A stretch of DNA of 64,000 nucleotides from Parcubacteria group bacterium (GTDB taxonomy: Bacteria > Patescibacteriota > Minisyncoccia > Phycocordibacterales > UBA2135). The DNA is taken from NCBI GenBank assembly GCA_016176785.1, contig JACOWN010000007.1, positions 6,970-70,969 on the forward strand, read 5' to 3'. Below, piece after piece: positions 1-64,000 of the stretch. Numbering within the stretch: position 1 is the stretch's first letter; every line of letters begins with the position of its first letter. Below the pieces are notes generated by a model, which saw only the letters and a list, made by a program, of their open reading frames with translations, searched no databases and was not told the origin of the DNA. Made by a program: the position numbers and the translations under genes.

Positions 1-297
1 CTCGTCTTTGAGACCATTTTTGAGGGGCGCCTGCGGTATGTTGATGAACTGGTGAAAATGGGAGCGTCACTTAATGTGTGCGACCCGCACCGCATTATCG
101 TGCGCGGGCCGACACGGCTGGCCGGCGCAGAGCTTGAGAGCCCCGATCTGCGCGCGGGGCTCGCGTATCTTATTGCGGCGCTGGTTGCGGACGGCGAGTC
201 CGTTATTCATACTGTGTACAACATTGACCGCGGGTACGAGAGGATAGAGGAACGGCTGCGGAAGGTTGGGGCGGATATACAAAGGGTTAAAGAGTAG
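1..297 (+). CDS. murA: UDP-N-acetylglucosamine 1-carboxyvinyltransferase, C-terminal fragment (5' end outside window)
   Basis: Translation ...ESPDLRAGLAYLIAALVADGESVIHTVYNIDRGYERIEERLRKVGADIQRV matches the conserved MurA C-terminus; the frame is open to the window edge. Confidence 0.85.
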   Translation, partial: LVFETIFEGRLRYVDELVKMGASLNVCDPHRIIVRGPTRLAGAELESPDLRAGLAYLIAALVADGESVIHTVYNIDRGYERIEERLRKVGADIQRVKE

Positions 298-336
298 GAT
301 TTTTTGAACACGCGCTTTGATTTTTGAATTTTTACC

Positions 337-1350
337 ATGAGTATTTTTTCCAGAAAACTCGGCATTGACCTCGGCACGGCGAACACGCTCGTGTATTTGC
401 CGCGGAAGGGAGTGGTCTTGAATGAGCCGTCGGTGGTGGCGGTTTCCGTTCCCGACAACAAAATTCTTGCCGTCGGGCTTGATGCAAAAAGCATGATCGG
501 CAAAACGCCCGACTCCATTATCGCGTACCGCCCCATGAAAGACGGCGTCATCGCCGATTATAGGGTAACCGAAGCAATGCTCCGCTATTACATCAATAAA
601 GTGCTCGGACGCTTCAACGTTTTTCGTCCCGATGTCCTTATCTCGGTGCCCGCGGGCGTTTCGTCAACAGAGCGGCGCGCCGTCATTGAAGCCGCCGTGA
701 AAGCGGGCGCGCGGAACGCCTACGTCGTTAAAGAGCCGGTGCTCGCCGCCATCGGCGCGGGAGTCCCCATCCATGAAGCGCACGGCCACATGATCGTTGA
801 CATCGGCGGCGGCACGACGGATGTCGCCGTGATCTCTTTGGGCGGCATTGTGGCGTCAAAGTCGGTCAAATGCGCCGGCGACAAGATAGACGTTGCGATC
901 GCCGATTACATCAAGAAATCTTTCAATCTTGCCATCGGCGACCGCACCGCGGAGGAAGTAAAGATCAAAATCGCCTCGGCGGTGCCGCTTGAGGACGAGC
1001 TCGTGGTCAGTATCAAGGGCCGCGATTTTGTCGCCGGCCTGCCGCGCTCGGTGCAGGTTTCGACGAACGAGATAGTCAAGGCGATCGAGCCGCAGCTCAG
1101 GGACATCGTGAAAGCGATCAAAGACGTGCTGCAAGATACGCCGCCGGAACTCGCCGCGGACATCATTGATCACGGCATCATCATGACCGGCGGTTCGTCG
1201 CAGCTGCGGAATCTTCCCGAACTCGTGTATCGCCGGACCGGCGTGCGCGCATACCTTGCCGAAGACCCGCTCTTTTGCGTGGCGAAAGGGACCGGTTTGG
1301 CGCTTGAACATCTTGAGACCTATAAAAAAAGCATTATCGCAAAGCGTTAA
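337..1350 (+). CDS. mreB: rod shape-determining protein MreB (paralog 1)
   Basis: 337 aa; GIDLGTANTLVY actin-fold phosphate-1 motif, DIGGGTTDVAV, C-terminal GTG..LEHLE; full-length MreB architecture. Confidence 0.9.
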   Translation: MSIFSRKLGIDLGTANTLVYLPRKGVVLNEPSVVAVSVPDNKILAVGLDAKSMIGKTPDSIIAYRPMKDGVIADYRVTEAMLRYYINKVLGRFNVFRPDVLISVPAGVSSTERRAVIEAAVKAGARNAYVVKEPVLAAIGAGVPIHEAHGHMIVDIGGGTTDVAVISLGGIVASKSVKCAGDKIDVAIADYIKKSFNLAIGDRTAEEVKIKIASAVPLEDELVVSIKGRDFVAGLPRSVQVSTNEIVKAIEPQLRDIVKAIKDVLQDTPPELAADIIDHGIIMTGGSSQLRNLPELVYRRTGVRAYLAEDPLFCVAKGTGLALEHLETYKKSIIAKR

Positions 1351-2057
1351 TGTTGAAACACATCACACATCAGACGGCGAAGGTCTTACATCCCAAAAAA
1401 TTGCACCATGCGTATTGCGTGGAAGGGGATAGGGAGACCGCGGTGCGGGAAATAACGCGGTTTTGCGAAGGGGAACTTGGCGTCGCAACCCGCGGCAATC
1501 CCGATTTTTGGCGGAGCGAACACGGCACGTTCGGGATCGACGAAAGCCGCGCGCTCAAAGAGCGCGCGGCGGCGCGGCCGGTGTCTGATGACGGCCGCAA
1601 GATATTCCTCATTGCCGCATACGCATTGACGCACGAGGCGCAAAACGCCCTTTTGAAATTGTTTGAAGACCCGACGCCGCGCACCCACTTTTTCCTCGTT
1701 ATTCCGGACGCGGGCCTTCTTTTGCCCACGCTCCGTTCCCGGCTGGAGATCATCCCTCTTGTTCAACACCCGATGTTGAACAAATTGGCGGGGGAGTTTT
1801 TGGGCGGCTCTTTTCCGGAACGCTGTGCGCTCGTGAAAGAAATCATTGACGAGAAAGACAAACATTCGGCGCTTATGTTGTTAAACGGCATTGAGACCAT
1901 TTTGCACGAACGCATGCGTGAGGAACGCCCGCTTGTTCCCGTTTTGGAGGAAATTGAAAAATGCCGCGGCTATCTCCAAAGCAACGCGCCGTCGGTCAAA
2001 ATGATCATGGAACACCTCGCCCTCGTCATCCCGCCGATAGATAAAAAGGCCCCGTAA
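1350..2057 (+). CDS. holB: DNA polymerase III delta-prime subunit-like protein
   Basis: 235 aa; NALLKLFEDPTPRTHFFLV...LLPTLRSR resembles the clamp-loader delta' box; ATG overlaps the mreB stop (TAATG). Confidence 0.55.
   Translation: MLKHITHQTAKVLHPKKLHHAYCVEGDRETAVREITRFCEGELGVATRGNPDFWRSEHGTFGIDESRALKERAAARPVSDDGRKIFLIAAYALTHEAQNALLKLFEDPTPRTHFFLVIPDAGLLLPTLRSRLEIIPLVQHPMLNKLAGEFLGGSFPERCALVKEIIDEKDKHSALMLLNGIETILHERMREERPLVPVLEEIEKCRGYLQSNAPSVKMIMEHLALVIPPIDKKAP
1759..1783. repeat. 25-bp palindrome TTGTTCAACACCCGATGTTGAACAA, intragenic copy within holB
   Basis: Identical to the copies at 57093-57117 and 58499-58523; 10-bp arms with a 5-nt spacer; encodes LVQHPMLNKL in frame. Confidence 0.8.
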
Positions 2058-2072
2058 TGATACAGTGAAGAT

Positions 2073-2624
2073 ATGCCTTACAATTTTTCGTCGTTAGACG
2101 GCAAGCTTGAGAAAGTGAAAGAATGGTTCACCCGCGAACTTTCAACGGTCAGAACCGGCCGCGCGGCGATCGCCGTTCTTGACAGCGTTCGCGTTGAATC
2201 ATACGGCGCCGCAATGCCCGTCACCCACGTCGCCGGCATTACGACGGAAGATGCGCGGACCATCCGCGTCACGCCGTGGGACAAGAATCAGATTAAGGTC
2301 ATTGAAAAAGCGATCCTTGAAGCGAATCTGGGTTTGTCGGTCGTCGTGGACGACCGCGGAATCCGCATCATATTCCCCGAATTGACCGCAGAGCGGCGCG
2401 AGGCGCTTAAAAAGGTAGTCAAAAACAAACTTGAAGAAGCGCGCATCGCGCTCCGCAAGGTGCGCGATGAAGTGTGGCATGACATTCAGGAACAAGAACG
2501 GCAGAAAAAACTTTCCGAGGACGAAAAGTTCCGGTTGAAAGAGGATATGGAGAAGCGCATCAAGGGAGCGCAGGCCGTGTTGGAAGAGGCGGCGGAGAGA
2601 AAAGAAAAGGAAATATCCGCATAG
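2073..2624 (+). CDS. frr: ribosome recycling factor
   Basis: 183 aa; typical RRF length and sequence (..VRTGRA.. , ..RIIFPELTAERREALKK..). Confidence 0.9.
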   Translation: MPYNFSSLDGKLEKVKEWFTRELSTVRTGRAAIAVLDSVRVESYGAAMPVTHVAGITTEDARTIRVTPWDKNQIKVIEKAILEANLGLSVVVDDRGIRIIFPELTAERREALKKVVKNKLEEARIALRKVRDEVWHDIQEQERQKKLSEDEKFRLKEDMEKRIKGAQAVLEEAAERKEKEISA

Positions 2625-2639
2625 TCGGCACTCACGAAC

Positions 2640-3752
2640 ATGTCCGTTTTACTCTTTATCATCGTCCTTGTCGTCCTCATTCTCGTCCACGAGTTCGGGC
2701 ATTTTATCGTTGCAAAAAAAACGGGGATCCGCGTTGACGAATTCGGGCTCGGATTTCCGCCGAAGCTTTTCAGCGTTCGCCGGGGAGAAACGGAGTATTC
2801 CATGAACGCGCTGCCGTTCGGCGGCTTTGTGCGCATTTTCGGAGAAAATCCAGAGGATGTCGCCTTAGACCATCCAGACCGCGCGCGGAGTTTCGTTGCC
2901 CGGCCAAAACCGATACAGGCAGCCGTCATGGTCGCCGGAGTTACCGCTAACATTGCGCTCGCGTGGGTCCTGCTTTCTTTTGGGTTTATGGTAGGGCTCC
3001 CCATGCCGGTTGACGGTGCGCCGCAAGGCGTCGTCGTGGAGAACGCGCGCGTCGCGATCATAAGCACCGCGGACGGCTCGCCCGCCTCCGAGGCGGGGCT
3101 TCTGCCCGGCGACCGCGTACTTTCTTTGTCTGCGAAAGGGGACCGGCGGGACATCGCGTCGGTCTCCGACCTGCAAACGTTCATTGCGTTCCACGGCGGC
3201 TTGCCCGTGACGGTGCTTTACGAACGGCAAGGCGAGCGGCAGACGGCGGTCGCAACGCCTCGTTCGGGTTCGGGGATTCCGGAGCTGCCGTTTGCGCAAC
3301 CGGCGCTCGGAGTCACCGTCGGTCTTATCGGCACGGTGACGCTTCCACCGCATCGCGCGTTTTTTGAAGGAGCGCGCATGACCGCCGCACTCACCTCGTC
3401 CGTCGTTTCTTCATTCGGCATGCTTGCCCGCGATGCGTTCCGCGGCGCAGCCGACCTCGCGACGCTCACCGGTCCCGTCGGCATCGCGGGTATCATCGGC
3501 GACGCAGCGGATTTCGGAATTATCTATCTTCTCGGGCTGACCGCGTTCATTTCCATTAATCTCGCCGTCATAAACCTCCTGCCGCTTCCCGCTCTTGACG
3601 GCGGCCGACTCCTTTTTCTTTTGATAGAAGCGGTGAGGGGTGCGCCGCTCAATCCGCGCGCGGTTACCATTGCGCATGCCGTCGGGTTTGCGGCTCTCAT
3701 CATCCTCATGCTCGTCGTCACCTTTAACGACATCGTCCGCATCGTTTCCTGA
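2640..3752 (+). CDS. rseP: RIP metalloprotease RseP (M50 site-2 protease with PDZ)
   Basis: HEFGHFIVAK zinc-binding HExxH in the first TM segment, central PDZ-like segment, NLLPLPALDGG motif near the C-terminus. Confidence 0.85.
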   Translation: MSVLLFIIVLVVLILVHEFGHFIVAKKTGIRVDEFGLGFPPKLFSVRRGETEYSMNALPFGGFVRIFGENPEDVALDHPDRARSFVARPKPIQAAVMVAGVTANIALAWVLLSFGFMVGLPMPVDGAPQGVVVENARVAIISTADGSPASEAGLLPGDRVLSLSAKGDRRDIASVSDLQTFIAFHGGLPVTVLYERQGERQTAVATPRSGSGIPELPFAQPALGVTVGLIGTVTLPPHRAFFEGARMTAALTSSVVSSFGMLARDAFRGAADLATLTGPVGIAGIIGDAADFGIIYLLGLTAFISINLAVINLLPLPALDGGRLLFLLIEAVRGAPLNPRAVTIAHAVGFAALIILMLVVTFNDIVRIVS

Positions 3753-3802
3753 TCACCGCAAGATCGCCGCGGCCGTGCGACGCGCGCCTGTCAATTTCCA
3801 TG

Positions 3803-3836
3803 AAAAAATCCCGCGCTAGTGCGGGAGATTTTTGGT
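3803..3836. terminator. bidirectional intrinsic terminator between rseP and the convergent minus-strand ORF
   Basis: A-tract, then stem TCCCGC/GCGGGA with a 6-nt loop, then a T-tract; sits between convergent gene ends. Confidence 0.5.
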
Positions 3837-4172
3837 GTGATGACGCACCACGGAAATGATCATGTCTGCCCATCCGGTTGCGTTCCCGACGAGCCAGTCG
3901 GCGTATTGTTGCCGCTTTTCGTCGGTGTCAAGCGGCGGCGAGAATGGATTTTGAACGGTCGTGTGCGCAACGCCCGCGCGAAGCTCCTGCCGACACTCGG
4001 GGTCGGGTTCAAAAAACCACGGAAAGAACACCGCTTTGTACCCGCGCCGCCACGTTTCGCTTTTGTCGGGAAACGCCTTGGAAAGCGCAGCGTCTGCTTC
4101 CGTTTCTGAAAGACATACGCGCTTGCTGAAGCTTAACTTGTTAAACGGGCCGTGCGTATGGCTCATTGCCAT
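3816..4172 (-). CDS. hypothetical protein
   Basis: About 118 aa from the ATG at 4172 (GGAG 7 nt upstream); non-repetitive protein-like sequence; the only sizable ORF in a 480-bp gap; convergent terminator at its 3' end. Confidence 0.4.
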   Translation of the reverse strand: MAMSHTHGPFNKLSFSKRVCLSETEADAALSKAFPDKSETWRRGYKAVFFPWFFEPDPECRQELRAGVAHTTVQNPFSPPLDTDEKRQQYADWLVGNATGWADMIISVVRHHTKNLPH

Positions 4173-4212
4173 TTCTCCGCATCGTCTCTTGTTCTGTATA
4201 GCACGGCGAAGT

Positions 4213-4241
4213 TTGAATGAAAAGCGCTTTTGGGCTATCAT
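4213..4241 (+). promoter_or_regulatory. sigma70-like promoter of proS (TTGAAT-17-TATCAT), leaderless configuration
   Basis: -35 TTGAAT at 4213-4218, 17-nt spacer, -10 TATCAT at 4236-4241, ATG at 4248 (6 nt after the -10). Confidence 0.4.
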
Positions 4242-4247
4242 AGAGCA

Positions 4248-5492
4248 ATGCGATTTTCACATCTTTTTACCGCAACGCGGCGCGATGCGCCGAAAGATGA
4301 AGTTGCAAAAAACGCGCAGCTTCTTGTCCGCGCCGGATTCATCCATAAAGAAATGGCGGGTGTTTATTCGTATCTCCCGCTCGGCTTCCGCGTCCTTAAA
4401 AAAATAGAGAACATCATCCGCGAGGAAATGGACGCGATCGGCGGGCAAGAGGTGCTTTTGACGGCGCTTCAGGACCCCGACGTGTGGAAGAAGAGCGGCC
4501 GCTGGTCGGATGACGTGGTAGACAACTGGTTCAAGACGACGCTTGCGAACGGCGCGGAGGCGGGCATCGCGAATACGCACGAGGAGCCGCTCACCGCCCT
4601 CATGCGGGAACACGTCCGCTCCTACCGCGATCTGCCGCGGTACGTGTACCAGATCCAAGATAAGTTCCGGAACGAACTGCGCGCAAAATCAGGGCTCATG
4701 CGCGGGCGCGAGTTCATCATGAAAGATCTTTACTCGTTCACGAAAGACGAGAATGAATTGGAGCGTTTTCACGAGAAATGCGCGGAGGCGTACCTGCGCA
4801 TCTTCCGCCGCGTCGGATTGGGAGAACTGACATACCGCACCTTTGCATCCGGCGGCGCATTTTCAAAATACAGCGACGAGTTCCAAACGCTCTCGGAGGC
4901 GGGGGAGGACACGATCTACGTTGACAAAGAAAAAGGAATCGCGGTCAACAAAGAGGTATATACCGATGAGGCGCTTGCCGACCTCGGTCTCAAAAAAGAA
5001 AACCTCGTTGAAGCGAAAGCGATAGAAGTGGGGAACATCTTCAAACTCGGCACGCGTTTTTCGGAGGCGCTCGGACTCACGTATCGGGACGAGGACGGCG
5101 CGGAAAAGCCGGTCGTCATGGGTTCATACGGCATCGGACTCGGGCGGCTTATGGGCGCGGCGGTTGAGGTGTTCTCGGATGAAAAAGGAATCGTGTGGCC
5201 GGAAGAGATCGCGCCGTTCGCATACCACCTTATTGCGCTCGGCGCCGAGCGCACGGTCCGCGCGCGCGCGGACGAGATCTATGACATGTTCGCCGCCTCC
5301 GGCGCGGAAGCGCTCTATGACGACCGCGAAGAAAGCGCGGGGGTAAAGTTTGCGGATGCGGAGCTTATCGGCATTCCGACCGTCATCATCGTAAGCGAAA
5401 AAACGCTCTCCGCCGGCGAAGACCGCGTTGAAGTGCGTCGCCGCGCGACGGGCGCGTCCCGCATGGCGCGCATCGGTGACATCGTTACCTGA
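4248..5492 (+). CDS. proS: prolyl-tRNA synthetase (short form without the editing insertion)
   Basis: Class II aaRS motifs; N-terminus MRFSHLF..DAPKDEVAKNAQLLVRAGFI typical of ProRS; the ORF-track start at 4230 is TTG, the ATG at 4248 is preferred. Confidence 0.85.
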   Translation: MRFSHLFTATRRDAPKDEVAKNAQLLVRAGFIHKEMAGVYSYLPLGFRVLKKIENIIREEMDAIGGQEVLLTALQDPDVWKKSGRWSDDVVDNWFKTTLANGAEAGIANTHEEPLTALMREHVRSYRDLPRYVYQIQDKFRNELRAKSGLMRGREFIMKDLYSFTKDENELERFHEKCAEAYLRIFRRVGLGELTYRTFASGGAFSKYSDEFQTLSEAGEDTIYVDKEKGIAVNKEVYTDEALADLGLKKENLVEAKAIEVGNIFKLGTRFSEALGLTYRDEDGAEKPVVMGSYGIGLGRLMGAAVEVFSDEKGIVWPEEIAPFAYHLIALGAERTVRARADEIYDMFAASGAEALYDDREESAGVKFADAELIGIPTVIIVSEKTLSAGEDRVEVRRRATGASRMARIGDIVT

Positions 5493-5512
5493 ACCGTGGT
5501 ATATCTTTTTGT

Positions 5513-6580
5513 ATGGAACTGCAACGCATCAGAGAACGGATACTCCGTTTGCTTTCAAACGATGTCGGCATTGACCTCGGCACGGCGAATACGCTTGTCT
5601 ATGTGCGCGGTTTCGGCATTGTCATTAACGAACCGTCAGTCGTCGCGTTGAACCAAAAGACGGGTCAAGTCGTCGCCATTGGAGCGCACGCGAAACAAAT
5701 GCTCGGGCGCACGCCGGCGCACATCACCGCCGTGCGTCCGCTGATAGACGGCGTTGTTTCCAATTTTGAAATCACGGAGGAAATGCTCGCGTATTTTTTG
5801 AACCGCGTGCACAAACTTTCCCCGCGCTTCATCCGCCCGCGCGTCGTCATCGGCGTGCCGTCGGGCATTACGAACGTGGAAACGCGCGCCGTCCGCGACG
5901 CGACGCGCGCGGCCGGCGCGCGCGAAGTGTTCATCGTTGAAGAGCCGATGGCGGCGGCCATCGGCATTCAACTGCCCATCCACGACCCCGTCGGCTCCAT
6001 GGTGGTTGACATCGGCGGCGGAACAACCGATATCGCGGTCATTTCTTTGGGAGGTATCGTGCAGTCGCGGAATGTCCGTATCGCCGGCGACCGTTTTAAT
6101 GAAGACATCATTTCTTACATCAGGAATGAGTTCAAGATCTTGATCGGCGACCGGACCGCCGAAAGCATCAAAATTGCCATCGGCTCGGTGTTGCCCGGAG
6201 ATGCGCCGGTGGAAGCGGCGATCCGCGGGCGCGACCTGGTGACCGGCCTTCCGCGCGAAGTCATCGTCACCGACACCGACATCAGAGAGGCGATCTCGCC
6301 GTCTATTGCGGTGCTTACGGAGTCCGTGAAGGAAGTGCTTGAAACGACGCCGCCCGAGGTGCTTGCGGACGTCATGACACGCGGCATTATGCTGGTGGGA
6401 GGCGGAGCGTCTCTCGGCGGGCTGACGACGCTCCTTGAGGGTGAGCTTAAAATACCCATTCACGTTGCGCATGACCCGCTGACCGCCGTCGTGCGCGGCA
6501 CCGGCGTCATCCTTGAGCGTATCCACGTCTATCGCGAAGTTCTCATCACGCAGGAGGACGATTTTCCTCCCACCGAATAG
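5513..6580 (+). CDS. mreB: rod shape-determining protein MreB (paralog 2, in the mreBCD-mrdA operon)
   Basis: 355 aa; VGIDLGTANTLVYV, DIGGGTTDIAVISLGG; immediately followed by mreC. Confidence 0.9.
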   Translation: MELQRIRERILRLLSNDVGIDLGTANTLVYVRGFGIVINEPSVVALNQKTGQVVAIGAHAKQMLGRTPAHITAVRPLIDGVVSNFEITEEMLAYFLNRVHKLSPRFIRPRVVIGVPSGITNVETRAVRDATRAAGAREVFIVEEPMAAAIGIQLPIHDPVGSMVVDIGGGTTDIAVISLGGIVQSRNVRIAGDRFNEDIISYIRNEFKILIGDRTAESIKIAIGSVLPGDAPVEAAIRGRDLVTGLPREVIVTDTDIREAISPSIAVLTESVKEVLETTPPEVLADVMTRGIMLVGGGASLGGLTTLLEGELKIPIHVAHDPLTAVVRGTGVILERIHVYREVLITQEDDFPPTE

Positions 6581-6583
6581 ATT

Positions 6584-7372
6584 ATGCCGCGCCGCGCACT
6601 CTGGTTCATCGGAGCCGTCATCATTATTGCGGGAGCGCTGTGGCGCTTTGATTTTTTGGCGGCGCCGCTCCGAACGGGCGCCCTCACGGCGTTCGCGCCG
6701 GCGTTTCGCGCCGGCGCGGACATTTCTGACGGCGTTATGCGGATGCGCGCGCGGCTCCGTTCCCAGGAAGAACTGGCGGAAGAGAACGCGCTCCTTCGCG
6801 AAGAACTCAATCGGGCGACGACCGAAGCGCTCCTCGCGAAGCGCCGCGCGGAGGAGAACGAATCGCTCAAAGAGATCTTCGGCCGCAGCGGCAACCGTTC
6901 GGGAGCGCTTCTCCTTGCCGCCGTCCTCGCGCGGCCCAACCGGTCGCCGTACGACACCTTTCTCATTGATGTCGGTTCGGAATCCGGCGTCAAGGTCGGC
7001 GACCGCGTATTCGTTCTCGGCGACATCGTTATCGGGACGATTGATGTCGTTTCCGGCTCTGCGTCCCGCGTCAAACTGTTTTCATCTCCCGGAGCCGTGA
7101 TAGACGTGCTCTTCGGTTCGGAACGCATAAGCGTTCCCGCGCGCGGCATCGGCGGCGGCAATTTTGAAGCGCGCCTGCCGCGCGGCGTTGATATCCGCGA
7201 AGGGGACATCGTCGCGTTTCCCGCCATCAGCACCGACATCGCGGGCGTCGTTCAAAAAGTGCTCGGCGATCCGGCCGACTCATTCCAGACAATTCTTTTC
7301 AAAAGTCCCGTTAACGTGTACGAAACGGAATGGGTCGAGGTATTGGTGGGCGAGCGCGTGCACACGCTCTAA
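6584..7372 (+). CDS. mreC: rod shape-determining protein MreC
   Basis: N-terminal TM segment, coiled-coil (LRSQEELAEENALLREEL), C-terminal beta-rich domain; position between mreB and mreD. Confidence 0.8.
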   Translation: MPRRALWFIGAVIIIAGALWRFDFLAAPLRTGALTAFAPAFRAGADISDGVMRMRARLRSQEELAEENALLREELNRATTEALLAKRRAEENESLKEIFGRSGNRSGALLLAAVLARPNRSPYDTFLIDVGSESGVKVGDRVFVLGDIVIGTIDVVSGSASRVKLFSSPGAVIDVLFGSERISVPARGIGGGNFEARLPRGVDIREGDIVAFPAISTDIAGVVQKVLGDPADSFQTILFKSPVNVYETEWVEVLVGERVHTL

Positions 7373-7375
7373 ACT

Positions 7376-7642
7376 ATGCGCCGCCTGTTCGCCAATGCGA
7401 TACTTGCCGCCGCCGTTGTTTTTTTGCCGTGGTGGGCGGCGGCCATCGTGGGGATTCTCGCGCTTGCCGCACTGAAGACGTTTTATGAACTCATCGGATG
7501 GGCGTTTCTTATTGACCTTCTCTACGGTCAGCCAGTCCCCGCGTATTTTTCCATGCCGTTTCTGCTTACCGTAAGCAGCGGCATTGCCGTTGTCGGCACG
7601 GCGTATGCCCGATCGCAACTCCGGCTGGCGTTTCGTTTCTAA
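7376..7642 (+). CDS. mreD: small polytopic membrane protein, probable MreD
   Basis: 88 aa with 2-3 hydrophobic helices; syntenic position between mreC and PBP2; no independent sequence motif. Confidence 0.5.
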   Translation: MRRLFANAILAAAVVFLPWWAAAIVGILALAALKTFYELIGWAFLIDLLYGQPVPAYFSMPFLLTVSSGIAVVGTAYARSQLRLAFRF

Positions 7643-7647
7643 CGCGT

Positions 7648-9336
7648 ATGTTCCGATACCGTTCATCAGCGCCGCTCCACGAGATCGCCCCCGATGAGAT
7701 TTTGCTTGATTCGCATAATTTGCCGCAATTTGACCGTCACCAATTCGAGGGTCGGCTTGAACGCCCGATAAGCAGATTGTCTTTCGTCGCGTTGGGCGCA
7801 TTGTTCCTCGGCATAGCCCTCCTTTTTACCGGTCAGGCGTTCTCGCTGCAGGTGGTGCGCGGAGAAGAGCTTGCGAGCGTCGCGGAATATAATCGCTTGC
7901 GCCACACGCCGGTGTTTGCCGAACGCGGCGTCATTTTTGACCGGAACGGCGTTGAATTGGCGTGGAACGAGTCCTTTGCGGACGCCGCCGCCTTTTCGCG
8001 CCGCAGGTACATTGAGGAACCCGGTTTTGCGCACCTGCTCGGATTTGTGCAGTACCCGTCAAAAGACGCTTCGGGATTTTATTATCACGACCGTTTCGTC
8101 GGCAGGGACGGCGTGGAGCGGTTCTACGACGACGTCGTCGGCGGCAAGGACGGGACGACGATAGTGGAAACGAACGCGCGCGGCGAAATAATTTCGCAGA
8201 ACGTCTTTGACCCGCCCGTTGACGGCACGGACCTCATTTTGTCGGTTGACGCGCGCATTGAGGAGCGCCTGTATCGCTCGATTGCCGACCTTGCGCATTC
8301 CGCGGGTTTTCTCGGCGGGGCGGGAGTGATGCTTGATGTTTTAAACGGCGAGGTCCTTGCGTTGGTGAGCTACCCGGAGTACGACGCTACGCTTCTCTCG
8401 GAGGGCGGCTCGGAGCGGGAGGTTGAGCGCTACACGAATGACGAGCGCACGCCGTTTTTGAACCGCGCCATCGGCGGACTCTACATTCCCGGGTCCATCG
8501 TGAAGCCGGTCATTGCGCTCGGAGCGCTTAATGAAGGAGTCATTAACCCCGATACGAAAATTTTGAGCACGGGGTCCATTTCCGTTCCGAACCCTTACGA
8601 CCGGAAACTCACCTCGGTGTTCACCGACTGGAAAGCGCACGGCTGGGTCGCCATGCGCGAGGCGCTCGCCGTTTCCTCAAATGTTTATTTTTATGAGATC
8701 AGCGGCGGCTATCAAGAGCAACGTGGTATCGGCATTGAAAAACTCGCATCATACATGAAGCAATTCGGCTACGGGAGCGCAACCGGCATTGACCTGTTCG
8801 GCGAAGCGGCGGGCGTGGTGCCGACACCGGCATGGAAAGAGGAGATTTTTAACGACCCCTGGCGCATCGGTGACACGTACAACACCGCCATCGGCCAGTA
8901 CGGTTTCCAGATCACGCCGATCCAGGCGGCGCGCGTAGCCGCCGCGGTCGCGAACGACGGTGTCTTGGTAACGCCGCGCGTGAGCCGGAGCGTTCCGGAA
9001 AAGAATGCCCGCATCCCCCTTGATGCGCGCTTTTTCGCCGTTGTGCGCGAGGGAATGCGCGAGGCGATCAAGATCGGCACGGCGCAAGGGCTCAACATAC
9101 CTTCGGTCTCTGTCGCGGCGAAAACGGGCACCGCCGAAGTCGGCGTGACGAAGAAGCGCGTCAACTCGTGGGTCATCGGCTTCTTTCCGTACGAGTCCCC
9201 GCGTTACGCGTTTGCCGTTGTTATGGAACGCGGTCCGCGCCAAAATCTTGTCGGCGCTTTATATGTCATGAGGGAACTTTTGTCGTGGATGGCCGTTGAA
9301 ACGCCGGAGTACCTCGCGCCCCAGCCGCAGTTGTGA
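7648..9336 (+). CDS. mrdA: penicillin-binding protein 2 (elongasome transpeptidase)
   Basis: 562 aa; N-terminal TM segment; SxxK (GSIVKP), SxN (SSN), KTG (KTGTA) motifs; downstream of mreBCD. Confidence 0.85.
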   Translation: MFRYRSSAPLHEIAPDEILLDSHNLPQFDRHQFEGRLERPISRLSFVALGALFLGIALLFTGQAFSLQVVRGEELASVAEYNRLRHTPVFAERGVIFDRNGVELAWNESFADAAAFSRRRYIEEPGFAHLLGFVQYPSKDASGFYYHDRFVGRDGVERFYDDVVGGKDGTTIVETNARGEIISQNVFDPPVDGTDLILSVDARIEERLYRSIADLAHSAGFLGGAGVMLDVLNGEVLALVSYPEYDATLLSEGGSEREVERYTNDERTPFLNRAIGGLYIPGSIVKPVIALGALNEGVINPDTKILSTGSISVPNPYDRKLTSVFTDWKAHGWVAMREALAVSSNVYFYEISGGYQEQRGIGIEKLASYMKQFGYGSATGIDLFGEAAGVVPTPAWKEEIFNDPWRIGDTYNTAIGQYGFQITPIQAARVAAAVANDGVLVTPRVSRSVPEKNARIPLDARFFAVVREGMREAIKIGTAQGLNIPSVSVAAKTGTAEVGVTKKRVNSWVIGFFPYESPRYAFAVVMERGPRQNLVGALYVMRELLSWMAVETPEYLAPQPQL

Positions 9337-9365
9337 TTTTCAAAAACGTCAGGTACAATTAACGC

Positions 9366-9830
9366 ATGGAGGAAAAGCATTTTCTTTCGCAGGAAAAACA
9401 CGACGCGTTGACGGCCGAGCTCGCCGACCTCAAAACGCGCAAGCGGCGCGAGATCGCCGAAAAACTTGAATATGCAAAATCGCTTGGCGACCTTTCGGAG
9501 AACTCGGAGTATCAGGAGGCGCGCGAATCGCAAGCGGCGATCGAGGAGCGCATTTCAACGATTGAGACCGTTTTAAAATCCGCCGAGATCGTCGCCGACA
9601 GAGGGGGAGACACCATTGACATTGGAAGCACCGTCACGCTCCGCAAGGCGAATTCTTCCGGAACGCAGACCTACAAACTCGTCGGTTCGGAGGAGGCGGA
9701 TATCGCGGACGGGAAGATATCAAACCACTCTCCGCTCGGCGAAGCGCTCCTCGGGAAAAAAACGGGCGATACGGTGCGCTACCTGACGCCGAACGGCGAG
9801 GCGTCGTGCACCATTGTCAAGGTTACGTAA
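9366..9830 (+). CDS. greA: transcription elongation factor GreA
   Basis: 154 aa; N-terminal coiled coil with the conserved LSENSEYQ(E)A acidic tip region; C-terminal FKBP-like domain. Confidence 0.9.
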   Translation: MEEKHFLSQEKHDALTAELADLKTRKRREIAEKLEYAKSLGDLSENSEYQEARESQAAIEERISTIETVLKSAEIVADRGGDTIDIGSTVTLRKANSSGTQTYKLVGSEEADIADGKISNHSPLGEALLGKKTGDTVRYLTPNGEASCTIVKVT

Positions 9831-9847
9831 CCCGCGCCGCAGACCCC

Positions 9848-11317
9848 ATGTCTTCACTAGACGAGATCCAGGGCGATCGCATCAAAAAACTTCGGCTCCT
9901 TAAAGAAGGCGGGATGGACCCGTACCCGTCTTTGGCGCGGCGGACGACCGAGGTCGGTCGCGCGCTTCGCATGTTTGATGCGCTCGCGGGACAGAAAAAG
10001 GCGCTCACCATGGCGGGCCGCATCATGTCGCTCCGGCGGCAAGGCGGCCTCATTTTTTTTCATTTCTTTGACGGAACGGGCACGCTGCAGGCGACGCTTA
10101 AAAAAGACGACGCCGGCGAGCGGCTGTTTTCGCTTTTTGAAAATGCCGCGGATATCGGCGATTTTGTTGAGCTGGCTGGCGTTCTCGGGATGACGCAACG
10201 CGGCGAGCGGACGCTTTTTGCCCGCGCATGGAGAATGCTTGCGAAGAGCATTCGGCCGCTTCCCGACAAATGGCACGGCTTGCAGGACGTTGAAGAGCGT
10301 TTTCGGCGGCGGTATCTTGACCTCGCGATGTCGCCCGAAACTCGCGCGCGTTTTCTTAAACGGACAGAAATCATCGCCCTTGTGCGCGCGCTCCTCAACA
10401 AAGCGGGATATCTTGAGGTTGAAACGCCGGCGCTTCAGCCGCTTTACGGCGGAGCGAGCGCCGAACCGTTCGTGACGCACCACAATACGCTTGATGTTGA
10501 TCTGTACCTTCGCATCTCCGACGAATTGTATCTGAAGCGGCTCCTCGTCGGCGGTTTCCCGCGCATCTATGAGATCGGCAAGAATTTTCGGAATGAGGGC
10601 ATTGATGCGACGCACTATCCTGAGTTCACCATGCTTGAGTTTTATGAAGCGTACACCGATGCGCGCCGACAAATGCGATTTGTCGAGCGGCTTATCAAAA
10701 CGCTCGCCAAGCGGCTCTACGGCAAGGCGAGCATACGCTTTGACGGAGAGGACATTGACCTTTCGCGGCCGTTCGCCGTCGTGCCGTTCCGCGCGGCGCT
10801 CGAGAAATACGCGCACCTCGCGAAGCCGCTTGAAGCGTCCCGCGACGAGCTCTTTCGCGTTGCGAAAGAGCACGGTGCCGCCGCGGCAGAGGGCGACAGC
10901 CGGGCGAAACTGCTTGACCTTTTATTCAAAAAACTGTGCCGGCGCCATCTGGTTCAGCCGACGTTCGTCACGGAGTATCCCACCGGCTACCTTCCGCTCG
11001 CGAAAGAGAAAAAGCGCATGCGCGGCGTTGCCGACGCGTTCCAGCTCTACATCGGCGGCGTGGAATTGGTCAAGGCGTTTTCGGAATTGAACGACCCCGC
11101 GGAACAGCGCAGCCGTTTCCTCGCGGAAGAGCGATTTCGCACCGCTGGCGACGAGGAAGCGCAACGATTGGACGAGGATTTTCTTGAAGCGATGGAATAC
11201 GGCATGCCGCCCGCGGGCGGCGTCGGCATCGGCATTGACCGTTTGGTCATGGTGCTGACCGATACGAAGAACATTAAAGAGGTAATCCTTTTTCCCGCGA
11301 TGCGGCCGAAACGGTAG
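9848..11317 (+). CDS. lysS: lysyl-tRNA synthetase, class II
   Basis: OB-fold N-domain, class II motifs (FPRIYEIGKNFRNEG, ..GGVGIGIDRLVM..); the ATG at 9848 is preferred over the overlapping upstream start. Confidence 0.9.
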   Translation: MSSLDEIQGDRIKKLRLLKEGGMDPYPSLARRTTEVGRALRMFDALAGQKKALTMAGRIMSLRRQGGLIFFHFFDGTGTLQATLKKDDAGERLFSLFENAADIGDFVELAGVLGMTQRGERTLFARAWRMLAKSIRPLPDKWHGLQDVEERFRRRYLDLAMSPETRARFLKRTEIIALVRALLNKAGYLEVETPALQPLYGGASAEPFVTHHNTLDVDLYLRISDELYLKRLLVGGFPRIYEIGKNFRNEGIDATHYPEFTMLEFYEAYTDARRQMRFVERLIKTLAKRLYGKASIRFDGEDIDLSRPFAVVPFRAALEKYAHLAKPLEASRDELFRVAKEHGAAAAEGDSRAKLLDLLFKKLCRRHLVQPTFVTEYPTGYLPLAKEKKRMRGVADAFQLYIGGVELVKAFSELNDPAEQRSRFLAEERFRTAGDEEAQRLDEDFLEAMEYGMPPAGGVGIGIDRLVMVLTDTKNIKEVILFPAMRPKR

Positions 11318-11422
11318 TTGTCTTTTTCGGAGCTGACTGCGGCAGTTGCCCTCCTTGACAAGAGCGTTTATTTTGTGTAGCTTCTTTGCAGAAACAGAAA
11401 ATCTCCCCGAGGAGGAGCCGTT

Positions 11423-12037
11423 ATGAAGTTGAAAAAAAACGGCTTTGTCATGCGAGTTGCGTACGGCGATAATATGCTGAACGCACTTCGAGTTGCGTTT
11501 GGCCGTAATATTCTGAACGCACTTCAACCTCCCGAGTTGCCCAAGCGGGTCAGTGTATGCGCCCTCTTTTGGCGTTTTGTCAAAAATTGTGTCTTAATAC
11601 CGTTTGGTTACCTCAGCTTCGGCTGCTTTATTCTCGCTATTGCCGTAATGTTTGGCATCACTTTCGTGATCGTATTCTTCTTTGCGCGGCGGCCACCTGT
11701 TTTTGCGAACGACGACAAAGGGAAAACGCTCGTGTTCTACAAGAAATGGCCGACGCTTGCTGGCCATCGAGTGTATCCAGCCGCCATCTTTTTACTGGCG
11801 CTCGCCGCATGGGCGCTTTGGCTTCTCGGCTATGCCTTTGTCGCCTGGGTCTCCGACCCGTCGGTGGGGGTGTGGTTTGCGATAACGGTGTTGCTTGCCC
11901 TTGTCGTGTTGCTTCCGGTAGTTCTTTTTTGCATTTTGTTCGCGAGGTTCCTGAAGAGCGAGGCGTGGCAGCTTTTCAAAGAATTCATAAAAGCGAGGAA
12001 GCAGAAAATCTGTCCCTTCGTTGACATCGTGGAGTAA
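11423..12037 (+). CDS. hypothetical integral membrane protein
   Basis: 204 aa, 4 predicted TM helices; preceded by TTGACA-17-TAGCTT and a GAGGAGG RBS. Confidence 0.5.
   Translation: MKLKKNGFVMRVAYGDNMLNALRVAFGRNILNALQPPELPKRVSVCALFWRFVKNCVLIPFGYLSFGCFILAIAVMFGITFVIVFFFARRPPVFANDDKGKTLVFYKKWPTLAGHRVYPAAIFLLALAAWALWLLGYAFVAWVSDPSVGVWFAITVLLALVVLLPVVLFCILFARFLKSEAWQLFKEFIKARKQKICPFVDIVE
11451..11522 (+). repeat. imperfect 36-bp tandem duplication inside the coding sequence
   Basis: cgagttgcgtacggcgataatatgctgaacgcactt / cgagttgcgtttggccgtaatattctgaacgcactt, encoding RVAYGDNMLNAL/RVAFGRNILNAL. Confidence 0.6.
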
Positions 12038-12091
12038 GTTGTTTTTCTCGTCATCGGCATCGTTTTACGGCTCGTCAGAGCCGTTTTTTGT

Positions 12092-12176
12092 TGTGGATAA
12101 ACCGGTAAAAGGACCGTCCTTTTCGCAAAAAGGACGGTCCTTTGAGGGAGTTATCCACAGGCGGTTTGTGTGGATA
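12092..12176. repeat. bipartite repeat locus A: three TTATCCACA-type boxes flanking an inverted pair of AAAGGACSGTCCTTT palindromes
   Basis: TGTGGATAA at 12092, AAAAGGACCGTCCTTT at 12107, AAAAAGGACGGTCCTTT at 12127, TTATCCACA at 12151, TGTGGATAA at 12168; the same bipartite motif recurs at 38264, 48994 and 53858. Confidence 0.6.
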
Positions 12177-12184
12177 ACCGGTTT

Positions 12185-12240
12185 TGCTTGGTGGGTGAAA
12201 GTGGAGTACAATAATAGACAAGTGGTAAGAAGTGGAAAAA
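12185..12240 (+). promoter_or_regulatory. mraZ promoter (TTGCTT-17-TACAAT) with three AAGTGG direct repeats (candidate MraZ operator)
   Basis: -35 at 12185-12190, -10 at 12208-12213; AAGTGG at about 12198, 12219 and 12229 with 21- and 10-bp phasing immediately upstream of the mraZ ATG. Confidence 0.45.
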
Positions 12241-12675
12241 ATGCTCATTGGTGAATACCGCCATTCCATAGACGCAAAAAAACGGCTTTCATTGCCGGCG
12301 AAGTTTCGTAAGGAGATCGGCGGACAAGTGGTGGTGACGCGCGGATTTGATACGTGCCTTTACATTTACCCGCTCAAGGAATGGAGCCGCGTTACCGAAA
12401 AATTGCGCGGGCTCTCCATGGGCCAGCGCGACCAGCGCGGCGTAAATCGTTTTATGCTTGGCGGCGCCGTGGAAGCGGACGTTGACGCGCTGGGGCGCAT
12501 CCTTGTTCCCGATTTTTTGAAAACATTCGCGCGTCTTTCAAACAAAGTGGTGCTCGTCGGCGTGAACGACCACGTTGAGATCTGGGATGAAAAAACATGG
12601 AACGCATATCGTACTCGCATTGAAAAGAAGGCGGATGAATTGGCCGAGAAGTTGGGCGAGATAGGAGCCATTTAG
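12241..12675 (+). CDS. mraZ: transcriptional regulator MraZ
   Basis: MLIGEYRHSIDAKKRLSLPAKFR = the first of the duplicated MraZ/UPF0040 halves; the second half follows; first gene of the dcw cluster. Confidence 0.85.
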   Translation: MLIGEYRHSIDAKKRLSLPAKFRKEIGGQVVVTRGFDTCLYIYPLKEWSRVTEKLRGLSMGQRDQRGVNRFMLGGAVEADVDALGRILVPDFLKTFARLSNKVVLVGVNDHVEIWDEKTWNAYRTRIEKKADELAEKLGEIGAI

Positions 12676-12745
12676 GAGATTATCGCCGTTATTTTTAGTT
12701 TGCGGCTTTGAGGAATGGGGCCAGAGAAAATAATCGCTGAAATTC

Positions 12746-13645
12746 ATGCACATTCCCGTTCTTTTACACGAAAGCATTGAGGGACTTGCGGCGCGGGAAG
12801 GCGATGTCGTGCTTGATGCAACGGTTGGGGACGGCGGCCATGCCCGCGCTCTCTGCGAGCGCATCGGGGCATCGGGGCGGCTCATCGGCATTGACTTGGA
12901 TGAAGACGCGCTTACCGAGGCGCGGCGCGCGCTTGCGAACTCCCCCTGCCGGCACGACCTCTTTCAGGCGAACTTCAGGGAATTAGACGGCGTACTAAGG
13001 CGAGCGCACGTGAAAGGAGTGCAGAGAGTTCTTTTGGACCTTGGCATGCGTTCCGACCAGCTCGAACGTTCCGGACGAGGTTTTTCTTTCCTGCGCGACG
13101 AGCCGCTTCTCATGACTTTTGAAAAAATATCGCCTGATAGCACGATGCGCACGGCCGCGGCAATCGTGAACACCTGGCCGGAGGAGGACCTCGCAAAAAT
13201 TTTCCGTGAGTACGGCGAAGAACGGCACGCCGACCGTATCGCCGCCGCGATCGTCCGGGCGCGGAAACATGAACGCATCATCGGGACGCGCGCATTAAGA
13301 GACATCGTTACGGGCGCCGTGCCCCCGCGAGGACGCGCCGGACAGAGGGACCCCGCTACGAAAACATTCCAAGCGCTCCGCATCGCCGTGAACGATGAAC
13401 TGGAAGCGCTTCGCGAAGCGCTCCGCAAGAGCGCGGAGGCGCTCCTCCCCGGAGGCCGCATCGCCGTCATTTCTTTCCACAGTTTAGAAGACCGTATCGT
13501 TAAATTATTTTTTAAACAGCTGGCGGACGAAGAATCATTCACCGTCATAACCAAAAAACCCGTTACGCCGTCGCGTGCCGAGAGCGAACGCAACCCACGC
13601 GCGCGAAGCGCAAAGTTGCGCATCGCAGAACGAATATCCCGATGA
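12746..13645 (+). CDS. rsmH: 16S rRNA (cytosine1402-N4)-methyltransferase
   Basis: 299 aa; HIPVLL.E...L....G.VLDAT.G.GGH signature of RsmH/MraW. Confidence 0.9.
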   Translation: MHIPVLLHESIEGLAAREGDVVLDATVGDGGHARALCERIGASGRLIGIDLDEDALTEARRALANSPCRHDLFQANFRELDGVLRRAHVKGVQRVLLDLGMRSDQLERSGRGFSFLRDEPLLMTFEKISPDSTMRTAAAIVNTWPEEDLAKIFREYGEERHADRIAAAIVRARKHERIIGTRALRDIVTGAVPPRGRAGQRDPATKTFQALRIAVNDELEALREALRKSAEALLPGGRIAVISFHSLEDRIVKLFFKQLADEESFTVITKKPVTPSRAESERNPRARSAKLRIAERISR

Positions 13646-13965
13646 AAAACGTCATTCCAACCATCACCATCCAGACCAATACTCCCGCCAAGATGCTCTT
13701 TTGGGGGCTCGTGAGCGCGCTTGCGGCAACGGTTGCCCTGTATATGTATTTTGTCAACGCGACAGTCGTGTACATCGTCATGCGGGATGACGTGGAACGC
13801 CGCATCGGGAGCGTCCAGTCGTCACTTGGCGAGCTTGAGGCGCGATATGCTTCGCTCCAAAACTCTCTTTCCGTCGCTCGCGCGCGCTCCCTTTCGTTTG
13901 AGGAACCGGCGGAACGCACGTTTGCCGCTCGCAAACGTCTCGTCACCACCTTGGTCGGCGAGTAG
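13642..13965 (+). CDS. ftsL: FtsL-like cell division protein
   Basis: 107 aa bitopic protein (single TM segment plus coiled coil); located between rsmH and ftsI. Confidence 0.55.
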   Translation: MKNVIPTITIQTNTPAKMLFWGLVSALAATVALYMYFVNATVVYIVMRDDVERRIGSVQSSLGELEARYASLQNSLSVARARSLSFEEPAERTFAARKRLVTTLVGE

Positions 13966-13991
13966 TGTTTTGATATACTGGATTTTCCATT

Positions 13992-15710
13992 ATGGCGCAC
14001 GATGGTTCAACTTTCCGCGTCCGTTTTCTCTATATCCCCGTCTTCCTGCTTGCCGGCGCGCTCGTGGGAAAACTTTTTTTCGTGCAGATGTTGTACGGCA
14101 GCGAACTCCGAGAACGCGCCGCGGAACAATACATCGCCCCCGTTGCGCAGGCATTTGACCGCGGGTCAATTTTTTTTGAGCGGAAGGACGGGACGCTTTT
14201 CGCCGCGGCAACGCAAAAGAGCGGTTTTACCGTCGCCTTAAATCCGAGCGAGATCGCCGATGCGGCGGCGGTATTCCGTCTCCTCGTTCCGCTCCTGCCC
14301 AATCTTGACGAGACGGCGTTTTTTTTGAAAGCGGGCAAACGCAACGACCCTTATGAAGAGATCGCATGGCGCATTCCCGAAGAAAATGCCGTCGCCATTG
14401 AAGAGGCGCGCATCACGGGGGTGCACTTGTATCGCGATAAATGGCGTTTCTATCCGTCAGGAACGCTCGCGGCCCAGGCGCTCGGCTTCGTGGGATTTGA
14501 CGGCAAAAATTTGAGCGGACGCTACGGAGTAGAGAGATACTACAACGACTCTCTTGAGCGCGACGCAAACACGCGCCGCATCAATTTTTTTGCCGAGATG
14601 TTCGCTAACATCGGAAGGTCGTTTTTGTACACGCGGGAATCGCGCACCGGCGATGTCGTGTTGACGATAGAGCCGGAAGTTGAGCGGTTCGTTGAAGCGG
14701 AGCTCGCAGCGCTTTCGTCGCGGTGGCGAAGTCGAGCGGCCGGCGCCATCGTCATTGAACCGAAGACCGGCGCTTTGCGCGCTCTGGCCGCATACCCCAC
14801 ATTTGATCTGAACTCCTTTCAGTCCGAAAGCGATTACGCCATTTTCGGGAATCCGTTGGTGGAAAACGTGTATGAACTCGGTTCCATCATGAAGCCGCTC
14901 ACGCTCGCGGCGGGATTTGATGCGGGCGTTGTGGCGGCCGAGACGACCTACTATGACCGAGGGTATGTGCTTTTTGACGGGGCGCGCATAGAGAACTTTG
15001 ACGGAAAGGGGAGGGGAACGGTTGACATGCAACATGTTTTGAACGAATCGCTCAATACCGGAGCCGTGTATGTGATGCAGCAGTTGGGCGGCAGGCGGTT
15101 CGCCGATTATTTGCTCGCGTTCGGCCTCGGCGAAGAGACGGGCATTGACGTGCCGAACGAAACGCACGGGCTCGTCGGCAATCTCTCAAGTTCCCGAACC
15201 GTTGAGTACGCGACGGCGTCGTTCGGGCAGGGGATAGCGGTGACGCCGATCGCCATGGCGCGGGCGCTCTCCGCGCTCGCGAACGGCGGCGTCTTGGTAA
15301 CGCCGCACGTCGTTGACCGCGTCGTTTCAAAGATAGGTTCAACGCACCCCATCACCTACGGGGGGGAAACCCGCGTTATCAAAAAGGAGGCGGCGGATGA
15401 GATAACGCGGATGCTCGTCAAGGTTGTTGACGTGGCGCTCGCCGGAGGGACGGTAAAACTTGCGGGATACAGCGTCGCCGCGAAAACCGGCACGGCGCAG
15501 ATCGCTCGTCCGCAAGGGGGCGGCTACTACGAAGACCGTTTTCTGCATTCCTTCTTCGGGTATTTTCCCGCGTATGACCCGCGTTTTCTGATTTTTTTCT
15601 TTATGGTTGAGCCGCAAGGAGTCCGGTACGCGTCGGAGACGCTCACGAAGCCCTTTATGGACACGGTCAAGTTTTTAATCAATTATTACGAAATACCGCC
15701 CGACCGATAG
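13992..15710 (+). CDS. ftsI: penicillin-binding protein (FtsI/PBP3-type septal transpeptidase)
   Basis: 572 aa; N-terminal TM segment; SxxK (GSIMKP), SxN (SLNTG), KTG (KTGTAQ); dcw position. Confidence 0.85.
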   Translation: MAHDGSTFRVRFLYIPVFLLAGALVGKLFFVQMLYGSELRERAAEQYIAPVAQAFDRGSIFFERKDGTLFAAATQKSGFTVALNPSEIADAAAVFRLLVPLLPNLDETAFFLKAGKRNDPYEEIAWRIPEENAVAIEEARITGVHLYRDKWRFYPSGTLAAQALGFVGFDGKNLSGRYGVERYYNDSLERDANTRRINFFAEMFANIGRSFLYTRESRTGDVVLTIEPEVERFVEAELAALSSRWRSRAAGAIVIEPKTGALRALAAYPTFDLNSFQSESDYAIFGNPLVENVYELGSIMKPLTLAAGFDAGVVAAETTYYDRGYVLFDGARIENFDGKGRGTVDMQHVLNESLNTGAVYVMQQLGGRRFADYLLAFGLGEETGIDVPNETHGLVGNLSSSRTVEYATASFGQGIAVTPIAMARALSALANGGVLVTPHVVDRVVSKIGSTHPITYGGETRVIKKEAADEITRMLVKVVDVALAGGTVKLAGYSVAAKTGTAQIARPQGGGYYEDRFLHSFFGYFPAYDPRFLIFFFMVEPQGVRYASETLTKPFMDTVKFLINYYEIPPDR

Positions 15711-15741
15711 TCGCCGCGGCATGTATCGCGCATAGGCAACG

Positions 15742-17037
15742 ATGCTGAAAGATATACTCAAAAAAACGGTTGTTTTCATACTCACTCTTGAAGCGAGGGC
15801 TGTTTTGAAAAAGTACAAACCCCGCATCGTCGCGGTGACGGGGAGCGTGGGGAAGACGTCCGGAAAAGACGCGATACGCGCCGTGCTTGAGCCGCATTTT
15901 TTTGTGCGGGCGAGCGCAAAGAGTTACAACAGCGAGATCGGCGTCCCGCTCTCAATTCTCGGAAGCGAGAACGGATGGGAGAATCCATTCGCGTGGTTTG
16001 CCGTTTTCTGCGAGGGGCTCGCGCTTATTTTTTTGAAAAATCATTATCCAAGTTGGCTCGTGCTTGAGGTCGGCGCCGACCGACCGGGCGATATTCAAGC
16101 GTTTACCCGATGGATTGCGCCCGACGTCGTCGTCATAACGCGCTTTGGGGAGGCGCCGGTCCACGTTGAGTTTTTTGACTCGCGCGATGCGTTGGTCCGG
16201 GAAAAATCGCATCTTGCGCATGCCGTAAAAGCGGACGGCGTCCTTGTGCTCAATGCGGATGACCCCGACGTGGCGCGATTGCGCGAGAGCATACACGGCA
16301 GGCGTCTTGTTGCCTACGGCATGAGTGAAGGCGCGAACGTCCGCGGCTCGCACGCAGAGGTGCGTTTTGAAGACGGGGAGCCGGTCGGCATGCAGGCGAA
16401 GGTGGCGTATGACGGGAACGTTTTTCCGCTTGTCATGCGGGGCACGCTCGGCATGCCGATACTTGAGGCGGCGCTTGCCGCGCTTGCGGTCGGGTCGGCG
16501 CTCGGCGTCAATCTCGTCTCCGCGCTCCCCGCACTCGCCGCGTTCCGCGCTCCCCCCGGTCGCATGCGTCTTATCAAGGGACTCAAGGGGAGCGTCATTA
16601 TTGACGACTCGTACAATTCTTCTCCCGCCGCGGCGCGCGCGGCGCTTGAGGCGCTGGCGGAGCTTCAGGTAACGGGGCGGAAGATCGCGGCATTGGGAGA
16701 CATGCTTGAACTGGGGAAAGAAAGTGTTTCGGAACATAAAAAAATCGGCGCGCTCGCCGCGACCGCCTGCGACGTACTCGTCACTGTCGGCGTGCGGGCA
16801 CAGATTATGGAGGACGCCGCGCACGCAAAACGAATGAAGAAAGGCGCCGCATTCCACTTTGATACGGCGTTTGAGGCGGGGGAGTTTTTGGCCGGTTTCG
16901 TCGGGGAAGGAGACGCCGTTCTCGTGAAGGGTTCGCAATCGATCCGGATGGAGCGCGTGGTTAAGAAAATTATGGCGGAGCCGGAGCGGGCGGGGGAATT
17001 TTTGGTGCGCCAAGAGCCGGAGTGGCGGCGCCGCTGA
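15742..17037 (+). CDS. murF: Mur ligase, probably UDP-MurNAc-tripeptide--D-Ala-D-Ala ligase
   Basis: 431 aa; P-loop VTGSVGKTS of Mur ligases; dcw position after ftsI; a MurE assignment cannot be excluded. Confidence 0.65.
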   Translation: MLKDILKKTVVFILTLEARAVLKKYKPRIVAVTGSVGKTSGKDAIRAVLEPHFFVRASAKSYNSEIGVPLSILGSENGWENPFAWFAVFCEGLALIFLKNHYPSWLVLEVGADRPGDIQAFTRWIAPDVVVITRFGEAPVHVEFFDSRDALVREKSHLAHAVKADGVLVLNADDPDVARLRESIHGRRLVAYGMSEGANVRGSHAEVRFEDGEPVGMQAKVAYDGNVFPLVMRGTLGMPILEAALAALAVGSALGVNLVSALPALAAFRAPPGRMRLIKGLKGSVIIDDSYNSSPAAARAALEALAELQVTGRKIAALGDMLELGKESVSEHKKIGALAATACDVLVTVGVRAQIMEDAAHAKRMKKGAAFHFDTAFEAGEFLAGFVGEGDAVLVKGSQSIRMERVVKKIMAEPERAGEFLVRQEPEWRRR

Positions 17038-17131
17038 CTATTTTAAAGATAAAGAAGGCGCGTGCGGAGCGGCAAATTTTTGTAACTTTGTTTTGTTTGT
17101 TTTTTGGTTGCGGTGCGCGAGCCTCGCGGTT

Positions 17132-18139
17132 TTACTGTATTTTTTCAAGCTTGTAGGTTGTCGGCGCTTTTGCAAACCACTTCTCAAGTTCGGGGAGCGC
17201 GAGAAGCCCCTCCTGCGCACCGACATATTGGACGACGGAGGCGGAGTTTATCGGAGCCAAAGCGAACGCTTCGGGCAGGGTTTTTCCCAATGCCATGAGC
17301 GCGGTCAAGGTTGACGCGAATGCGTCTCCTGCGCCGGTCCTGTCAACCGGCGGCGCGGGGTCGGGGTACATCGGCATATGCCACATATCCGCGCCGTCGT
17401 GCATGTATGCGCCATTCGGGCCATCGGTGATGAAAATGACTTTTGGCCCCAGCGCTCGCATTTCCGCAAGGAGTTTTTTGATGTCATCTTCGCTTGTGTT
17501 CAAGATCCGCCGCGCTTCTTCAACATTGCAGAAAAAAAGCTCCGTCACCGCATACACGTCCTTAAGCGTTTTGTGTCCGAGCCGGACTTGAAACGTGCCG
17601 GGCTGGAAGGCGAGTTTTATCTCCGGATGCGCCGTGAGATAATCGGCGATCGCGCGGTGGAACGCAAGGGTCTTTTCTCCGACCGAAGACAGGTAGAGCC
17701 ATTTCGGCGAACCGATGTCCGGCAATTCGTAAGAGTACTCCTGATGCTTTACCAAAATCGTCCGTTCCTCTTCGTACCACAGCACAAAGTGATAATTACT
17801 TTTTTCCCCCTCATGGACTTTTACAAAATCGGTCGCAACGCCCTCTTTTTTGAGCCGCTCAATTTTGAGGTTGCCCCGCAGGTCATCGCCCAAATTGGTA
17901 ACGAGCGCAGAAGTAAGGCCGAGGCGTCTTGCCGCGACCGCCGCGTTCGGGCTGTTGCCCACCGCGGGAACTTCAATGAGCTCGTCGTATTCAATCTTGT
18001 CCCCGAAATTGAAACAGATTTTTTTCTTGCGCGAGTCCTCTCGCTCAATAGCCGCGTCATCGCCCGAGAGGCGGATGAAGGCGTCGGTGGTGATGTCGCC
18101 CACGGCGACGAAGTCAAAATCTTTTCCCATACTTTTCAT
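17132..18139 (-). CDS. PfkB-family carbohydrate/nucleoside kinase (ribokinase-like)
   Basis: N-terminal VAVGDITTD and C-terminal DRTGAGDAF signature of the ribokinase/PfkB family; start ambiguous among 18157, 18139 and 18130. Confidence 0.8.
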   Translation of the reverse strand: MKSMGKDFDFVAVGDITTDAFIRLSGDDAAIEREDSRKKKICFNFGDKIEYDELIEVPAVGNSPNAAVAARRLGLTSALVTNLGDDLRGNLKIERLKKEGVATDFVKVHEGEKSNYHFVLWYEEERTILVKHQEYSYELPDIGSPKWLYLSSVGEKTLAFHRAIADYLTAHPEIKLAFQPGTFQVRLGHKTLKDVYAVTELFFCNVEEARRILNTSEDDIKKLLAEMRALGPKVIFITDGPNGAYMHDGADMWHMPMYPDPAPPVDRTGAGDAFASTLTALMALGKTLPEAFALAPINSASVVQYVGAQEGLLALPELEKWFAKAPTTYKLEKIQ

Positions 18140-18216
18140 GCGACCGCTTGACCGCATATTTTATACTACCACATCGTTTGTTTTGTGTGGAATGGGGATG
18201 TGGTACACTATACGGA

Positions 18217-19077
18217 ATGCAGACGCTCAAAGAACACATCGCCGACGCCGCGGCGCGCAAAAAAGCAGTCGGGCATTTTAATTTCTCCACCGTTGAAGTG
18301 TTATGGGCGATTTTTGAAGCGGCAAAAGACCTTGGCGTCCCCGTTGTGGTCGGCGCCTCCGAGGGGGAGCGTAAGTTTGTGGGCGTAAAACAGGCGTCCG
18401 CGCTTGTTAAAAGCATTCGCGAGGAATATGACTATCCGATTTTCTTGAGCGCCGACCACACATATTCCCTTGAGGGGGCAAAAGAGGTGGTGGATGCGGG
18501 GTATGACATGGTTATTTTTGACGGTGCGCGTCTCTCGCTTGCGGAAAACATTGAAATGACGAAGCAGGCGGTTTTATACGCGCGTTCGGCCAATCCAGGT
18601 ATCATCGTTGAGGGGGAGCTGGGATACATCGGAGCATCATCCCGCCTTTTTGACGAAATTCCCGCCGATGTTGCGACGATGAGCATGACGGAACCGCCGC
18701 AGGCGCGCGAGTTCGTCGCGAAGACGGGCGTTGACCTCCTTGCGCCGGCCGTCGGCAATATCCACGGCATGCTGAAACGGGGACCGAATCCGCGCCTTGA
18801 CGTCAACCGCATCCGCGAAATACGGGAAGCGGCCGGCGTGCCTCTTGTGCTTCACGGCGGTTCGGGCATTTCGGACGAGGATTTTTCGCAAGCAATCTCA
18901 ATGGGCATGGCGATCGTCCACATCAATACGGAGATCCGCGCGGCGTGGCGGGGCGCAACGCAGCTTTTTCTTGAAGCGAACCCTGACGAGGTCGCGCCGT
19001 ATAAGATCCTGGAGAGCGCGAAGCGGGAAGCGCGGGGTATTGCGGAGAAACGGCTGAGATTGTTTAACGACCTATGA
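18217..19077 (+). CDS. fba: class II fructose/tagatose-bisphosphate aldolase
   Basis: Class II aldolase family pattern (..HFNFST.., LSADH, ..PAVGNIHG.., LVLHGGSG); the ATG at 18217 is preferred. Confidence 0.8.
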   Translation: MQTLKEHIADAAARKKAVGHFNFSTVEVLWAIFEAAKDLGVPVVVGASEGERKFVGVKQASALVKSIREEYDYPIFLSADHTYSLEGAKEVVDAGYDMVIFDGARLSLAENIEMTKQAVLYARSANPGIIVEGELGYIGASSRLFDEIPADVATMSMTEPPQAREFVAKTGVDLLAPAVGNIHGMLKRGPNPRLDVNRIREIREAAGVPLVLHGGSGISDEDFSQAISMGMAIVHINTEIRAAWRGATQLFLEANPDEVAPYKILESAKREARGIAEKRLRLFNDL

Positions 19078-19087
19078 TATAAGAACC

Positions 19088-20056
19088 ATGCCGACAGTTT
19101 TTGTCACCCGAAAAATCCCCGAAACGGGGCTCAAACTGCTCCGAGAGAAGGGATATGAAGTGGATACGTCCGAAAAGGACGGCGTTTTGACGAAAGAAGA
19201 ATTGATCGCCGCGCTGCGGATGAAACCCTACGACGCGGTGCTGTGCCTTTTGACCGACACGATAGACGCGGCCGTTTTTGACGCGGCGCCCTCGGCGAAA
19301 ATTTTTGCGAACTACGCGGTCGGGTTTGACAATGTTGATGTCGCGGAAGCGAAGCGGCGCGGCGTTGTCGTCTCAAACACGCCGGATGTTCTGACGAATA
19401 CGGTTGCCGAACACACCTTTGCCCTTATGCTCGCAATCGCGCACCGGATCGCCGAGGCGGACCGTTTTACCCGCGCGGGGAAATACGAAGGATGGGCGCC
19501 GGAGCTTTTACTCGGAACAGGTGTATCCGGAAAGACCCTCGGCATCTTGGGCGCGGGGCGCATCGGCGCGCGCGTTGCCTACCACGGCGCGAAAAGTTTT
19601 GATATGCGGGTGCTTTACTATGACGTCAGGCGGAATGAGGCGATTGAAAAAGAAGTGAACGCGGAGTTTCGCGATAGCGTTGAGGCGGTTTTGAAAGAAG
19701 CGGATTTTGTGACTATCCATGTGCCGCTTCTTTACTCAACGCGGCATCTCATGAACCGCGCGCGGCTCGCTCTGATGAAGCCGACGGCCTATCTCGTGAA
19801 CACGTCGCGCGGGCCGGTCATTGACGAGGCGGCGCTTGTGGAAGCGCTTGGAAACGGGGTTATCAAGGGCGCGGCGCTGGATGTTTTTGAGAATGAGCCG
19901 GCGCTCGCCACCGGTCTTTCCGAGTTGGAGAATGTCATTGTGACGCCCCACATCGCTTCCGCGACTGAAGAGGCCCGCTCGGCGATGTCCCGTCTCGCGG
20001 CAGAAAACATTATTGCGGTTTTGGAAGGAGAAGAAGCCCCGAACGCGGTCAGATAG
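19088..20056 (+). CDS. D-isomer-specific 2-hydroxyacid dehydrogenase (glyoxylate/hydroxypyruvate reductase-like)
   Basis: GILGAGRIGARVA NAD-binding motif; catalytic R/E/H triad region (..TSRGPVIDE..HIASAT). Confidence 0.8.
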   Translation: MPTVFVTRKIPETGLKLLREKGYEVDTSEKDGVLTKEELIAALRMKPYDAVLCLLTDTIDAAVFDAAPSAKIFANYAVGFDNVDVAEAKRRGVVVSNTPDVLTNTVAEHTFALMLAIAHRIAEADRFTRAGKYEGWAPELLLGTGVSGKTLGILGAGRIGARVAYHGAKSFDMRVLYYDVRRNEAIEKEVNAEFRDSVEAVLKEADFVTIHVPLLYSTRHLMNRARLALMKPTAYLVNTSRGPVIDEAALVEALGNGVIKGAALDVFENEPALATGLSELENVIVTPHIASATEEARSAMSRLAAENIIAVLEGEEAPNAVR

Positions 20057-20117
20057 TGAAAGATATTATCACGTGTTTGTCGGAACATGTCGTTTCAACA
20101 AGCATTCTGACGGCAGA

Positions 20118-20241
20118 CACTTGGCAGGAGGGCGGTAATTTGTTATACATAACGCAGGAAGTGAAAGTCCAGTGTGCACTGGGCTTTGTCCCTCGACAAG
20201 CTCAGGGACAATCCCAAACCCAAGAAAAGGAGGAAGGACAA
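20118..20241 (+). promoter_or_regulatory. promoter plus conserved structured 5' leader of cassette copy 1
   Basis: TTGGCA-17-TGnTATACA extended -10; leader with hairpins CCAGUG..CACUGG and GUCCCU..AGGGAC; AAGGAGG RBS; about 90% identical to 21450-21639. Confidence 0.45.
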
Positions 20242-20955
20242 ATGGGAAAGCTGTGCAAGGATCAGAGGGAAACCCTGATTGGCAAGTTGGCCGCCCTGTT
20301 CTCAGGGGTTACGGCCGACGAGATCGACGAAGTGGTGGACGCCACCAAGACCCTTCTCACGAGTGAGGCCAAGGAAGCCAAGAACCGCGAGCGCCTGGAG
20401 ACCTTTGATGGTCAGGTCAAGACCTTGATCGACAAGGGCTACCCCGAAGCGGCCGGCATGGAGAAGGATCAGTTCCTCGGGTATGTGAACCCCCTCAGGG
20501 ACAAGTTCGAGATCGGCGACATCATCGTCATCCCCGAGCGGATCGTCTCCATCCCCAAGCAGATGTCGCTGGTGAAGCTCGCCGGCAAGACGGGCTATAC
20601 CCGCCTCAACCTCGGCGTGCTCACGCAAGCCGATGGTGTCGAGACCCCGAATGTCCCGTACCTGATTCGCGATGTCGAGGACGGGAGCGCCTGTCGGAAC
20701 ACCTCTCCCGGCGACTGCGTCAAGCAGTTCAAGAAGCAGGGACGGTTCGGACTCGTCACGGAGGAAGGGATCGCCATCGTCACCCACAAGCCGGAGACGC
20801 TCTGCGATCACTACATCGATCTCCCCGGCTCCCGCTATTATGGCTCGGGCCATGTGCCGCTCTTGTGGCTCAATGTCGGTCGGCCGAAGCTCGACTACAA
20901 CTGGGCTGTCAGCGACATCTCGAAGTGCGGTTCCGCGTCCTGCGGTAGTCGCTAG
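20242..20955 (+). CDS. hypothetical protein, cassette paralog A (unknown family)
   Basis: 237 aa from the ATG behind the AAGGAGG RBS; GC3-rich codon usage unlike neighbouring genes; paralog of 21640-22375; C-terminus ...GSASCGSR. Confidence 0.6.
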   Translation: MGKLCKDQRETLIGKLAALFSGVTADEIDEVVDATKTLLTSEAKEAKNRERLETFDGQVKTLIDKGYPEAAGMEKDQFLGYVNPLRDKFEIGDIIVIPERIVSIPKQMSLVKLAGKTGYTRLNLGVLTQADGVETPNVPYLIRDVEDGSACRNTSPGDCVKQFKKQGRFGLVTEEGIAIVTHKPETLCDHYIDLPGSRYYGSGHVPLLWLNVGRPKLDYNWAVSDISKCGSASCGSR

Positions 20956-21026
20956 GACTTTGGACTTTGGGCCCTTGCCGTGCCCGCCGTAGGCGAGGCT
21001 CGCCAAAGGCGGCAGGTCGCGTCACG

Positions 21027-21068
21027 CGACACAACGAGGGCAGTTCGATGCATCACGCACGATCTGCC
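21027..21068 (+). terminator. intrinsic terminator after cassette copy 1
   Basis: GGGCAG ... CTGCCC stem followed by TTTTTTT. Confidence 0.5.
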
Positions 21069-21174
21069 CTTTTTTTCTATCTTTTTATTCAAAAAAGCGG
21101 TAAATAAAAAACATGATGTTTGTTGCGCACAAGAGAGAAACCGCACTATACTTTCGTAAGACGTACAAGGAGGG

Positions 21175-21408
21175 TCACTCATCGCGTGTGAGCGCATGTG
21201 GATGATGCTTCGGACGTGAGGAGCGCGTCGGAATCGCTCCATAACCGCGTCTCTTTGCTTTCGCCACCCACTTTACCACTGCGGAGTGGGTGTATCCGAA
21301 ATGTCTCGCCGCCTTTCTCGTCGACCACCCGCGACGGACCAACTCCACCGCTTGTCCCCGAACTTTTGGCAGTTCGGGATTTAGTGCTATATGCCATATG
21401 CACTTCAT
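21175..21408 (-). mobile_element. truncated transposase N-terminus (HTH plus ..SRPKHHP linker; IS481/IS3-integrase-like), IS remnant
   Basis: 77 aa: ..VELVRRGWSTRKAARHFGYTHSAVVKWVAKAKRRGYGAIPTRSSRPKHHP, then stop; lies exactly where the similarity between the two cassette copies breaks (21178). Confidence 0.5.
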
Positions 21409-21449
21409 GCTAACCCCCAGGGTGGTTCCAAGCTATTGAACCATTACGG

Positions 21450-21639
21450 ACACTTGACAGGAGGGCAGTAATTTGTTACACGTAACGCAGGAAGTGAAAG
21501 TCCAGTATGTGCTGGGCTTTGTCCCTCGACAAGCTCGGGACAATCCTGAGCGAAGTCGAAGGATTGACAACGGAATAATCTCCGCCTACGCATAAAGCTA
21601 CGGCGGACAGGCCAAACCCAAGCAAAGGAGGAAAGACCG
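21450..21639 (+). promoter_or_regulatory. promoter plus conserved structured 5' leader of cassette copy 2 (about 70-nt insertion relative to copy 1)
   Basis: TTGACA at 21453; same leader hairpins as copy 1 with compensatory substitutions; AAGGAGG RBS. Confidence 0.45.
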
Positions 21640-22375
21640 ATGGGAAAGCTGTGCACGGATCAGTTGATCGGGAAGTTGGTCGCCCTCTTGCGAGAGGCCG
21701 ACTCGGAGGAGTTCGATGACGCGGTGACGCAGGCCAAGGGTCAACTCACGGCAGAGTCCAAGCAGGCCAAGCGGAACGACCTCGAGAAGCTCTTCGACGC
21801 TCAGATCGCGACTCTCAAGGATCGCGGCGTCCCCGAGCAGATCGTGGAGATCCTCCAGAACCAGAAGGGTTCGGTGGTGAAGAAGGCGAGCGAGTTCGGT
21901 GGTGAAGAAGGCGAGCGAGATGGCGATCGGAGACGGCAACATTCCGTTTCTCCCCGTCATCCCCCGCTCCCCTCGGAGCCCCTACGACCTCATGGCCATG
22001 GTGCGAAACGGTTCGAAGGTGGGCTACGCCTACCTCAACCCGACGCAGATCTCCGATGTGGTGGACGCTCCCCAAGAGCCCTACTACATCTACGATGTCG
22101 AGGACGGCAACATCACCCGTGGCAAGTCGCCGGAAGACGCCCTAAAGATCTTCAAGCAGCAGAAGCGGTCTCCGCTCACTGCCGCCGAGGTCATGGCGCT
22201 CGCGACTCACACGGATGTGCTCTCGCGGCACTATGTGTGGGCTACCGGCTCCCGCTATGAGTTCGCCGCCCGGGTGCCGAATGTCTATCTGGGCGGCGGT
22301 CGGCCGAAGCTCGGCTGGGACTGGGTCGGCGACTCGCTTGGCCACTGGGGTTCCGCGTCTTGCGGTAGTCGCTAG
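21640..22375 (+). pseudogene. cassette paralog B, disrupted by a frameshift
   Basis: ORFs 21640-22260 and 21899-22375 are in different frames but together align with paralog A (..YIYDVEDG..GSRY..GRPKL..GSASCGSR); the frameshift coincides with the 25-bp tandem duplication. Confidence 0.55.
21871..21919 (+). repeat. 25-bp perfect tandem duplication (tcggtggtgaagaaggcgagcgag x2)
   Basis: Seen directly in the sequence; the length is not a multiple of 3, so it shifts the frame of paralog B. Confidence 0.7.
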
Positions 22376-22497
22376 GACTTTGGACTTTGGGCCCTTGCCT
22401 GCCCGCCGATTTTTTCCCCCCGCCGTAGGCGAGGCTCGCCAAAGGCCAAGAGAGAAACCGCACTATACTTTCGTAAGACGTACAAGGAGGGTCACTA

Positions 22498-22908
22498 ATG
22501 GCGCGCAGGCCGAAGCAATCAGAAGTTGAAAAACGGCGCCGCGAGGCGTTGCCCGACCTCCCGTATTTTGACCGCGCGACGCTCGTGGAAGCGGGCGATG
22601 TTTTTTCGGGATACGCGGACCGATGGATAGGCCAGTATAAAGAAGGATATTGGGAGCCGCATCATATCCTGGCCCGACTCGTGGAAGAAGAGGTCGGCGA
22701 GCTGTCGCGCGAGGTGAACCACGAATTCGGCCCGAAAAGAAAAAAGAAAAGTGAGATCGCCGGAGGAGTTGCCGAAGAACTGAGCGACATTCTGTTCACG
22801 ATCGTCTGCCTCGCGAACTCCCGGGGCATCAACCTCGGCGCTTGCTTTGCGGACACATTGGCGAAGTACAATAAACGCGACACCGGGCGGTTCAAAAGAA
22901 AGAAGTGA
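22498..22908 (+). CDS. MazG-like nucleoside triphosphate pyrophosphohydrolase
   Basis: 136 aa; EEVGELS...AEELSDILFTIVCLAN MazG/NTP-PPase helical motifs; preceded by a TATACT -10 and an AAGGAGGG RBS that are also present (orphaned) after cassette copy 1. Confidence 0.7.
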   Translation: MARRPKQSEVEKRRREALPDLPYFDRATLVEAGDVFSGYADRWIGQYKEGYWEPHHILARLVEEEVGELSREVNHEFGPKRKKKSEIAGGVAEELSDILFTIVCLANSRGINLGACFADTLAKYNKRDTGRFKRKK

Positions 22909-23027
22909 CAACGCGCTCAACCCGGGGGCGCATTTTTTAATGCCGATGCCCCGTGTCAGCCGCGCGTTTTTTTGTTTTCCACACCGGCGCATAGACCCCC
23001 GACGATTCCCGCTGGTATACTTTGGCT

Positions 23028-23396
23028 ATGGACGCCTCCTCATTCCTCACCGTTTCCGCATCGCTCGCAGGCGTCATGCTCGGCGTAAGTTTTTGGCCGC
23101 AGGTCTACAAAGTATATCGTACCAAAAGCGCGCGCGACCTCTCCATCTGGATGGTCGCGCTGCTTTTATGCGCCTCCGTCGTGTTTTTTATTTACAGCAT
23201 CTATTTTGTCCAGTGGCCGTTCCTCATCGCGAACGGCTTGGGCATCCCCGCGCTCCTGTTGCTCGTTCTTGGGTATGTGAAATATCGCGACCGCCGGAAC
23301 GAACAAGGGAATGAATGGGAGGGGGTTGTGGCGGTGGACCGGGCCGAACTTGAGGAAAGCGCCCCTGCGGTTGATTTTTTTGCCGAAAAATCATAG
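23028..23396 (+). CDS. SemiSWEET / PQ-loop family small transporter
   Basis: About 122 aa, 3 TM helices; PQ motif in helix 1 (SFWPQVYKVYRTKSARDLS). Confidence 0.6.
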   Translation: MDASSFLTVSASLAGVMLGVSFWPQVYKVYRTKSARDLSIWMVALLLCASVVFFIYSIYFVQWPFLIANGLGIPALLLLVLGYVKYRDRRNEQGNEWEGVVAVDRAELEESAPAVDFFAEKS

Positions 23397-23406
23397 GATA
23401 GGAACG

Positions 23407-24069
23407 ATGGAAACACCTATCCTGCGCGCGGAAAAACGGGATGTGAAAACGAGGGCGGACGCGGTGCGAAAGGGAGGAAAACTCCCGGCGGTTTTTTATG
23501 GCCGCAAAGCGTCATCAACACCGATCGCGGTGCCGAAAATGGATTTTTTGAAGGTCTGGCAGCGCGCAGGCGAGTCAACGGTCGTCACGCTCAAAACGGA
23601 GGACGGCGACCTGCCGGTCCTGATACAGGATGTGGCGTTTGATCCGGTGCGCGGAGAGCCGATCCATGCCGATTTTTATGTCATTGAAGCCGACCGTCCG
23701 GTGGAGGTCAACGTCCCGCTCGTATTTGAGGGCGTGGCGCCCGCGGTCAAAGACCTCGGGGGGACGCTCGTCAAGGTGCTTCGCGAGCTTGAGATCAGGG
23801 GACTGCCGAAAGATCTGCCGCACGAAGTTGCCGTCAATGTTTCTTCGCTCATAACCCTTGAAAGCCAGATCACGGCGCGGGACATTCCGCTCCCGCGCGG
23901 CATCACGCTCATAACCGGCGCGGAAGAAATAGTCGCCGCAGTCGCCGTTGCCAAGGAAGAAGAAGTGGCGCCGCCCGCCGAGTTTGACGCTTCGCAAATT
24001 GAAGTTGAAGAAAAAGGCAAGAAAGAACCGGAAGAAGGCGAAACCCCGGAGGAAACACCGAAGAAATAG
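23407..24069 (+). CDS. rplY: ribosomal protein L25 (Ctc-type, with acidic C-terminal extension)
   Basis: N-terminus ..ILRAEKRDVKTRADAVRKGGKLPAVFYG.. and two-domain L25/general stress protein Ctc layout. Confidence 0.85.
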   Translation: METPILRAEKRDVKTRADAVRKGGKLPAVFYGRKASSTPIAVPKMDFLKVWQRAGESTVVTLKTEDGDLPVLIQDVAFDPVRGEPIHADFYVIEADRPVEVNVPLVFEGVAPAVKDLGGTLVKVLRELEIRGLPKDLPHEVAVNVSSLITLESQITARDIPLPRGITLITGAEEIVAAVAVAKEEEVAPPAEFDASQIEVEEKGKKEPEEGETPEETPKK

Positions 24070-24171
24070 CCCCCTCTTTTTTCCTTTTTTCTGCAGCAAT
24101 GCCGGATATCAGAACCAAGAATTAAGGATCAAAAAAGGCGGTTCGTTCCCTTAACTTTTGGTCCGTGATTC

Positions 24172-25488
24172 TTGATTCTTGTGATATTTCGTTACTCCGT
24201 CAGCATATCCTCGCTCCTCATCGTTTTCCTCGTCTCGGGGTTGGTCTTGCCTGTGCATGCCGAGGTGACGGGCGCCGATGTCCTTGCGCGCCGCGCCGAA
24301 CTTGAGCAGGACCTCGCAGCTCTTGAAAGAGAAATTGAAGCGCAGCGCGCCGTTCTCCAGGAGAAACAGCGCGAAAAGGTGTCGCTTGAACGCGATATCG
24401 CAATTTTAGACGCAAAAATCCAGTCCGCCGAACTTTCCATCCGCGCGCGCAACCTCGTCATTGAGCGCCTCTCGCGCGATATCGTTTCGCGCGAAATAAC
24501 CATCGGCGATCTTTCCGAAAAATTGTCGCGCGAAAAAGAATCGCTTGCCGAACTTATTCGGAGGACGCACGAAATTGACTCGTATACCATCGTTGAAGTG
24601 GTGCTCGCCAACCGGAGCTTGTCGGATTTTTTCCAGGACCTCGATTCGTTCGGCGCCATCAGCGCGTCGCTTCAGGCGTCATTCCGCGAGATCGGCGAGA
24701 CGAAAGACGCGACGGAACGCGAGCGCAATTCGCTTGCCGATAAGCGCTCCGAGGAGCAAGAACTCCGCCGTTTGCAGGAAATCCAAAAACAGCGCATTGA
24801 AAGCGACAAAGGTTTGAAGCGCCGCTTGTTGGCGTTCGCCGCGGGGCAAGAGGCGGAGTATTTGGAGGTCGTCAACGCAAAAGAAAAAGACGCCGCGGCG
24901 ATCAGAAGCGAGCTCTTTGCGCTCCGCGGCTCCGACGCCATCCCTTTTGAACAGGCGCTTGAACTCGCGAATTTCGCCGCGCGGAAAACCGGCGTCCGCG
25001 CGGCGCTCATCTTGGGCGTTATCGCCGAGGAATCAAATCTCGGCGAGAACGTCGGCACCGGCACATGGCTTGCCGACATGCACCCCACGCGCGACCGACC
25101 GATTTTTGAAGAGATCACGCGGAAACTCGGCTATCTTCCCGACGCCATGCCGGTGTCAAAAAAACCATGGTACGGCTGGGGCGGCGCCATGGGACCCGCG
25201 CAGTTCATTCCCTCAACGTGGGTCTTGTATGAGGACCGAGTTGCCGCAGCGGTGGGGGTCTCGATCGCCGACCCGTGGAAGCCGCGCGACGCATTCGCCG
25301 CCGCCGCGCTGCTTTTGAAAGACAACGGCGCGTCAAACGGTTCGTATGCCGCGGAACGTCTTGCCGCGCTTCGCTATTTTGCCGGCTGGCAAAATGCGAC
25401 GAAACCGTCCTACGCGTTTTACGGCGACGAGGTTATGGAGCTCGCGGCGAAATATCAGAGGCAGATAGACATATTGGGGAGCTCGTAA
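24172..25488 (+). CDS. membrane-anchored lytic murein transglycosylase (MltB/Slt family 3) with a long coiled-coil stalk
   Basis: Signal/TM segment, about 200-aa coiled coil, C-terminal domain with AEES..., GAMGPAQFIPSTW motifs; the TTG at 24172 or GTG at 24181 is the start. Confidence 0.65.
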   Translation: MILVIFRYSVSISSLLIVFLVSGLVLPVHAEVTGADVLARRAELEQDLAALEREIEAQRAVLQEKQREKVSLERDIAILDAKIQSAELSIRARNLVIERLSRDIVSREITIGDLSEKLSREKESLAELIRRTHEIDSYTIVEVVLANRSLSDFFQDLDSFGAISASLQASFREIGETKDATERERNSLADKRSEEQELRRLQEIQKQRIESDKGLKRRLLAFAAGQEAEYLEVVNAKEKDAAAIRSELFALRGSDAIPFEQALELANFAARKTGVRAALILGVIAEESNLGENVGTGTWLADMHPTRDRPIFEEITRKLGYLPDAMPVSKKPWYGWGGAMGPAQFIPSTWVLYEDRVAAAVGVSIADPWKPRDAFAAAALLLKDNGASNGSYAAERLAALRYFAGWQNATKPSYAFYGDEVMELAAKYQRQIDILGSS

Positions 25489-25583
25489 CCCCGTGCATCA
25501 ATGGAGCAATGGCGGCTTTACAAACAGAACGGGTTTTGTTATAGAGAATAAGACCGTTATTGAAGTGAAGGCGGAATCATTTT

Positions 25584-25922
25584 ATGAAGTCTGACATACA
25601 CCCGACCTATTACCCGAACGCCACAGTAACCTGCGCGTGCGGCAATTCTTTTACTGTGGGTTCAACGATGGAAAAAATAGAAGTGGAAATTTGCTCCGCG
25701 TGCCATCCGTTCTATACGGGGCAGGGGAAGATTTTGGACACTGCGGGGCGCGTGGAGAAATTCAAGGCGCGCCGCGCGACCGCAGAATTGCGGAAGGGAG
25801 ACCTTGCAAAAAGCAGGGAAAAGAAGGAGGCAAAAAAGGCAAAAAAAACAGAGAGTAAAAAAACAAAAGCCCCCGCGCCCAAAAAACAAAAAACAAAAGC
25901 AAAAACAAAAACCGCGAAGTGA
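25584..25922 (+). CDS. rpmE: ribosomal protein L31 (zinc-binding form) with a lysine-rich tail
   Basis: [10 protein letters not shown]...CxCG...[10 protein letters not shown]. Confidence 0.9.
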
Positions 25923-25940
25923 CCGCTTCGCGGTTTTTGT
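25910..25940 (+). terminator. intrinsic terminator of rpmE
   Basis: 9-bp stem ACCGCGAAG/CTTCGCGGT enclosing the stop codon, followed by TTTTTG. Confidence 0.6.
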
Positions 25941-25943
25941 TGC

Positions 25944-25985
25944 CGCCGTCTATGCTTAAATTCTTAAGAATTTAAGCATAGACGG
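25944..25985. repeat. 42-bp perfect palindrome centred on CTTAAG
   Basis: gccgtctatgcttaaattctt | aagaatttaagcatagacggc, exact reverse complements. Confidence 0.7.
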
Positions 25986-26125
25986 CGAGACACGCGAACG
26001 GAACAGCCCGCTGAAACTGTGTCTTGACAGAGTCGTGTATGTCTGATATCGTATAATCCGGCACAGTTACCTCTACCTCCCCGCAATGTCGCGGGTAACC
26101 ATCAGAATAGGAAAGGAAAGAAGAC

Positions 26126-26593
26126 ATGGTTGTTCTTTACCAGTGTTGTAAGTGGAGCACGATCGTCTTCGTGCTTCAGGTTGTTATTGCGGCGCTGGCA
26201 TGGTTGGCGACGACGGACGGCGACGACATTGCCTTCGTCGCCTTCGCCGCCGTCATCTCCCTCTTCCCCGCCGCCACTTTATTCGCCTTCACCATCGCCT
26301 TCCCCGCCGCCATCGCCCTCCTCTCCGCCGCCATCGCCTTCTTTATCGCCTTCTTCATCGCCGCCGCCACCTTCCTCATAGCCGACCCCCCATTCACCGC
26401 GCTTTCCATTTTTGGCACCACGGCCGCCGTCGTCGGCGTCATGGTGGGAATCGTAAGAATCATACATGAGGCGCGGGCAAACGGCGAGACGGCGCCATGG
26501 TGGGCATACGCCGTCGCCCTCGCGCCGGCCATCGGCGCGACAGCGGGGTGGCTCCTCTACCTCCGCTTCAGGAATCGCGCTGCGGCACGGTAG
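26126..26593 (+). CDS. hypothetical small membrane protein with low-complexity Ala/Phe/Ile repeats
   Basis: 155 aa; TATAAT at 26051 and AGGAAAGGAAAG RBS upstream; strong terminator downstream; the underlying DNA is internally repetitive (ATCGCCTTC-like units). Confidence 0.4.
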
Positions 26594-26613
26594 CTTGCCG
26601 CAACGCGCTTCTT

Positions 26614-26648
26614 CCCCCGACCGTGCGCGTGGTCGGGGGATTTTTTTT
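26614..26648 (+). terminator. intrinsic terminator
   Basis: CCCCCGACC-gtgcgcgt-GGTCGGGGG followed by TTTTTTTT. Confidence 0.65.
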
Positions 26649-26666
26649 ATGGTATGTTTTACGTGT

Positions 26667-27617
26667 ATGGATTTGGAACAGTACAAAAAGAATCCCAAAA
26701 CAAAGTATCTCGCAGAGATGTATCAAAAACTTCTTGAGGAAGAAACGAATCTTGACCATCTCGTTGCAGACGACCCCTCAATGGTCGGGCTTGCCGCCGA
26801 TGAGAAGCGGCGTATCGTCGAACAGCGCGAGGGGGTCTTAAAGCAGATGGACGACATTCTCGCTGGAGGCGGCGAGGAAGCGGCGCCTCCCAAGGAAGTC
26901 ATTTTGGAAGTGCGTGCGGGAGCGGGGGGAGAAGAGGCGGCGCTTTTCGCCCGGGAACTCGCGGATATGTACGGGCGGTACGCCGGAAATGTCGGCTGGT
27001 CGTTCAAAAAAATCGACGGATCGGAGAGCGAACTCGGCGGATACAAAGAGGCGTCGTTTGAGATCAGAGGAGGGGATGCATACGAAAAACTGCGGCATGA
27101 AACGGGTGTGCATCGCATCCAGCGCATACCCGCGACGGAAAAGTCGGGACGCATCCACACCTCAACCGCATCCGTCGCCGTTTTGCCGGTGTACAAAACG
27201 GCCGGTGTAGAAATTAATCCCGCCGATATTGAGGTTGCTTTTTCCCGCGCGGGAGGGCCGGGCGGACAGAACGTGAACAAGGTGGAAACGGCCGTCCGCA
27301 TTACGCACACACCGACAGGTCTCGTGGTGCGCTCCACCGCGGAGCGCAGCCAGCAAAAAAACCGCGAAAAAGCGTTCGCGGTGCTTGCCGCAAAACTTGC
27401 CGAAATGAAAGAAGAAGAAGAGTTCGCGAAACTTTCGGCGGAACGGCGGGCGCAGATCGGCCGCGCCGACAGGTCGGAAAAAATCCGCACCTATAACATC
27501 CCTCAGGACCGCGTTACCGACCACCGCTTGAAACAAAGCTGGCACGGCGTTCCGCGCATCCTTGGCGGAGACATCGGGGAAATAATTGAGGCGTTCCGCG
27601 TTCCGGAAGCGTCGTAA
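26667..27617 (+). CDS. prfA: peptide chain release factor 1
   Basis: GGQ motif ([16 protein letters not shown]) and RF1-type PxT tripeptide ([14 protein letters not shown]); the start at 26667 (or 26649) is preferred over the long upstream ORF extension. Confidence 0.85.
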
Positions 27618-27653
27618 TCCCCACCGTTCCCTTCCGCGTGCTATACTACAAGT

Positions 27654-28880
27654 ATGGCGTTTTTCTTTTCTCCTCGTTCACATCAAAAGAAACTCGTCGC
27701 TCTTTTTGACGTCGGCAGCGCATCCGTCGGCGGGGCGCTTGTCGGGGCGGCAACCGGAGAAAAACCGGTCGTCTTTTCCGCAGTCCGCCGCGACCTGCCG
27801 TTCCAGTCGTCGTTTGACATCAAGCGTTTCCGCGCCTCTCTCGGCGAGGCGTTGTCTCTCGTTGCGGCAGACCTCATGCGGCAGGGGATTCCCGCAGTAC
27901 CGCGGGAGAGCGGATACGCATTTCCGCCCCGCAGGGCATTTTGTTTTCTCTCGGCTCCGTGGCATGCGGCGCATCTGCATCGCATCACTATCGCGCGCGA
28001 CAGGCCGTTTAAGGTAACGCGGCAGCTCATTGAGCGCGCCCTCCTCGGGGAGAGCGAAGCCGCGGACGCGGCGCGGACGCCGTACGGAGCGCACTCCGAC
28101 GCGGAACCGATTGAACGGCATGTCGTGCGAACGCTGCTCAATAAATATGACGTTGCGCTTCCCGTCGGCAAAGAAGCGCGGACGGTTGAACTTGACGTCT
28201 ACATGAGTTTTGCGCCGTCTCCGTTCCTTGCCGACATGCGGCGTCGCCTTGAACGAACGTTGTCGCTTGACCGCGTCAGTATCCACTCGTTCCTCCTTTC
28301 TTTTTTTGACGTCGTGCGCAGCGTATGGCACGAAGAAGAACATTTCGTGCTGCTTGACGTAAGCGGCGAAGTCACGGAGGCGGCGCTTATCCAAAGCGGT
28401 TCCATCGTTGACACGTTCTCGTTCCCGATAGGCACGCGAACTTTTTTGCGCGCGCTTGCGCGCGCGCACGGCGTTTCTCCCGCCGAAGCGTTGTCGCTTG
28501 CGAATGTCTATGCGAGCGGCAGAGGAGCGCGCGGCGCCTCAGGCAGGGTCGCCGAAGCGCTTGAAGCAACGCGCCGCGAGTGGCTGGCCGCCGTACACGG
28601 CGGACTCCATCGCGCAACGCGCGGCATCCTCACGCTGCAATCGGTTTTTTTGACGGCAGACCCCCCTTTTGCCGATTGGCTTGCCGAACTTCTGGACAGC
28701 GAGGAACTGCGCCGGTTCGCCCCGACACCCGCAACGTTCTCGGTTCGTCCGCTTACGGCACGGACGCTCGCGCCATTTCTTGAGTACCGCGGCCCGCGGA
28801 CGGCCGACCCTTTTCTTGCGACCGAGGCGCTTCTTGTTTCGCGGGTCGCAGAGGAAGTGCACGGCGGTTTCGGTCTGTGA
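27654..28880 (+). CDS. actin-fold (ASKHA) ATPase, divergent FtsA-like protein
   Basis: LFDVGSASVGGALV phosphate-1-like and LLDVSGEVTEAALI phosphate-2-like motifs; ..IGTRTFLRALARAHGVSPAEALSL.. resembles the FtsA subdomain; a Ppx/GppA relationship is not excluded; TATACT -10 lies 6 nt before the ATG. Confidence 0.5.
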   Translation: MAFFFSPRSHQKKLVALFDVGSASVGGALVGAATGEKPVVFSAVRRDLPFQSSFDIKRFRASLGEALSLVAADLMRQGIPAVPRESGYAFPPRRAFCFLSAPWHAAHLHRITIARDRPFKVTRQLIERALLGESEAADAARTPYGAHSDAEPIERHVVRTLLNKYDVALPVGKEARTVELDVYMSFAPSPFLADMRRRLERTLSLDRVSIHSFLLSFFDVVRSVWHEEEHFVLLDVSGEVTEAALIQSGSIVDTFSFPIGTRTFLRALARAHGVSPAEALSLANVYASGRGARGASGRVAEALEATRREWLAAVHGGLHRATRGILTLQSVFLTADPPFADWLAELLDSEELRRFAPTPATFSVRPLTARTLAPFLEYRGPRTADPFLATEALLVSRVAEEVHGGFGL

Positions 28881-28926
28881 TATGATTATGTGTGCGCAGA
28901 TATTTTTCTCATTTCCGTAAAACCCC

Positions 28927-30255
28927 ATGTCCAATCGCAAATTTCACGACATACGCATACGGGGGAGTTCACCGAGAGCACCCGCGTCTCCGCGCGGTAA
29001 GGCTCGTCCTGAAGAGCGGCGCATGCCCGAGGCGCCGCGCGCACCCGGTCTTTTCCGGCGCATGGTGCAGCCGCCGCGCCCGGGAAAGCCGTCATATTCC
29101 CGCATGTTGTTGTGGGGCACCGTGTGCGCCGCTCTCGCGCTTCTTATCGGTTCGTTCTCAACTCTTTTTGAGGGCGCCACGGTTACGATTACGCCGCGCG
29201 CCAAAACCATTCCCGTTGATACGACCTTTTCGGCGCGGCGCGCATCCGCGGCGGGCGACACCGACCTCTCTTTTGACGTGATTGAACTCAAAACTTCGGC
29301 GAAGAGGGAAATTCCGGCAACCGAAGTGAAGCAGGTTGAGCGCCGCGCCTCGGGACAGATCGTCATTTACAACAACTACAACAAATTCAGCCAGCGTCTG
29401 ATAAAAAATACCCGTTTTGAAACGCCGGACGGCTTGATTTACCGCATTTACGAATCGGTGGTCGTTCCCGGCCAAAAAGTAGAGAACGGCAAGACGCTCC
29501 CGGGGTCCATTGAAGTGACGGTATATGCCGATGCACCGGGAGAAAAATACAACACCGGTCTCGTGGATTTCACCGTTCCCGGATTTAAGGGTACGCCGCG
29601 GTTCGCTTCCTTTTACGCACGGGGCAAGACGCCGATCGCCGGAGGGTTTGTCGGCGTCGTCAAGACCGTATCGCAAGCGGAACGAAAACGCGTTGAGGAA
29701 GAACTTCGCCAAGAAGTGACGCAGCAGTTGCTCGCGGCGGCGCATGCGCAAGTTCCCGCCGGTATGACGCTTTTTGACAACGGCGTATTTATGAAACACG
29801 AAAGCCCTTCGGATGCGGAACAAGAGGACATCGCGCAGAAAACGGTTACTATTGAACAAAAGGCGGCGCTCTCCGCGGTCATATTTCCCGCGCGCGCATT
29901 CGCGTATTTTGTTGCCCGAAAACTTCTTTCGGAAACGGAAATTGCCGCAGGCGATATTCTCGAGATCGCGAACATCGACGAGCTGACATTCGCGATAGCG
30001 GAAAAGGAAAAAGTTGACCCGTCCAAAGACACGACGCTCCGATTTTCTTTGCGCGGCAACCCGACTTTCGTGTGGCAATTTGATGAAGCGGCGGTACGTC
30101 AAAAGTTGGCTGGCAAGCGGAAGGATGAGCTGTCAAGCGTCTTGTCGCAATTCGCGAGTATCACGAAAGCGGAGGTCGCCGCCCGTCCTTTCTGGAAGGC
30201 TTCGTTTCCGGATAATGCCTCCGATATTACGATAGAGCAGGCGGTAACGAAGTAA
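28927..30255 (+). CDS. hypothetical membrane-anchored extracytoplasmic protein
   Basis: 442 aa; Pro/Arg-rich N-tail, one TM segment (LLWGTVCAALALLIGSF), large beta-rich ectodomain; no recognisable motif. Confidence 0.5.
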   Translation: MSNRKFHDIRIRGSSPRAPASPRGKARPEERRMPEAPRAPGLFRRMVQPPRPGKPSYSRMLLWGTVCAALALLIGSFSTLFEGATVTITPRAKTIPVDTTFSARRASAAGDTDLSFDVIELKTSAKREIPATEVKQVERRASGQIVIYNNYNKFSQRLIKNTRFETPDGLIYRIYESVVVPGQKVENGKTLPGSIEVTVYADAPGEKYNTGLVDFTVPGFKGTPRFASFYARGKTPIAGGFVGVVKTVSQAERKRVEEELRQEVTQQLLAAAHAQVPAGMTLFDNGVFMKHESPSDAEQEDIAQKTVTIEQKAALSAVIFPARAFAYFVARKLLSETEIAAGDILEIANIDELTFAIAEKEKVDPSKDTTLRFSLRGNPTFVWQFDEAAVRQKLAGKRKDELSSVLSQFASITKAEVAARPFWKASFPDNASDITIEQAVTK

Positions 30256-30269
30256 AAAGTTTGGGCTCG

Positions 30270-30299
30270 TTGACACCGAGCGGGGTTTTTTGCTATTAT
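30270..30299 (+). promoter_or_regulatory. sigma70-like promoter TTGACA-18-TATTAT upstream of infA
   Basis: -35 at 30270-30275, -10 at 30294-30299; overlaps a weak hairpin plus T-tract that may terminate the upstream gene. Confidence 0.35.
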
Positions 30300-30320
30300 A
30301 TCCTCGACACTTCGAAAGAG

Positions 30321-30536
30321 ATGGCGCAACAGAAGCAAGCAGAAAAAGCGATAGGGACAGTGACTGAGGCACTGCCCAGCGCTTTGTTTCGCGTTACTCT
30401 GGGGGGCGGCGAGGCCATTCTCGCGTATCTCTCGGGTAAAATGCGCATGTACCGCATCCGCGTCCTCGTCGGAGACAAAGTGGAAGTTGAGCGGGACCCG
30501 TACGGCGGCAAGGGGCGTATCGTACGGCGGCTGTAA
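30321..30536 (+). CDS. infA: translation initiation factor IF-1
   Basis: 72 aa; S1-like OB fold; ..[10 protein letters not shown].....LSGKMR...IR.L.GDKV.VE..PY....GRIV.R. Confidence 0.85.
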
Positions 30537-30556
30537 TGCGTCCGTTTTCGTGCATT

Positions 30557-30670
30557 ATGAAAGTAAAAGCATCAGTAAAAAAGATATGCGCAAAGTGCCA
30601 GATGGTGCGGCGAAAGGGCCGTTTACATATTATTTGCACGAACCCAAAACATAAGCAGAGGCAGGGGTAG
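30557..30670 (+). CDS. rpmJ: ribosomal protein L36
   Basis: 37 aa [37 protein letters not shown]; below the ORF-track length cutoff; canonical position between infA and rpsM. Confidence 0.85.
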
Positions 30671-30768
30671 AAAACGGAGAGTGCAAATTTAAGAATTAAA
30701 AGTTGCCGAACCGGGCCGTACTCAATACCCAACTTTGTTTTTTATCCTTTAATTTTTACATTCGGAAC

Positions 30769-31149
30769 ATGCGTATCGCGGGCATCACAATTCCAGACAC
30801 AAAACATTTAAGCGTCGGCTTGACGGCGATTTACGGCATTGGCAGGTCGCGCGCGCGCGACATTTTGAAAACTGCCGGCGTGTCTCCCGAGACAAAACCG
30901 AAGGACCTCGGGACCGAGGCGGAAAACGCAATTCGCCAAAGCGTCGAGGCGTTCACGATAGAAGGAGAGCTGCGCCGCGAGGTGAGCGCGAACATTAAGC
31001 GCCTGAAAGACATTAAAAGTTATCGGGGAGGGCGGCACACGCGCCGTCTTCCGACGCGCGGCCAACGGACAAAAGTGAACTCGCGAACGGTTCGGGGAAA
31101 TGTCAGAAATACCATGGGTTCGGGAAGGCGCAAGCTTGAAAAGACCTAA
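30769..31149 (+). CDS. rpsM: ribosomal protein S13
   Basis: MRIAGI.IP..K.......IYGIG...A...L.. and C-terminal ..GRRHTRRLPTRGQRTKVN.RT. Confidence 0.85.
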   Translation: MRIAGITIPDTKHLSVGLTAIYGIGRSRARDILKTAGVSPETKPKDLGTEAENAIRQSVEAFTIEGELRREVSANIKRLKDIKSYRGGRHTRRLPTRGQRTKVNSRTVRGNVRNTMGSGRRKLEKT

Positions 31150-31191
31150 TTTTTTGGATGGAGAATGGCTCTTTGCTCATCGTGAACGCAC

Positions 31192-31626
31192 ATGGGAAAA
31201 AAACGCACCGTACAAAAAAAGGGAGGAGGATTTGATGCCGCGCTCAAGGCGCGTGCGCTTTCGCGTACCGCGCGGCGCAAGGTGGGGTCGGGGACGCTTT
31301 ACATAGAGGCGACGTATAACAACACCAAGTGCGTGCTTGCCGACAAGAGCGGCAATACACTCGCATGGTCGTCATCCGGCAACCTCGGGTTTAAGGGCAC
31401 CAAAAAAGGGACGCCGTTTGCGGCGGCAAAGGTCGGCGAACTGATGGGGGAGCGCGCGCAGCAGGTCGGCATGCAGGACGTTGCCGTCTCCATTAAAGGA
31501 GTCGGAGCGGGCCGAGAATCCGCGTTGCGTTCTTTTGCCGCAAAAGGGGTCAGTATCAGCGCCATTCGTGACCAGACCCCCGTGCCATTCAACGGTCCGC
31601 GGCCGCCCAAAAAACGCCGCGTCTAA
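31192..31626 (+). CDS. rpsK: ribosomal protein S11
   Basis: ..ATYNNTKCVLADKSGNTLAWSSSGNLGFKGTKKGTPFAA...PFNGPRPPKKRRV. Confidence 0.85.
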   Translation: MGKKRTVQKKGGGFDAALKARALSRTARRKVGSGTLYIEATYNNTKCVLADKSGNTLAWSSSGNLGFKGTKKGTPFAAAKVGELMGERAQQVGMQDVAVSIKGVGAGRESALRSFAAKGVSISAIRDQTPVPFNGPRPPKKRRV

Positions 31627-31655
31627 GCAAAAGAGTTCAACAATGATCACAAGGT

Positions 31656-32264
31656 ATGCCCAGGATTAAACAATTCAAGATCGCCCGCCGGTTGGGAGCA
31701 CGCGTCTTTCCCAAGACGGAGAACCCGCGGTTCGTGCTGACGCCGCGCCAACGCACGCAGAAACACCGCGTTGCGCCTCTTTCGGAATACGGCACCCAAT
31801 TGCTGGAAAAACAAAAAGTCCGTTACGCATACGGTCTGCGCGAAGCGCAATTTTCAAACTACGTTAAAAAGGCGATGGGGAAAAAGGGCGCAAACTCGGC
31901 GGCGCAACTTTTTCGGCTGTTGGAAAGCCGCGCCGATAACGTCGTCTACCGTCTCGGTCTGGCGAACACGCGCCGCGCGGCGCGGCAAATGGTCTCGCAC
32001 GGCCATATCACCGTGAACGGCCGGAAGACGACCGTCCCTTCGCAGTCGCTTTCCGTCGGCGATCGGGTCGGCGTGCGGGCCGGAAGCTCCGGAAAAAAAC
32101 TTTTCCAGGAGATCGAGAAATCGTTTGAAACGCGTACGCCCCCCGCGTGGCTTGCGCGAGACGAAAAAAAACGCGAGGGGGTGGTTTCGGCGGCGCCGTC
32201 TCTTGAAACCGGCGGCGAGGCGCTTTTCAACCTAACGTCGGTCATAGAGTTTTATAGTCGTTAG
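31656..32264 (+). CDS. rpsD: ribosomal protein S4
   Basis: ..LSEYGTQLLEKQKVRYAYGLREAQFSNY...RADNVVYRLGLANTRRAARQMVSHGHITVNG. Confidence 0.85.
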   Translation: MPRIKQFKIARRLGARVFPKTENPRFVLTPRQRTQKHRVAPLSEYGTQLLEKQKVRYAYGLREAQFSNYVKKAMGKKGANSAAQLFRLLESRADNVVYRLGLANTRRAARQMVSHGHITVNGRKTTVPSQSLSVGDRVGVRAGSSGKKLFQEIEKSFETRTPPAWLARDEKKREGVVSAAPSLETGGEALFNLTSVIEFYSR

Positions 32265-32289
32265 CCATTATTGTTCGCTCATATTTATT

Positions 32290-33258
32290 ATGGAGATTAT
32301 TCTTCCGTCAAAACCAAAAGTTGTTAAAGAAGAAGGCGCGCGCGGCGCGTACGAGATCGAAGGTCTCTACCCCGGCTACGGCCACACGCTGGGGAACTCG
32401 TTGCGCCGCATCATTTTGTCATCTTTGGTCGGCGCCGCGATCACCTCGGTTAAAATCGACGGCGCGAGCCACGAATTCTCAACCCTTGAAGGAGTGAAAG
32501 AAGACGTCATTTCCATTCTCCTTAATCTGAAGAAGGTCAGTTTTAAACTTGCGACCGGAGAGCCGCAGGAGGCGCGGTTGAAAGTGAAGGGTCCCAAAAC
32601 GGTCACGGCAAAAGACATAGAAGCGCCCGGTCAGGTTGAGATTTTGAACCCCGGGCAGTATATCGCGGAAATTACCGGCAAGAACACCGCGCTTGACATC
32701 TCCATCCGGATAGAAAAAGGGCTTGGGTATGTATCCAAAAACGTGCTGCAGAAAGAAAAAATCGAACGGGGAACGATCGCGCTTGATGCGGTCTTTTCTC
32801 CCATTCGCCGCGTGAATTACGAGGTTGAAAACATGCGTGTCGGCGAGCGGACCGATTACAACCGCCTGCGCATCTCCATTGAAACTGACGGCACTATTTC
32901 CCCGCGGGAAGCGCTTGAAGAGGCGATCATGATCATGGTCAAACAACTGAAGGCGATCGTCGGCTTCCAAGAAGAGATGGCGGCAGTCGCCGCTCCGGAA
33001 GAGGGCGCGGGGGCGGTCGGAGACCTCGGCGCCGAAGGCGAGCGTCCCGAAGAAGACAAAGAATTCCTAAAAACACGCATTGACACGCTTGGTTTTTCAA
33101 CACGAACGGCAAATGCGCTCACCAAAGCAAACATCAGAACCGTCGGAGGGCTTGCGCGCAAAAGCGAAAAAGACCTCCTTGATGTTGAGGGAATGGGCGA
33201 AAAGGGAGTGCAAGAGATCAAACGAACGCTGTCAAATTTTGGGATTACGCTCAAATAA
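32290..33258 (+). CDS. rpoA: DNA-directed RNA polymerase alpha subunit
   Basis: 322 aa; N-terminal dimerisation domain (..GYGHTLGNSLRRILLSS..) plus C-terminal alpha-CTD. Confidence 0.9.
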   Translation: MEIILPSKPKVVKEEGARGAYEIEGLYPGYGHTLGNSLRRIILSSLVGAAITSVKIDGASHEFSTLEGVKEDVISILLNLKKVSFKLATGEPQEARLKVKGPKTVTAKDIEAPGQVEILNPGQYIAEITGKNTALDISIRIEKGLGYVSKNVLQKEKIERGTIALDAVFSPIRRVNYEVENMRVGERTDYNRLRISIETDGTISPREALEEAIMIMVKQLKAIVGFQEEMAAVAAPEEGAGAVGDLGAEGERPEEDKEFLKTRIDTLGFSTRTANALTKANIRTVGGLARKSEKDLLDVEGMGEKGVQEIKRTLSNFGITLK

Positions 33259-33267
33259 CGCATTACC

Positions 33268-33621
33268 GTGAGACACCACGATAAGAACAGAAAATTCGGC
33301 CGGACGCGGAATGTGCGCCGCGCGCTCATGCGCACGCTCGCGCTTTCGCTCATTTCCGCAGAAGCGATAGTTACGACCGAAGCGAAAGCCAAAGAACTCC
33401 GCCCTTTCATTGAGCGGCTTGTCACCAGAGGCCGAAGCGGCACCGTGGCGGCTCGCCGCCTCGTCGCCCAACGATTGGGCGGCAATGCGGACGGCGCGAT
33501 GAAACTTGTCAAAGAGATTGCTCCGCGTTATAAAGAACGGCAGGGCGGCTACACGCGCATCACGAAAATGCGCGCGCGGATAAGCGACGGCAGCCCCATG
33601 GCCCGCATTGAATTCGTATAA
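33268..33621 (+). CDS. rplQ: ribosomal protein L17 (GTG start)
   Basis: MRHHDKNRKFGRT...RAL...L...L.....I.TT..KAKELR. Confidence 0.85.
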   Translation: MRHHDKNRKFGRTRNVRRALMRTLALSLISAEAIVTTEAKAKELRPFIERLVTRGRSGTVAARRLVAQRLGGNADGAMKLVKEIAPRYKERQGGYTRITKMRARISDGSPMARIEFV

Positions 33622-33632
33622 GTATAAAAGGC

Positions 33633-33977
33633 ATGAAAATAACTCTTGATGCACGGGGAAAAAAATTGGGGCGCATCGCAAGCGAAGCGGCGACATTGCT
33701 TATGGGGAAGGGAGATGCGTCTTATGAACGCCGCCGTGCCGGCGAGACCGAGGTTACAATCGTGAACGCGGCGCGCCTTGACCTCTCGGCTCGTAAGCGC
33801 GCCGGAAAACGCTACACGCGATATTCGGGCTACCCGGGCGGCCTTCGGGAGGAATCGCTTGCCGCCGCCATCTCAAAACACGGATACCAAGAGCCGCTGC
33901 GCCGCGCCGTTTACGGGATGCTGCCCGCCAACCGTTTGCGGAAAAACCGCATGCAGCGTTTGAGCATCCGCGATTAA
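33633..33977 (+). CDS. rplM: ribosomal protein L13
   Basis: ..GKKLGRIASEAA.LL.GK.......R...G..V.IVNA. Confidence 0.85.
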   Translation: MKITLDARGKKLGRIASEAATLLMGKGDASYERRRAGETEVTIVNAARLDLSARKRAGKRYTRYSGYPGGLREESLAAAISKHGYQEPLRRAVYGMLPANRLRKNRMQRLSIRD

Positions 33978-34013
33978 AATACGCGGCGTCGGAAGGCGCC
34001 ACTTTTGTATCTT

Positions 34014-34460
34014 ATGCAAGAAACCGTACCGCATGAAGAATGGAAACTTGAACCGCGCCTTAAGGGGCGGTATGTTGAGGCGGTCGGACGCCGCAAAACC
34101 GCCGTCGCGCGGGTCCGGATCACCGAAAGCGCCGCGCGCACGCCGGTTTTTTCGGTGAACGGAAAAGCAATGCGCGATTATTTTCCTACCGATGAAATGA
34201 GGGCGATCGCGACGGAGGCGCTCCGAATGTTCGGCGCGCTTAAAGTGTTTGACGTGTCGGCGCACATACGCGGAGGAGGCATCCATTCGCACGTTGAAGC
34301 GTTGCGGCTCGGTCTTTCCCGCGCGCTGGTGCTCTATGAAGCCGGACTCCGCGGCCCTCTCAAGAAGAAAGGGCTCTTATCGCGCGACCAGCGCATGAAA
34401 GAACGGCGTAAATTCGGAAAAAAGAAAGCGAGGAAGGCCCCGCAGTGGTCAAAACGGTAA
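34014..34460 (+). CDS. rpsI: ribosomal protein S9
   Basis: ..GRRKTAVARV.......GGG...H.EALRLG..RAL......LR..LKK.GLL.RD.R..ERRK.GKKKARK..QWSKR. Confidence 0.85.
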   Translation: MQETVPHEEWKLEPRLKGRYVEAVGRRKTAVARVRITESAARTPVFSVNGKAMRDYFPTDEMRAIATEALRMFGALKVFDVSAHIRGGGIHSHVEALRLGLSRALVLYEAGLRGPLKKKGLLSRDQRMKERRKFGKKKARKAPQWSKR

Positions 34461-34518
34461 TTTATTCCAAAGAATGATGAACCCCGGGGGCACGCCCGGG
34501 GTTTACCGTTGAGGAAAA

Positions 34519-34547
34519 CTTGACAGACGTGTCTGAAACAACTATAG
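34519..34547 (+). promoter_or_regulatory. consensus sigma70 promoter TTGACA-17-TATAGT of the grpE-dnaK-dnaJ operon, leaderless spacing
   Basis: -35 at 34519-34524, -10 at 34542-34547, ATG at 34555 (7 nt downstream); no CIRCE-like element seen. Confidence 0.55.
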
Positions 34548-34554
34548 TATTTTT

Positions 34555-35151
34555 ATGAGTGAAGAAGAAAACAAGGCGCCGGCTCCCGAGGGGGCGGAGG
34601 AATCGCCTGACGTTCTCATCGTTGAGACCGACACGGAAGCGGCGGAGGGGTCCCTCAAGGGGGCGGTGAAGAAACTGCGGGACGAGCTCAAGGCGTGCGA
34701 GAAAGAACGCCAGGAATATCTCGCCGGCTGGCAACGCGCCAAAGCGGATTTCATCAATGCGCGGAATGAAGAGGAGCGGGCGCGGAAAGAGTTTGCGTCC
34801 TATGCGACCGAATCGGTGATGCGCGGATTGCTGCCGGTCTTGGATAATTTTGAACGCGCGCTTAAAGACACGGCGGCGCGAGATGCCGCCTCGGAAGCAT
34901 GGCGGAGCGGTATAGAACTTATCCATGAACAGATGAAAGAATTGCTCAAAAGATACGGCGTTTCCGCTTTCGCGCCGTCGGAGGGCGAACGTTTTGACCC
35001 GGCGCGCCACGAGACCGTCGGGACGGTTCCCGCGCGCACGGAAGAAGAGGACGGTTTGGTGCGTGAAGTCGTCGAGAAGGGGTATATAATGAAGAGCAAG
35101 GTCATTCGTCCCGCGCGGGTCAGGATAGCCGTTTTCCAAAAAGAAAAATAA
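34555..35151 (+). CDS. grpE: nucleotide exchange factor GrpE
   Basis: 198 aa; long N-terminal helix (...LKACEKERQEYLAGWQRAKADFINARNEEER..) plus C-terminal beta domain (..GYIMKSKVIRPARVRIA). Confidence 0.85.
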   Translation: MSEEENKAPAPEGAEESPDVLIVETDTEAAEGSLKGAVKKLRDELKACEKERQEYLAGWQRAKADFINARNEEERARKEFASYATESVMRGLLPVLDNFERALKDTAARDAASEAWRSGIELIHEQMKELLKRYGVSAFAPSEGERFDPARHETVGTVPARTEEEDGLVREVVEKGYIMKSKVIRPARVRIAVFQKEK

Positions 35152-35187
35152 TTCGTTTCGCAATCGTAATGCATCTAATTTTTATTT

Positions 35188-37104
35188 ATGACAAAAATAC
35201 TTGGTATTGACCTCGGCACGACGAATTCCGCGATGGCCATCGTTGAAGGGGGCCGTCCGAGGATAATTGAAAATGCCGAAGGCGGGCGGACAACCCCCTC
35301 GGTTGTCGCCGTGTCAAAAGCGGGGGAACGGCTCGTCGGGCTTATCGCGAAGCGCCAGGCGATAACCAACCCCGAAAACACCGTCCACGGCATCAAGCGT
35401 TTTATGGGGCATCGTTTCAACGACCCCGTCATCCAGAAAGAAAAGAGCGCCGTATCGTATGATGTCGCAAAAGGCGACGGAGAAGGTGCGAAGGTCCGCA
35501 TGGGAGACGCGTACTACACGCCGGAGGAAGTTTCGGCGATGATACTTCAAAAGATGAAGCGCGACGCCGAGGCAAAATTAGGCGAAAAAATCACCGAAGC
35601 GGTCATTACCGTTCCCGCATATTTTGACGATTCCCAACGGAAGGCGACCAAGGTCGCGGGAGAAGTCGCCGGTTTTACCGTGCACCGCATTTTGAACGAA
35701 CCGACGGCGGCGGCGCTTGCGTACGGGTTGGATAAAAAGAAGAACGAACGGATCGCCGTATTTGATTTCGGCGGAGGAACTTTTGACATCACCGTGCTTG
35801 AGGTCAGCGGAGAAGTGATCGAAGTGAAGGCGACTGACGGCGACAGCCACATGGGCGGCGAGGACATTGACCGCGACATCGTCGCCTTTATTGCGGGCGA
35901 GTTCAAGAAAGAAAGCGGCATTGATGTTTCGCGAGACCCGCTCGCGCTCCAGCGGCTCAAGGAAGCGGCGGAAAAAGCGAAGCATGAGCTCTCGGAAACG
36001 ACGGAATCGGAGATCAATTTGCCGTTCATAACCTCGGATGCAGCCGGCCCGAAGCATCTTGTCATGCGCCTTTCGCGCGCCGCGTTGGAACGCATCGCCG
36101 CGCCGTACATCGACAAGGCCGTCGCGATCACGAAACGCGCCCTTGAAGCGTCAAAGTTTCAAATGGACGAAATTGACGAAGTGATCCTCGTGGGCGGCCA
36201 GACGCGCATGCCTGCGATCGTCGCCGCGGTGCGCGCGCTCTTCGGCAAAGAGCCGAACAAATCCATCAACCCCGACGAGGTCGTCGCCGCCGGCGCCGCG
36301 ATCCAGGCGGGGATCATCCAAGGGGACGTTAAAGACATCCTTCTGCTCGATGTTACGCCGCTTTCGCTCGGCATCGAAACCCTTGGCGGGGTGGCGACAA
36401 AGGTTATCGAGCGGAACACGACCGTTCCGACGGCGCGGACGCAGGTGTTTTCAACGGCGGCGGACAATCAGACCTCGGTTGAGATCCATGTGATGCAGGG
36501 CGAGCGGCCGATGGCGGCTGACAACAAAACACTCGGCCGATTCATTCTGGACGGGATCCCTCCTTCGCCGCGCGGTTTACCGCAAATTGAGGTGACGTTT
36601 GACATTGACGCAAACGGCATCCTTTCCGTTACCGCCAAGGATAAAGCGAGCGGCAAAGCGCAGTCAATTCGCATTGAGGCGAGCTCCAATTTGCCGGCGG
36701 ATGAAATTGAACGCATGAAGCGGGATGCGGAGGCGCATGCGGCCGACGACGAGCGGAAGAAGTCGTTCGCAGAGGCGAAAAATGCGGGAGAAACGCTCGC
36801 CTATACCGCCGAAAAAGCGCTTTCGGAAAATAAAGCGCGCATTCCCGCTGACGTAACGGCATCGGTTGAAGAAAAGATCGGCGCGTTGCGCGCCGCGCTC
36901 GGCGGCGAAGATGCGGAAGCCGTCAAGACGGCGACTTCCGCGTTGTCGGCGGCGATGCAGAAAATCGGCGAGGCGGTTGCGCGCGGGAAGAGCGGTTCGT
37001 CTCCCGATTCCGGCACGCCGCCTTCGCCGGGCACCGACACCGGACCGACGCGCGACGCCGATGTTGAAGACGAGAACGACGCGGGCGGAGAGAAAGCTCC
37101 GTAA
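35188..37104 (+). CDS. dnaK: molecular chaperone DnaK (Hsp70)
   Basis: 638 aa; [29 protein letters not shown] signatures. Confidence 0.95.
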
Positions 37105-37197
37105 TCCGCGGAACGCGTCCGCAGTTTGCCGTGAAGCGGCGCATCCGGTATACTGGAATGCACAGCCGGCTTCTCCTTCGCCATCCTTATTTTTTGT

Positions 37198-38265
37198 ATG
37201 CCAACACGCAAAGATTTCTACGAAATACTCGGGATCGCGCGTGACGCGACGAAAGACGGCGTTAAAAAAGCGTACCACCGTCTCGCGCGCAAATACCATC
37301 CCGACAATAAAGAAACGGGCGATGAGGCGCGTTTCAAAGAGATTAGCGAAGCGTATCATACGCTTTCTGACGATAAACGGCGCGCGGAGTATGACGCGTA
37401 CGGCAACGTTTTTGCCGGCGCGGAAGGATTTTCCGGATTCGGGCCGTTCGGTGGAGCGCAGGGCATGGAGTTTGACCTCGGCGATATTTTCGGCGAGTTT
37501 TTCGGCGGCTTGGGGGGAGGAGAACGCTCCCGCCGCATGCGGCGCGGGAGAGACATAACGATTGACGCCGAGGTTTCTTTCGCCGAAGCCGCGTTTGGCA
37601 CAGAGCGTTCATTTTTGCTCGGCAAAACAGCGCAGTGCGAGGCGTGCCGCGGCACGGGCGCGGAACCGAATACGGAATTGGCCGTGTGCGCGGCGTGCAA
37701 CGGCCAGGGCCGCGTGCACGAGACGCGCTCGTCGTTCATCGGCACCTTTTCAAGCATCCGCGAGTGCGACGCGTGCCGCGGTGAGGGCCGCGTGCCGAAA
37801 GAGACGTGCCATGTATGCCGCGGCATGGGAGTGGTTAAAAAACAAGAAGAGGTAACCATTACCATCCCCGCCGGTATCGAAGACGGCGGCGTCATCAAGA
37901 TCGGAGAAATGGGAGAAGCGGTCCAGCGCGGCGCATCGGGCGATCTCTATGTCAAAGTGCATGTTGCGCGGCATCCGATATTCCGCCGCGAAGGGCACAA
38001 TCTCATCATGACGCTTGACATTAAACTTTCCGATGCGCTCCTCGGCGCGACGTATCAGATCGGCACGCTTGATGGCGCGACGCTCAAATTGAAGATACCC
38101 GCCGGCGTTACGTTCGGAGAGATATTGCGCGTGAAGGGGAAGGGCGTGCCCATTGAGCGGGGCAAGCGCGGCGACCTCCTGGTTAAACTGAACGTAAATC
38201 TGCCGACCGCGCTTTCGCGCGCCGCGAAGGAACTTTTTGAGAAGCTCCGCAGTGAAGGTATTTAA
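37198..38265 (+). CDS. dnaJ: molecular chaperone DnaJ
   Basis: J domain (DFYEILGI....KKAYHRLARKYHPD), G/F region, four CxxCxGxG zinc repeats. Confidence 0.9.
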   Translation: MPTRKDFYEILGIARDATKDGVKKAYHRLARKYHPDNKETGDEARFKEISEAYHTLSDDKRRAEYDAYGNVFAGAEGFSGFGPFGGAQGMEFDLGDIFGEFFGGLGGGERSRRMRRGRDITIDAEVSFAEAAFGTERSFLLGKTAQCEACRGTGAEPNTELAVCAACNGQGRVHETRSSFIGTFSSIRECDACRGEGRVPKETCHVCRGMGVVKKQEEVTITIPAGIEDGGVIKIGEMGEAVQRGASGDLYVKVHVARHPIFRREGHNLIMTLDIKLSDALLGATYQIGTLDGATLKLKIPAGVTFGEILRVKGKGVPIERGKRGDLLVKLNVNLPTALSRAAKELFEKLRSEGI

Positions 38266-38327
38266 GGACGGTCCTTTTTGAGTTTATCCCCAGAAAACTG
38301 GGGATAAACTCAAAAAGGACCGTCCTT
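38264..38327. repeat. bipartite repeat locus B: 64-bp perfect palindrome (30-bp arms, 4-nt centre)
   Basis: AAGGACGGTCCTTTTTGAGTTTATCCCCAG aaaa CTGGGGATAAACTCAAAAAGGACCGTCCTT; the left arm starts inside the dnaJ stop codon. Confidence 0.7.
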
Positions 38328-38343
38328 GGTGGTCCCCCGATAA

Positions 38344-38368
38344 CCCCGCAGTTGCGGGTTTTTGTTTT
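38344..38368 (+). terminator. intrinsic terminator after dnaJ
   Basis: CCCCGC-agtt-GCGGG followed by TTTTTGTTTT. Confidence 0.6.
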
Positions 38369-38397
38369 AATGATTTTCTTTTGCTATGATGTAAGAC

Positions 38398-39375
38398 ATG
38401 GGTATCGGGAAAAAGCTCCTGCTCTCGGGCGTCAAACCGACCGGCAGGCCGCATATTGGAAATTATTTTGGCGCGATGAAGCAATTTGTGGCACTTCAGA
38501 GCGAGTACGACAGCATTTTTTTTATTGCCGATTATCACGCCCTTACGACGCTTCACGACCCCGTGAAGCTCGCCGAGTACACCCTTGGCGTCGCGCTTGA
38601 TTATCTCGCCATCGGCCTTGACCCGAAGCGGGCGCTTATCTTCAAACAGTCGGACATTCCCGCGCACACGGAACTCGCATGGATTTTTAATTGCATTACG
38701 GCGATGCCGTATCTTTTGCGCGGCCACGCCTATAAAGACGCCGAGGCAAAAAACGAAGAAGTGACCGTCGGCACGTTTGATTACCCGATGCTCATGGCGG
38801 CGGACATATTGCTCTACGACACCGACGTCGTCCCCGTGGGGCAGGACCAGAAACAGCATCTTGAGTTTGCGCGCGACACGGCGGAAAAGTTCAACCGTCT
38901 TTTCGGAGAGACGTTCAAACTTCCCGAGCCGCACATCGTTTCGGAAGTCGCCGCCGTTCCGGGGCTTGACGGACGCAAAATGTCAAAGAGTTACGACAAC
39001 ACGATCCCGCTTTTTGCGGATGATGACGAAATTGAGCGGCTTGTCATGAGCATCGTGACGGATTCAAAGGGAGAACGGGAGCCGAAAGACCCCGCGGCCG
39101 ATACTGTTTTTGCGCTCCATCGGCTGGTGAGCGCGGGGCAGTTGGATGAGCTCAAAAAACGCTACGAAGAAGGAACGATCGGCTACAAAGAGTCAAAAGA
39201 AATACTCGCCGAAAATATGAAAAAGTTCGCCGCGCCGCTTCGCGAGAAACGAAGAGAGTTGGAAGAAAAACCGGAGTATGCGAAAGACGCGCTCGCACAA
39301 GGCGCGGAGGTCGCGCGCAAAAAGTCTGAGGAGAAAATGAAAGAAGTGAGAAGGAAAGTGGGAGTTGCGCTTTAG
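38398..39375 (+). CDS. trpS: tryptophanyl-tRNA synthetase
   Basis: Class I HIGH-like (PTGRPHIGNY) and KMSKS motifs; TTGTTT-16-TATGAT promoter with the -10 lying 7 nt before the ATG. Confidence 0.9.
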   Translation: MGIGKKLLLSGVKPTGRPHIGNYFGAMKQFVALQSEYDSIFFIADYHALTTLHDPVKLAEYTLGVALDYLAIGLDPKRALIFKQSDIPAHTELAWIFNCITAMPYLLRGHAYKDAEAKNEEVTVGTFDYPMLMAADILLYDTDVVPVGQDQKQHLEFARDTAEKFNRLFGETFKLPEPHIVSEVAAVPGLDGRKMSKSYDNTIPLFADDDEIERLVMSIVTDSKGEREPKDPAADTVFALHRLVSAGQLDELKKRYEEGTIGYKESKEILAENMKKFAAPLREKRRELEEKPEYAKDALAQGAEVARKKSEEKMKEVRRKVGVAL

Positions 39376-39394
39376 AGTTTAGTATCTCACGCTC

Positions 39395-40723
39395 ATGCCC
39401 CGCATTTACATCAAAGACCTCCATTCCCATATAGGAAACGAAGCCACCGTCTCCGGCTGGGTGGACGTGCGCCGCGACCACGGAAAAATTATTTTTCTTG
39501 ATATCCGTGACCGAAGCGGCTCAATACAGGCGGTCATTGCGCCCGACGAAGGAATGCTCCTTGAAACCGTTGCGCCGATACGCCCGGAATGGGTCGTGGA
39601 GCTCACGGGCGAAGTAAAGAAACGGCCGGAGAAGATGGTGAACGAAGCGCTGCCGACCGGCGACATAGAATTGTCCGTGCGCGCCGTCCGCGTTTTGGGG
39701 GAGGCGAAGGAGTTGCCGTTTTCAAAAGACGAGTCGCTCAACTTTGACACCTATCTTGACTATCTGCCGCTCACGCTCCGCACGAAGCGCGCGCGCGCGA
39801 TCTTTACCGTACAGGCGGAGATCATCCGCGCGTTCCGCGAGTTTTACGAGCGCGAAGAGTTCGTGGAAATCCAAGCGCCCAAACTCATCGGCGAAGACGC
39901 CGAGGGGGGAGCGTCGGTCTTTGAAGTGCCGTACTTCGGCCACACGGCGCACCTCGCGCAGAGCCCGCAATTCTACAAACAGATCATGGTGGGCGTTTTT
40001 GAAAAAGTATTCATGACGGGGAACGTGTTCCGCGCCGAAAAGCATGCGACGACGCGGCATCTGAACGAATACACGAGCTTGGATGCGGAGATGGGTTTTA
40101 TTGAAGACCATCGGGACGTCATGAAAACGCTCGGGCGGATGATGCGGCATATCGCGGGGGCGCTTCGCGCGCGCGCGGCGGAAGAATTCGCATTCCTCGG
40201 CGCGGAATTCCCGCTTTTGCCGGACGATATTCCGTCGCTCAAACTCCGCGAAGCGCAGCGGGTCATCAAAGAAAAATTCGGCGAAGACGCGACGCACGAG
40301 CCGGACCTTTCGCCCCAGCACGAACGATGGCTTTCCGAATATGCGCGCGAGGAGTTCGGGTCCGACTGCCTCTTTATCACCCATTTTCCGATGGAAAAGC
40401 GGCCGATGTACACCCGCGAAGACCCCGACGACCCGGGGTATGCGCGCGGTTTTGACCTTCTCTTCCGCGGGCTTGAAGTGGTGACGGGAGGACAGCGCGT
40501 GCATGAGTATGACGCGCTGGTTGCCGCGATGCGCGCAAAAGGCCTCGACCCCGACAGGTTTTCGTTCTATCTTCAGGCATTCAAGTACGGCATGCCGCCG
40601 CACGGCGGTTTCGGCATGGGGCTTGAACGCCTGACCGCGCGATTTTTGGGCCTTGAGAACGTCAAGGAAGCGACGCTTTTCCCGCGCGAGATAAATCGTA
40701 TTGACGCTCGTTTGTCGGAGTAG
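39395..40723 (+). CDS. aspS: aspartyl-tRNA synthetase, archaeal/type-2 (possibly non-discriminating)
   Basis: 442 aa with no GAD insertion; class IIb motifs FRAEKHATTRHLNEYTSLDAEM and GGFGMGLERL. Confidence 0.8.
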   Translation: MPRIYIKDLHSHIGNEATVSGWVDVRRDHGKIIFLDIRDRSGSIQAVIAPDEGMLLETVAPIRPEWVVELTGEVKKRPEKMVNEALPTGDIELSVRAVRVLGEAKELPFSKDESLNFDTYLDYLPLTLRTKRARAIFTVQAEIIRAFREFYEREEFVEIQAPKLIGEDAEGGASVFEVPYFGHTAHLAQSPQFYKQIMVGVFEKVFMTGNVFRAEKHATTRHLNEYTSLDAEMGFIEDHRDVMKTLGRMMRHIAGALRARAAEEFAFLGAEFPLLPDDIPSLKLREAQRVIKEKFGEDATHEPDLSPQHERWLSEYAREEFGSDCLFITHFPMEKRPMYTREDPDDPGYARGFDLLFRGLEVVTGGQRVHEYDALVAAMRAKGLDPDRFSFYLQAFKYGMPPHGGFGMGLERLTARFLGLENVKEATLFPREINRIDARLSE

Positions 40724-40750
40724 GCGGCGGATAAATCGCGCAACAAGAAA

Positions 40751-40772
40751 ACGCCCCGCGGCGTTTTTTTTG
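40751..40772 (+). terminator. intrinsic terminator after aspS
   Basis: ACGCC-ccgc-GGCGT followed by TTTTTTTT. Confidence 0.5.
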
Positions 40773-40797
40773 TTTGGAAGCCAGCGGCGGACGCGAT

Positions 40798-41571
40798 ATG
40801 ATACACATAATGGACACGAATGACGCCACACCGGCAAAGGCGGGGGGATTCACCGTGAAGCTCAGCGCGTTTGAGGGGCCGCTTGACCTGCTTCTTCATT
40901 TGATAGAAGGGCGGAAACTTCACATCAGCGACGTGTCGCTTGCGCAGATCACGGACGATTACCTCGCGTATCTTGAAAAACTTGAGGAGTTCCCCCTGCG
41001 GGACGCCGCGCATTTCATTCTTGTCGCCTCAACGCTCGTGCTCATCAAGTCGCGCTCGCTCGTACCCGCCCTTACGCTTTCCGATGAGGAGGAGGCGAGC
41101 ATTGAAGACCTGGAAGCGCGCCTCAAGTTGTATCGGGAAATCAAGGCGTTGGGCAAATACGTGGAAGAACGGTTCGGCGCGGCGCAGATTTTTTTCCGCG
41201 AGGACGGCCGTCATTTTGAGCCGGTTTTTGCGCCCTCGCGCGAGATCACCGTGGCGCATCTCGCTGCAGCCGTCGCAGAAGTCATTGCGCGCCTCCCGAC
41301 CGTTGAGGCGATCCCGCAGGCGATCGTCCGCAAGGTCGTGAACCTGGAAGACATGATGTCGGACCTTGCGCGCCGCGTCGCCTCGGCGATCTCAATGAGT
41401 TTCCGCGAGTTCGCCGGCGGAGGCGGGGGAACCGACAAAGCGCGCCTCGTGGTTGGCTTCCTCGCCATGCTTGAGCTCGTCAAGCGTGGTATCATTACCG
41501 TGAAGCAGGACAGACATTTTGAAGACATTAAAATCGGCGCCGCGGCCCCCGGCGCGCCGCGGTATTTGTAA
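40798..41571 (+). CDS. scpA: segregation and condensation protein A
   Basis: ..FEGPLDLLLHLI....L.I.DVSLAQITDDYL kleisin N-domain; followed by scpB. Confidence 0.8.
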   Translation: MIHIMDTNDATPAKAGGFTVKLSAFEGPLDLLLHLIEGRKLHISDVSLAQITDDYLAYLEKLEEFPLRDAAHFILVASTLVLIKSRSLVPALTLSDEEEASIEDLEARLKLYREIKALGKYVEERFGAAQIFFREDGRHFEPVFAPSREITVAHLAAAVAEVIARLPTVEAIPQAIVRKVVNLEDMMSDLARRVASAISMSFREFAGGGGGTDKARLVVGFLAMLELVKRGIITVKQDRHFEDIKIGAAAPGAPRYL

Positions 41572-41592
41572 TTTTTTCAACAGGCGTTCTGA

Positions 41593-42225
41593 ATGTTTTA
41601 TATGGCCGTGTCATTAGAAAAACAAATTGAAGCGATCCTTTTTTTCAAATCCGAACCGATGCGCGCGGATGAGCTCGCGCGGCTTCTCGGCACAACCCCC
41701 GATGCGGTGCGTGCGGCGCTCGGCGAACTTGAAACGGCGCTTGCCGGACGCGGCATCCGCCTTCTTAGAAAAGACGACGAGGCCGCGCTTGGCACCGCAG
41801 CCGACGCTTCGCCGCTCATTGAACGCATAACCAAGGAAGAGCTTTCCCGCGATCTCGGGAAAGCGGCCGTTGAGACGCTCGCCATCGTGCTCTATCGGGG
41901 GCCGGTAACGAAAGCCGAGATTGATTATATCCGGGGTGTGAATGCCGGATTTATCGTGCGCTCGCTCCTCGTTCGCGGGCTTATTGAACGAATTTCAAAT
42001 CCGAAAGACCAACGAAGTTTTCTTTATCGGCCGACGTTTGACCTCCTCGCGCACATGGGCGCGGCGCGCGTTGAGGACATGCCGGATTACGCCGCCGCTC
42101 GCGCGCGCTTCACGGCGTTTGAAGAGTCAATGGAGCGCGAGGCGGCGCACGCGGAAGAAGAGGAGCGTATTGAAACCGCATCCGGTATCCCCCCGACCGA
42201 ACCCCCGCGCGACACACCACAATGA
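41593..42225 (+). CDS. scpB: segregation and condensation protein B
   Basis: Two winged-helix repeats (..IEAILF...P....ELA.LL.., ..ETLAIVLYRGPVTKAEIDYIRGV). Confidence 0.8.
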   Translation: MFYMAVSLEKQIEAILFFKSEPMRADELARLLGTTPDAVRAALGELETALAGRGIRLLRKDDEAALGTAADASPLIERITKEELSRDLGKAAVETLAIVLYRGPVTKAEIDYIRGVNAGFIVRSLLVRGLIERISNPKDQRSFLYRPTFDLLAHMGAARVEDMPDYAAARARFTAFEESMEREAAHAEEEERIETASGIPPTEPPRDTPQ

Positions 42226-43148
42226 ACGAACGCACCGGACAACGCATAGCGCTTCTCGCGTTCCTCGTTTTTGCTTTTTGGGCGGGGCGGTTTTTGTGGG
42301 CGCCGTCGGCTCCCTTGGAAGAAAAAAATGCGGAAATGGCGCCGCCCGACCCGTTTGCAAGCGTTTCACTTGCCGCTTCCGCGGCGGTCGTTTTTGACGT
42401 CGCGCGCGGCGTTACGCTTTTTGAGCGCAACGCGGAAGCGCAGCTGCCGCTCGCTTCGCTCGCGAAACTCATGACGGCCTACGTCGCCGCCGAAACCATT
42501 GCGCCGGATACGGAGATCGCGATGACAAAAAGCGCGGTGGAGAAAGAGGGAGATAACGGATTTCTTGTCGGGGAAAAATGGAGAAGGAATGACCTCATTG
42601 CCGCGACGCTTCTCTCTTCGTCAAACGACGGCGCCGCGGCGCTTGCGGAGGAGGGTGCGGATGGCGGAGGAGGGGGCGGCGAACTGCCGGCGGGAGACGC
42701 CAAAGAAACGTTCGTCGGCCGCATGAACGCCGCGGCGCATTCTCTCGGCCTTGCGCAGACGTTTTTTGTGAACGAAACGGGGCTTGACATCAATACCGCG
42801 ATAAGCGGCGCATACGGGTCGGCGATTGACGTCGCGAAACTCGGAAGCGCGCTTCTCGCGCGCAACCCCGAGCTTTTTGTGGCGACCGCGCGCGCCGAGG
42901 GGGCTTTCGTTTCTTCCGACGGCAAGAAACATTCGTTAAAAAACACGAACGAAATCGTTGAAACGATACCCGGCATTGTCGCGTCAAAGACCGGCTTCAC
43001 CGATCTTGCGGGCGGCAATCTCGCCGTCATTTTTGAAGCGGGTCCGATGCGCCCGGTCGCCGTCGTCGTGCTCGGCTCAACCGCCGACGCGCGTTTCGCT
43101 GATGCGGAGATGCTCGTTTGGGCAACGATACGCGCGATAGCCCGCTGA
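42222..43148 (+). CDS. serine-type D-Ala-D-Ala carboxypeptidase (S11, low-molecular-weight PBP)
   Basis: N-terminal TM/signal segment; SxxK (ASLAKLMT), SxN (SSSND), KTG (SKTGFT). Confidence 0.75.
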   Translation: MNERTGQRIALLAFLVFAFWAGRFLWAPSAPLEEKNAEMAPPDPFASVSLAASAAVVFDVARGVTLFERNAEAQLPLASLAKLMTAYVAAETIAPDTEIAMTKSAVEKEGDNGFLVGEKWRRNDLIAATLLSSSNDGAAALAEEGADGGGGGGELPAGDAKETFVGRMNAAAHSLGLAQTFFVNETGLDINTAISGAYGSAIDVAKLGSALLARNPELFVATARAEGAFVSSDGKKHSLKNTNEIVETIPGIVASKTGFTDLAGGNLAVIFEAGPMRPVAVVVLGSTADARFADAEMLVWATIRAIAR

Positions 43149-43172
43149 ATAAAGGTTCTTCGGGCATACCTA

Positions 43173-43200
43173 ACAATCACTTGACAGTGATTGTTTTTTA
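43173..43200 (+). terminator. intrinsic terminator after the DD-carboxypeptidase gene
   Basis: ACAATCAC-ttgaca-GTGATTGT followed by TTTTTT. Confidence 0.55.
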
Positions 43201-43245
43201 TGATAGTGCTGTTTAAAGATCGTTCCTTGTGGGAGATATTTCGCG

Positions 43246-43887
43246 ATGCAGAAAAAACAGCATGCCACGCCAGAGGAATCGCACGCGATTCCTCTGGGTG
43301 GAGAAGACCCGATCCAGGCTGTCCTGGTCCGGGTTGTCCTGACCGGCGAACAGTGGTTCGGCTGGATCGTCGGGCAGTCCATCCCCAGCAAGGGGGACGG
43401 AATGACGCAGGAGCAAAGGGAACTGCTCCACGTCACCGTCGCCGCGGAGCGCAATGTGCCCGACAAGCTCCTTGTGCGCGGCCGCTGGCGTCCCGAGCAT
43501 TGGGACACCGGCGAGGCGGAGGTGGCGGGGTTGCCCCACACGGGTGTCCCGTCTCTCTGGACGGGCCTCCAAGACGCGGGATACGTTCCGCGCCTGGTCG
43601 AGTGGGACAAGATGGAGGACAGCGCGGCGGGCCGGTCCCGCTACCGGTTCACCGTCGTGTTTTCCAATGATGAAGGGCACCCGGTCGCCCAATTCATGGA
43701 AAACAAAAAGGCGGTGGAAGAAGTCCGGCGCGTCATCGAAACGTGCGCCGGCTTCTGCTGGGCCTGGGACAACCGTCGGTCCCAAGTTCCGACGGTCACT
43801 GTCAACCTGGCCGGTTGCCAGATGACCGTCATGCCCAAGCACAAGATCGTCGTAAAGAGCGAGGAGCTCAAGGCGGTCCGCGCCTGA
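43246..43887 (+). CDS. hypothetical protein (GC3-rich island I)
   Basis: 213 aa, no recognisable motif; codon usage strongly GC3-biased relative to flanking housekeeping genes. Confidence 0.5.
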   Translation: MQKKQHATPEESHAIPLGGEDPIQAVLVRVVLTGEQWFGWIVGQSIPSKGDGMTQEQRELLHVTVAAERNVPDKLLVRGRWRPEHWDTGEAEVAGLPHTGVPSLWTGLQDAGYVPRLVEWDKMEDSAAGRSRYRFTVVFSNDEGHPVAQFMENKKAVEEVRRVIETCAGFCWAWDNRRSQVPTVTVNLAGCQMTVMPKHKIVVKSEELKAVRA

Positions 43888-43963
43888 GTGACCCGTACAC
43901 GCTACTCGGTTATACTTGCCGTCGGCACATGCCGGCGGCTCTTTCTTATTCTTTTTTCGTTTT

Positions 43964-45385
43964 TTATCCGTTCGTTTCCGGTTCGGAAACGGGGTCCGCT
44001 TTTGTGAACATAAACGTACCGAGTATTTTTTCAACGGCGGCGACAGAACCCGTGCCGAGGATTTCTTTGCTGTCTATTTTCGTTTGGTCAACCCACTTCG
44101 GCACTGGTATACCGCGCGTGATGTCAAAGAGGTGGGCGAGCAATGTCGTCGCGTATGCCGCCGGCGGTAATTCAAAATCAAGCACGATTATTTTACCCAA
44201 AGAACGCACGGCGTGGATTACGGCGCGTACCGTTGTGGGGATACTGTTTTTACTGTGAATCGGGTCGTAGCCAAAGATTTTTGTTGCCGCGCCGGATACG
44301 TCTCCTATGTCATCTGACGCCAGAGCATCATGATAGGTCGGAACAGTTTGGTAATCGGGATGAAGGAGGAGGGGAATAACCGGCGGCAGAGGTTTTCCGT
44401 TCTGGATAAGTGTTGACAGATGGAGATTCGCCAGGTAACTCGCGTATGAATAAACCCAAAATCTTCCCTGGGCGCGGATTGAAAGCAGGGCGCCAAAAAA
44501 GTTGCGTGGGTCGGCGGCAAGAAAACGCAGAACCTCAAGTTCTTGGCGAAAGGTGTACGGAAGATGACGAAAAATTTCCGCCATCGTACGCCAGTTGCCG
44601 AATTCGCGGCATGCCCGCGCCCGAAGCTCGCGGATGAGCGGTACGTTTTGCGCCCCGTTCTCGCAGAGCAAAACGCGTATCGTTTCATCGTAATTTTTCT
44701 GGAGGATATGTTTTCCGAGGATATGGCTTTGCAAACGAGGCGTCCCGAATCTTTGGAAGTAGTAGAAATTGTAAAAGCCGTCACGGATCGTCGCGAGATG
44801 CCGAGTGAGAGCATCGGCGGCGACTTCCGCATCGGCGCGGACAACGATCGTAAATCGGTTGCCAAAAAGTTTCCCTTTTTCATGCGTGCCCTTTCCCCAC
44901 GTCATATTTTTGAGCACAAGACCGGGGACTGAGAGCTTCGCAATGGCGTCAGGATCGGCGCGGCGAATAGAAATGGACTGGCTCGTAATCGCACCCTTGT
45001 CCTTGATGCCAGCGTAGCCGATTTGTTTTTCAGATACGCGCAGCGAGCGCGCAAGTGCAGAGACCGCCTCAAGCGTAGAGAGCCCAACCTTGATGAGGTC
45101 CCCGTAAAGGGTAGATGTCTCCTCGGGGCGCGGCGGCGTTGCATTGCCCGCAGGTTCAACGGTATGAAGAATGCCACGCGCGTCGCGTTCCTCCACGATG
45201 AAGTCCTGCGGGTAGAGATTTAAATATCCCCGTGAGAGCGTTGGAAGCGGCACCGTGATGCCGATATACGGCAGCAGTTCCGTGGGCGTCACATTATGGA
45301 TGGGGCGGACAAGGTTCGGGTACCGTGTTTCGTACTCTTTTAACAATCCTTGCTCTGCTCGATAGAGGGTTACAAGATCGTCCAT
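43964..45385 (-). CDS. truD: tRNA pseudouridine synthase TruD-like
   Basis: N-terminal ..YPQDFIVEE and catalytic-loop GYAGIKDKGAITSQ match the TruD/Pus7 signatures (PEDFxVxE, G.KDxxA); 473 aa. Confidence 0.65.
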   Translation of the reverse strand: MDDLVTLYRAEQGLLKEYETRYPNLVRPIHNVTPTELLPYIGITVPLPTLSRGYLNLYPQDFIVEERDARGILHTVEPAGNATPPRPEETSTLYGDLIKVGLSTLEAVSALARSLRVSEKQIGYAGIKDKGAITSQSISIRRADPDAIAKLSVPGLVLKNMTWGKGTHEKGKLFGNRFTIVVRADAEVAADALTRHLATIRDGFYNFYYFQRFGTPRLQSHILGKHILQKNYDETIRVLLCENGAQNVPLIRELRARACREFGNWRTMAEIFRHLPYTFRQELEVLRFLAADPRNFFGALLSIRAQGRFWVYSYASYLANLHLSTLIQNGKPLPPVIPLLLHPDYQTVPTYHDALASDDIGDVSGAATKIFGYDPIHSKNSIPTTVRAVIHAVRSLGKIIVLDFELPPAAYATTLLAHLFDITRGIPVPKWVDQTKIDSKEILGTGSVAAVEKILGTFMFTKADPVSEPETNG

Positions 45386-45562
45386 ATTTTTTACCGTACC
45401 ACCTTTTTGGTTGGATGTCTATGCTGCGGGAAACCTCTTTTATTGGTTATTTGACATTTTAATGGGCAAATGTTAATGTGTATTCGTACCTGTTTTTCTG
45501 CGCGCTGGTTTTCGTGCGGTGGAAAAACCCTGTTCTTCACAAAAAAGTGCAAAGGGATACAC

Positions 45563-46954
45563 ATGAGGCGGATGTCCGTTGGTTTTTTTGGCGGCGCTCG
45601 CAAAATAGGCGCCAGCTGTCATGCGTTTGCCTTTGAACAAAGAGGTGAACGCCACATCGTCATGGTTGACATTGGGATGGACCCGACTGTCGCATTCACG
45701 CCCCAAACGTGGCTCGAGTGCTTTCCTGACATGGAAGGCTTGGGAGCATTTCTTGACAATTCAACGACGTGCACAGTTGTCATCACGCACGCCCACTTCG
45801 ACCACGTCGGCGGGGTGCCGTACTTTATGCGGTGGGTGCGGGGTCGCTGTCCTGCTCTTTCCGTTACCTTCTTTATGACGGAAGAAACGCGTTCTCTTGC
45901 TGGCGTGACTTGGGACGAAACGGAACAGACCATGCAAAAGGGAGAAGCATGGCGAGAGGCCGAGCCCATCTATTCGGAATGTGACCGTTTTATGACAATG
46001 TCCCGCACCCGCGTGGTCAAACCGGGAGTGTATTACGAGGTGTGCCCCGGCGTGCGGCTTTTCCCGCTGCCAGCAGGTCATATTCTCGGCGCGATCGCGG
46101 TTGGTTTTGAGGCGTTTAACGAACATATCGTCCACACCGGCGACATCTCGTTCGGCGAGCAGCCGTTCATAGAGGGAGCGGCATATATGTCGCTCCCGCA
46201 TACGCGGTTCGTTGTTTCGGAAGCGACGAATCTCGGAGAGACACTGCCGCGTCGGAGTGATGCGGCAGCCGACCTTGGAAACGAGTGCCGCGAAACACTC
46301 AACCGCGGCGGCACGCTGTTGTTACCCGCCTTTCAAATTCACCGCGCGCAGGCGTTGACTGCAATGCTCGTGGCGGAAGGCATTCCTCCCGCGGCGATTC
46401 TTGTGGATGGCAACGCACAACGCGTTCACCGGATCTATCGAAAAATGCTTCCACCCAACAATATACTCACCGGAGTTCCGCTGGCGCGCGACGTTTTTCG
46501 CGGCAAGGACGCGCGTGAAACGCTATTCCTTGAGATGAAAGAAGGGAAAACCTTTCCAAGGATCGTTGTTGCATCAGGCGGCATGCTTCACGGAATTGCC
46601 CAGAAATGGGCAAAAGCGCTATTGCCGAACAAACGGAACGCGATCGTCCTGAACGGTTGGGCGTACGCCGGAAGCCCCGCGGATGTACTCCACCGCGCGG
46701 TGCTTCGTGGCGACGCATCAGTGCAACTGAACGGCGACGAGGTGCCGCTTGAAGCCGGAGTGCGGCGCATTAGGCTCTCTTCGCACGCCTCCGGTCCTGA
46801 GCTTGAAAGGTTGTGGACGGGGTTGAACCCCGATGCCATTATGTTGGTGCACGGAGACGAAAGTAAAATCGAAGATTATCTCAAGAGATACGGACCTCAC
46901 GCGCACGATGCGGGCTTCGTTGTGCCACGTCGCGGAGAGGTCTATGAATTGTAA
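45563..46954 (+). CDS. metallo-beta-lactamase-fold hydrolase (RNA-metabolising beta-CASP-like)
   Basis: VVITHAHFDHVGG (HxHxDH) motif; about 460 aa with a C-terminal domain compatible with beta-CASP; the start at 45563 or 45572 is preferred. Confidence 0.6.
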   Translation: MRRMSVGFFGGARKIGASCHAFAFEQRGERHIVMVDIGMDPTVAFTPQTWLECFPDMEGLGAFLDNSTTCTVVITHAHFDHVGGVPYFMRWVRGRCPALSVTFFMTEETRSLAGVTWDETEQTMQKGEAWREAEPIYSECDRFMTMSRTRVVKPGVYYEVCPGVRLFPLPAGHILGAIAVGFEAFNEHIVHTGDISFGEQPFIEGAAYMSLPHTRFVVSEATNLGETLPRRSDAAADLGNECRETLNRGGTLLLPAFQIHRAQALTAMLVAEGIPPAAILVDGNAQRVHRIYRKMLPPNNILTGVPLARDVFRGKDARETLFLEMKEGKTFPRIVVASGGMLHGIAQKWAKALLPNKRNAIVLNGWAYAGSPADVLHRAVLRGDASVQLNGDEVPLEAGVRRIRLSSHASGPELERLWTGLNPDAIMLVHGDESKIEDYLKRYGPHAHDAGFVVPRRGEVYEL

Positions 46955-46968
46955 TGCCCCGTGCCCGC

Positions 46969-47008
46969 AATCCCTGTCAAGGCGCCGCCTTGACAGGGAT
47001 TTTGTATT
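46969..47008 (+). terminator. intrinsic terminator (14-bp stem) after the MBL hydrolase gene
   Basis: AATCCCTGTCAAGG-cgccg-CCTTGACAGGGATT followed by TTGTATT. Confidence 0.55.
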
Positions 47009-47112
47009 AGTGTAGAATTCCACCAGATCAGGTAGATCATTTCAATGGCAAGAGGCCAAAGACGCGCGTAACATCGTTGCGAGAAGGGACACCTCTCTTT
47101 TCGCAGTCAGCC

Positions 47113-48915
47113 ATGGAGATTCCAATGAGCGATGACGTAAAAACAGGCGCCGCGAACAACGTACCGGCGCCGGAAGGACAGTTCGCGGCGGCTTTCGCCG
47201 CCGCGAGGAGCGCGAAGGAAAGCGGTCGGCAGGTGGCGGCGAAGAAGATGCCGAGCTTCGGCCTTCCCTCTCGTGCTTTCAGGACGCAGATTGAGGAGAG
47301 GCGGAAGATGCGCGATGCGCTCATCCTCCGCGGCAAAAACCTGGTCGAAGCGGTGCTCGACCCGTTGCCTGAAGAGGTGTTTGTCCTCGTTGCGCAGCGC
47401 GACGACTTGGTCGCGCAGATGCAGAAGGAGATCGCCGAGAAGGGTCCCACGGCCCGGCTCGCTTTTGAAGGCGAGCTCAAGCAGTACGACAAGTTTCTCG
47501 AGGGATACCTCGAGGGAACCTTCGACCCCAACCTTCAGCCGCACGAGCGCGCGGCCGTGAAGGAGCGGGCGGGGGTGGCGTACATCCTCTGCCGGGCGCT
47601 CGCGCTTTCTAAAAGGGAGGCGTTCCCCGGTGACGTCATTCGGCTGCTCGAGGGCAGCATCGAGAAGAACCTGCCCGAGGACAAGTTTTCCGCCCTCGCG
47701 CTCGGCGTCGTCACCGTCGTTTCGCCCGAGGCGGAAGCCGTCATCAAGAAGAATCCGCGCCGGAGGGACACCGCCGTCGTCATTATCTTGAACAGGAAGA
47801 AGTCCTTCCTGTTCCAGAACGTCGTCGCCGGAAGGCTTGCCGTCGCGGCGGCGAAGAAGGTCCTCGCGAACCCCGACATCCAGGGGTTCCCGGAGACAAT
47901 CCGGGCTCTCTGGGCGCAGGCCGTCCAGCGGGCCGACGCGAAACACGCCGCGGCGGAGAGGGAGATGCGAAAGGGTCTCTCCCTCGGAGCGACCTTCCAT
48001 GATCTCATGGATCAGAAGGAGGTCGTCATCCTCCTTCGAGACCCAGGAGAGGAGGTGGGGGATCGCATTTACCGCCCGGCAGAGATCAAGGTCGCGTCGG
48101 ACGGCACGAACGTCTGGCCGGTGGACGCGGAAGGCCGCGGCGCCGGTAGCGTCCTCTCGTTCGTGAAGAGGGGGATCAGAATTCCCCAGAAGTACTTCGG
48201 CGACTCCTTCCTCAAGGGGGGCGGGCAGCGGCCCGACCTCGCCGGGGCTGAGTTCGCCTTCTGGGCGACGGTGAGACGAGCGATCCAAAACGAAGCAAAC
48301 CTCGCCACGCTCAAGGCCGAGAGCGTGGCGAAGTTCGAGGCGGAGCTCACCGAAGCCGCCTTGCGTGGCAAAAGCCACGCCGCCGAGAAGGGGATTGCCT
48401 ACCTCTCCGAGGCGGAATTTCAGAGCGGCCGCGACGGTGTCGCGGCGGTCTACGTCACGGGGGCGTGGTACGACAAGGAGCGGGATATCAAGGTTTACTA
48501 TCCCGTCATCGTCGTATCTCGCCACGGCGGCAAGGAAGGGCAGAAAAAGATCACTCTCGTTGCCACGATCGGCAACGCAAGCAAGATCTTCGAGGGCTCT
48601 TCCGTCTGCGTCGGCGGAGAGTACTACGAGAGCGACGCCGGACGCGCACAGCCCTACAGCGGCTGCGCATGGCCGCTGAGATCCGTTCTTTGGCTCCACT
48701 CTTCGCAGTTGTCGAAGAGGATGAAGAAAGGAACGGATGAGGAGGTGGAAGCGTCGTCTGCCAGTCCCGCGCCTTCGTCCGACGCGCTCACGACGAGCGG
48801 CACAGACGGCAAGACCCTTGCCGCGGGCAACCCTACTCCCTTCAGTTGCCCGAAGTGCAACTTCATCGCAAAGAACAAGGGCGGGCTTACCGCCCACATG
48901 AAGAAGCACGAGTAG
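47113..48915 (+). CDS. large hypothetical protein with a C-terminal classical C2H2 zinc finger (GC3-rich island II)
   Basis: About 600 aa; C-terminus FSCPKCNFIAKNKGGLTAHMKKHE = C-x2-C-x12-H-x3-H; GGAG RBS before the ATG at 47125; terminator at 48951-48987; strongly GC3-biased codons. Confidence 0.55.
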   Translation: MEIPMSDDVKTGAANNVPAPEGQFAAAFAAARSAKESGRQVAAKKMPSFGLPSRAFRTQIEERRKMRDALILRGKNLVEAVLDPLPEEVFVLVAQRDDLVAQMQKEIAEKGPTARLAFEGELKQYDKFLEGYLEGTFDPNLQPHERAAVKERAGVAYILCRALALSKREAFPGDVIRLLEGSIEKNLPEDKFSALALGVVTVVSPEAEAVIKKNPRRRDTAVVIILNRKKSFLFQNVVAGRLAVAAAKKVLANPDIQGFPETIRALWAQAVQRADAKHAAAEREMRKGLSLGATFHDLMDQKEVVILLRDPGEEVGDRIYRPAEIKVASDGTNVWPVDAEGRGAGSVLSFVKRGIRIPQKYFGDSFLKGGGQRPDLAGAEFAFWATVRRAIQNEANLATLKAESVAKFEAELTEAALRGKSHAAEKGIAYLSEAEFQSGRDGVAAVYVTGAWYDKERDIKVYYPVIVVSRHGGKEGQKKITLVATIGNASKIFEGSSVCVGGEYYESDAGRAQPYSGCAWPLRSVLWLHSSQLSKRMKKGTDEEVEASSASPAPSSDALTTSGTDGKTLAAGNPTPFSCPKCNFIAKNKGGLTAHMKKHE

Positions 48916-48950
48916 CCCCCAATCTAAAACTTCCGTAATTTGTTTCGGAA

Positions 48951-48987
48951 ACCCGCTATGCGCAATGCATGGCGGGTATTTTTTTGC
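48951..48987 (+). terminator. intrinsic terminator after the large hypothetical gene
   Basis: CCCGC...GCGGG stem followed by TATTTTTTT. Confidence 0.5.
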
Positions 48988-48993
48988 CCCACC

Positions 48994-49026
48994 TGTGGAT
49001 AACCAAGCCCAAGGACGGTCCTTTTT
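48994..49026. repeat. bipartite repeat locus C (TGTGGATAA + AAGGACGGTCCTTTTT) upstream of mraY
   Basis: TGTGGATAA at 48994-49002, AAGGACGGTCCTTTTT at 49011-49026. Confidence 0.6.
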
Positions 49027-49080
49027 GGGCCTTATTTTGCGCACTTTGAGCGGCAAAAAAAACGTGTTATATTCAAACCA

Positions 49081-50139
49081 ATGGAAGTCCTCTCCGTTGT
49101 CAAAGTATTTGTGCCAGCGACAGCCGCTTTTTTTGTTGGCATTGTTCTCACGCCGTTTCTCACGCATTTTCTTTACAAACATAAATTGTGGCGCAAGGAA
49201 GCGAAACAGACGACGATCAGTGGCGCGGAAGCCGCGGTAACCCGTTCTCTCGGCAGTCAGCAAAATGAAACAAAAGTTCCTCGCATGGGCGGTATCGTCA
49301 TTTGGGCATCGGTGCTGCTGACGACGCTCGGATTCTGGCTTTTCAAAGATCTCTTCCCTTCCACGCTCACGGAGAAATTGAACTTTTTAAGCAGGAACCA
49401 GACATGGCTCCCTCTTTTTACGCTTGGCGCAGCGTCGCTTGCCGGATTGCTTGATGACGCGCTCGTCGTCTCCGGAAGGGGGCGCTACGCGAGCGGCGGA
49501 TTGCCGCTTCATGTTCGCATCCTTATCGTGCTCGCGATCGGCGCTCTCGGCGGGTGGTGGTTTTTTACCAAATTGGGAGTGAACGCGGTCGCGGTCCCGT
49601 TCGCGGGAGAGATTTTCCTCGGTCTTCTGTTCGTGCCGTTTTTCATGCTCGTGATGCTCGCGCTTTTTTCCGGAAGCGTCATTGACGGCATTGACGGGCT
49701 TGCCGGCGGCATCATGGCGATTATTTTCGCCGCGTACAGCATCATCGCTTTTTTCCAGGATCAGATTGACATCGCCGCTTTTTCCGCCGTCGTTACGGGA
49801 GGACTTCTCGCGTTTTTGTGGTTTAATATCCCCCCCGCGCGGTTTTACATGTCGGAAACCGGCATGCTCGGGCTTACGACCTCGCTCACCGTCATCGCAT
49901 TTTTAACCGACGCGGTCTTTGTGTTGCCGCTCATTGCGTTTCCGCTTGTGGCGGCTTCCGGCTCCGTTATCGTTCAGCTTCTTTCCAAAAAATTCTTCGG
50001 CGTAAAGGTTTTCCGCGCGGCTCCCTTGCACCATCACTTTGAAGCGATCGGCTGGCCTTCATACAAAGTAACCATGCGGTTCTGGGTTCTGGGTGCTATT
50101 TTCGCGCTTCTGGGCGTCGTCGTGGCGCTTGTCGGATAA
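49081..50139 (+). CDS. mraY: phospho-N-acetylmuramoyl-pentapeptide transferase
   Basis: 10-TM GT4/MraY topology; conserved DD, ..VIDGIDGLAGG.. motifs. Confidence 0.9.
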   Translation: MEVLSVVKVFVPATAAFFVGIVLTPFLTHFLYKHKLWRKEAKQTTISGAEAAVTRSLGSQQNETKVPRMGGIVIWASVLLTTLGFWLFKDLFPSTLTEKLNFLSRNQTWLPLFTLGAASLAGLLDDALVVSGRGRYASGGLPLHVRILIVLAIGALGGWWFFTKLGVNAVAVPFAGEIFLGLLFVPFFMLVMLALFSGSVIDGIDGLAGGIMAIIFAAYSIIAFFQDQIDIAAFSAVVTGGLLAFLWFNIPPARFYMSETGMLGLTTSLTVIAFLTDAVFVLPLIAFPLVAASGSVIVQLLSKKFFGVKVFRAAPLHHHFEAIGWPSYKVTMRFWVLGAIFALLGVVVALVG

Positions 50140-50145
50140 TGTTTT

Positions 50146-51237
50146 ATGCAACGGCATTTTGACACATGGTTCCTCGTCTTGGTCATCGCGCTTGTCGTCG
50201 GTGGCTTTTTTGTTTTTCTTTCCGCGTCGCTCGGGCTTCTTGCGCGCAGCGACGCCGTTTTTTCCGGCATCATCATAAATCAGATCGTGAGCCTCACTCT
50301 GGGCGTCGGCGTCCTTGTTCTCATGGCGCGCATCCCGTATCGTTTTTTGAAACCTGCCGCGTTTTATATTTTTCTTCTGGCGATCGGTGCGACGGCGCTT
50401 GTTTTCATCCCTTCATTAGGATTGGCGTACGGCGGCGCGCAACGCTGGCTTGCGGTCGGCCCGTTCACGTTTCAGCCGGCTGAGTTCTTGAAACTGGGAT
50501 TTGTGTTGTACTTTGCCGCGTGGCTTTCCGCAATGCGTATGCGCGTTCATTCGCTCTGGTACGGCATTGTACCGTTCGCTGCGATCATTGGCGTTGTCGG
50601 GGTTCTTCTTTTGGCGCAGCCGGACACCAGCACCTTCGTCATCGTCATTGGAACAGGCCTCGGCATGTTCCTTGCCAGCGGCGCGCGCTGGCGGCACATC
50701 CTCGCTCTCTCCGGAGCGGCTTTCGCGGGACTCGGCGGCGTCGCGTTCTGGAAACCGTATATCCAACAGCGCATCATTACTTTTTTTGACCCCTCGTTTG
50801 ACCCCCTTGGCGCGGGTTATCAGATCCAGCAGTCGCTCATCGCCATCGGTTCGGGCCAGCTGTGGGGCAGGGGGTTTGGCCAAAGCGTCCAGAAATTCGG
50901 TTTTCTTCCCGAACCGGTCGGCGACTCCATTTTCGCCGTCTTTGCCGAGGAATTCGGTTTTTTCGGAAGCGCAGCGCTCGTCACGCTCTTCGTGCTCTTT
51001 GCGTTTCGCGGTTTTTCCATAGCGGCGCGCGCCCCCGATTATTTTGCTCGACTGACGGTCGTCGGACTTGTTATACTCATTGTAGGGCAAGCGTTCCTGA
51101 ATATCGGCGCCATGCTCGCCGTTTTTCCGCTGACCGGTTTGCCTCTGCCGTTCGTTTCTCACGGCGGCTCCGCGCTCCTTTTGACGCTTGCTGAAGCGGG
51201 GATCATACTGAACATTTCACGGTACGTTAAAACGTAG
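50146..51237 (+). CDS. ftsW: SEDS-family peptidoglycan glycosyltransferase FtsW/RodA
   Basis: 363 aa polytopic; ..GGAQRWL..GPF.FQP.EF.K.. SEDS signature; lies between mraY and murG. Confidence 0.85.
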   Translation: MQRHFDTWFLVLVIALVVGGFFVFLSASLGLLARSDAVFSGIIINQIVSLTLGVGVLVLMARIPYRFLKPAAFYIFLLAIGATALVFIPSLGLAYGGAQRWLAVGPFTFQPAEFLKLGFVLYFAAWLSAMRMRVHSLWYGIVPFAAIIGVVGVLLLAQPDTSTFVIVIGTGLGMFLASGARWRHILALSGAAFAGLGGVAFWKPYIQQRIITFFDPSFDPLGAGYQIQQSLIAIGSGQLWGRGFGQSVQKFGFLPEPVGDSIFAVFAEEFGFFGSAALVTLFVLFAFRGFSIAARAPDYFARLTVVGLVILIVGQAFLNIGAMLAVFPLTGLPLPFVSHGGSALLLTLAEAGIILNISRYVKT

Positions 51238-51317
51238 TGGTCCTTTGGCGGTGCCGCGGGCAAACGGCGATACGCGCGGCGCGCATCATTCCCTATCAAA
51301 ATTTACAGCAAAAATCC

Positions 51318-52445
51318 ATGAAAATTTTATTGACTGGCGGCGGTTCCGCCGGACATTTCTACCCGCTGATCGCCATCGCCGATGCGGTGCGGCGTATTGC
51401 CGAAAAAGAAAAACTTGTTAAACCGGAGTTGTATTATCTTTCAACGTCGCCTTACGACGAGCGCGTTTTGTTTGACAACGACATCGTTTTTAAGCGTGTC
51501 TTTGCCGGTAAAATGCGCCGCTATTTTTCCCTTTTAAATCTCATTGATATTTTTCCGATGACGCTCGGCCTCGTGAAGGCCTTGTGGAGCGTTTATTTCG
51601 TGTATCCTGACGTGGTGGTGAGCAAGGGCGGCTATGCGAGCATTCCCGCCGTGTTTGCGGCGCGTCTTCTCAACATTCCGGTCATCATCCACGAGTCGGA
51701 TGCCGTTCCCGGCCGCGCAAACCGTTGGGCGGCGCGCTTCGCGGTCCGCATCGCGCTTTCGTGGCCTGAAGCCCAAGCGTTTTTTCCTGCGGAAAAAACG
51801 GCGGTCACCGGTCAGCCGGTACGCGAAGAAATCAAAATTCCTTCGGAACGCGGCGCGCGGGAATATCTGCATCTTGAAGAGGAAGCGCCGGTCGTGCTGG
51901 TGCTCGGCGGCTCCCAAGGAGCGGAGCGCATCAATCAGACGATCCTTGACAGCGTGGCGGATCTCGTGGAGCGTTTCCAAATAATCCATCAAGTTGGCGT
52001 GAAAAACCTGCCCGCCCTTGAACAACTGCGCAAAGCGATCCTCGGCGGGAACGTGCACAAAGAACGGTATCATCCTTTCGGATATTTGAATGCGCTCGCT
52101 TTGCGGATGTCGGCGGGCGCCGCTGACCTCGTCGTGTCCCGCGCCGGTTCCACGATCTTTGAGATCGCCGCATGGGGGCGGCCGAGCATCATCATCCCTC
52201 TTACGGATTCAAACGGCGATCACCAGCGGCGCAACGCATTCAATTACGCGCGCTCCGGCGCCTGCATCGTCATTGAGGAAAAAAACCTGACCCCGCACGT
52301 GCTTTTGGCGGAGATACAACGGCTCATGGACCACCGCGAAGAACGCGAACGCATGGCAGAAGCGGCAAAAAGTTTTTTTGTTCCCGGTGCGGCGGAAAAA
52401 ATAGCGCAGGAGGCGATCACTATAGCGCTCAAGCACGAACGATAA
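51318..52445 (+). CDS. murG: undecaprenyldiphospho-muramoylpentapeptide beta-N-acetylglucosaminyltransferase
   Basis: MKILLTGGGSAGHFYP N-terminal G-loop, GT28 two-domain layout; the ATG at 51318 is preferred. Confidence 0.85.
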   Translation: MKILLTGGGSAGHFYPLIAIADAVRRIAEKEKLVKPELYYLSTSPYDERVLFDNDIVFKRVFAGKMRRYFSLLNLIDIFPMTLGLVKALWSVYFVYPDVVVSKGGYASIPAVFAARLLNIPVIIHESDAVPGRANRWAARFAVRIALSWPEAQAFFPAEKTAVTGQPVREEIKIPSERGAREYLHLEEEAPVVLVLGGSQGAERINQTILDSVADLVERFQIIHQVGVKNLPALEQLRKAILGGNVHKERYHPFGYLNALALRMSAGAADLVVSRAGSTIFEIAAWGRPSIIIPLTDSNGDHQRRNAFNYARSGACIVIEEKNLTPHVLLAEIQRLMDHREERERMAEAAKSFFVPGAAEKIAQEAITIALKHER

Positions 52446-52481
52446 TATGCGAAGCCGCCGATCGCTCTTGGTTCTTGACCC

Positions 52482-53846
52482 ATGATTTCTGACTCCAAAA
52501 AAATCGTAACCCGTTTCGCTCCTTCTCCGACCGGCCCTTTTCATGTGGGAGCGGCGCGCACGGCGCTTTTTAATTTTTTGTTCACGCGGCATCACGGCGG
52601 CGTTTTCATCCTTCGCATTGAAGACACCGACAGTGCGCGTTCAAAAAAAGAATACGAAGAAGACATACTGCGCGGTCTTTCGTGGCTTGGCATCGCATAC
52701 GACGAGCTGCATCGGCAATCGGAACGAACCGCGGAATATCGCGGATCGATAGAGCGTCTGCTTCGCGACGGGACGGCGTATGTTTCCGCGGAGGAACGGG
52801 ACGGCGCGACAAGCGATGTCATCCGGTTCAGGAACCCCAACCAGCCGGTCACCTTTAACGATGCCGTGCGCGGCGAAATTACCTTTGATACGACCGAGCT
52901 CAAGGACTTTGTGATCGCCCGCTCCGTTGAGGAACCTCTCTACAACCTCGCAGTCGTCATTGATGACGGCGCAATGCGGGTAACCCACGTCATTCGCGGG
53001 GAAGACCATATCTCCAATACGCCGCGTCAAATTTTATTGCAGCGGGCGCTTGGACTGCCGCAGCCAATCTACGTCCACATTCCGCTCGTGCTTGCTCCCG
53101 ACCGCAGCAAACTCTCAAAACGGCACGGGGCAACGTCGGTATCCGAGTATCGCGATGCGGGATATCTGCCCGAAGCATTGGTCAACTTTCTTGCGCTTCT
53201 CGGCTGGTCTCCGCAGGAAGGGGCGGGGGACGAAGCCGCGGAAATCATGTCGCTCGGGGAACTCATTGCGCACTTTGATATTGACAAAATACAGAAAAGT
53301 GGTGCAATTTTTAATCTTGAAAAACTGCAATGGATGAATCGCCAGCACATTAGACGGCTGCCGCAGGAAAAACTTGAGCAGTATGTCGCGTCGTTTATGC
53401 CGCCTGACGTTGCGTCGTTGCCGCAATACGATCCGCCGCGCCTTGCGCGCGCCGCTTCGCTCATTGCCGAACGGCTCAAAACATTCGGCGACATCCGCAC
53501 GATGGCCGATGCGGGGGAACTCACGTTCTTTTTCGCGGCGCCGCCGTACCCCGAGCCGCACAAGCTTGCGTGGCGTACGGCTTCGCGCGAAGAGACGGTA
53601 CGCCACCTTGAGGAAGCGGCGGCGCTCCTTAAAAATGTTGCCGATCGCGATTTCATTGCGCGAACGATCACCGCCGTTCTTATGCCGTACGCCGAAGAAC
53701 ACGGCCGCGGCAACGTCCTGTGGCCTGTGCGGTACGCGCTTTCCGGAAAGGATCGGTCGCCGGACCCGTTTACTCTCGCCGCGGCTCTCGGCAAGGAGGA
53801 AACGCTCGCGCGGCTTTCTCTAGCCCGCGAGGCGCTCCAGAAGTAA
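52482..53846 (+). CDS. gltX: glutamyl-tRNA synthetase
   Basis: HIGH-like (PSPTGPFHVGAAR) and KLSKR (KMSKS-type) motifs. Confidence 0.9.
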   Translation: MISDSKKIVTRFAPSPTGPFHVGAARTALFNFLFTRHHGGVFILRIEDTDSARSKKEYEEDILRGLSWLGIAYDELHRQSERTAEYRGSIERLLRDGTAYVSAEERDGATSDVIRFRNPNQPVTFNDAVRGEITFDTTELKDFVIARSVEEPLYNLAVVIDDGAMRVTHVIRGEDHISNTPRQILLQRALGLPQPIYVHIPLVLAPDRSKLSKRHGATSVSEYRDAGYLPEALVNFLALLGWSPQEGAGDEAAEIMSLGELIAHFDIDKIQKSGAIFNLEKLQWMNRQHIRRLPQEKLEQYVASFMPPDVASLPQYDPPRLARAASLIAERLKTFGDIRTMADAGELTFFFAAPPYPEPHKLAWRTASREETVRHLEEAAALLKNVADRDFIARTITAVLMPYAEEHGRGNVLWPVRYALSGKDRSPDPFTLAAALGKEETLARLSLAREALQK

Positions 53847-53849
53847 TGT

Positions 53850-55196
53850 ATGTTTTCTGTGGATAACCTGTGGAAAAACCCGAAAAGGACCGTCCTTTTT
53901 GCCGGGGTTGCCGCGCTCGCGTTTTTGGGATACTTGGGATATGCGCCAGGAAATGCGCCGGCGGTCTTTTCTGCGGGGCTTATTGATGAGTTGCGTTCAA
54001 AGATACAGGAACGGAACAGCGAAATTGAGAAATTGGAGCAGGAAATCAAACGCTACGAAACGGAAATCACCACCATCAACAAAGCAACGCGGACGCTAAC
54101 GTCAACGGTTGCCGAAATAACGACAACGGAACGGAAACTTCGCACGGACATTACGCTTACGGAGCGAAAAATCAACACCGCCGCGCTTACGATACAAGCG
54201 CTCTCCGATGAGATCGCCGACAAAGAAGCGCGCATCAAAACCAACACCGCCGCGATCGGCGAGATCGTGCGGCGGATGCATGAACTGGAGTCGCGCTCGC
54301 TCATAGAAATATTTCTTTCCCGCGACACGTTTTCAAGTTTCTGGGACATTGTGGAAAATCTCGGGCGTCTTGAAAAAGGGGTTGCGGCAAACGTTGCCGA
54401 GCTTGAGTTTCTGAAGGAAGGATTTCTTACGGCGCGTTCCGAACGCGAGGCGGAAAAAACGCGGCAGACAAAACTCCGCAACCAACTCGCGGACCAAAAG
54501 GAACTTGTGGCGGCGAGCCGCGCACAGCAGGAAAAGCTCTTGCGCGAAACCAAAAACAAAGAAACGCTTTACCAAAATCTTCTTGAGGAACGCCTCGCGC
54601 GCAAAGAAGCGCTTGAGTCCGAGATCGCGGCGTTTGAAGACCAGCTGCGCGTTGAAATTGACCCGTCCAGTTTGCCGCCGACGGGGATGGGGGGCGTGCT
54701 TTCATGGCCGCTCGCAAGCGTTACCGTCACGCAGTATTTCGGCAACACGCCGTTCGCGAGCAAAAATCCACAGATCTATAACGGCGGCGGGCACAACGGC
54801 ATAGACCTGCGCGCTTCCGTAGGAACGCCCGTTTTGGCGGCGGCAAACGGCATCGTGGTGGACACGGGCGACACCGACACTGGCTGTTACGGCGCTTCTT
54901 ACGGCAAATGGGTACTGGTGAAGCACTACAACAACCTCGCGACCTTGTATGCGCACCTCTCGCTTATTCGCGTCGCGGCGGGGGAAGAAGTCAGGACCGG
55001 CGACTTGGTCGGATACAGCGGCAACACCGGATATTCAACGGGGCCGCACCTTCACTTTTCCGTGTATGCCGCTTCGGCGGTCCGCGTTACGGACGCATAC
55101 AAAAGCAAAGTATGCAAAACGAACCTCAAACTCCCGCTCTCGCCGCGAAACGGATACCTCAATCCGCTGTCGTATCTGCCGGCACTTGATAATTAG
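53850..55196 (+). CDS. M23-family peptidase with N-terminal TM anchor and long coiled coil (EnvC/LytM-like)
   Basis: C-terminal LytM domain (GxHNGIDL..., ..YAHLS..., GNTGYSTGPHLHF); about 250-aa coiled coil. Confidence 0.8.
   Translation: MFSVDNLWKNPKRTVLFAGVAALAFLGYLGYAPGNAPAVFSAGLIDELRSKIQERNSEIEKLEQEIKRYETEITTINKATRTLTSTVAEITTTERKLRTDITLTERKINTAALTIQALSDEIADKEARIKTNTAAIGEIVRRMHELESRSLIEIFLSRDTFSSFWDIVENLGRLEKGVAANVAELEFLKEGFLTARSEREAEKTRQTKLRNQLADQKELVAASRAQQEKLLRETKNKETLYQNLLEERLARKEALESEIAAFEDQLRVEIDPSSLPPTGMGGVLSWPLASVTVTQYFGNTPFASKNPQIYNGGGHNGIDLRASVGTPVLAAANGIVVDTGDTDTGCYGASYGKWVLVKHYNNLATLYAHLSLIRVAAGEEVRTGDLVGYSGNTGYSTGPHLHFSVYAASAVRVTDAYKSKVCKTNLKLPLSPRNGYLNPLSYLPALDN
53858..53900. 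repeat. bipartite repeat locus D (TGTGGATAA, TGTGGAAAA, AAAAGGACCGTCCTTTTT) overlapping the 5' end of the M23 peptidase CDS
   Basis: Encodes ..VDNLWKNPKRTVLF.. in frame if the ATG at 53850 is the true start. Confidence 0.6.
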
Positions 55197-55221
55197 TCGG
55201 GATTTGTCAATAATTAAAATA

Positions 55222-55536
55222 ATGCGCACGCTCCATTACCAAAAACAATCCGGTCTGGTAAAACTTATCCTTCTCGTCATTTTTGTTATTTTGGTTCTTT
55301 CCTATTTCAGCATTGACGTTCGGGGGATAGTAGAGTCGGAACAATCGCAGAAGAATTTTACCTATGTCTGGGGATGGGTTGTGTTTGTGTGGGACAGATA
55401 TCTCGGCGAACCGGTGCGGTATGTATGGAACAACATCGTGGTGAATCTATTGTGGGAAAGTTTTGTGAGCAACCTTGAACGCATCAAAAGGGGAGCGCCG
55501 AACGATTTTGAGCTCATGGCGCCGCAGGCGCCGTGA
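55222..55536 (+). CDS. hypothetical small membrane protein
   Basis: 104 aa; one TM segment plus a Trp-rich domain; hairpin terminator at 55538-55575. Confidence 0.4.
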   Translation: MRTLHYQKQSGLVKLILLVIFVILVLSYFSIDVRGIVESEQSQKNFTYVWGWVVFVWDRYLGEPVRYVWNNIVVNLLWESFVSNLERIKRGAPNDFELMAPQAP

Positions 55537-55643
55537 GAACCGCGCCCTCGGGGGAGAGGGCGCGGTTTCCTTCTCCACTTTGTATAGTGCAGTCAAGATA
55601 TATTGTGCGACATTATAAGGATGCCGCGAAGCGCAGTTTCTCC

Positions 55644-55901
55644 CTACTCCCCTCTGCCCAAGAAGTGAACGATGCGCCGCAGGTACGGCGCGTATTTTGG
55701 GTACCGGTCTGTGCATTTCTCAATCCCCGTTCGCACCCATCGGTACTCAAACGATAAGAGGTAAAAACCGATCACAATGAACAAAAATCCCTGCAAAAAC
55801 GGCAAAACGATGCCGGTGATGCCGACAATAATCAAAAAACCTCCCGCGATCGTAATGAGCCCCCTTCGTATACTCCCCCTCATACTGTTTGCATAAATCA
55901 C
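55644..55901 (-). CDS. hypothetical small membrane protein (two TM segments)
   Basis: 85 aa; GLITIAGGFLIIVGITGIVLPFLQGFLFIVIGFYLL. Confidence 0.4.
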   Translation of the reverse strand: MIYANSMRGSIRRGLITIAGGFLIIVGITGIVLPFLQGFLFIVIGFYLLSFEYRWVRTGIEKCTDRYPKYAPYLRRIVHFLGRGE

Positions 55902-55906
55902 GCGTC

Positions 55907-56299
55907 CTATTTCCCGTTAAGCCCCGGACAGTTGCTTGCCGGTTCGTAGCCGGCGGCGCGCGCTTCTTCTTCCGAGGCGAACCATAGTTTATTTGCTTCG
56001 CTTATTTGTGACGCCCCCGGGCACCACGGAAAGTGATACTTGCTCCCCTTCGCCGACGCGATGAATTGGCCCGCCGCCGCGGTTGGAAGCGCGCGTTCTG
56101 TCGGCGCAGTGCGTTCCCCTCCCTCTGCGGCTGCCCCGACAATGCGTATCGGCTCTTTCGCTTCAAATATTTTTGACAGGCGACCGAGGCCGAATCCCCC
56201 GAAGCCGACGAGGATAATGAGCGCGACAATGAACAAATCCTCTCGCCCGCTGAGCTTTTTAAGCGCACCCTTGCATTTTTCAGAAAAAACTTGTAACAT
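55907..56299 (-). CDS. hypothetical membrane-anchored protein with a C-terminal Cys/His motif (Ada-like metal-binding domain?)
   Basis: TM segment, then ..KYHFPWCPGASQISEANKLWFASEEEARAAGYEPASNCPG reminiscent of the YHxPxC...F.S.EEA.AAGxxPC pattern; start at 56299 preferred. Confidence 0.4.
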   Translation of the reverse strand: MLQVFSEKCKGALKKLSGREDLFIVALIILVGFGGFGLGRLSKIFEAKEPIRIVGAAAEGGERTAPTERALPTAAAGQFIASAKGSKYHFPWCPGASQISEANKLWFASEEEARAAGYEPASNCPGLNGK

Positions 56300-56330
56300 G
56301 CTTACACGCTTACATTTATAAATTTTCGTT

Positions 56331-56618
56331 ATGGCACACAAAAAAGCCGGAGGAACAGTCAAAAACCTGCGCGATTCAAACCCGAAATATCTCGGCACGA
56401 AAAAGTACGACGGCGAGACGGTAAAAAGGGGCTTTATTCTCGTGCGTCAGCGCGGCACCAAGATCCAGGCGGGCAGAAATGTTCGCCGCGGCAAGGATTA
56501 TACCCTCTTTGCGGCGATTGACGGCACGGTGCGTTTCAGGACGATCCGGAAAAAAGCATACACGGGGCACGTGCGTGCCCGCAAAGAAATTTCCGTGATG
56601 CCTGCGGGCACGAAGTGA
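56331..56618 (+). CDS. rpmA: ribosomal protein L27
   Basis: [19 protein letters not shown]...[27 protein letters not shown]. Confidence 0.9.
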
Positions 56619-56631
56619 GTGAACGAACCGG

Positions 56632-57078
56632 TCACTCGCTTTTTTTGATGCGCAGCATGAAGCGCGCCGTCCGTTCCCCGCGACGCACGAAAATCTCATA
56701 CTCCCCTATTTCTTTGAGAGGAGACGGCAGGTCTATGTCGCCCGCGTTGAGCTCCATTCCTTTTTCTTGTTTCACCGCCGCCGCGATCTCCTCGGCGTCA
56801 ACTCCGGCAAAAAGATGCCCGCGTTCATTTGCTTTCGCCGCGAGCGTTACCACTCCCCCGTCAAGCGAAACGAGCGCCGCTTCAAACGCCTCTTCCGTTT
56901 TTGCGTGCCCTTGCGCGGCCGCTTTTTTCAAATGCTCAACATTTTTTATTGCAGCCGGTGTTGCATACGCCGCTTTTTTTTGCGGCACAAGAACGTTCCG
57001 CGCATAACCGTCGGCGACCCAAACGACGTCGTGTTTACGGCCGATTTTCGGGACATCGGTCAGAAGAATGAGCTTCAT
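56632..57078 (-). CDS. rplI: ribosomal protein L9
   Basis: MKLILL.DV...G..HDVV.VADGYARN.L.P...A.......I; two-domain L9. Confidence 0.85.
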   Translation of the reverse strand: MKLILLTDVPKIGRKHDVVWVADGYARNVLVPQKKAAYATPAAIKNVEHLKKAAAQGHAKTEEAFEAALVSLDGGVVTLAAKANERGHLFAGVDAEEIAAAVKQEKGMELNAGDIDLPSPLKEIGEYEIFVRRGERTARFMLRIKKSE

Positions 57079-57092
57079 AGTTTAACATCATT

Positions 57093-57117
57093 TTGTTCAA
57101 CACCCGATGTTGAACAA
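57093..57117. repeat. 25-bp palindrome TTGTTCAACACCCGATGTTGAACAA (copy between the ctpA stop and the rplI start)
   Basis: Identical to the copies at 1759-1783 and 58499-58523; followed on the plus strand by TTTTAATTTTAATT. Confidence 0.8.
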
Positions 57118-57125
57118 TTTTAATT

Positions 57126-58409
57126 TTAATTATCGCCTGCCTGCGCCGCGCTCCGTGACGCGGCGGGCGATCCGACCAACAACCCCACCGCCCTTTCCAT
57201 CTGCGGGTCTTTTTTTGCCTCGCGGTCCTTTTCAGTCATTGTGACTTTGTATTGCGGAGTGAGCCCGCTTTTTGAAATTATCGTCCCCTTAGGGGTTTTC
57301 CAATGCGCAACGGTAAGCTTTAAGGATGTATCGGGGGTGATTTTTATTAATTCCTGCACCGACCCCTTGCCGAACGTTTGCTCGCCGACAAGCGTTGCCG
57401 TTCCGTGCTCCGAGAGGGCGCCGGCAACAATTTCCGACGCCGAAGCGGAACCCCCGTCAACAAGAATCGCCATTTTCAGTTTGTCGGTAAAAATATCGTA
57501 CCCCTTGCTCCGATACATGACGTTTAAATCCGCCTTGTGCGGCCCGAAATCTTCCGAGACGACAATGGCTCCTGACGGGAGGAACCAACTTGCGATATCA
57601 ACCGCCGCCTCAAGAAACCCGCCGGGATTGCCGCGCATGTCAAGAATAAGTTTATCGTTGCCGGAAAGGACAAACTCACGGAGCGCTTCACGGAACAGCC
57701 GCGGCGACTGTGCGGAGAAGTTATACAATTTGATGACAAAAACGCCGTCCGGCAGCTCTTCTGTATCAATGGTCGGGATGACGATAACGTCGCGGACGAC
57801 CTTGATCTCAAACGGCTCCTCGCGCTCTTTGCGCGAAAGCAAAAGCGTCACCGTGGTCCCTATTTCGCCGCGGATCAGCCGCACCGCCTTTTCAACGCTC
57901 ATATCGGCCGTAAGCGCATCGTCAATTTTAAGGATGATGTCTCCCGCCTGTATGCCCGCGCGCGCCGCCGGCGTGTTTTTAAGCGGAGCGATCACCGTCA
58001 GGGCCTTGTCGCGAATGCCGATCTCCATACCGACGCCGCCAAAATTGCCGTTGATGTTCTCTTCAAACATGCTGGCATCGGCGGGCGGCAAGAAGACCGA
58101 GTACGGGTCGCCAAGCGACGCCACAAGCCCTTGGATGGCGCCCCAGACCTTGTCTTGAGCCGTAATTTCGGTTGACGTGCCGTTTGCGGGCGTATATTTC
58201 TCGTCAATGGCATTCCATGCTTTCCAAAACGGCGCAAAGTCAATTTTTTCGGACGGCGCGACCGTCGGCGGCATCGTGCCGACGAGCGCGGTGATCTTTG
58301 CGACTTCCGGACGGTTGCCGTAGCCGAAATAGACGCCGGTAATGAACGCGGCGGCAATGATGACAACGGATATGCCGATGAGAACGGGAGTTCTGTTGGC
58401 GCGATACAT
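57126..58409 (-). CDS. ctpA: C-terminal processing (tail-specific) peptidase, family S41, with PDZ domain
   Basis: 427 aa; N-terminal TM segment; ..LILDMRGNPGGFLEAAVDIAS.. catalytic Ser region. Confidence 0.85.
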   Translation of the reverse strand: MYRANRTPVLIGISVVIIAAAFITGVYFGYGNRPEVAKITALVGTMPPTVAPSEKIDFAPFWKAWNAIDEKYTPANGTSTEITAQDKVWGAIQGLVASLGDPYSVFLPPADASMFEENINGNFGGVGMEIGIRDKALTVIAPLKNTPAARAGIQAGDIILKIDDALTADMSVEKAVRLIRGEIGTTVTLLLSRKEREEPFEIKVVRDVIVIPTIDTEELPDGVFVIKLYNFSAQSPRLFREALREFVLSGNDKLILDMRGNPGGFLEAAVDIASWFLPSGAIVVSEDFGPHKADLNVMYRSKGYDIFTDKLKMAILVDGGSASASEIVAGALSEHGTATLVGEQTFGKGSVQELIKITPDTSLKLTVAHWKTPKGTIISKSGLTPQYKVTMTEKDREAKKDPQMERAVGLLVGSPAASRSAAQAGDN

Positions 58410-58498
58410 AGGGACATTATCGCAGAAGCGCTCGTTGTGGTCAAACCCGCTTCACGATATAATGTTACGTGATACGCCGCTACCCGTGTTACGTAAAA

Positions 58499-58523
58499 TT
58501 GTTCAACACCCGATGTTGAACAA
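58499..58523. repeat. 25-bp palindrome TTGTTCAACACCCGATGTTGAACAA (copy in the ctpA/corA divergent promoter region)
   Basis: Identical third copy, 24 nt upstream of the corA ATG and about 90 nt upstream of the ctpA start. Confidence 0.8.
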
Positions 58524-58546
58524 AATAGTAATCGCCGCAATATTTT

Positions 58547-59461
58547 ATGTTCAAAAAACATACCTACGATTCCCTGACCTGGATTGATCTTGAGTCGCCG
58601 ACCAAGGATGACACGCGCGCGCTCATAGAGGAGTTCGGCATCCACTCGCTCGTCGCCGACGAGCTGCTCTCCCCCACCCTGCGCTCCCGCGTTGAAACGC
58701 ACGGAGATTATATTTTTCTCATTCTGCATTTTCCGACCGTTATGCATTCCCACGGGGGCCGCACGGAGCAGGAAATTGATTTTATCGTCGGAAAACATTT
58801 TATCGTTACGGCGCACTACGAACCCGTCGATGCGCTTGATGAGTTTTCAAAGCTTTTTGAGATCAATTCCGTTATCGGCGCGAACGCGGGCAAAATGCAC
58901 GCCGGATTTCTTTTCTTTCATATGGCGCGCGAGCTGTACAAACAGGCGTCCGACGAGCTTGACCACATGCGAAAAGAACTCACCCGCATTGAAGAGAGCA
59001 TTTTTCGGGGCGAAGAACACGCGATGGTCCAGTCCTTGTCGCGCATCGGCCGCAAGCTGCTTACTTTTAAGCGCGCCGTGAGGCCGCACCGCGAAGTGCT
59101 TGAATCGTTTGCGTCAGTCGGCGCAAAACTTTTCGGAAAAGAGTTTGCCTATTATCTTCATGCCATAACCGGCGAACAGTATAAAATTTTCTCCGCGCTT
59201 GAAAGCGACATTGACACGCTTGATGCGCTTCGGGCCACCAACGACTCGCTTCTCTCCACCAAGACGAACGACATCATGCGCGTCCTCACCATCATGGCGT
59301 TCGTCACGTTCCCGCTCGTGCTCGTCACCTCGGTTTTCGGCATGAATACGGCGTATCTTCCCGTCGTCGGTCTGCCGAACGACTTTTGGATCATTGTCGG
59401 TTTCATGGTCGCGGCAACCATCGGCTTTTTCCTCTTCTTCAAATCCAAGAAGTGGCTGTAA
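58547..59461 (+). CDS. corA: CorA-family Mg2+/Co2+ transporter
   Basis: Cytoplasmic N-domain plus two C-terminal TM helices with the F/YGMN motif (FGMNTAY). Confidence 0.85.
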   Translation: MFKKHTYDSLTWIDLESPTKDDTRALIEEFGIHSLVADELLSPTLRSRVETHGDYIFLILHFPTVMHSHGGRTEQEIDFIVGKHFIVTAHYEPVDALDEFSKLFEINSVIGANAGKMHAGFLFFHMARELYKQASDELDHMRKELTRIEESIFRGEEHAMVQSLSRIGRKLLTFKRAVRPHREVLESFASVGAKLFGKEFAYYLHAITGEQYKIFSALESDIDTLDALRATNDSLLSTKTNDIMRVLTIMAFVTFPLVLVTSVFGMNTAYLPVVGLPNDFWIIVGFMVAATIGFFLFFKSKKWL

Positions 59462-59515
59462 CTTGAGTTTTGAGTTTTTAACGCCCCGTTCCCTACAATC
59501 TAAAAACCGGCGGCT

Positions 59516-60853
59516 ATGACCATTTTTCTCCACAACACTCTTACTCGCCAAAAGGAAGAATTTAAACCGCTGAAGCGGGGCGCCATTTCAATGTACCACT
59601 GCGGGCCGACGGTCTATGATGCGGCGCACATCGGGAACCTGCGTTCATTCGTGTTTGCCGACACGCTCCGGCGCGTTATGGAATACAACGGCTACGCCGT
59701 GAAGCAGGTGATGAACATTACGGATGTCGACGACAAAACCATCAAGCGCGCGGCGGAAGAGCGCGTTCCCCTCTCCGAGCTGACCGCCCGCTATGAAAAA
59801 GCGTTTTTGTCCGATGCAGATGCACTGCTCATTAAACGCCCCGGCACAATGCCGCGCGCGACGGAACATATCAACGAGATGGTCGCTTTGATCGAGCGCT
59901 TGCTTGAACGGGGCCTTGCGTACAGAGGAGAAGACGGCTCAATTTACTTTGACATCTCCAAGGACCCGCACTATGGCGAACTGGTAAACCTTGAAAAACA
60001 GGAACTCAAGGAAAGTGTCCGCGTATCCTCCGATGAATACAGCAAGGAAGAACCGCGCGACTTTGTTCTTTGGAAGGCATGGCAGAAATCGGACGGGGAT
60101 ATCTTCTGGGAGACATCTCTCGGGAAGGGGCGTCCGGGGTGGCATATAGAATGTTCGGCAATGTCCATGAAGTATCTGGGGGAGCGGTTTGATATCCACA
60201 CGGGCGGCATTGACCTCGCCTTCCCCCACCACACGAATGAGATCGCGCAATCGGGCGGTCATTTGGCGAACTACTGGCTCCATAACGAGCACCTACTGGT
60301 TGACGGCAAAAAAATGGCGAAATCGGCGGGTAATTTTTTGACGCTCAAAGATATCACCGAAAAGGGCTTTACTCCCCTCGCTCTTCGCTATTGGTTCCTG
60401 CAGGCGCACTATCGCACGCCGGCAAATTTCACCTGGGACGCGCTGGAAGCGGCGCAAAATGCCCTTAACAAACTTTACGACCATTTTTATGATACCGCTG
60501 AAACAGAAGATGCGTCCGTAATACCCAAGGCGCATTTTGAAGAAGCAGTAAACGACGACCTCAACACCCCCCTTGCCCTTGCGGAACTGTGGGATGTCGT
60601 GCGGGACCGCAACCTAAGCGGCGGAGTAAAACGAAAAATAATGCTCGATTTTGACCGTGCCTTGGGGTTGGGCTTTGCACAGCTTGGAGAGAAGCATTAT
60701 ATCCCCGATAACGTGCAAGCTCTTATAAATAAACGCGCCCAAGCGCGCGCGGAAGAAAATTGGGGGTATGCGGATGAATTGCGTGAGAAAATAAACAAAA
60801 TGGGTTACAAAGTGGAGGATACTCCCGACGGACAAAAAGTCCGTCCCCTTTAG
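59516..60853 (+). CDS. cysS: cysteinyl-tRNA synthetase
   Basis: CGPTVYD..HIGN (HIGH-type), Zn-binding Cys (..HIECSAMS..), KMAKSAGN (KMSKS). Confidence 0.9.
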   Translation: MTIFLHNTLTRQKEEFKPLKRGAISMYHCGPTVYDAAHIGNLRSFVFADTLRRVMEYNGYAVKQVMNITDVDDKTIKRAAEERVPLSELTARYEKAFLSDADALLIKRPGTMPRATEHINEMVALIERLLERGLAYRGEDGSIYFDISKDPHYGELVNLEKQELKESVRVSSDEYSKEEPRDFVLWKAWQKSDGDIFWETSLGKGRPGWHIECSAMSMKYLGERFDIHTGGIDLAFPHHTNEIAQSGGHLANYWLHNEHLLVDGKKMAKSAGNFLTLKDITEKGFTPLALRYWFLQAHYRTPANFTWDALEAAQNALNKLYDHFYDTAETEDASVIPKAHFEEAVNDDLNTPLALAELWDVVRDRNLSGGVKRKIMLDFDRALGLGFAQLGEKHYIPDNVQALINKRAQARAEENWGYADELREKINKMGYKVEDTPDGQKVRPL

Positions 60854-60899
60854 CCGCTGTCCCGCTTGCTCCCTTTCGCCCTTTTAATTATTGCTTGTC

Positions 60900-61178
60900 T
60901 TATTTTCCCAATGCGGCTTCAACGACAAGCATTTTATCTTCAAGCCGTTCCAGGCGGTTGTTGTGGTCGCGCAAAAGAAGGTTTTCAATGCGGTCAAGGC
61001 GTGTTTTCACTTCTCCCATGTCTGCTTTGACCCCCCTTATATCTGCTTTCACCCCCCTTATATCTGCCTTGACCCCATCCATATCAACTTTTGATGCGGT
61101 TTCTTCAAATCCTCGTGCGGTCATCTCCGCCAGAGCGTCTATCTTAGCAATTATTTTGGTGTTGGATTCTTCCGCCAT
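60900..61178 (-). CDS. hypothetical small coiled-coil protein with three 21-nt tandem repeats (GVKADIR x3)
   Basis: 92 aa; repeats at 61020-61080 on the plus strand (ccccccttatatctgcttt-like units); lies immediately downstream of the tail-fibre-like gene on the same strand. Confidence 0.45.
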   Translation of the reverse strand: MAEESNTKIIAKIDALAEMTARGFEETASKVDMDGVKADIRGVKADIRGVKADMGEVKTRLDRIENLLLRDHNNRLERLEDKMLVVEAALGK

Positions 61179-61219
61179 AACAATAATGTAACGTACTCAA
61201 AATTGAGCCGCAAGCTCTG

Positions 61220-62362
61220 TTATGTCTGCGGCGTCGTCGTTGCGACTACGTTGACCGTTCTCGCCGCCTCTGCCGCCGCATTCCCCGCGGCGTCGGTTAC
61301 GTTGTAGCGGACGGTGTAGGCGCCGAGCGTCGCCGCATCAACGGGGTTCGTTACAACAATCTGCGCCGTGATGTCTCCGTCGGTATCGTCTGTTGCGGTG
61401 GCGCCTGCATCAGCGTAGGTGTCACCTTGCAGCATCTCCACCGTGCTTGAGCCGACGAGCGTGATCAAGGGCGGTGTCGTATCCGTCGCCTGCTCGCCGC
61501 CGCCTACGATCACGGTTCTGGTTGATGTCGCCGTGTTCCCCGCGTTGTCGGTTGCGACATAGGAAACGGTGTGCGTTGCGGCGACGGACGTGTCAAGCGC
61601 GACCGCGCTCGTAAAGACGCCGTCAAGGTAGGTCTGATAGCCCAAGTTTGAGTCCACATTGTCCGTTACCGTCGCGCCGTTGTCCGAATACGCCATGCCG
61701 AGCGCGATTTCCGCCGGATTTGCGCCGACAACGATGATGACGGGAGGCGTCGTATCGGTCGTTTGTTCCGCGCCCGCTCCGGCGTTTGAGTTTATATTTG
61801 CGTTCGCAAGCAACGCTTGCAACTGGTTCTCGTTGATACACGTGCTTCCGATGCAAAATTGGTCGCTCACGGTAATCCTCTGCGTGAAAATATCCGTAAA
61901 CGCGTTCGTTGCGGCCGCGATGCCGCTTGCGACTTGTTGTTCCAGCGTTTCAACCTTCTTCACGAGTTCTTGAAATGCAGAGAGAAGCGAGGTAACGAGT
62001 TTGTAAAGGTCAACCCCCTTACCGCCTTTGGCGAGAATTTCCTCCGGCGCTTCTTCCGCGATAAGCCCCAGCCGTTTCGGGTCGGTATCGTCATCGGTAT
62101 TGTAACGATAGGTTGCAACCCCGATGTTTTTTATCTTTTCAAAAAGCGATTCCTTCGCGGCTTCGTTGATATACGAGATGTCTTTTTTGCTTTCTTGCGT
62201 TGAAATGTTGACGAACGATTGTGCCGCAACATCTCCTATGACGTGGAGCGCGTATTCCGGCGTTGTCGTTCCGATGCCGATCCGCCCGCTTGCGTCAATG
62301 TAAAGCGACGGCGTTGAAGTTGGCGCAAGAAGCGTGCTTATCGCCGCCTCGCGCTGCTGCGT
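61220..62362 (-). pseudogene. tail-fibre-like surface protein, C-terminal segment: fibre repeat, complete intramolecular-chaperone (peptidase S74-like) motif, two DUF5011 Ig-like domains
   Basis: Open minus-strand frame continuous with 62363-63529 except for the TAG at 62363-62365; ..SKKDISYINEAAKESLFEKIKNIGVATYRYN...LGLIAEEAPEEIL..VDLYKLVTSLLSAFQEL.. resembles the S74 chaperone core; ..TTPPLITLVGSS..DAGATATDDTDGDIT..YTVRYNVTDAAGN.. repeats are DUF5011-like; the ORF-track start at 61963 is GTG. Confidence 0.5.
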
Positions 62363-63529
62363 CTAGGACGACAGGTAATTGAAGAACACGGGGCGGAGTT
62401 GCATCACCTCGGCAAGCCCGTAATCCAAGTCGGCGACGTTCTCCTTATAGCGAAGCGATGAGGACGAATTGCAGTCGTTTGAGGTATTGACGCGGATTTC
62501 ACCCGTCGCGCTTGACCAGCACACGTCATCCTCTATGGTAGTTCCTGTCTCAAGCCCCGTCGCAAACATGTTGCCGTTGACATCAATTTTCATTTTTTCG
62601 GTAAAGGTAATGGTATTGCCCGCAGACCCGCTCCCTGCGGTGCGAAATATGTAACTGGCGGCGCCGTCTAAATAAACCTGTGAAGCGGCGGCGGTTTCTT
62701 TGTAAAGCCATGCGGTACCGTTGTAAAGTGCGTTCTGTCCCAAAAATGTCTCGTCGGAAACCCCCGCCAAGCCCGTCCTGTCGCCTATATCAAGTGCCGG
62801 GGTATTTGTCCACTGGCCATTCGGCACCACTCCGATGCCCAAGACACCAGTGCTTGTAATTCTCACCTTTTCCGCCATGGCTCCGTCAAGCATAGTGGCA
62901 AACACAAGTGCGGAATCACGCGTTGAAGCCGTGGATGTCCACTCTACTTCTTTTGCGGAAAAGACGCCTCCGGCGGTTCGTGAAGCACCCCCCGTATCCG
63001 CGAAAAAGAAACCATACCCGGCGATGCCGTTCACGGAGAATGTCGCGCTCGGCGAGGTTGTCCCAATGCCCAAGTTCCCGCTTGAATCAAGGCGCATGAC
63101 CTCGGTGCGCCCGCCCGCTTGGTGGTTTATGAACGCGAGTTCTGTTCCCCCCGATTCGCGGATTGACGAGATGCGGGATGATTTTGTTGCCGCCGTGCCG
63201 TGGTAGAAAATGAGGTCGGCGGTCGTGTTTTCTCCTGTACTCTTATTCTCTATGATGAGCGCGGGCGGCAGGTTCACGCCGTCCGAGGCGGTGTAGGTGA
63301 GCGCGCTCGTCGTTGCCGCGTGGAGGATGCCGTAGGTTTCCGTTGGTGAGTCAATCGCGATTTTCCCGTTGTCAAATATCGTGAGGATTTCTTTGTTGTT
63401 CGCGTCCGCGATTGCGAGTGTGCGTCCGGTTGAAACGCCCGCGCCGTTCACGGAGAATGTCGCGCTCGGCGAGGTTGTCCCAATGCCCAAGTTCCCGCTT
63501 GAATCAAGAGGTGCTTCCCCCGCGGTCAA
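62363..63529 (-). pseudogene. tail-fibre-like surface protein, central segment with xSGNLGIGTTSP repeats and a truncated S74-like motif before an in-frame TAG
   Basis: 388-aa ORF; DSSGNLGIGTTSPSATFSVNG occurs twice; C-terminus ..SSLRYKENVADLDYGLAEVMQLRPVFFNY resembles the first half of the S74 chaperone motif, then LSS and a stop. Confidence 0.5.
63026..63091. repeat. 66-bp perfect direct repeat, copy 1 (copy 2 at 63443-63508) inside the tail-fibre-like gene
   Basis: gccgttcacggagaatgtcgcgctcggcgaggttgtcccaatgcccaagttcccgcttgaatcaag is identical at both sites; copy 2 coincides with the frameshift. Confidence 0.75.
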
Positions 63530-64000
63530 TCATCTGAAGCGTCCGCCCGATACCGACATCCCCCGCGACCATAACATACGGGCTGTTGAACGCCTGCGTC
63601 GTCGTCGTGCCGACGAGCAGATTGCCGTCAGATGTAATTCTCATCTTTTCACCCGCAGTTGCGTTAAGTGCGGCGGCAAAGACCATCGCAGAATCTCTTG
63701 TGGAGCCGGTGGTTGTCCACTCCTGTTCCTTCCGCACGAAAATCCCGCCTGCGTTTCTTTCGTTACCGGAAGTATCGGCAAGGCGGAAACCCAATGCCGC
63801 AAAATTATTCGTCGCCGCAGTAGTATCGTAGTTTGAAATGAAAGAAGCGACTCCGGTGAAATCGACGGCTCCCGTTTCAGTTCCGTCCCTCCTGACTTCA
63901 AGGCGTGAAGCGGGACTCGTGTCTCCGATGCCGACGTTGCCCGCATTGTCAATAATGAACGGCGTCTGGTCGGGTGATGTGTCATCCTCCACCAAAAACG
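63504..64000 (-). pseudogene. tail-fibre-like surface protein, upstream segment (runs off the window); frameshifted relative to the 62363-63529 segment
   Basis: 163-aa ORF paralogous to repeats in the next segment (AGGIFVRKEQEWTTTGSTRDSAMVFAAALNATAGEKMRITS vs AGGVFSAKEVEWTSTASTRDSALVFATMLDGAMAEKVRITS); overlaps it by 26 nt in another frame. Confidence 0.45.

Follow-up and report, generated by a model that had tools for sequence, protein, structure and literature searches.

REP, BIME and REPIN repeats, together with the RAYT proteins (TnpA_REP), reportedly form a system, on which Nunvar (2010), Bertels & Rainey (2011) and Ton-Hoang (2012) are the earlier sources. To our knowledge, REP/RAYT has been treated as mainly a feature of Proteobacteria, Cyanobacteria and Bacteroidetes. 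Sites for host proteins can be part of mobile or repeated elements: IS50/Tn5 has a DnaA box in its outside end, and the linker of BIMEs contains an IHF site. REP/RAYT systems organized as REPtrons have been treated by Quentin (2018; PMC6006769), and a REPtron is defined by a fixed locus with flanking REPs (10.1101/2021.07.10.451892; PMC6006769). Two subclasses of the TnpA_Y1 proteins bear on the comparison made here. An in-frame REP insertion inside the gene has been reported as unique to subclass 2.4, and proteins of subclass 2.1.2 have a Bac_DnaA_C-like C-terminal domain, with flanking repeats that are unlike DnaA boxes (PMC6006769).

We have analysed a 64-kb stretch of DNA from a Paceibacterota genome (its whole length is called the window from here on) that contains a family of short intergenic repeats, which we classify as a REP/RAYT-type family carrying a DnaA-box module. 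A search of the accessible literature gave no description of REP/RAYT in Patescibacteria, CPR or Paceibacterota, nor of the core sequence of these repeats. It seems to us likely that the repeats combine a REP-type hairpin with a DnaA-box-like 9-mer, that they were inserted within the lineage and that they are served by a RAYT-like enzyme, the box being most probably a host DnaA site.

The closest known systems are REP/REPIN-RAYT, and among them subclass 2.4, as judged by shared features. The repeats are, as in REP/REPIN-RAYT, short palindromes, mostly extragenic and often in inverted pairs; in relatives a HUH/Y1 gene at a fixed locus is bracketed by the same units, and the best structural match of its product is a RAYT-REP complex (4ER8). 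However, here the hairpin foot has no GT[AG]G, the conserved part being the apex AGG-N5-CCT, and a DnaA-box-like motif of 9-10 nt is found at a distance of 2-13 nt from the stem, on its outside. With ca. 230 aa, the proteins are also longer, and they score under the NCBIfam cutoff for RAYT, and the hosts are ultra-small Paceibacterota genomes. With subclass 2.4 (Bertels group 4) they share a HUH motif of the NH[IFV]H type, an in-frame REP copy in the transposase gene and, for some units such as the one of L011, the look of a "double foot", although the insertion is found here before the HUH motif and not between HUH and Y, and the Y motif is Y[IV]HLNP. As in subclass 2.1.2, a system derived from a Y1 transposon appears to be tied to the DnaA/DnaA-box code; there it is the protein that has the DnaA-like domain, whereas here it is the DNA that carries the box, and the protein is without the domain. 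A putative host-protein site built into the element is also what likens these repeats to the end of IS50/Tn5 and to the BIME linker, although the transposase of Tn5 is of the DDE class, unlike the one found here.

Repeat units in the window and their fold

The recurrence of a box and a palindrome at four loci, already reported in the first-pass annotation, holds well: both motifs were found at all four, far above chance. The AAGGACSGTCCTT hairpins of the window number six and the boxes of the TGTGGATAA type number seven, and none of them lies outside loci A to D (Table 1). Exact TGTGGATAA occurs five times (12092+, 12151-, 12169+, 48994+ and 53858+), and allowing one mismatch gives 15 sites versus 5.6 expected, a number reached in none of 100 shuffles. 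Similarly, AAAGGACSGTCCTTT with up to two mismatches was found six times (12108, 12129, 38263, 38314, 49010 and 53884) versus 0.13 expected, and the six exact GGACSGTCC cores of the 64 kb all fall inside the four loci. The gene context was also as described before, judging by Pfam matches of the flanking genes, with A before mraZ, B between dnaJ and trpS, C before mraY and D between gltX and an M23 peptidase gene. Locus B overlaps the stop codon of dnaJ and precedes trpS, and D, which directly follows gltX, extends over the start of the peptidase ORF. The six hairpins are all outside genes or at their very edges. The three perfect boxes claimed for locus A are there, the third one ending at 12177 instead of 12176. 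Other assemblies of the same organism (L104-L109) are identical to the window wherever they overlap it, and a scan of the whole window with Rfam at gathering thresholds produced no match.

Table 1. Coordinates of the repeat units and of adjacent elements in the window.
Feature	Position	Strand	Remark or basis
REPIN-like doublet of locus A: two hairpins 4 nt apart, each with its box on the outer side, the right-hand hairpin and box being inverted	12092..12159	.	arms 12092-12123 / 12128-12159, 32 nt, 84% complementary
Left-unit box of locus A, DnaA-box-like 9-mer TGTGGATAA	12092..12100	+	hairpin centre 14 nt from box end
REP-type hairpin of locus A, AAAAGG-ACCGT-CCTTTT	12107..12123	.	motif scan and folding
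REP-type hairpin of locus A, inverted copy, centre G	12129..12143	.	motif scan
Right-unit box of locus A, DnaA-box-like 9-mer	12151..12159	-	motif scan, box-hairpin spacing
Hairpin-less box, conserved element upstream of the mraZ promoter, outside the mobile doublet	12169..12177	+	conservation in relatives
Intrinsic-terminator-like hairpin of the gene upstream, directly before the locus A doublet	12067..12084	+	
Putative promoter of mraZ, TTGCTT-17-TACAAT, with four GTGGN repeats (10-nt period) interleaved	12184..12237	+	read from sequence
Doublet of locus B: two outer hairpins and, between them, box(-), AAAA and box(+); starts in the dnaJ stop codon	38264..38327	.	arms: 30-nt inverted repeat, 100% complementary
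Boxes of locus B, TGGGGATAA, one mismatch each	38284 and 38299	- and +	
Terminator-like hairpin downstream of locus B	38345-38358		
Box of the locus C single unit	48994..49002	+	motif scan
Terminator-like hairpin preceding the locus C box	48951-48977		
Hairpin of locus C, core 49010-49024, stem extending GCCCAAGG...CCTT..GGGC	49007..49030	.	
Promoter-like TTGAGC-16-TATATT between locus C and mraY	49046-49073		
Boxes of locus D: TGTGGATAA, then degenerate TGTGGAAAA (= TTTTCCACA) at 53869	53858..53877	+	
Hairpin of locus D, within codons 1-17 of the M23 peptidase ORF (ATG 53850)	53883..53899	.	

The unit is more regular than had been noted. In all six units the box points toward the hairpin, the centre of which lies 13-14 nt from the box end. 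Units are paired in inverted orientation in A and B, forming REPIN-like doublets, and single in C and D. Among the copies of the window, the spacers between box and hairpin keep their length and differ in sequence. Recent copy-and-paste accounts for this less well than selection acting on two modules, and it suggests that these copies are old and under selection, and not the product of recent transposition.

It had been proposed that the 1-nt centre of the palindrome was too short for a hairpin. This does not stand, as the element folds with a loop of 3 or 5 nt and its outer arms covary. On folding, single units gave a 3-nt loop, and as ssDNA the doublets of A and B reached -25.8 kcal/mol (z -7.5) and -37.2 kcal/mol (z -15.3), respectively. 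When one genome per species was scanned for the motif, with the box as an obligatory part of the pattern, 14 loci were retrieved. The MAGs that contain them are all of the Patescibacteria/Paceibacterota type and have a GC content of 31-53%. The core was kept across these loci, and the flanking arms were specific to each genome and yet complementary (for example, GTTGCCAAGGACCGTCCTTGGCAAC and AAAATAAAGGACCGTCCTTTATTTT). In 43 distinct hairpin copies, taken from 20 contigs of Patescibacteria, the parts of the arms that lie outside AAGG-ACSGT-CCTT likewise vary from one genome to another with complementarity maintained: 87% of the cells are paired, versus 72% in shuffles and 36-53% in slid controls, and there are 85 double-sided changes, versus 33 in shuffles, a count reached in none of 500. 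The palindrome is thus a stem-loop maintained by compensatory change. The homologous hairpins of relatives have in common the AGG-N5-CCT apex, with unrelated loop sequences, and a hairpin conserved at its apex provides an easy handle for finding such repeats. As to the GGACSGTCC sequence itself, the idea that it is invariant across the phylum was discarded as an artefact of the search pattern; such a loop was found in only three of the 80 RAYT loci retrieved by protein similarity, and GGACSGTCC is therefore one subtype.

The RAYT-like gene in related genomes

In five of the 14 loci retrieved by motif, the hairpins bracket an ORF of 220-245 aa. No hairpin-bracketed Y1 gene was found in control Paceibacterota DNA (178 kb, including the window), and no RAYT homologue was found within the 64-kb window, so that the tie of the enzyme to this genome rests on its relatives. 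The REPtron arrangement, with the Y1 gene flanked by the same hairpins, was seen in L002, L003, L007, L012, L013, L114 and L116, and further doublets in L002, L007, L008, L013 and L116. The protein matches Pfam Y1_Tnp (PF01797) with 31-41 bits (gathering cutoff 23), and among NCBIfam families it matches NF047646 (REP-associated tyrosine transposase) best, with 37-51 bits, which does not reach the equivalog cutoff of 80. The HUH motif N-H-F-H and the motif Y-x-H-L-N-P are invariant. Searching PDB by sequence profile with the RAYT alignment gave nothing at E<=0.01, and a fold search was therefore needed. With an AlphaFold2 model of the protein (pLDDT 82.6, pTM 0.83), the top Foldseek match in PDB was 4er8_A (E 6e-6), followed by the TnpA proteins of IS608 and ISDra2. 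4ER8 is the structure of RAYT from E. coli in complex with a REP hairpin.

A metagenome search by protein alone recovered at least 546 relatives of the RAYT-like protein, and in the clade as a whole there are at least 2,400 protein clusters, which have no annotation beyond "transposase" or "hypothetical". A clade of this size in Paceibacterota, with genomes of ca. 1 Mb otherwise stripped of repeats, widens the host range of REP/RAYT. For a count of the architecture across the family we kept 80 RAYT loci retrieved by protein similarity only. A perfect hairpin of at least 6 bp with a 5-nt loop flanked the gene on one or both sides in 75 of them, and on both in 55. Most of these hairpins close with GG..CC (AGG-N5-CCT), a few being terminator-like or unrelated, and the loop sequence differs from locus to locus. 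In the hairpin copies examined we found no conserved tetranucleotide abutting the stem, the canonical 5' GT[AG]G foot included; GTGG is present inside the box, but 2-13 nt away from the foot of the stem. The RAYT genes of L002, L003, L007, L114 and L116 also have an internal hairpin, in frame, at about codon 59, translated as KGPSF, KGPSL or QGRSL, where a C/G swap at the centre turns Pro into Arg.

The membership of the protein in Pfam Y1_Tnp and its matches to the folds of the IS608 and ISDra2 TnpA proteins could also be taken as a sign that the hairpins are ends or remnants of insertion sequences of the IS200/IS605 type, or MITEs, that is, selfish and recently active elements and not long-lived REPs with a domesticated single-copy RAYT. 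The gene is, besides, flanked by hairpins and called "transposase" in public annotations. We consider this very unlikely. The order metK-maf-RAYT is kept in L114 and L116/L117, and the maf-RAYT adjacency also in L002, amounting to four contigs and at least three species with genomes of 49-57% GC, in which the RAYT proteins are 80-88% identical, so that the neighbours remain constant across species at that level of divergence. Each protein cluster is found on few contigs, in most cases one to three, and together with the fixed locus this speaks for a vertically inherited and probably single-copy gene. The flanking hairpins are mostly inverted and often in doublets, instead of two ends in like orientation, and the best fold and NCBIfam matches are RAYT and not IS200. 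Moreover, in the window, in L001/L010 and in L008 the hairpins are distant from any transposase gene.

The scheme that we favour, of REPs served by a RAYT, would work as follows. The unit consists of a variable stem, AAGG, the loop ACSGT, CCTT and the complementary stem, with the 9-mer on one side, and the single units (C, D) and inverted doublets (A, B) represent non-autonomous DNA put into intergenic space in this lineage. By analogy with E. coli RAYT/REP and with IS608, a RAYT-like HUH/Y1 enzyme may recognize the folded single-stranded unit, cut it and rejoin it, and this activity could disperse both single units and doublets in trans, replication forks being the probable place. In relatives a single gene, constant in its location and bracketed by the same hairpins as a REPtron, encodes this enzyme.

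The DnaA-box-like 9-mer

The classical consensus of the DnaA box is TTWTNCACA, as cited in PMC6006769. Exact boxes number 50 in the 458 kb of sequence examined, versus 3.5 expected. At hairpin-adjacent positions, meaning that the box end is 9-30 nt 5' of the loop centre with the box pointing toward it, there are 22 versus 0.04 expected, of which ca. 19 come from the window or from the 14-locus retrieval that required a box; the unselected loci retrieved with RAYT have ca. 7 exact boxes per ca. 146 flanks, still well above chance. The six hairpin-adjacent variants with one mismatch are all either TGTGGAAAA (= TTTTCCACA) or TGTGCATAA (= TTATGCACA), and the positions at which these two vary are the W and the N of TTWTNCACA. 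Exceptions to the consensus are the locus B boxes, TTATCCCCA (TGGGGATAA), and the box of L096, TTATCCACT. The box also lies beside hairpins with a different loop or stem (L017, L023, L039, L075, twice, L093 and L026), most GGACSGTCC hairpins in other genomes are without a box, and in L011 a single hairpin has one on either side. The box is a conserved motif and a module that is separable from the type of hairpin.

In the RAYT proteins no DnaA-like DNA-binding domain was found, Y1_Tnp being the only Pfam match at E<=1 in 36 of 36 members, which makes a host factor the likelier reader of the box. A reading of the box by RAYT itself through a DnaA-like domain, as in subclass 2.1.2, was discarded (hhalign probability <0.3%). 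Most likely TGTGGATAAC at the units is a putative DnaA site of the host, carried along by the unit as it moves. The link to DnaA suggested in the first-pass annotation holds insofar as the 9-mer varies as a DnaA box does and a hairpin-less copy is kept at mraZ, while binding itself is a prediction from sequence. We found neither a dnaA gene nor an oriC in the window and in the DNA of relatives examined. Two other roles were considered for the box. As a pre-existing target of bare hairpins it was rejected for C and D, where relatives have no box, although the box resident at mraZ may have attracted the doublet of locus A. As an operator of the RAYT promoter it lost ground, because boxes are commoner 3' than 5' of the gene.

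The box contains GTGG, which fits the GT[AG]G foot of canonical REPs (PMC6006769), and could instead be an extended 5' guide or foot for RAYT and not a DnaA site, with the hairpins acting as host structural signals such as terminators, mRNA stabilizers or nucleoid sites. In this genome the hairpin is flanked by A- and T-runs, one copy scores as terminator-like, and units are found at gene ends next to terminators. However, the units occur in both orientations relative to transcription and the stems of other genomes are without T-runs. The box, for its part, is 2-13 nt off the foot of the stem and not at it, its tolerated variants fit the DnaA consensus, and it is kept at mraZ promoters without a hairpin or a nearby RAYT. 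Taken as a whole, we judge this explanation to be quite improbable.

Returning to the DnaA site travelling with a REP-type unit, DnaA is predicted to bind the box and might aid the extrusion of the hairpin, time RAYT to replication, be titrated by the repeats or affect nearby promoters. If the module is functional, it would be a concrete tie of a domesticated ssDNA transposase system to replication initiation, a tie that so far rested on the DnaA-like domains of other Y1 proteins. More speculatively, and in our opinion rather less probably than otherwise, this REP/RAYT clade of Patescibacteria may have built a working DnaA box into its repeat and made the replication initiator a part of the system. 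DnaA at 13-14 nt from the loop could then help to melt or extrude the hairpin or couple the action of RAYT to replication. Alternatively, the repeats would scatter DnaA-titrating or DnaA-regulatory sites (datA-like or promoter-proximal) over a genome poor in regulators. The doublet of locus A at mraZ would, in that case, be either a targeted insertion or a means, favoured by selection, of strengthening the control of the division operon by DnaA.

Orthologous junctions and the mraZ promoter

The junctions of the window can be compared with those of relatives that keep the gene order, the nearest RsmH outside the source organism being 57% identical. Neither box nor hairpin was found at the junction upstream of mraY in L111 or at the gltX/M23 peptidase junction in L110 and L111, and the units at these places are thus lineage-specific insertions. 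Upstream of mraZ, the hairpins and the doublet were absent from six relatives, while the box at 12169-12177 was kept in all seven genomes. At locus D the unit provides the start codon and the first ca. 17 codons of the M23 peptidase (MFSVDNLWKNPKRTVLF), and the homologues of L110 and L111 begin straight at the hydrophobic segment. In other genomes the neighbours of units are rpsS, pyrF, TPR and beta-helix genes. Viral contigs were scanned for the 17-mer, with two matches, which is the level of chance.

The seven genomes compared at mraZ are the window, L095, L096, L097, L099, L102 and L103, all of them Paceibacterota. The counterpart of the box upstream of the mraZ promoter is exact in six, has one mismatch in one (L096) and is reversed in one (L097). 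It lies 72-271 nt before the ATG of mraZ and, in six of the seven (in L099 the hexamers are unclear), its end is 5-16 nt upstream of a -35-like hexamer. It is followed in all seven by two pairs of GTGGN repeats with a 10-nt period that bracket the -10, and in three relatives it is the only exact box in ca. 12.9 kb. These repeats resemble those bound by MraZ, which in B. subtilis are GTGG[A/T]G (bioRxiv 10.1101/2022.02.09.479790), and control of the B. subtilis mra operon by DnaA has been proposed, as cited in the same source. The likeness to the mra/dcw promoter, with GTGGN direct repeats overlapping the mraZ promoter and a DnaA-type box upstream, is limited to the box at 12169-12177 and does not include the bipartite repeat. 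The conservation in Paceibacterota of this layout of box plus repeats is an observation that is new here, and a DnaA-type box followed by MraZ-type repeats represents a testable architecture of division control in organisms for which hardly any regulation is known. The mobile doublet of locus A, with its two boxes, is only 9 nt from this resident regulatory box. Since relatives keep the box without hairpins, the hairpin-less box is an old conserved promoter element and the doublet landed beside it.

The first-pass annotation had preferred to see the repeats as a bipartite operator of an envelope regulon, in which a dimeric regulator on GGACSGTCC and DnaA on the box would co-regulate envelope and division operons. 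Three of the four sites do precede mraZ, mraY and the gene of the M23 peptidase, box and palindrome keep a constant distance of 13-14 nt, the promoter of mraZ has one conserved box, and the DnaA control proposed for the B. subtilis mra operon (10.1101/2022.02.09.479790, where it is cited) points the same way. However, the sites before mraY and at gltX/M23 are missing from relatives with the same gene order, as are the palindromes at mraZ, and elsewhere the unit adjoins rpsS, pyrF, TPR, beta-helix and transposase genes. The arms of the palindrome are genome-specific, extend up to 25 bp and covary as a stem, and the units are found in both orientations, after stop codons and within coding sequence. 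We find an operator of this kind hardly credible. It is the fallback of the same annotation, a small REP- or MITE-like family, that is borne out, by the hairpins flanking RAYT in relatives, by the absence of the units at orthologous junctions and by their unrelated neighbours elsewhere.

The repeats also have consequences for annotation, as a unit can give a gene a new start or take the place of the old one, for example in the M23 peptidase, and units coincide with the ends of short-read contigs. Among short-read assemblies of the same organism, four independent ones end at the exact centre of the hairpin of locus D and one begins in the unit of locus C. We did not accept these contig ends as proof of a high copy number, the shared repeat being shorter than the usual assembly k-mers. 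A repeat of 17-19 nt is by itself insufficient to break an assembly graph at k=31. The breaks at the units may be due to heterogeneity of the loop within the population or to sequencing errors induced by the hairpin.

Repeat sequences within coding regions

The RAYT-like genes of related genomes contain, in frame at about codon 55-60, a further copy of their own hairpin, which translates to KGPSF, KGPSL or QGRSL, so that what has been kept is the DNA palindrome and not the peptide. TnpA_Y1 subclass 2.4 is reported to have similar REP insertions within the gene, although here, unlike in that subclass, the hairpin precedes the HUH motif. An exact TTATCCACA box is found within the RAYT coding sequence on two contigs (L012 7345-7353 and L018 3304-3312), where it encodes the L-S-T in the motif K-L-x-T-G-Y-S-M-Y-F-N, which is conserved, and since only two of ca. 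85 RAYT genes have one, this is probably a coincidence.

In the window, a REP unit (53850-53900) supplies the start codon and the first ca. 17 codons of the M23 peptidase gene. In homologues on two related contigs (L110, L111) the protein opens straight away with its membrane or signal segment, and the other in-frame starts of the window gene would cut into it. A case of intragenic insertion is the REP doublet at L116 4135-4190 (L117 186-240), within a called beta-lactamase-family gene (3407-4417).

Coordinates of hairpins, palindrome and promoter repeats in the window and on contigs of related genomes (L numbers)
Feature	Location	Detail
In-frame hairpin in RAYT-like gene	L002 ~3195; L003 1825; L007 5550; L015 ~3173; L114 10148-10168; L116 10169-10189	
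Hairpin AATCCCTGTCAAGG-CGCCG-CCTTGACAGGGATT	window 46969-47001	14-bp stem, then T-run; 3' of RNase J-like gene
Perfect palindrome CGCCGTCTATGCTTAAATTCTT / AAGAATTTAAGCATAGACGGCG	window 25944-25987	44 bp, no spacer
GTGGN repeats at mraZ promoter	window 12190-12237; L095 9510-9561; L097 9490-9540; L103 5368-5420	

Variant units and assembly breaks

The hairpin 3' of the RNase J-like gene looks like a terminator, but its apex, AGG-N5-CCT, is the one that characterises the REP family at large (see contigs L030 and L044). A variant architecture was found on L026 (300-420 and 1060-1340), where the unit is present five times and has its box 3' of the hairpin with no spacer, TGTGGATAA adjoining the hairpin GCAAGGTCCAACCTTGC; a 40-nt tandem repeat is included.

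Independent Logan assemblies of the source organism break off at the very centre of hairpin D (3' ends of L104-L107, window 53891), and another begins inside unit C (5' end of L108, window ca. 49005). The loop may be heterogeneous or a place of recombination; alternatively, the hairpin may have made sequencing or assembly fail here.

Candidate operators and a possible terminus

The -10 of the mraZ promoter is flanked by four GTGGN motifs, in two pairs with a 10-nt period and with a DnaA-type box immediately upstream. This layout, kept in seven Paceibacterota genomes, looks like an MraZ autoregulatory operator. The 44-bp palindrome may also be an operator; it directly follows a terminator-like hairpin (25904-25941) and has a TTGACA-N17-TATAAT-like promoter ca. 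40 nt downstream.

Cumulative GC skew reaches its maximum at about 50-55 kb and the gene strand bias flips past ca. 55.4 kb, from mostly plus to mostly minus; the region around 50000-57000 may be the replication terminus. Elsewhere in the window, an exact 25-nt tandem duplication (21869-21918) lies within the ORF at 21640-22260.

Follow-up and report, generated by a model that had tools for sequence, protein, structure and literature searches.

The closest described systems are the targets of diversity-generating retroelements (DGRs), such as Mtd of a Bordetella phage, TvpA of Treponema, LdtA of Legionella and archaeal AvpA, whose variable region (VR) occupies the far 3′ terminus of the gene, within a lectin-type domain. 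The codons that vary have the form NNC or NNT, as expected from AAY codons in the template (TR), the scaffold among them is free of adenine, and the VR closes at a GC-rich IMH-like element, beyond which inverted repeats follow. The two genes described here, found in a 64,000-nucleotide stretch of DNA (the window) from a Parcubacteria group bacterium, share each of these traits, their lectin-type domain being a predicted one, and other members of their family are accompanied by a TR, bAvd and a reverse transcriptase (RT). Unlike these models, the family, Pfam DUF5701, is linked to DGRs in no text of the literature that we searched, and the searchable portion of the supplements of Roux et al. 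2021 holds neither the term ‘DUF5701’ nor a GSASCG motif. The window genes also differ in having no TR or RT within 64 kb, and the family types 1 and 2 to which they belong in having no signal peptide, lipobox or transmembrane segment.

Among DGRs of Patescibacteria (CPR) (Wu et al. 2018; clade 2 of Roux et al. 2021), targets carry no recognisable conserved or transmembrane domain (PMC5758913, PMC8144416). As in those systems, the hosts of our genes are Patescibacteria, the location is chromosomal and the surroundings are housekeeping genes, and three family loci (L028, L029 and L040) show the usual compact target-TR-Avd-RT layout. In contrast to those systems, the commonest DUF5701 subfamilies (173 type-2 matches) lack both TR and RT throughout the sequence examined at every locus, and type-1 and type-2 genes form GC-rich modules of about 1 kb with a conserved promoter, 5′UTR and 3′UTR. 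Remote targets in Treponema denticola and Legionella keep their VR, IMH and downstream structure and are diversified in trans, and Wu et al. found remote targets in one non-CPR lineage only (PMC5758913). The window genes resemble them in keeping a VR, an IMH-like element and downstream structure with no RT within the 64 kb, and we infer for them a similar action in trans.

The Pfam-defining members of DUF5701 are actinobacterial (Streptomyces, Nonomuraea). These are 25-31% identical to our proteins over residues 52-237 and have the scaffold motif GSR...P.LW...PKLGW.W...W.G.AS in common with them, without the GSASCGSR tail or the conserved UTRs. From the evidence set out below, we consider it quite probable that the two units of the window are paralogous genes for DGR-type variable proteins of DUF5701.

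Layout of the tandem locus

Two units lie in tandem at about 20116-21179 and 21420-22497, which bears out the pair claimed by the first-pass annotation, and self-BLAST finds no third copy elsewhere in the 64-kb window. Their features and those of their neighbours are as follows.

20121-20149, plus strand: unit 1 promoter-like site, TTGGCA-17 nt-TATACA (read from the sequence and an alignment of 13 leaders)
20164-20187, plus strand: 5′UTR stem-loop, AAAGUCCAG-loop-CUGGGCUUU (RNAalifold, 9 leaders)
20189-20214, plus strand: palindromic leader insertion TCCCTCGACAAGCTCAGGGACAATCC, common to unit 2 only
20242-20955, plus strand: unit 1 CDS, 237 aa, a DUF5701 ‘type 1’ variable protein
20836-20928, plus strand: unit 1 VR, codons 199-229 (codon alignment)
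20929-20952, plus strand: unit 1 tail GSASCGSR, the first 17 nt of which (GGTTCCGCGTCCTGCGG, 20929-20945) are a GC-rich IMH-like element
20956-21076, plus strand: unit 1 3′UTR, with TTGG repeats, two hairpins and a terminator stem
21130-21179, plus strand: orphaned copy of the mazG promoter and RBS, identical at 50/50 positions to 22447-22496
21175-21419, minus strand: internal fragment of an IS481-family element, N-terminal HTH only, with a 77-aa ORF at 21175-21408
21454-21482, plus strand: unit 2 promoter-like site, TTGACA-17 nt-TACACG (sequence and leader alignment)
21483-21639, plus strand: unit 2 5′UTR, with the same stem-loop as unit 1 at 21497-21520
21640-22375, plus strand: unit 2 CDS, DUF5701 ‘type 2’, frameshifted (PF18959, E 4.8e-17)
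21870-21919, plus strand: exact, frame-shifting 25-nt tandem duplication (TTCGGTGGTGAAGAAGGCGAGCGAG twice; 21870-21894 = 21895-21919)
22256-22348, plus strand: unit 2 VR, codons 198-228 (codon alignment)
22349-22446, plus strand: unit 2 tail, stop codon and 3′UTR, with the IMH-like element GGTTCCGCGTCCTGCGG at 22349-22365
22447-22908, plus strand: mazG promoter and RBS with a MazG-family gene (CDS 22498-22908)

The proposed pattern of similar ends and divergent bodies emerges clearly when identity is computed by segment, for it is far from uniform. The flanks are 85-100% identical (promoter and leader 91/98, Shine-Dalgarno region 23/27, 3′UTR 55/58 plus a 16-nt indel); body codons 16-195 are identical at 53% of nucleotides and 37% of amino acids, and the whole proteins at 40%. 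The ‘nearly identical last ~30 codons’ that had been described shrink, however, to the last eight (GSASCGSR, 23/24 nt), and the hypervariable 31 codons that precede them show 56% nucleotide and 32% amino acid identity. Similarly, the proposed protein length of about 237 aa holds for unit 1 but not for unit 2, whose gene is, as the sequence reads, currently disrupted by the 25-nt duplication and would encode 236 aa after removal of one copy. This duplication is absent from 39/39 aligned type-2 homologues and present in the deposited metagenome-assembled genome (MAG), whose annotation covers just the distal 151 aa (P0065, HYS74_01660, Parcubacteria group bacterium). GC3 is 0.836 in each DUF5701 gene, vs 0.66 ± 0.05 in 41 long ORFs of the window, a difference that supports the earlier view that both genes are compositionally foreign.

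In a MAG, the tandem arrangement and the 25-nt duplication might both have come from mis-joined reads of a multi-copy hypervariable family. Many homologues sit on contigs of 1-2 kb or at contig ends, so the family does break assemblies, and the same population comes out fragmented in Logan assemblies. Nevertheless, we regard such an artefact as very unlikely, given that the bodies (53% nucleotide identity) are too different to be collapsed or confused, the IS fragment at the junction is unique, discrete indels distinguish the flanks and the duplication stands in the deposited record.

Relatives carry the homologous promoter site as TTGACA-17-TATACT. Compared with their TATACT, the -10 hexamers of the window (TATACA and TACACG) are degenerate, and a consensus scan calls neither, in unit 1 because the last base of the hexamer is A. 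Among nine leaders, the 5′UTR stem (10-12 bp) shows a single compensatory pair, in which G-C becomes A-U, along with three G-U changes. Insertion TCCCTCGACAAGCTCAGGGACAATCC has no counterpart in 11 other leaders and is therefore a locally derived character; unit 2 has two palindromic insertions in its 5′UTR (21522-21564 and 21581-21612), and within the window palindromic insertions are confined to the two units. In the 3′UTR of unit 1 (fold energy -70.9 kcal/mol, z -3.05), the hairpin CCGTAGGCGAGGCTCGCC is likewise a local insertion, and is accompanied by the hairpin GTCGCG-TCA-CGCGAC at 21016-21030 and by a terminator stem at 21038-21069 with a T-run after it. Unit 2 lacks a 119-nt stretch of this 3′UTR, terminator included. 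Rfam yields no credible match in the whole window at gathering thresholds and chance-level matches only in 20000-22600 at E <= 10, with the 5′UTR matching no covariance model. As for the idea of a riboswitch in the leader, a single compensatory pair stands behind the stem. A scan for tRNA and tmRNA found none, and PADLOC returned no defence-system match.

An IS remnant had been placed between the units, and the minus-strand ORF there is indeed an IS481-type HTH fragment (NF033577 transpos_IS481, E 1.2e-8, 34.8 bits vs a cut-off of 224; Pfam HTH_23 and LZ_Tnp_IS481 also match), of which about 11 nt are left upstream of the start codon. It does not amount to a complete insertion sequence with a full DDE transposase and terminal inverted repeats, the match spanning profile positions 2-62 of 284 only. 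Downstream of copy 2 stands the predicted MazG gene (PF03819, 43.6 bits vs a cut-off of 22, E 3.6e-11), and a copy of its promoter and RBS is orphaned after copy 1, both as previously described. Scores against the full-length MazG models of NCBIfam fall far short of the cut-offs, and this is therefore a single-domain MazG protein. DUF5701 genes in other genomes are not adjacent to mazG. The adjacency is incidental, because relatives adjoin nadC, proS or doxX instead, and mazG is a neighbour outside the DUF5701 system.

Variation within the VRs

The two genes were rightly suspected of belonging to a variable-protein family, as the VR is hypervariable across relatives of both subfamilies. The variation does not extend over the whole body, as had been supposed, but is confined to about 31 codons ahead of the tail, where it carries an adenine-specific signature of the DGR type. 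Among eight close type-1 sequences, variation affects about 20/31 VR codons, almost always at positions 1 and 2, and these codons take the form NNC, NNT or NNG; the codons interleaved among them are identical or nearly so, position 3 included. In this set, the VR differs pairwise by 0.264/0.331/0.064 at positions 1/2/3, the body by 0.092/0.066/0.19 and the tail, where synonymous change resumes (position 3: 0.34), by 0/0/0.339. The type-2 values are 0.25/0.33/0.085 in the VR and 0.25/0.22/0.475 in the body, with the tail nearly invariant in four sequences and the same columns hypervariable across 40 aligned proteins. Adenine occupies 0/54 invariant VR sites in type 1 (26% expected, P 1e-7) and 2/61 in type 2 (P 1.7e-6), and the scaffold codons of the VR are 3- to 5.6-fold less diverged than the gene body at synonymous positions.

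Judged from these alignments, the combination of invariant sites with few or no adenines and position-1/2 variation shows the signature of DGR mutagenesis in both subfamilies. It points, indirectly, to a 3′ VR whose variation is limited to template adenines. In each gene the VR gives way to GGTTCCGCGTCCTGCGG; hairpins, with a terminator in unit 1, follow downstream, and we take this GC-rich IMH-like element to be the putative boundary of mutagenesis.

The hypervariable residues are concentrated in the predicted C-terminal lectin-like domain, as they might be if ordinary diversifying selection had acted by point mutation on lectin-like surface residues. However, selection of this kind would not erase synonymous change in the interleaved codons or leave adenine at 0/54 invariant sites, and relatives carry an explicit template with mismatches at adenines only. 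We therefore find this account scarcely credible.

In the HMM and structure searches proposed for the 237-aa protein, both window genes match DUF5701 (PF18959) at 81.5 and 62.8 bits vs a cut-off of 27.4, relatives carry the precomputed PF18959 annotation, and the AF2 model has a pLDDT of 87. This model shows a predicted helical N-terminus and a predicted C-type-lectin-like C-terminus; Foldseek against the PDB returns CTLDs only at E > 2, and no PDB chain matches the protein in sequence. No signal peptide, lipobox or transmembrane segment was found in types 1 and 2.

Complete cassettes and the search for a template

More distant DUF5701 genes occur in complete cassettes, in the order DUF5701 gene, TR, bAvd and RVT_1 (L028, L029 and L040). 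At L029, RVT_1 (E 4e-21) and bAvd/DivGenRetAVD (E 7e-16 and 2e-18) adjoin DUF5701 genes; L028 has an RVT_1 match, and L040 has RVT_1 and bAvd in its precomputed Pfam annotation together with a TR ORF identical to one already known. The VR/TR pairs of L028 and L029 span 118-120 nt and are 83-84% identical, with every core mismatch at a TR adenine. Homology between TR and VR in the complete cassettes stops right after ...TGCGG, and a TTGG-repeat 3′UTR follows their VRs as well. The translation of a real TR (SRYDSDNVPYLNLNDDRPKLNYNNSDNANS.YGSASCG) is close to the template that had been derived for type 1 from variability alone.

No TR was found in the 64-kb window by self-BLAST, a 3-mismatch search or a scan for AAY-rich frames, nor was a third VR-like copy, and an ORF search for the Y/FxDD motif revealed no RT. 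The sole motif match, FADD, belongs to TrpRS, and the AAY-rich frame near 54023 encodes the coiled-coil portion of an M23 peptidase. Exact-protein look-ups over about 4 kb further to the left likewise found no RT, and those at the right end brought no useful extension. Around type-1 and type-2 genes at seven related loci (L001, L007, L014, L015, L017, L019 and L032), there is no RT-motif ORF or second VR-like copy in the 0.4-10 kb searched per side (10 kb on both sides in L032 only, and down to 0.4-0.8 kb on one side elsewhere). Viral contigs hold no protein relative and no match to three degenerate VR/TR patterns, and neither they nor the called proteins include a cognate type-1 or type-2 TR. 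A profile of the deduced and real TR peptides recovered the known L029-type TR ORF only. The 20-mer GGTTCCGCGTCYTGCGGTAG extends 3 nt past the TR/VR boundary and so detects VRs rather than TRs; in a scan of the genome collection it found four Patescibacteria VRs plus chance matches in Actinoplanes and Blastocatellia, which presumably lie in another frame of a RibD-C-like gene. Given that neither a TR nor an RT occurs in the window or in the sequence searched around the seven loci, the genes of the window are either remote targets or orphans.

If they are orphans, they would be relics that descend from DGR targets with no cognate DGR now acting, their VR differences frozen and copy 2 decaying. 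The missing TR and RT at all of these loci fit this account, as do the frameshift in copy 2 and the degenerate -10 hexamers. A Campbellbacteria allele (P0015) is also identical on 11 contigs, the six shown representing six assemblies or samples, and this lineage shows no sign of ongoing diversification. Nevertheless, the 3- to 5.6-fold deficit of synonymous divergence in the VR scaffold persists even across Taylorbacteria, Saccharibacteria and this Parcubacteria MAG, which points to refreshing of the scaffold from a template since these lineages diverged. Furthermore, other bacteria are documented to have remote DGR targets at distances above 100 kb from the RT (PMC5758913), and 64 kb are visible here out of a genome assumed to be about 1 Mb. 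We thus hold the relic account to be a substantial possibility, though not the probable one.

The reading that we prefer is that a TR and RT elsewhere in the genome act in trans on the window genes, or did so until recently. An RT with bAvd would copy the TR RNA, misincorporating opposite adenines, and the resulting cDNA would replace the VR up to GGTTCCGCGTCCTGCGG. Residues of the presumed binding surface would in this way be randomised and scaffold codons re-copied unchanged. The protein would bind a variable ligand, which might be a host-cell or phage surface or might be intracellular, a location that we consider because no signal peptide is present.

Shared flanks and what the family may do

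Recombination at the flanks had been proposed to explain the mosaic, and such recombination has indeed taken place. In its pure form, this proposal does without a retroelement: a duplication would be combined with cassette exchange or gene conversion, the flanks serving as anchors and the bodies as swapped alleles. The leader and 3′UTR insertions of the two units are present at no other locus, the mazG promoter is duplicated at 50/50 positions, the divergent bodies are old, and one relative (L032/P0030) is a chimera with a type-1 N-terminus on a type-2 body. However, flank conservation is family-wide rather than local: leaders are 78-94% identical across subfamilies and genomes, and 3′UTRs mostly 86-93% across the family (71-74% for unit 1 of the window against the others). 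Exchange accounts for the local identity of the flanks but leaves the position-1/2 variation, the adenine-free invariant sites and the VR/TR/Avd/RT cassettes unexplained. The codon-position, adenine and TR/VR data already contradict it as a full explanation, and we judge it decidedly improbable.

Under our preferred reading of DGR-type paralogues, three causes combine to make the mosaic. The promoter with the 5′UTR and the 3′UTR are conserved throughout the family; the VR scaffold and tail stay uniform through templated copying as well as selection; and a local, IS-associated tandem duplication was followed by body replacement or conversion. The last step is deduced from the derived insertions common to both copies and from the duplicated mazG promoter. 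The outcome is two old, different bodies between recently shared flanks, and the bodies do fall into two subfamilies of long standing, both of which have orthologues of 82-87% identity in other genomes.

A bolder proposal, which we think unlikely, is that the units are portable DGR target modules of about 1 kb, horizontally spread in Patescibacteria and diversified in trans. Each module would comprise its own promoter, a 5′UTR stem-loop, a CDS with VR, an IMH, a TTGG-repeat 3′UTR and a terminator, with the 3′UTR acting as a hitherto unrecognised cis element for target recognition and the flanks as homology arms for body swaps. We rejected an integron-cassette or MITE reading of the flanks, as the module boundaries are a promoter and a terminator and, in the window, no palindromic insertion lies outside the two units.

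For DUF5701, an uncharacterised family of about 1,350 cluster representatives at 50% identity, these findings make it likely that the protein works in the ultra-small Patescibacteria as a binding protein diversified by a retroelement. On this evidence, its lectin-fold scaffold would serve for hypervariation of that origin. The most numerous members of the family sit away from any RT in the sequence examined and mark a gap in DGR surveys, since, as Roux et al. state (PMC8144416), surveys anchored on the RT are by their design blind to such targets. A template-free test, in which invariant VR sites without adenines are combined with an inverted codon-position pattern, flagged these genes as DGR targets before any TR was known, and could be applied more widely. 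The family also explains the assembly breaks that occur at its genes. A life attached to other cells is generally assumed for Patescibacteria. For them, a binding protein that can be diversified, present in one or more copies, is a candidate for a role in host attachment or in conflict between phage and host.

Two DUF5701 genes in tandem

The two units very probably represent a pair of paralogous variable-protein genes of the type diversified by diversity-generating retroelements (DGRs), set in tandem in this Parcubacteria-group genome. They stand away from any visible template repeat (TR) or reverse transcriptase (RT). Both lie head to tail in one region of the window, and no further sequence resembling them occurs elsewhere in the 64 kb.

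Layout of the two units and adjoining features
20121-20149: promoter-like site of unit 1, followed by the 5'UTR
20242-20955: unit 1 ORF, intact, 237 aa
Ending at 21076: structured 3'UTR of unit 1, with terminator
21130-21179: orphan copy of the mazG promoter and RBS, part of unit 1
Between the units: internal fragment of an IS481-family element, 245 nt, with only the N-terminal helix-turn-helix left (ORF 21175-21408, minus strand)
21420-22497: unit 2, laid out as unit 1
22498-22908: intact MazG-domain gene, entered directly from unit 2

The first-pass annotation had described an intact MazG-like gene following copy 2 and a promoter and RBS orphaned by an IS fragment after copy 1, and both features are present. 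Its remark that the two copies use GC3-rich codons, unlike their surroundings, also agrees with our figures, given that GC3 is 0.836 in both genes compared with 0.66 +/- 0.05 in the long ORFs of the window. The window also has three large Thr/Ala-rich ORFs on the minus strand at 61220-63995, with repeats (for example SSGNLGIGTTSPSATFSVNG, a motif that recurs) and the look of surface or fibre proteins.

Comparison of leader, body and 3' flank, as that annotation had proposed, reveals that identity between the units is strongly uneven from segment to segment.

Identity of unit 1 to unit 2
Promoter and leader: 91/98
Shine-Dalgarno region: 23/27
Codons 1-15: 89% nt
Body, codons 16-195: 53% nt, 37% aa (third positions 49%)
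Codons 199-229: 56% nt, 32% aa
Last 8 codons (GSASCGSR): 23/24 nt
3'UTR: 55/58, plus a 16-nt indel
mazG promoter piece: 50/50

The proposed mosaic of similar flanks and diverged bodies is thus real, although two of its details require correction. The nearly identical tail spans 8 codons rather than about 30, and is preceded by a very divergent stretch. Moreover, copy 2 is not intact, because an exact 25-nt tandem duplication (21870-21894 = 21895-21919) shifts its frame. None of the 39 aligned type-2 homologues has this duplication, which could have genuinely inactivated the gene or could stem from a faulty assembly or consensus. In the public record, copy 2 (P0065, HYS74_01660; contig of 82,980 bp) is represented by its distal 151 aa alone.

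Pfam assigns both proteins to DUF5701, with scores well over threshold. PADLOC and the PDB sequences gave no match to either, NCBIfam gave none of significance, and the literature searched makes no mention of DUF5701. A full HMM scan returned 1,348 DUF5701 cluster representatives, and all homologues with a named source are from Patescibacteria (Campbell-, Specht-, Taylor- and Saccharibacteria, or 'Patescibacteria group'). The two genes fall into separate, old subfamilies. For unit 1 (type 1), other genomes contain relatives at 86% nt identity (locus L008), and unit 2 (type 2) has 173 protein matches, with 82-84% nt identity to relatives from Taylorbacteria, a Spechtbacteria MAG and Saccharibacteria. 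Therefore, the bodies of the two units did not diverge in place.

Neighbourhoods differ between genomes: the gene lies 3' of VKOR-DoxX genes in Campbellbacteria, adjoins nadC in L007, and sits between rseP and proS in L014 and L032. These genes also form GC islands, as in Campbellbacteria, where the gene has 49-53% GC and its flanks 27-34%. The type-2 gene of L032 separates rseP (Peptidase_M50) from proS in a syntenic block with mreB, frr and DNA polymerase III delta' (L014 shares the downstream genes). The equivalent slot in the window (3752-4230, block 2640-5492) holds an unrelated 141-aa minus-strand ORF, 16 kb from the DUF5701 genes. Many homologues reside on contigs of 0.8-2 kb or 50-500 nt from a contig end (L002-L006, L021, L030, L031 and others), with breaks falling 3' of the conserved 3'UTR and not within the variable region (VR), which suggests that multi-copy conserved flanks fragment assemblies at these genes.

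Signature of the variable region

Proteins that are 81-88% identical overall differ at nearly every second residue between GSR and GSASCGSR. Aligning 12 type-1 genes by codon shows variation in about 20 of the 31 VR codons, almost entirely confined to positions 1 and 2 (NNC, NNT, NNG), while the intervening codons (TCG, GTG CCG, TTG, CTC, GGT CGG CCG, CTC, TGG GCT, TCG) are identical or nearly so, third position included. The same columns are also hypervariable in 40 type-2 proteins.

Mean pairwise differences at codon positions 1 / 2 / 3 (type 1, 8 close sequences; type 2, 4 sequences)
Type 1 body: 0.092 / 0.066 / 0.19
Type 1 VR: 0.264 / 0.331 / 0.064
Type 1 tail, 8 codons: 0 / 0 / 0.339
Type 2 body: 0.25 / 0.22 / 0.475
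Type 2 VR: 0.25 / 0.33 / 0.085
Type 2 tail, 8 codons: 0.062 / 0 / 0.062

Adenine occupies none of 54 invariant VR nucleotides in type 1, where 26% would be expected from invariant body sites (binomial P = 1e-7), and 2 of 61 in type 2 (P = 1.7e-6). We interpret this pattern as the product of adenine-specific mutagenic retrohoming by a DGR. Adenines in template AAY, GAC, TAC and AAG codons would be randomised, and all non-adenine bases would be re-copied into the VR from the template. Synonymous change returns in type 1 exactly at the first tail codon, because the tail would correspond to the IMH, the GC-rich 3' boundary element, and would be spared from overwriting. The predicted templates are A-rich, such as GTGCCGAAYTTGTGGCTCAAYGAYGGTCGGCCGAAGCTCAAYTAYAAYTGGGC for type 1 and GTGCCGAAYGTCTATCTG...CGGCCGAAGCTCAAYTGG for type 2, each ending in GGTTCCGCGTCYTGCGG and divergent thereafter.

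Complete cassettes exist on three contigs (L028, L029 and L040), each carrying a more distant DUF5701 gene with about 45% identity to unit 1 across the C-terminal three quarters. L040 is a 58-kb chromosomal contig with tsaD, sua5, rbfA and rny in the surroundings. In all three the order is DUF5701 gene, a repeat of its 3' end (118-120 nt, 83-84% identical), the accessory gene bAvd (PF22296, E 7e-16; NF033474 DivGenRetAVD, E 2.4e-18) and an RT (RVT_1, E 4e-21). Wherever the two copies mismatch in the repeat core, the downstream one has an adenine, and this identifies it as the TR. Homology between TR and VR stops after GGTTCTGCTTCTTGCGG, within the GSASCG codons. The real TR translates as SRYDSDNVPYLNLNDDRPKLNYNNSDNANS(R/H)YGSASCG; the type-1 template inferred ahead of it, from variability alone, was GSRYDSDNVPNLWLNDGRPKLNYNWADNDNSKWGSASCG.

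Conserved flanks and the history of the pair

Leaders, comprising a promoter (TTGACA-17-TATACT) and a 5'UTR stem-loop, are 78-94% identical whatever the subfamily or genome, and the promoter is conserved at this level across candidate phyla. Among the other loci, the 3'UTRs, each with TTGG repeats, two hairpins and a terminator, share 86-93% identity, and that of unit 1 is 71-74% identical to them. Third codon positions are saturated between subfamilies, unlike these flanks.

Conserved elements of the flanks
20164-20187 and 21497-21520: 5'UTR stem-loop, 9-10 bp, near the predicted mRNA 5' end; one compensatory pair, no Rfam match
20956-20981 and 22376-22401: TTGG motifs in the window
About 2872-2905 of L029: TTGG motifs; also in the 3'UTRs of L008, L014, L015 and L017

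Every subfamily carries 3-5 TTGG motifs directly 3' of the stop codon, spaced 7-9 nt (e.g. GGACTTTGG GCCCTTGG GCCTATTGG), and genes in complete cassettes share them though the rest of their 3'UTR cannot be aligned to that of type 1 or type 2. Since the stretch also lies 3' of the VR in complete cassettes, a role at the target site is suggested, and the repeats may be a protein-binding or target-recognition element.

The likeness of the flanks has two layers, family-wide conservation and local events. Three characters are common to units 1 and 2 and found in no other locus: a palindromic leader insertion directly 3' of GGGCTTTG, a GGACTTTGGACTTTGGG duplication and the 3'UTR hairpin CCGTAGGCGAGGCTCGCC. 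The 50-nt mazG promoter is a perfect duplicate, and the IS fragment lies at the junction of the units. The unit 1 protein ends right at ...SR, as in type-2 genes; in most other type-1 genes (about three quarters of those aligned) a few more residues follow, usually three, e.g. IRA.

The simplest history would begin with an IS-associated tandem duplication of leader, gene, 3'UTR and mazG promoter, after which recombination within the conserved 5' and 3' segments would have exchanged one body for an allele from the other subfamily. Copy 2 would later have lost a 119-nt 3'UTR stretch including the terminator and gained the frameshifting duplication. Flank conversion between two adjacent paralogues is an alternative. 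Exchange of bodies and ends does occur, as demonstrated by a natural chimera (P0030; L032 10001-10828) that joins a type-1 N-terminal segment (MGKLCTDEKEMLIGKLAALFLGVTADEIDEVMDATKTRL...) in frame with a type-2 body. Together with the shared derived insertions and the duplicated mazG promoter, this chimera sustains the original proposal of recombination at conserved flanks.

Short GC-rich palindromic insertions are present in UTRs from several genomes (window 20189-20214, 21522-21564, 21581-21612 and 20983-21012; leaders of L020 and L023; 3'UTR of L015). Examples are TCCCTCGACAAGCTCGGGAC, whose other strand reads '..PELVEG..', and CCGCC-loop-GGCGGACAGGC. Within the window they are confined to the two units, and they may be miniature mobile hairpins.

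Possible remote targets or relics, and the DUF5701 family

The window holds no third VR-like sequence, no ORF with RT motifs and no AAY-rich template. Neither an RT-motif ORF nor a second VR-like copy was found in the available sequence around type-1 and type-2 genes at seven other loci, which reached 10 kb on both sides in L032 only, with a shorter side down to 0.4-0.8 kb (L007, L014, L019). Viral contigs yielded no relatives and no match to three degenerate VR/TR patterns, and a template-peptide profile recovered only the L029-type template ORF. The 20-mer used to scan the genome collection extended 3 nt beyond the TR/VR boundary, and hence could find VRs only. The cognate DGR of the window genes is therefore unobserved, leaving two readings.

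One is that the genes are remote DGR targets, which are known in other lineages (PMC5758913) and cannot be detected by RT-anchored surveys (PMC8144416). Synonymous divergence of the VR scaffold is 3- to 5.6-fold below that of the body, even across candidate phyla, which favours templated refreshing after the lineages split. The other, that the genes are relics, we regard as plausible but somewhat doubtful. An allele identical on 11 contigs (P0015; the six shown represent six assemblies or samples) speaks for stasis in at least that lineage and against ongoing activity there.

The AlphaFold2 model of unit 1 (pLDDT 87, pTM 0.78) has long N-terminal helices and a C-terminal alpha/beta domain, for which a C-type-lectin-like fold is probable but not certain, and on which the roughly 20 variable residues are predicted to make up a single exposed surface; Foldseek matched C-type-lectin-like domains at non-significant E-values only. 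Type 1 and type 2 proteins have no signal peptide or transmembrane segment, which agrees with the account that Roux et al. give of DGR targets in Patescibacteria (PMC8144416). One distant DUF5701 relative, in L026 (1395-2117), lacks a VR-like tail and carries a lipoprotein signal peptide; after it comes a second lipoprotein gene (2420-3328) with internal 60-nt tandem repeats. Actinobacterial DUF5701 proteins have the same scaffold, GSR..P.LW..PKLGW.W..W.G.AS, at 25-31% identity; an actinobacterial-type origin could lie behind the high GC3 of the genes in Patescibacteria. Examples are encoded on a Streptomyces plasmid (NZ_CP108250.1; L042 3947-4606) and on MT838747.1 (L041 4108-4833), the latter labelled 'Bacteriophage sp.' but resembling high-GC, actinobacterium-like DNA, with no recognisable phage gene among its listed ORFs.

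The DGR mechanism itself is already known, and the literature searched holds no earlier tie between DUF5701 and DGRs. What is new here is a likely function for DUF5701, the finding that copies far from an RT are prevalent and come with conserved UTRs, and a way to recognise DGR targets in which no template is required.

Follow-up and report, generated by a model that had tools for sequence, protein, structure and literature searches.

The window, that is, the whole 64-kb stretch of DNA analysed here, carries two DUF5701 genes on the forward strand, each of which lies behind a promoter and a leader of closely similar sequence and in front of a 3′ tail. The features of the two copies, listed with the evidence on which they were placed, are as follows.

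20121-20149, + strand: copy 1 promoter, TTGGCA (20121-20126), 17 nt, TATACA (20144-20149); sequence
20142-20153, no strand: palindrome GTTAT-ac-ATAAC at the −10 box and the start site, overlapping both; 12-leader alignment
20164-20187, + strand: hairpin 1 of copy 1, AAAGUCCAGU-GUGC-ACUGGGCUUU; alignment, RNAalifold and MFE folds
20188-20209, + strand: hairpin 2 of copy 1, GUCCCU-CGACAAGCUC-AGGGAC, a palindromic insert of ~18 nt; alignment
20210-20241, + strand: copy 1 CA-rich unstructured linker with the Shine-Dalgarno (SD) sequence AAGGAGG (20227-20233); sequence and folds
20242-20955, + strand: DUF5701 gene copy 1, 237 aa; Pfam PF18959, E = 9.6e-23
20956-21076, + strand: copy 1 3′ tail, with YTTGG repeats, GC-rich hairpins and the terminator GGGCAGTTCGATGCATCACGCACGATCTGCCC plus T-run (21038-21076); pattern search
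21454-21482, + strand: copy 2 promoter, TTGACA (21454-21459), 17 nt, TACACG (21477-21482), with TG before the −10 box; sequence
21475-21486: copy 2 counterpart of the first palindrome, GTTAC-ac-GTAAC
21497-21520, + strand: hairpin 1 of copy 2, AAAGUCCAGU-AUGU-GCUGGGCUUU, the consensus form; alignment, with a CM score of 61.7 bits
21521-21541, + strand: hairpin 2 of copy 2, GUCCC-UCGACAAGCUC-GGGAC; sequence
21542-21606, + strand: copy 2 extra segment, AAUCCU…AGGAUU (21542-21565), linker GACAACGGAAUAAUC (21566-21580) and GC-rich palindrome CCGCCUACGCAUAAAGCUACGGCGG (21582-21606)
21607-21639, + strand: copy 2 linker with the SD AAGGAGG (21625-21631); sequence
21640-22375, + strand: DUF5701 gene copy 2, a divergent paralogue type, frameshifted; sequence
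22376-22446, + strand: copy 2 3′ tail, which lacks the terminator hairpin and runs directly into the mazG promoter; alignment and direct repeats

The initial annotation described two nearly identical leaders, and the alignment confirmed this. The segment 20116-20206 was 91% identical to 21449-21539, and 20214-20265 was 90% identical to 21612-21663; between these two blocks lies an indel by which copy 2 is longer by ~65 nt. The leader of copy 1 ended at 20241, as annotated, with the ATG of the gene at 20242, and the ribosome-binding sequence AAGGAGG was found in both copies 8 nt before each ATG. All of the palindromes quoted in the annotation were present in the sequence as well.

A σ70-type promoter with an extended −10 ahead of the conserved 5′ leader was likewise supported. 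In copy 1, the TG of the extended −10 is located at 20141-20142, one base 5′ of the −10 box, and transcription would start at about 20156. The −10 boxes of both window copies lack the T at position 6, where the homologues read TATACT, and owing to this missing T the promoters of the window leaders were not called by the promoter scan. The homologous promoters were called, as TTGACA-17-TATACT with TG at locus L017 and as TTGACA-17-TATAGT at L021, and the spacer sequences of these two differ. The same promoter and leader recurred at the nucleotide level beside DUF5701 genes in unrelated genomic contexts, which is more than chance would give. The shared upstream sequence is a real promoter and 5′ untranslated leader of the two DUF5701 genes.

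The stem-loop behind the promoter

The leader alignment consisted of 12 distinct leaders, namely the two window copies and 10 further distinct Patescibacteria loci. According to this alignment, hairpin 1 is the sole element of the leader that is conserved and supported as an RNA structure. Its stem contained 10 bp in the window and 12-13 bp in most relatives, and its helix was predicted independently by RNAalifold and also by the MFE folds; the fold z-scores were −1.9 for copy 1 and −3.45 for copy 2. Across the 12 leaders, 98.3% of the 119 cells of the helix were paired, and sliding the partner strand dropped the pairing to 20-61%. Double compensatory changes were observed at two pairs (C-G to U-A in L021 and G-C to A-U in L031) and single-sided changes at five, all of which kept standard pairing, while 3 of the 10 pairs were invariant. 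The only unpaired cells were two A·C, both at the pair of columns 53/72. L021 retained the helix with a bulge despite a changed promoter and a much altered stem sequence. The loop varied among AUGU, GUGC, AUGC, AUAU and GUGU, and was 2 nt shorter in L030.

About 20% of the cells (24/119) were G·U, and the complementary strand, or a dsDNA palindrome, would have ~20% mismatches at this site; the pairing is therefore specific to the sense strand, which points to RNA. A wobble substitution between the two copies had led the initial annotation to argue for a folded RNA element in the leader, and a folded element was supported in the case of hairpin 1, which was kept by compensatory and wobble changes, with many G·U cells, in other genomes. 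The helix that had been drawn for it, CCAGUG-ug-CACUGG, was correct in part: the change between U-A and U·G is real, but the G-C/A-U “pair” flanks a 2-nt centre, at positions where RNA could not pair. What can form is a helix of AAAGUCCAGU/(A|G)CUGGGCUUU closing a 4-nt loop, in which U-A versus U·G is the sole real paired difference between the copies. The covariation score of hairpin 1 was reached by 37 of 500 shuffles, and these statistics were modest because there was little variation and there were only 12 sequences; the genome and metagenome protein scans yielded only 11 and 13 loci, so that the covariation test had limited power.

The presence of the leader in relatives was mixed. It was found at the 10 distinct loci, but hairpin 1 was deleted in L035, where the gene is intact, and the leaders of L020/L036, L007/L038, L008 and all more distant DUF5701 loci were without it, those of L020/L036 and the distant loci being of unrelated sequence. 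Hairpin 1 is thus dispensable, as indicated by its deletion in L035 and its absence from the leaders of L020/L036, L007/L038 and L008. A covariance-model search over the window and 32 loci found no copies of hairpin 1 beyond the training loci, and it is therefore not a dispersed repeat. The leaders of L011 and L012, from a distant subfamily, contained an unrelated, mutually covarying long hairpin followed by CAAAUAACAAACCAAA-AGGAGG, which shows that the layout of hairpin, CA linker and SD recurs without sequence identity.

Palindromes of the promoter and of the inserts

The −10 hexamer overlaps with the first palindrome, GTTAT-ac-ATAAC, which is situated at or 5′ of the predicted start site. 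The inner pair of the palindrome formed in the two window copies only and was unpaired in 10 of the 12 leaders, and the helix was 69.5% paired overall in the 12-leader alignment. The change from GTTAT to GTTAC between the copies had been taken as RNA covariation, a reading that was not borne out, since the site is genome-specific, belongs to the promoter DNA and has only 2 nt at its centre, which cannot form an RNA loop. As judged from its position and alignment, the first palindrome is a DNA-level feature and part of no conserved RNA.

A DNA-level palindrome may be an operator for a dimeric repressor, and this could hold for the palindromes in general and especially for the first, whose position over the −10 box and start site would be ideal for repression. 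Compared with the GTTATACTTAAC that the homologues read at this position, the window copies extend the palindrome to 5+5 bp with different pairs (T-A / C-G), and, as we read the alignment of the two copies, 5 of the 8 positions that differ within the 91-nt repeat are symmetric positions of palindromes. Nevertheless, we consider operators quite improbable here. With the inner pair missing from most of the leaders, the site would be genome-specific at best, and the same substitutions remove the conserved T at position 6 of the −10 box, so that they may be mere promoter decay. Two-fold symmetric half-sites conserved among the homologous promoters were not found in the 12 leaders, and the G·U cells of hairpin 1, which are asymmetric in DNA, speak against DNA symmetry. 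No repressor gene was evident, the nearby HTH ORF (21175-21408) being a fragment of an IS481/IS630-type transposase. An integron attC or recombination site at the first palindrome was rejected as well, as GTTATAC does not fit GTTRRRY, which we take to be the consensus, and the element is not conserved.

Hairpin 2, the GUCCC…GGGAC palindrome, had also been presented as a conserved RNA structure. It turned out to be a window-specific insert that was absent from 10 of 10 homologous leaders, which at its position read GGGCTTTGACAACG…. In the 3′ tail of L034, its loop TCGACAAGCTC reappeared on another stem, and in the MFE fold of copy 2 hairpin 2 was replaced by a different and more stable nested structure. 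As for the insertion of ~70 nt with an AAUCCU…AGGAUU hairpin that had been noted in copy 2, the ~65 extra nt and the hairpin are there, but part of the segment is ancestral. Within it, GACAACGGAATAATCTCCGCCTACGCATAAAGCTACGGCGG was also found in L021 and partly in L018 and L032, so copy 1 owes its shorter form at least in part to deletion. The linker and the GC palindrome of the segment were common to L021, and the linker was also found in L018, L030, L032, L033 and L040.

On this comparison, the remaining palindromes are small GC-rich palindromic inserts and not conserved RNA. Similar GC-rich palindromes were also found in the 3′ tails of related cassettes and even at one ORF end. Small palindromic insertion elements include the REP/BIME-type repeats, the Rickettsia palindromic elements and MITE-like hairpins. 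Like these, hairpin 2 and the CCGCCUACGC…GCUACGGCGG and CCUGCCUGCCGGCAGGCAGG-type palindromes are GC-rich hairpins of 20-35 nt, which were present or absent between otherwise collinear leaders or tails and occurred in frame in the ORF end of L012. Unlike the known elements, they came with no identified transposase or target-site duplication, and the copies here are too few to define a family.

Candidate roles of the stem-loop

In the initial annotation, the leader was proposed to act as a riboswitch or as an attenuator. A conserved 5′ leader that holds a real RNA helix would suit such a device, and with the function of DUF5701 unassigned a ligand is conceivable a priori. The proposal did not withstand the analysis of the leaders, and we regard it as extremely unlikely. 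The annotation had matched the leader to no known riboswitch class, and our Rfam check agreed: Rfam 15 gave no match at the gathering score over the whole window, nothing relevant at E≤10 over 19900-22600, and no match at six related loci. The leader has a single conserved helix with no conserved loop, its other hairpins are lineage-specific inserts, and the element is missing from many orthologues. No terminator-like site, and thus no expression platform of that kind, appeared in the leader scans, nor did a U-tract or anti-SD pairing; hairpin 1 is followed by GACAACG…, and the sole U-run (UUU) lies inside the stem, which leaves neither an attenuator terminator nor a competing antiterminator. 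The SD was largely unpaired in the MFE and centroid folds of most leaders, and in the short natural form of L017 the hairpin is separated from the SD by ~30 nt, which are unstructured.

Small riboswitches of the preQ1-I type consist of a hairpin and an A-rich tail that form a pseudoknot. The leader is similar in having a short hairpin and then an A/C-rich tail just 5′ of the SD, but it differs in the lack of an Rfam match, in the unsequestered SD and in its absence from many orthologues. The loop of hairpin 1 is unconserved and even shortened in L030, and a conserved pseudoknot of loop and tail is therefore unlikely; between the loop and the linker, trivial 3-nt complementarities only were found. 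The leader is thereby removed as a riboswitch candidate.

It is scarcely credible that the conserved block encodes a peptide, either an N-terminal extension (GTG start, MKVQYVLGF…) or a regulatory uORF. The GTG frame was open in w1, L002, L005 and L017, where it shares the phase of the ATG, and the database proteins P0002, P0015 and P0030 were called with the GTG extension; however, the frame was out of phase in 7 of the 12 leaders, L021 had no start codon, L030 had a stop after 8 codons, and the lengths and sequences of the peptides differed. The GTG was preceded by no SD at a suitable spacing, while AAGGAGG stands at its usual place 5′ of the ATG. Frame analysis of the 12 leaders thus largely refuted both the uORF and the N-terminal extension, and no conserved leader-peptide ORF was found among them, the frame, length and presence of the GTG ORF all being unconserved.

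Between the two paralogue types, identity was 0.48 at four-fold sites and 0.90 in the hairpin region, and within type A the corresponding values were 0.76 and 0.84. Hairpin 1 could serve as a site of protein binding or processing (by a translational or stability regulator, or RNase III) through which the DUF5701 paralogues would be placed under coordinate control. The conservation of the leader far above that of neutral sites between the types would agree with this, as would the high conservation of the stem sequence and the occurrence of the leader with both paralogue types in at least two genomes. We find this role rather unlikely, as sequence-specific protein sites do not usually have a loop of varying sequence and length, and the hairpin is dispensable in L035 and missing in other subfamilies. 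No consistently linked candidate for an RNA-binding gene was found, and the flanking genes differed at every locus.

The conservation could also have arisen with no function of the hairpin itself, which would then have been kept by the recent horizontal spread of the cassette and the homogenisation of its ends by recombination or gene conversion. The four-fold sites within type A, still 76% identical, are in line with this, and so are the different gene neighbourhoods of the cassette, in genomes of very different GC content, the mosaic conservation between the window copies (ends 90-99% and middle 65% identical) and the tolerance of hairpin loss in L035. The stem substitutions, however, were overwhelmingly pair-preserving compared with those of a slid partner strand, and L021 kept its helix through the changes in promoter and stem; we therefore consider this explanation unlikely.

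Our preferred explanation, held tentatively and at slightly less than an even chance, is that hairpin 1 is a 5′-proximal protective or organising stem-loop that stabilises the mRNA and does not sense a ligand. It draws on the pair-preserving changes of the helix, the specificity for the sense strand, the constant position behind two tool-called promoters, the open SD and the lack of a terminator or uORF, and also on the unconserved loop, the conservation of the hairpin region above that of four-fold sites and the recurrence of the layout in L011 and L012. Against it stand the dispensability of the hairpin, the modest covariation statistics and the chance that recent horizontal transfer or recombination of the cassette ends, and not selection, accounts for part of the conservation. 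The extended stem begins ~5 nt after the predicted +1 in L017 and L021, and the core stem of the window copies ~8 nt after the putative start. Promoter, leader, gene, structured 3′ tail and terminator would together form a self-contained expression cassette for the DUF5701 gene. Transcription would start ~7 nt past the extended −10, and the mRNA would carry in order ~5-8 unpaired nt, a 10-bp stem-loop, a CA/A-rich linker free of structure and, 8 nt ahead of the ATG, the consensus AAGGAGG. With the stem-loop in place, decay that depends on the mRNA 5′ end would be slowed and the ribosome-binding region would stay accessible, and the outcome would be strong, essentially constitutive expression with no ligand sensed. 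For this cassette, we infer the start site, how the hairpin would affect mRNA stability and how strongly the gene would be expressed.

Stem-loops that stabilise mRNA from the 5′ end include the hairpin of the E. coli ompA 5′ UTR and those of B. subtilis aprE, ermC and phage SP82. The leader resembles them in having a simple stem-loop a few nt from the predicted 5′ end, a structure that is kept rather than a loop sequence, an open and strong ribosome-binding site and no ligand-sensing architecture. It differs in that the predicted 5′ single-stranded tail (~5-8 nt) is longer, the hosts are Patescibacteria, and the 5′ end comes from promoter calls. For classical 5′ stabilisers, 5-8 unpaired nt is at the upper limit.

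DUF5701 genes and diversity-generating retroelements

The 3′ ends of the cassettes were conserved as well. The 32-nt terminator pattern was exact in the window and in L001-L004 and L006 (one Campbellbacteria locus), had 3 mismatches in L005, and was also readable as the same 32-mer in the sequences of L017, L020, L031, L036 and L040. YTYGG motifs were enriched, with 2.1 against 0.45 expected per 70 nt. The IMH-like-plus-tail segments 20929-21010 and 22349-22446 matched at 80 of 81 aligned positions.

In copy 1, the gene has a hypervariable C-terminal stretch at ~20825-20928, which is followed by the invariant end GGTTCCGCGTCCTGCGGTAGTCGC at 20929-20952. The frameshift of copy 2 resulted from an exact 25-nt tandem duplication (21869-21893, 21894-21918), and the repaired protein shared 43% identity with copy 1 and 78% with the protein of L005. 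The C-terminal hypervariability was concentrated at codon positions 1 and 2, the AAY-codon pattern that is a trait of the targets of diversity-generating retroelements (DGRs): positions 1, 2 and 3 varied in 15, 17 and 5 of 34 codons of the hypervariable region (VR), and in 49, 30 and 79 of the 180 codons upstream of the VR. Relatives were found to have a template repeat (TR), and the TR→VR mismatches fell at TR adenines in 19 of 20 cases in L009 and in 17 of 19 in L027. Within the 64-kb window, no TR was found by BLAST with both VRs and an A-substituted TR guess, and no reverse transcriptase (RT) by tblastn with the L038 RT. The tblastn with this RT showed that RTs adjoin DUF5701 in L008, L009/L026, L027, L031, L033 and L038. 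The L038 RT product matched Pfam RVT_1, its NCBIfam RT matches were sub-threshold only, and its sequence contains IGNLTSQ, a DGR-RT motif. The AF2 model of the DUF5701 protein had a pLDDT of 89, and its best PDB matches in Foldseek were weak (E≥0.05), many of them being C-type-lectin, Link-module or EgtB/FGE-type domains. From their sequences, the two DUF5701 genes look like DGR targets. Our literature search found no papers mentioning DUF5701; viral contigs gave no match to the leader DNA pattern or the protein alignment, and phage genomes gave no blastn match to the cassette.

The cis elements of DGR targets, as in Bordetella phage BPP-1, are the IMH at the 3′ end of the VR and a downstream hairpin. 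The DUF5701 cassettes resemble such targets in their DGR-type VR, its invariant end and the conserved structured 3′ flank, and they have relatives with TR and RT. The cis elements described for DGRs are located 3′ in the target, and none is known to us in a 5′ UTR; the leader, by contrast, stands ~700 nt away from the VR and does not resemble the TR flanks. We find it very improbable that the leader hairpin, together with the first eight codons and the conserved 3′ tail, makes up a target-cassette architecture specific to a Patescibacteria DGR lineage, with the hairpin as a cis element for the retroelement system or a dedicated regulator instead of a generic stabiliser. Such an architecture would explain why ~90% identical leaders stand before paralogue types with 43-52% protein identity in different genomes, and the hairpin could then couple the expression of diversified paralogues or mark target transcripts.

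By itself, the leader is a modest finding, an un-catalogued simple stem-loop motif of the 5′ UTR in one Patescibacteria DUF5701 subfamily only. In a wider sense, the analysis ties Pfam DUF5701 to the diversity-generating retroelements of candidate phyla radiation (CPR) bacteria, whose DGR targets have been described as having no recognisable domains (PMC8144416). These targets travel as compact expression cassettes conserved at the nucleotide level, with the protein less well conserved than the promoter, the leader and the 3′ tail. Should the untranslated regions prove to work as part of the DGR system, targeted hypermutation would gain new cis elements.

Layout of the two DUF5701 cassettes and their relatives

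The two cassettes lie in tandem in the window, and their features are as follows.

Features of the two cassettes (forward-strand numbering of the window)
20121-20126 and 20144-20149: unit 1 promoter-like site, TTGGCA, 17 nt, TATACA, with TG one base upstream of TATACA
up to 20242: unit 1 leader, about 92 nt, ending at the ATG
20242-20955: unit 1 ORF from its ATG to its end, Pfam DUF5701, E = 9.6e-23
20825-20952 and 22245-22372: DGR-type hypervariable region (VR) with invariant end in the two genes
21038-21076: strong terminator at the unit 1 3' end, after a structured tail
21454-21459 and 21477-21482: unit 2 promoter, TTGACA and TACACG, arranged as in unit 1
21640-22375: unit 2 ORF from its ATG to its stop, Pfam DUF5701, E = 1.4e-16

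The initial annotation was right about the promoter (a TTGGCA/TTGACA-type site) and the leader before the ATG of copy 1. The leader is indeed shared by both copies in blocks of 91% (20116-20206 and 21449-21539) and 90% identity (20214-20265 and 21612-21663), and every palindrome quoted was present. By segment, the copies were 90% identical in the leader, 90% from the SD to codon 8 and 65% in the middle of the coding sequence (nucleotides), and 80 of 81 aligned positions were identical across the invariant VR end and the 3' tail. The second ORF is frameshifted by 25 nt duplicated exactly and in tandem (21869-21893 and 21894-21918); with one unit deleted it becomes a 236-aa ORF with 78% identity to the protein of L005, a related locus. 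This points to a pseudogene, to a switch of the slippage type or to an artefact of the assembly.

Downstream of each cassette lies a copy of the mazG promoter and RBS (21130-21186 and 22447-22503, 96% identical). The first of these lacks an ATG and is followed by a 77-aa fragment of an IS481/IS630-type HTH transposase (21175-21408, reverse strand). These remnants suggest that the tandem arrangement came about through recombination between the conserved flanks of cassettes, or through insertion there. Elsewhere, the window contained a 66-nt direct repeat (63026-63091 and 63443-63508, 100% identical, 417 nt apart) and three copies of the palindromic motif TTGTTCAACACCCGATGTTGAACAA (1746-1783, 57080-57117, 58486-58523), which may serve as an operator or as a terminator-like repeat. 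A pair of paralogous genes lying about 5.2 kb from each other had 72-75% nucleotide identity (703-857 with 5912-6066, 359-441 with 5565-5647) and are presumably MreB/actin-like, as judged from a GIDLGTANT-type motif.

The protein search returned 33 relatives, all DUF5701 and, where named, all from Patescibacteria (e.g. Campbellbacteria), many of them on 1-2-kb contigs. Among 40 loci compared (L001-L040), a recognisably homologous leader was found in ten further distinct ones (L002, L005, L017, L018, L021, L030, L031, L032, L033 and L040), with L002 counted once for the identical L001, L003, L004, L006 and L019. Since the homology starts 4-5 nt before the -35 box and runs to just past the terminator while the flanking genes all differ (e.g. 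VKOR/DoxX, peptidase M50/ProS, aldehyde dehydrogenase, SecDF/MetK), the unit behaves as a self-contained cassette.

A conserved hairpin among variable palindromes

The alignment of 12 leader sequences showed conservation of the promoter (consensus TTGACA-17-TATACT with TG), a hairpin, AAAGUCCAGU-AUGU-GCUGGGCUUU, a short linker, GACAACG(A/G)AAU(C/A)AUCC..., and a block, AAAAGGAGGAAAGACCGAUGGGAAAGCU. In this hairpin (hairpin 1; 20164-20187 in copy 1, 21497-21520 in copy 2), 98.3% of the 119 cells were standard pairs, and the only non-pairs were two A.C cells at one position. Two pairs carried double-sided changes (C-G to U-A in L021, G-C to A-U in L031) and five carried single-sided changes that each yielded another standard pair. 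Pairing fell to 20-61% when the 3' partner was slid by 1-3 columns in either direction, and RNAalifold independently predicted the helix. The covariation score was reached by 37 of 500 shuffles, a modest support attributable to the little variation and to just 12 sequences. G.U cells (24 of 119, located in almost every sequence at the same two positions) allow the helix on the sense strand only, which favours RNA over a double-stranded DNA operator. The loop varied (AUGU, GUGC, AUGC, AUAU, GUGU) and was 2 nt shorter in L030. The hairpin was retained in L021 downstream of a tool-called promoter of differing sequence, and in L031 downstream of a non-homologous region where the tool called no promoter. 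Single-sequence MFE folding gave two adjacent hairpins with the SD essentially open in copy 1 (z = -1.9) and the same hairpin-1 helix in copy 2 (z = -3.45). Comparative sequence evidence points to one small, evolutionarily supported RNA hairpin.

The wobble argument of the initial annotation is sound in essence, but for hairpin 1 alone. The G-C to A-U change in CCAGUG-ug-CACUGG flanks the 2-nt centre, and the true helix difference is U-A versus U.G. The GTTAT-ac-ATAAC palindrome (20142-20153), proposed as another RNA helix, has a 2-nt centre that cannot form an RNA loop; it spans the -10 hexamer and ends no later than the inferred start site. The homologues read GTTATACTTAAC there, with the inner pair unpaired in 10 of 12 leaders, and the window copies have altered this into two differing perfect 5+5 palindromes. 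These could mark a genome-specific DNA operator, which we rank third among the alternatives for the leader. The same changes abolish the T that homologues conserve at position 6 of the -10 box, which explains why the promoter scan called the homologous promoters of L017 and L021 (11/12 matches, with TG) and left those of the window uncalled.

Hairpin 2, GUCCC(U)...(A)GGGAC (20188-20209 and 21521-21541), was likewise taken for conserved structure, but it is missing from all ten homologues, which have GGGCUUUGACAACG... at that place, and it is an insert of about 18 nt. In the 3' tail of L034 its loop TCGACAAGCTC reappears, there on another stem, ACGGT/ACCGT. The insertion described in copy 2 does amount to about 65 extra nt relative to copy 1, but part of it is ancestral: the normal linker reads GACAACGGAAUAAUC, and L021 also has CCGCCUACGCAUAAAGCUACGGCGG. 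Its AAUCCU...AGGAUU element, claimed as a separate hairpin, refolds with the hairpin 2 region into a different nested structure in the MFE, so neither is an independent, stable feature.

GC-rich palindromes of 20-35 nt, which interrupt some leaders and tails but not others collinear with them, occur in the window at 20188-20209, 21521-21541, 21582-21606, 20983-21010 and 22419-22446. Similar ones were found in the L018 leader (146-175), in the tails of L008 (6697-6716) and L013, and in frame within the L012 ORF end (~6540-6600); the loop TCGACAAGCTC recurs among them with differing stems. These palindromes may belong to one family of miniature insertion elements in Patescibacteria.

Possible roles of the leader

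Bacterial mRNAs that are stable and efficiently translated classically have a 5'-proximal stem-loop, then a CA/A-rich linker free of structure and a consensus SD, as in the 5' stabilisers of ompA, aprE, ermC and SP82. The DUF5701 leader has such a linker and SD, and its stem-loop would be 5'-proximal if the predicted start site is right; in L017 and L021 an extended stem (GUG/GUC...GAC, 12-13 bp) begins about 5 nt past the inferred +1. From this layout, its most likely role is that of a constitutive expression leader, in which hairpin 1 would protect the mRNA 5' end and may thereby affect half-life. A hairpin for protein binding or processing is the first-ranked alternative to this reading.

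A riboswitch or attenuator, as initially proposed, ranks fourth among the alternatives, and a uORF last. Rfam 15 gave no match over the whole window at the gathering score and, with the threshold relaxed to E≤10, no relevant one within 19900-22600. No terminator-like site was found in any leader scanned, no U-tract follows hairpin 1, and for most leaders the MFE or centroid structures leave the SD unpaired. Searching the window and 32 loci with a covariance model gave no further copies of hairpin 1. A leader peptide from a GTG in the 5' arm (MKVQYVLGF..., a start used by some gene callers) was rejected because its frame is not conserved: it is in frame with the ATG in 4 of 12 leaders and out of frame in 7, L021 has no start codon, and the ORF of L030 stops after 8 codons. 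Together with the dispensability of the hairpin, these results argue against riboswitch, attenuator and leader peptide alike.

That dispensability is seen in L035, where a canonical promoter and an intact gene remain but a deletion between two CCAG repeats has removed hairpin and linker. The leader, homologous in ten distinct loci, is unrelated in L020/L036, where the promoter is unrelated too and the join lies at the SD, and in the more distant DUF5701 loci L007/L022, L008, L013, L023, L037 and L038; hairpin 1 is therefore not obligatory. In a distant subfamily (the paralogues of L011 and L012), a different, long leader hairpin covaries between both paralogues and is followed by CAAAUAACAAACCAAA-AGGAGG, so that the design of hairpin, CA-rich linker and strong SD recurs.

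Hitch-hiking with a recently spread, recombining cassette is the second-ranked alternative to the constitutive expression leader. Within the closest gene type, four-fold-degenerate sites were 76% and the hairpin region 84% identical; between the paralogue types (copy 1-like versus copy 2/L005-like, 43-52% protein identity) the values were 48% and 90%. This mosaic, to which the window copies conform, implies that the UTRs were kept by selection or by cassette-end recombination. Hairpin 1 is an ordinary kind of 5'-UTR stem-loop, uncatalogued so far and confined to one DUF5701 subfamily.

DUF5701 genes as probable targets of diversity-generating retroelements

The C-terminal ~35 codons were hypervariable among proteins otherwise 81-93% identical. 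Codon positions 1, 2 and 3 varied in 15, 17 and 5 of 34 VR codons, the reverse of the rest of the gene (49, 30 and 79 of 180 codons), and this pattern is the AAY signature of diversity-generating retroelements (DGRs). In L009/L026 and L027, an A-rich template repeat (TR) comes after the gene, with a reverse transcriptase (RT) gene behind it, and TR-VR mismatches fell at TR adenines in 19 of 20 (L009/L026) and 17 of 19 cases (L027).

DGR components of locus L009
2317-2434: VR
2717-2834: TR
3254-4225: RT

RT genes also adjoin DUF5701 in L038, L008 (truncated), L031 and L033. The RT product bears Pfam RVT_1 and contains IGNLTSQ, which we take to be a DGR-RT motif. In both window genes the VR closes with an invariant IMH-like end (GGTTCCGCGTCYTGCGGTAGTCGC). 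Neither TR nor RT was found in the 64-kb window, which makes both genes orphan or remote DGR targets. The AF2 model was confident (pLDDT 89), and many C-type-lectin-like domains are among the weak matches that it gave in the PDB.

Tandem YTYGG units (2-6, 7-9 nt apart), such as GACTTTGG TCTTTGG ATCTTTGG..., lie right after the stop codon (window 20956-20980 and 22376-22400; L038 4685-4735; L008 6715-6760; L009 2441-2475). Their mean density was 2.1 per 70 nt against 0.45 expected, and they adjoin VRs, not the L009 TR; they may serve this DGR lineage in target recognition or as an RNA-protein element. The terminator hairpin GGGCAGTTCGATGCATCACGCACGATCTGCCC (window 21038-21069) was 100% identical, loop included, in L002, L017, L020, L031, L036 and L040, which come from different genomes, and AAAAAAG(T/C)G(A/G)TAAAT downstream is likewise conserved; for a plain terminator, conservation as strong as this is unusual. 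L031 (~1040-1200), L033 (~1290-1460) and L040 (~1175-1240) have a long inverted repeat, GCTGCCTACATTGACTGGAAA...TTTCAGTCAATGTGGGCAGC, around a GC-rich core; it is situated between the terminator of the cassette and an RT gene in convergent orientation. The inverted repeat had no Rfam match, part of it (TAGGGCGGTTGTCTC) resembles sequence upstream of the L009 TR, and it may be a DGR non-coding RNA scaffold.

CPR-specific DGRs with targets lacking recognisable domains have been reported (PMC8144416). No mention of DUF5701 was found in the searchable literature, where its role as a DGR target appears not to have been described previously. The DGR-target cassette represents more interesting biology than its leader hairpin.
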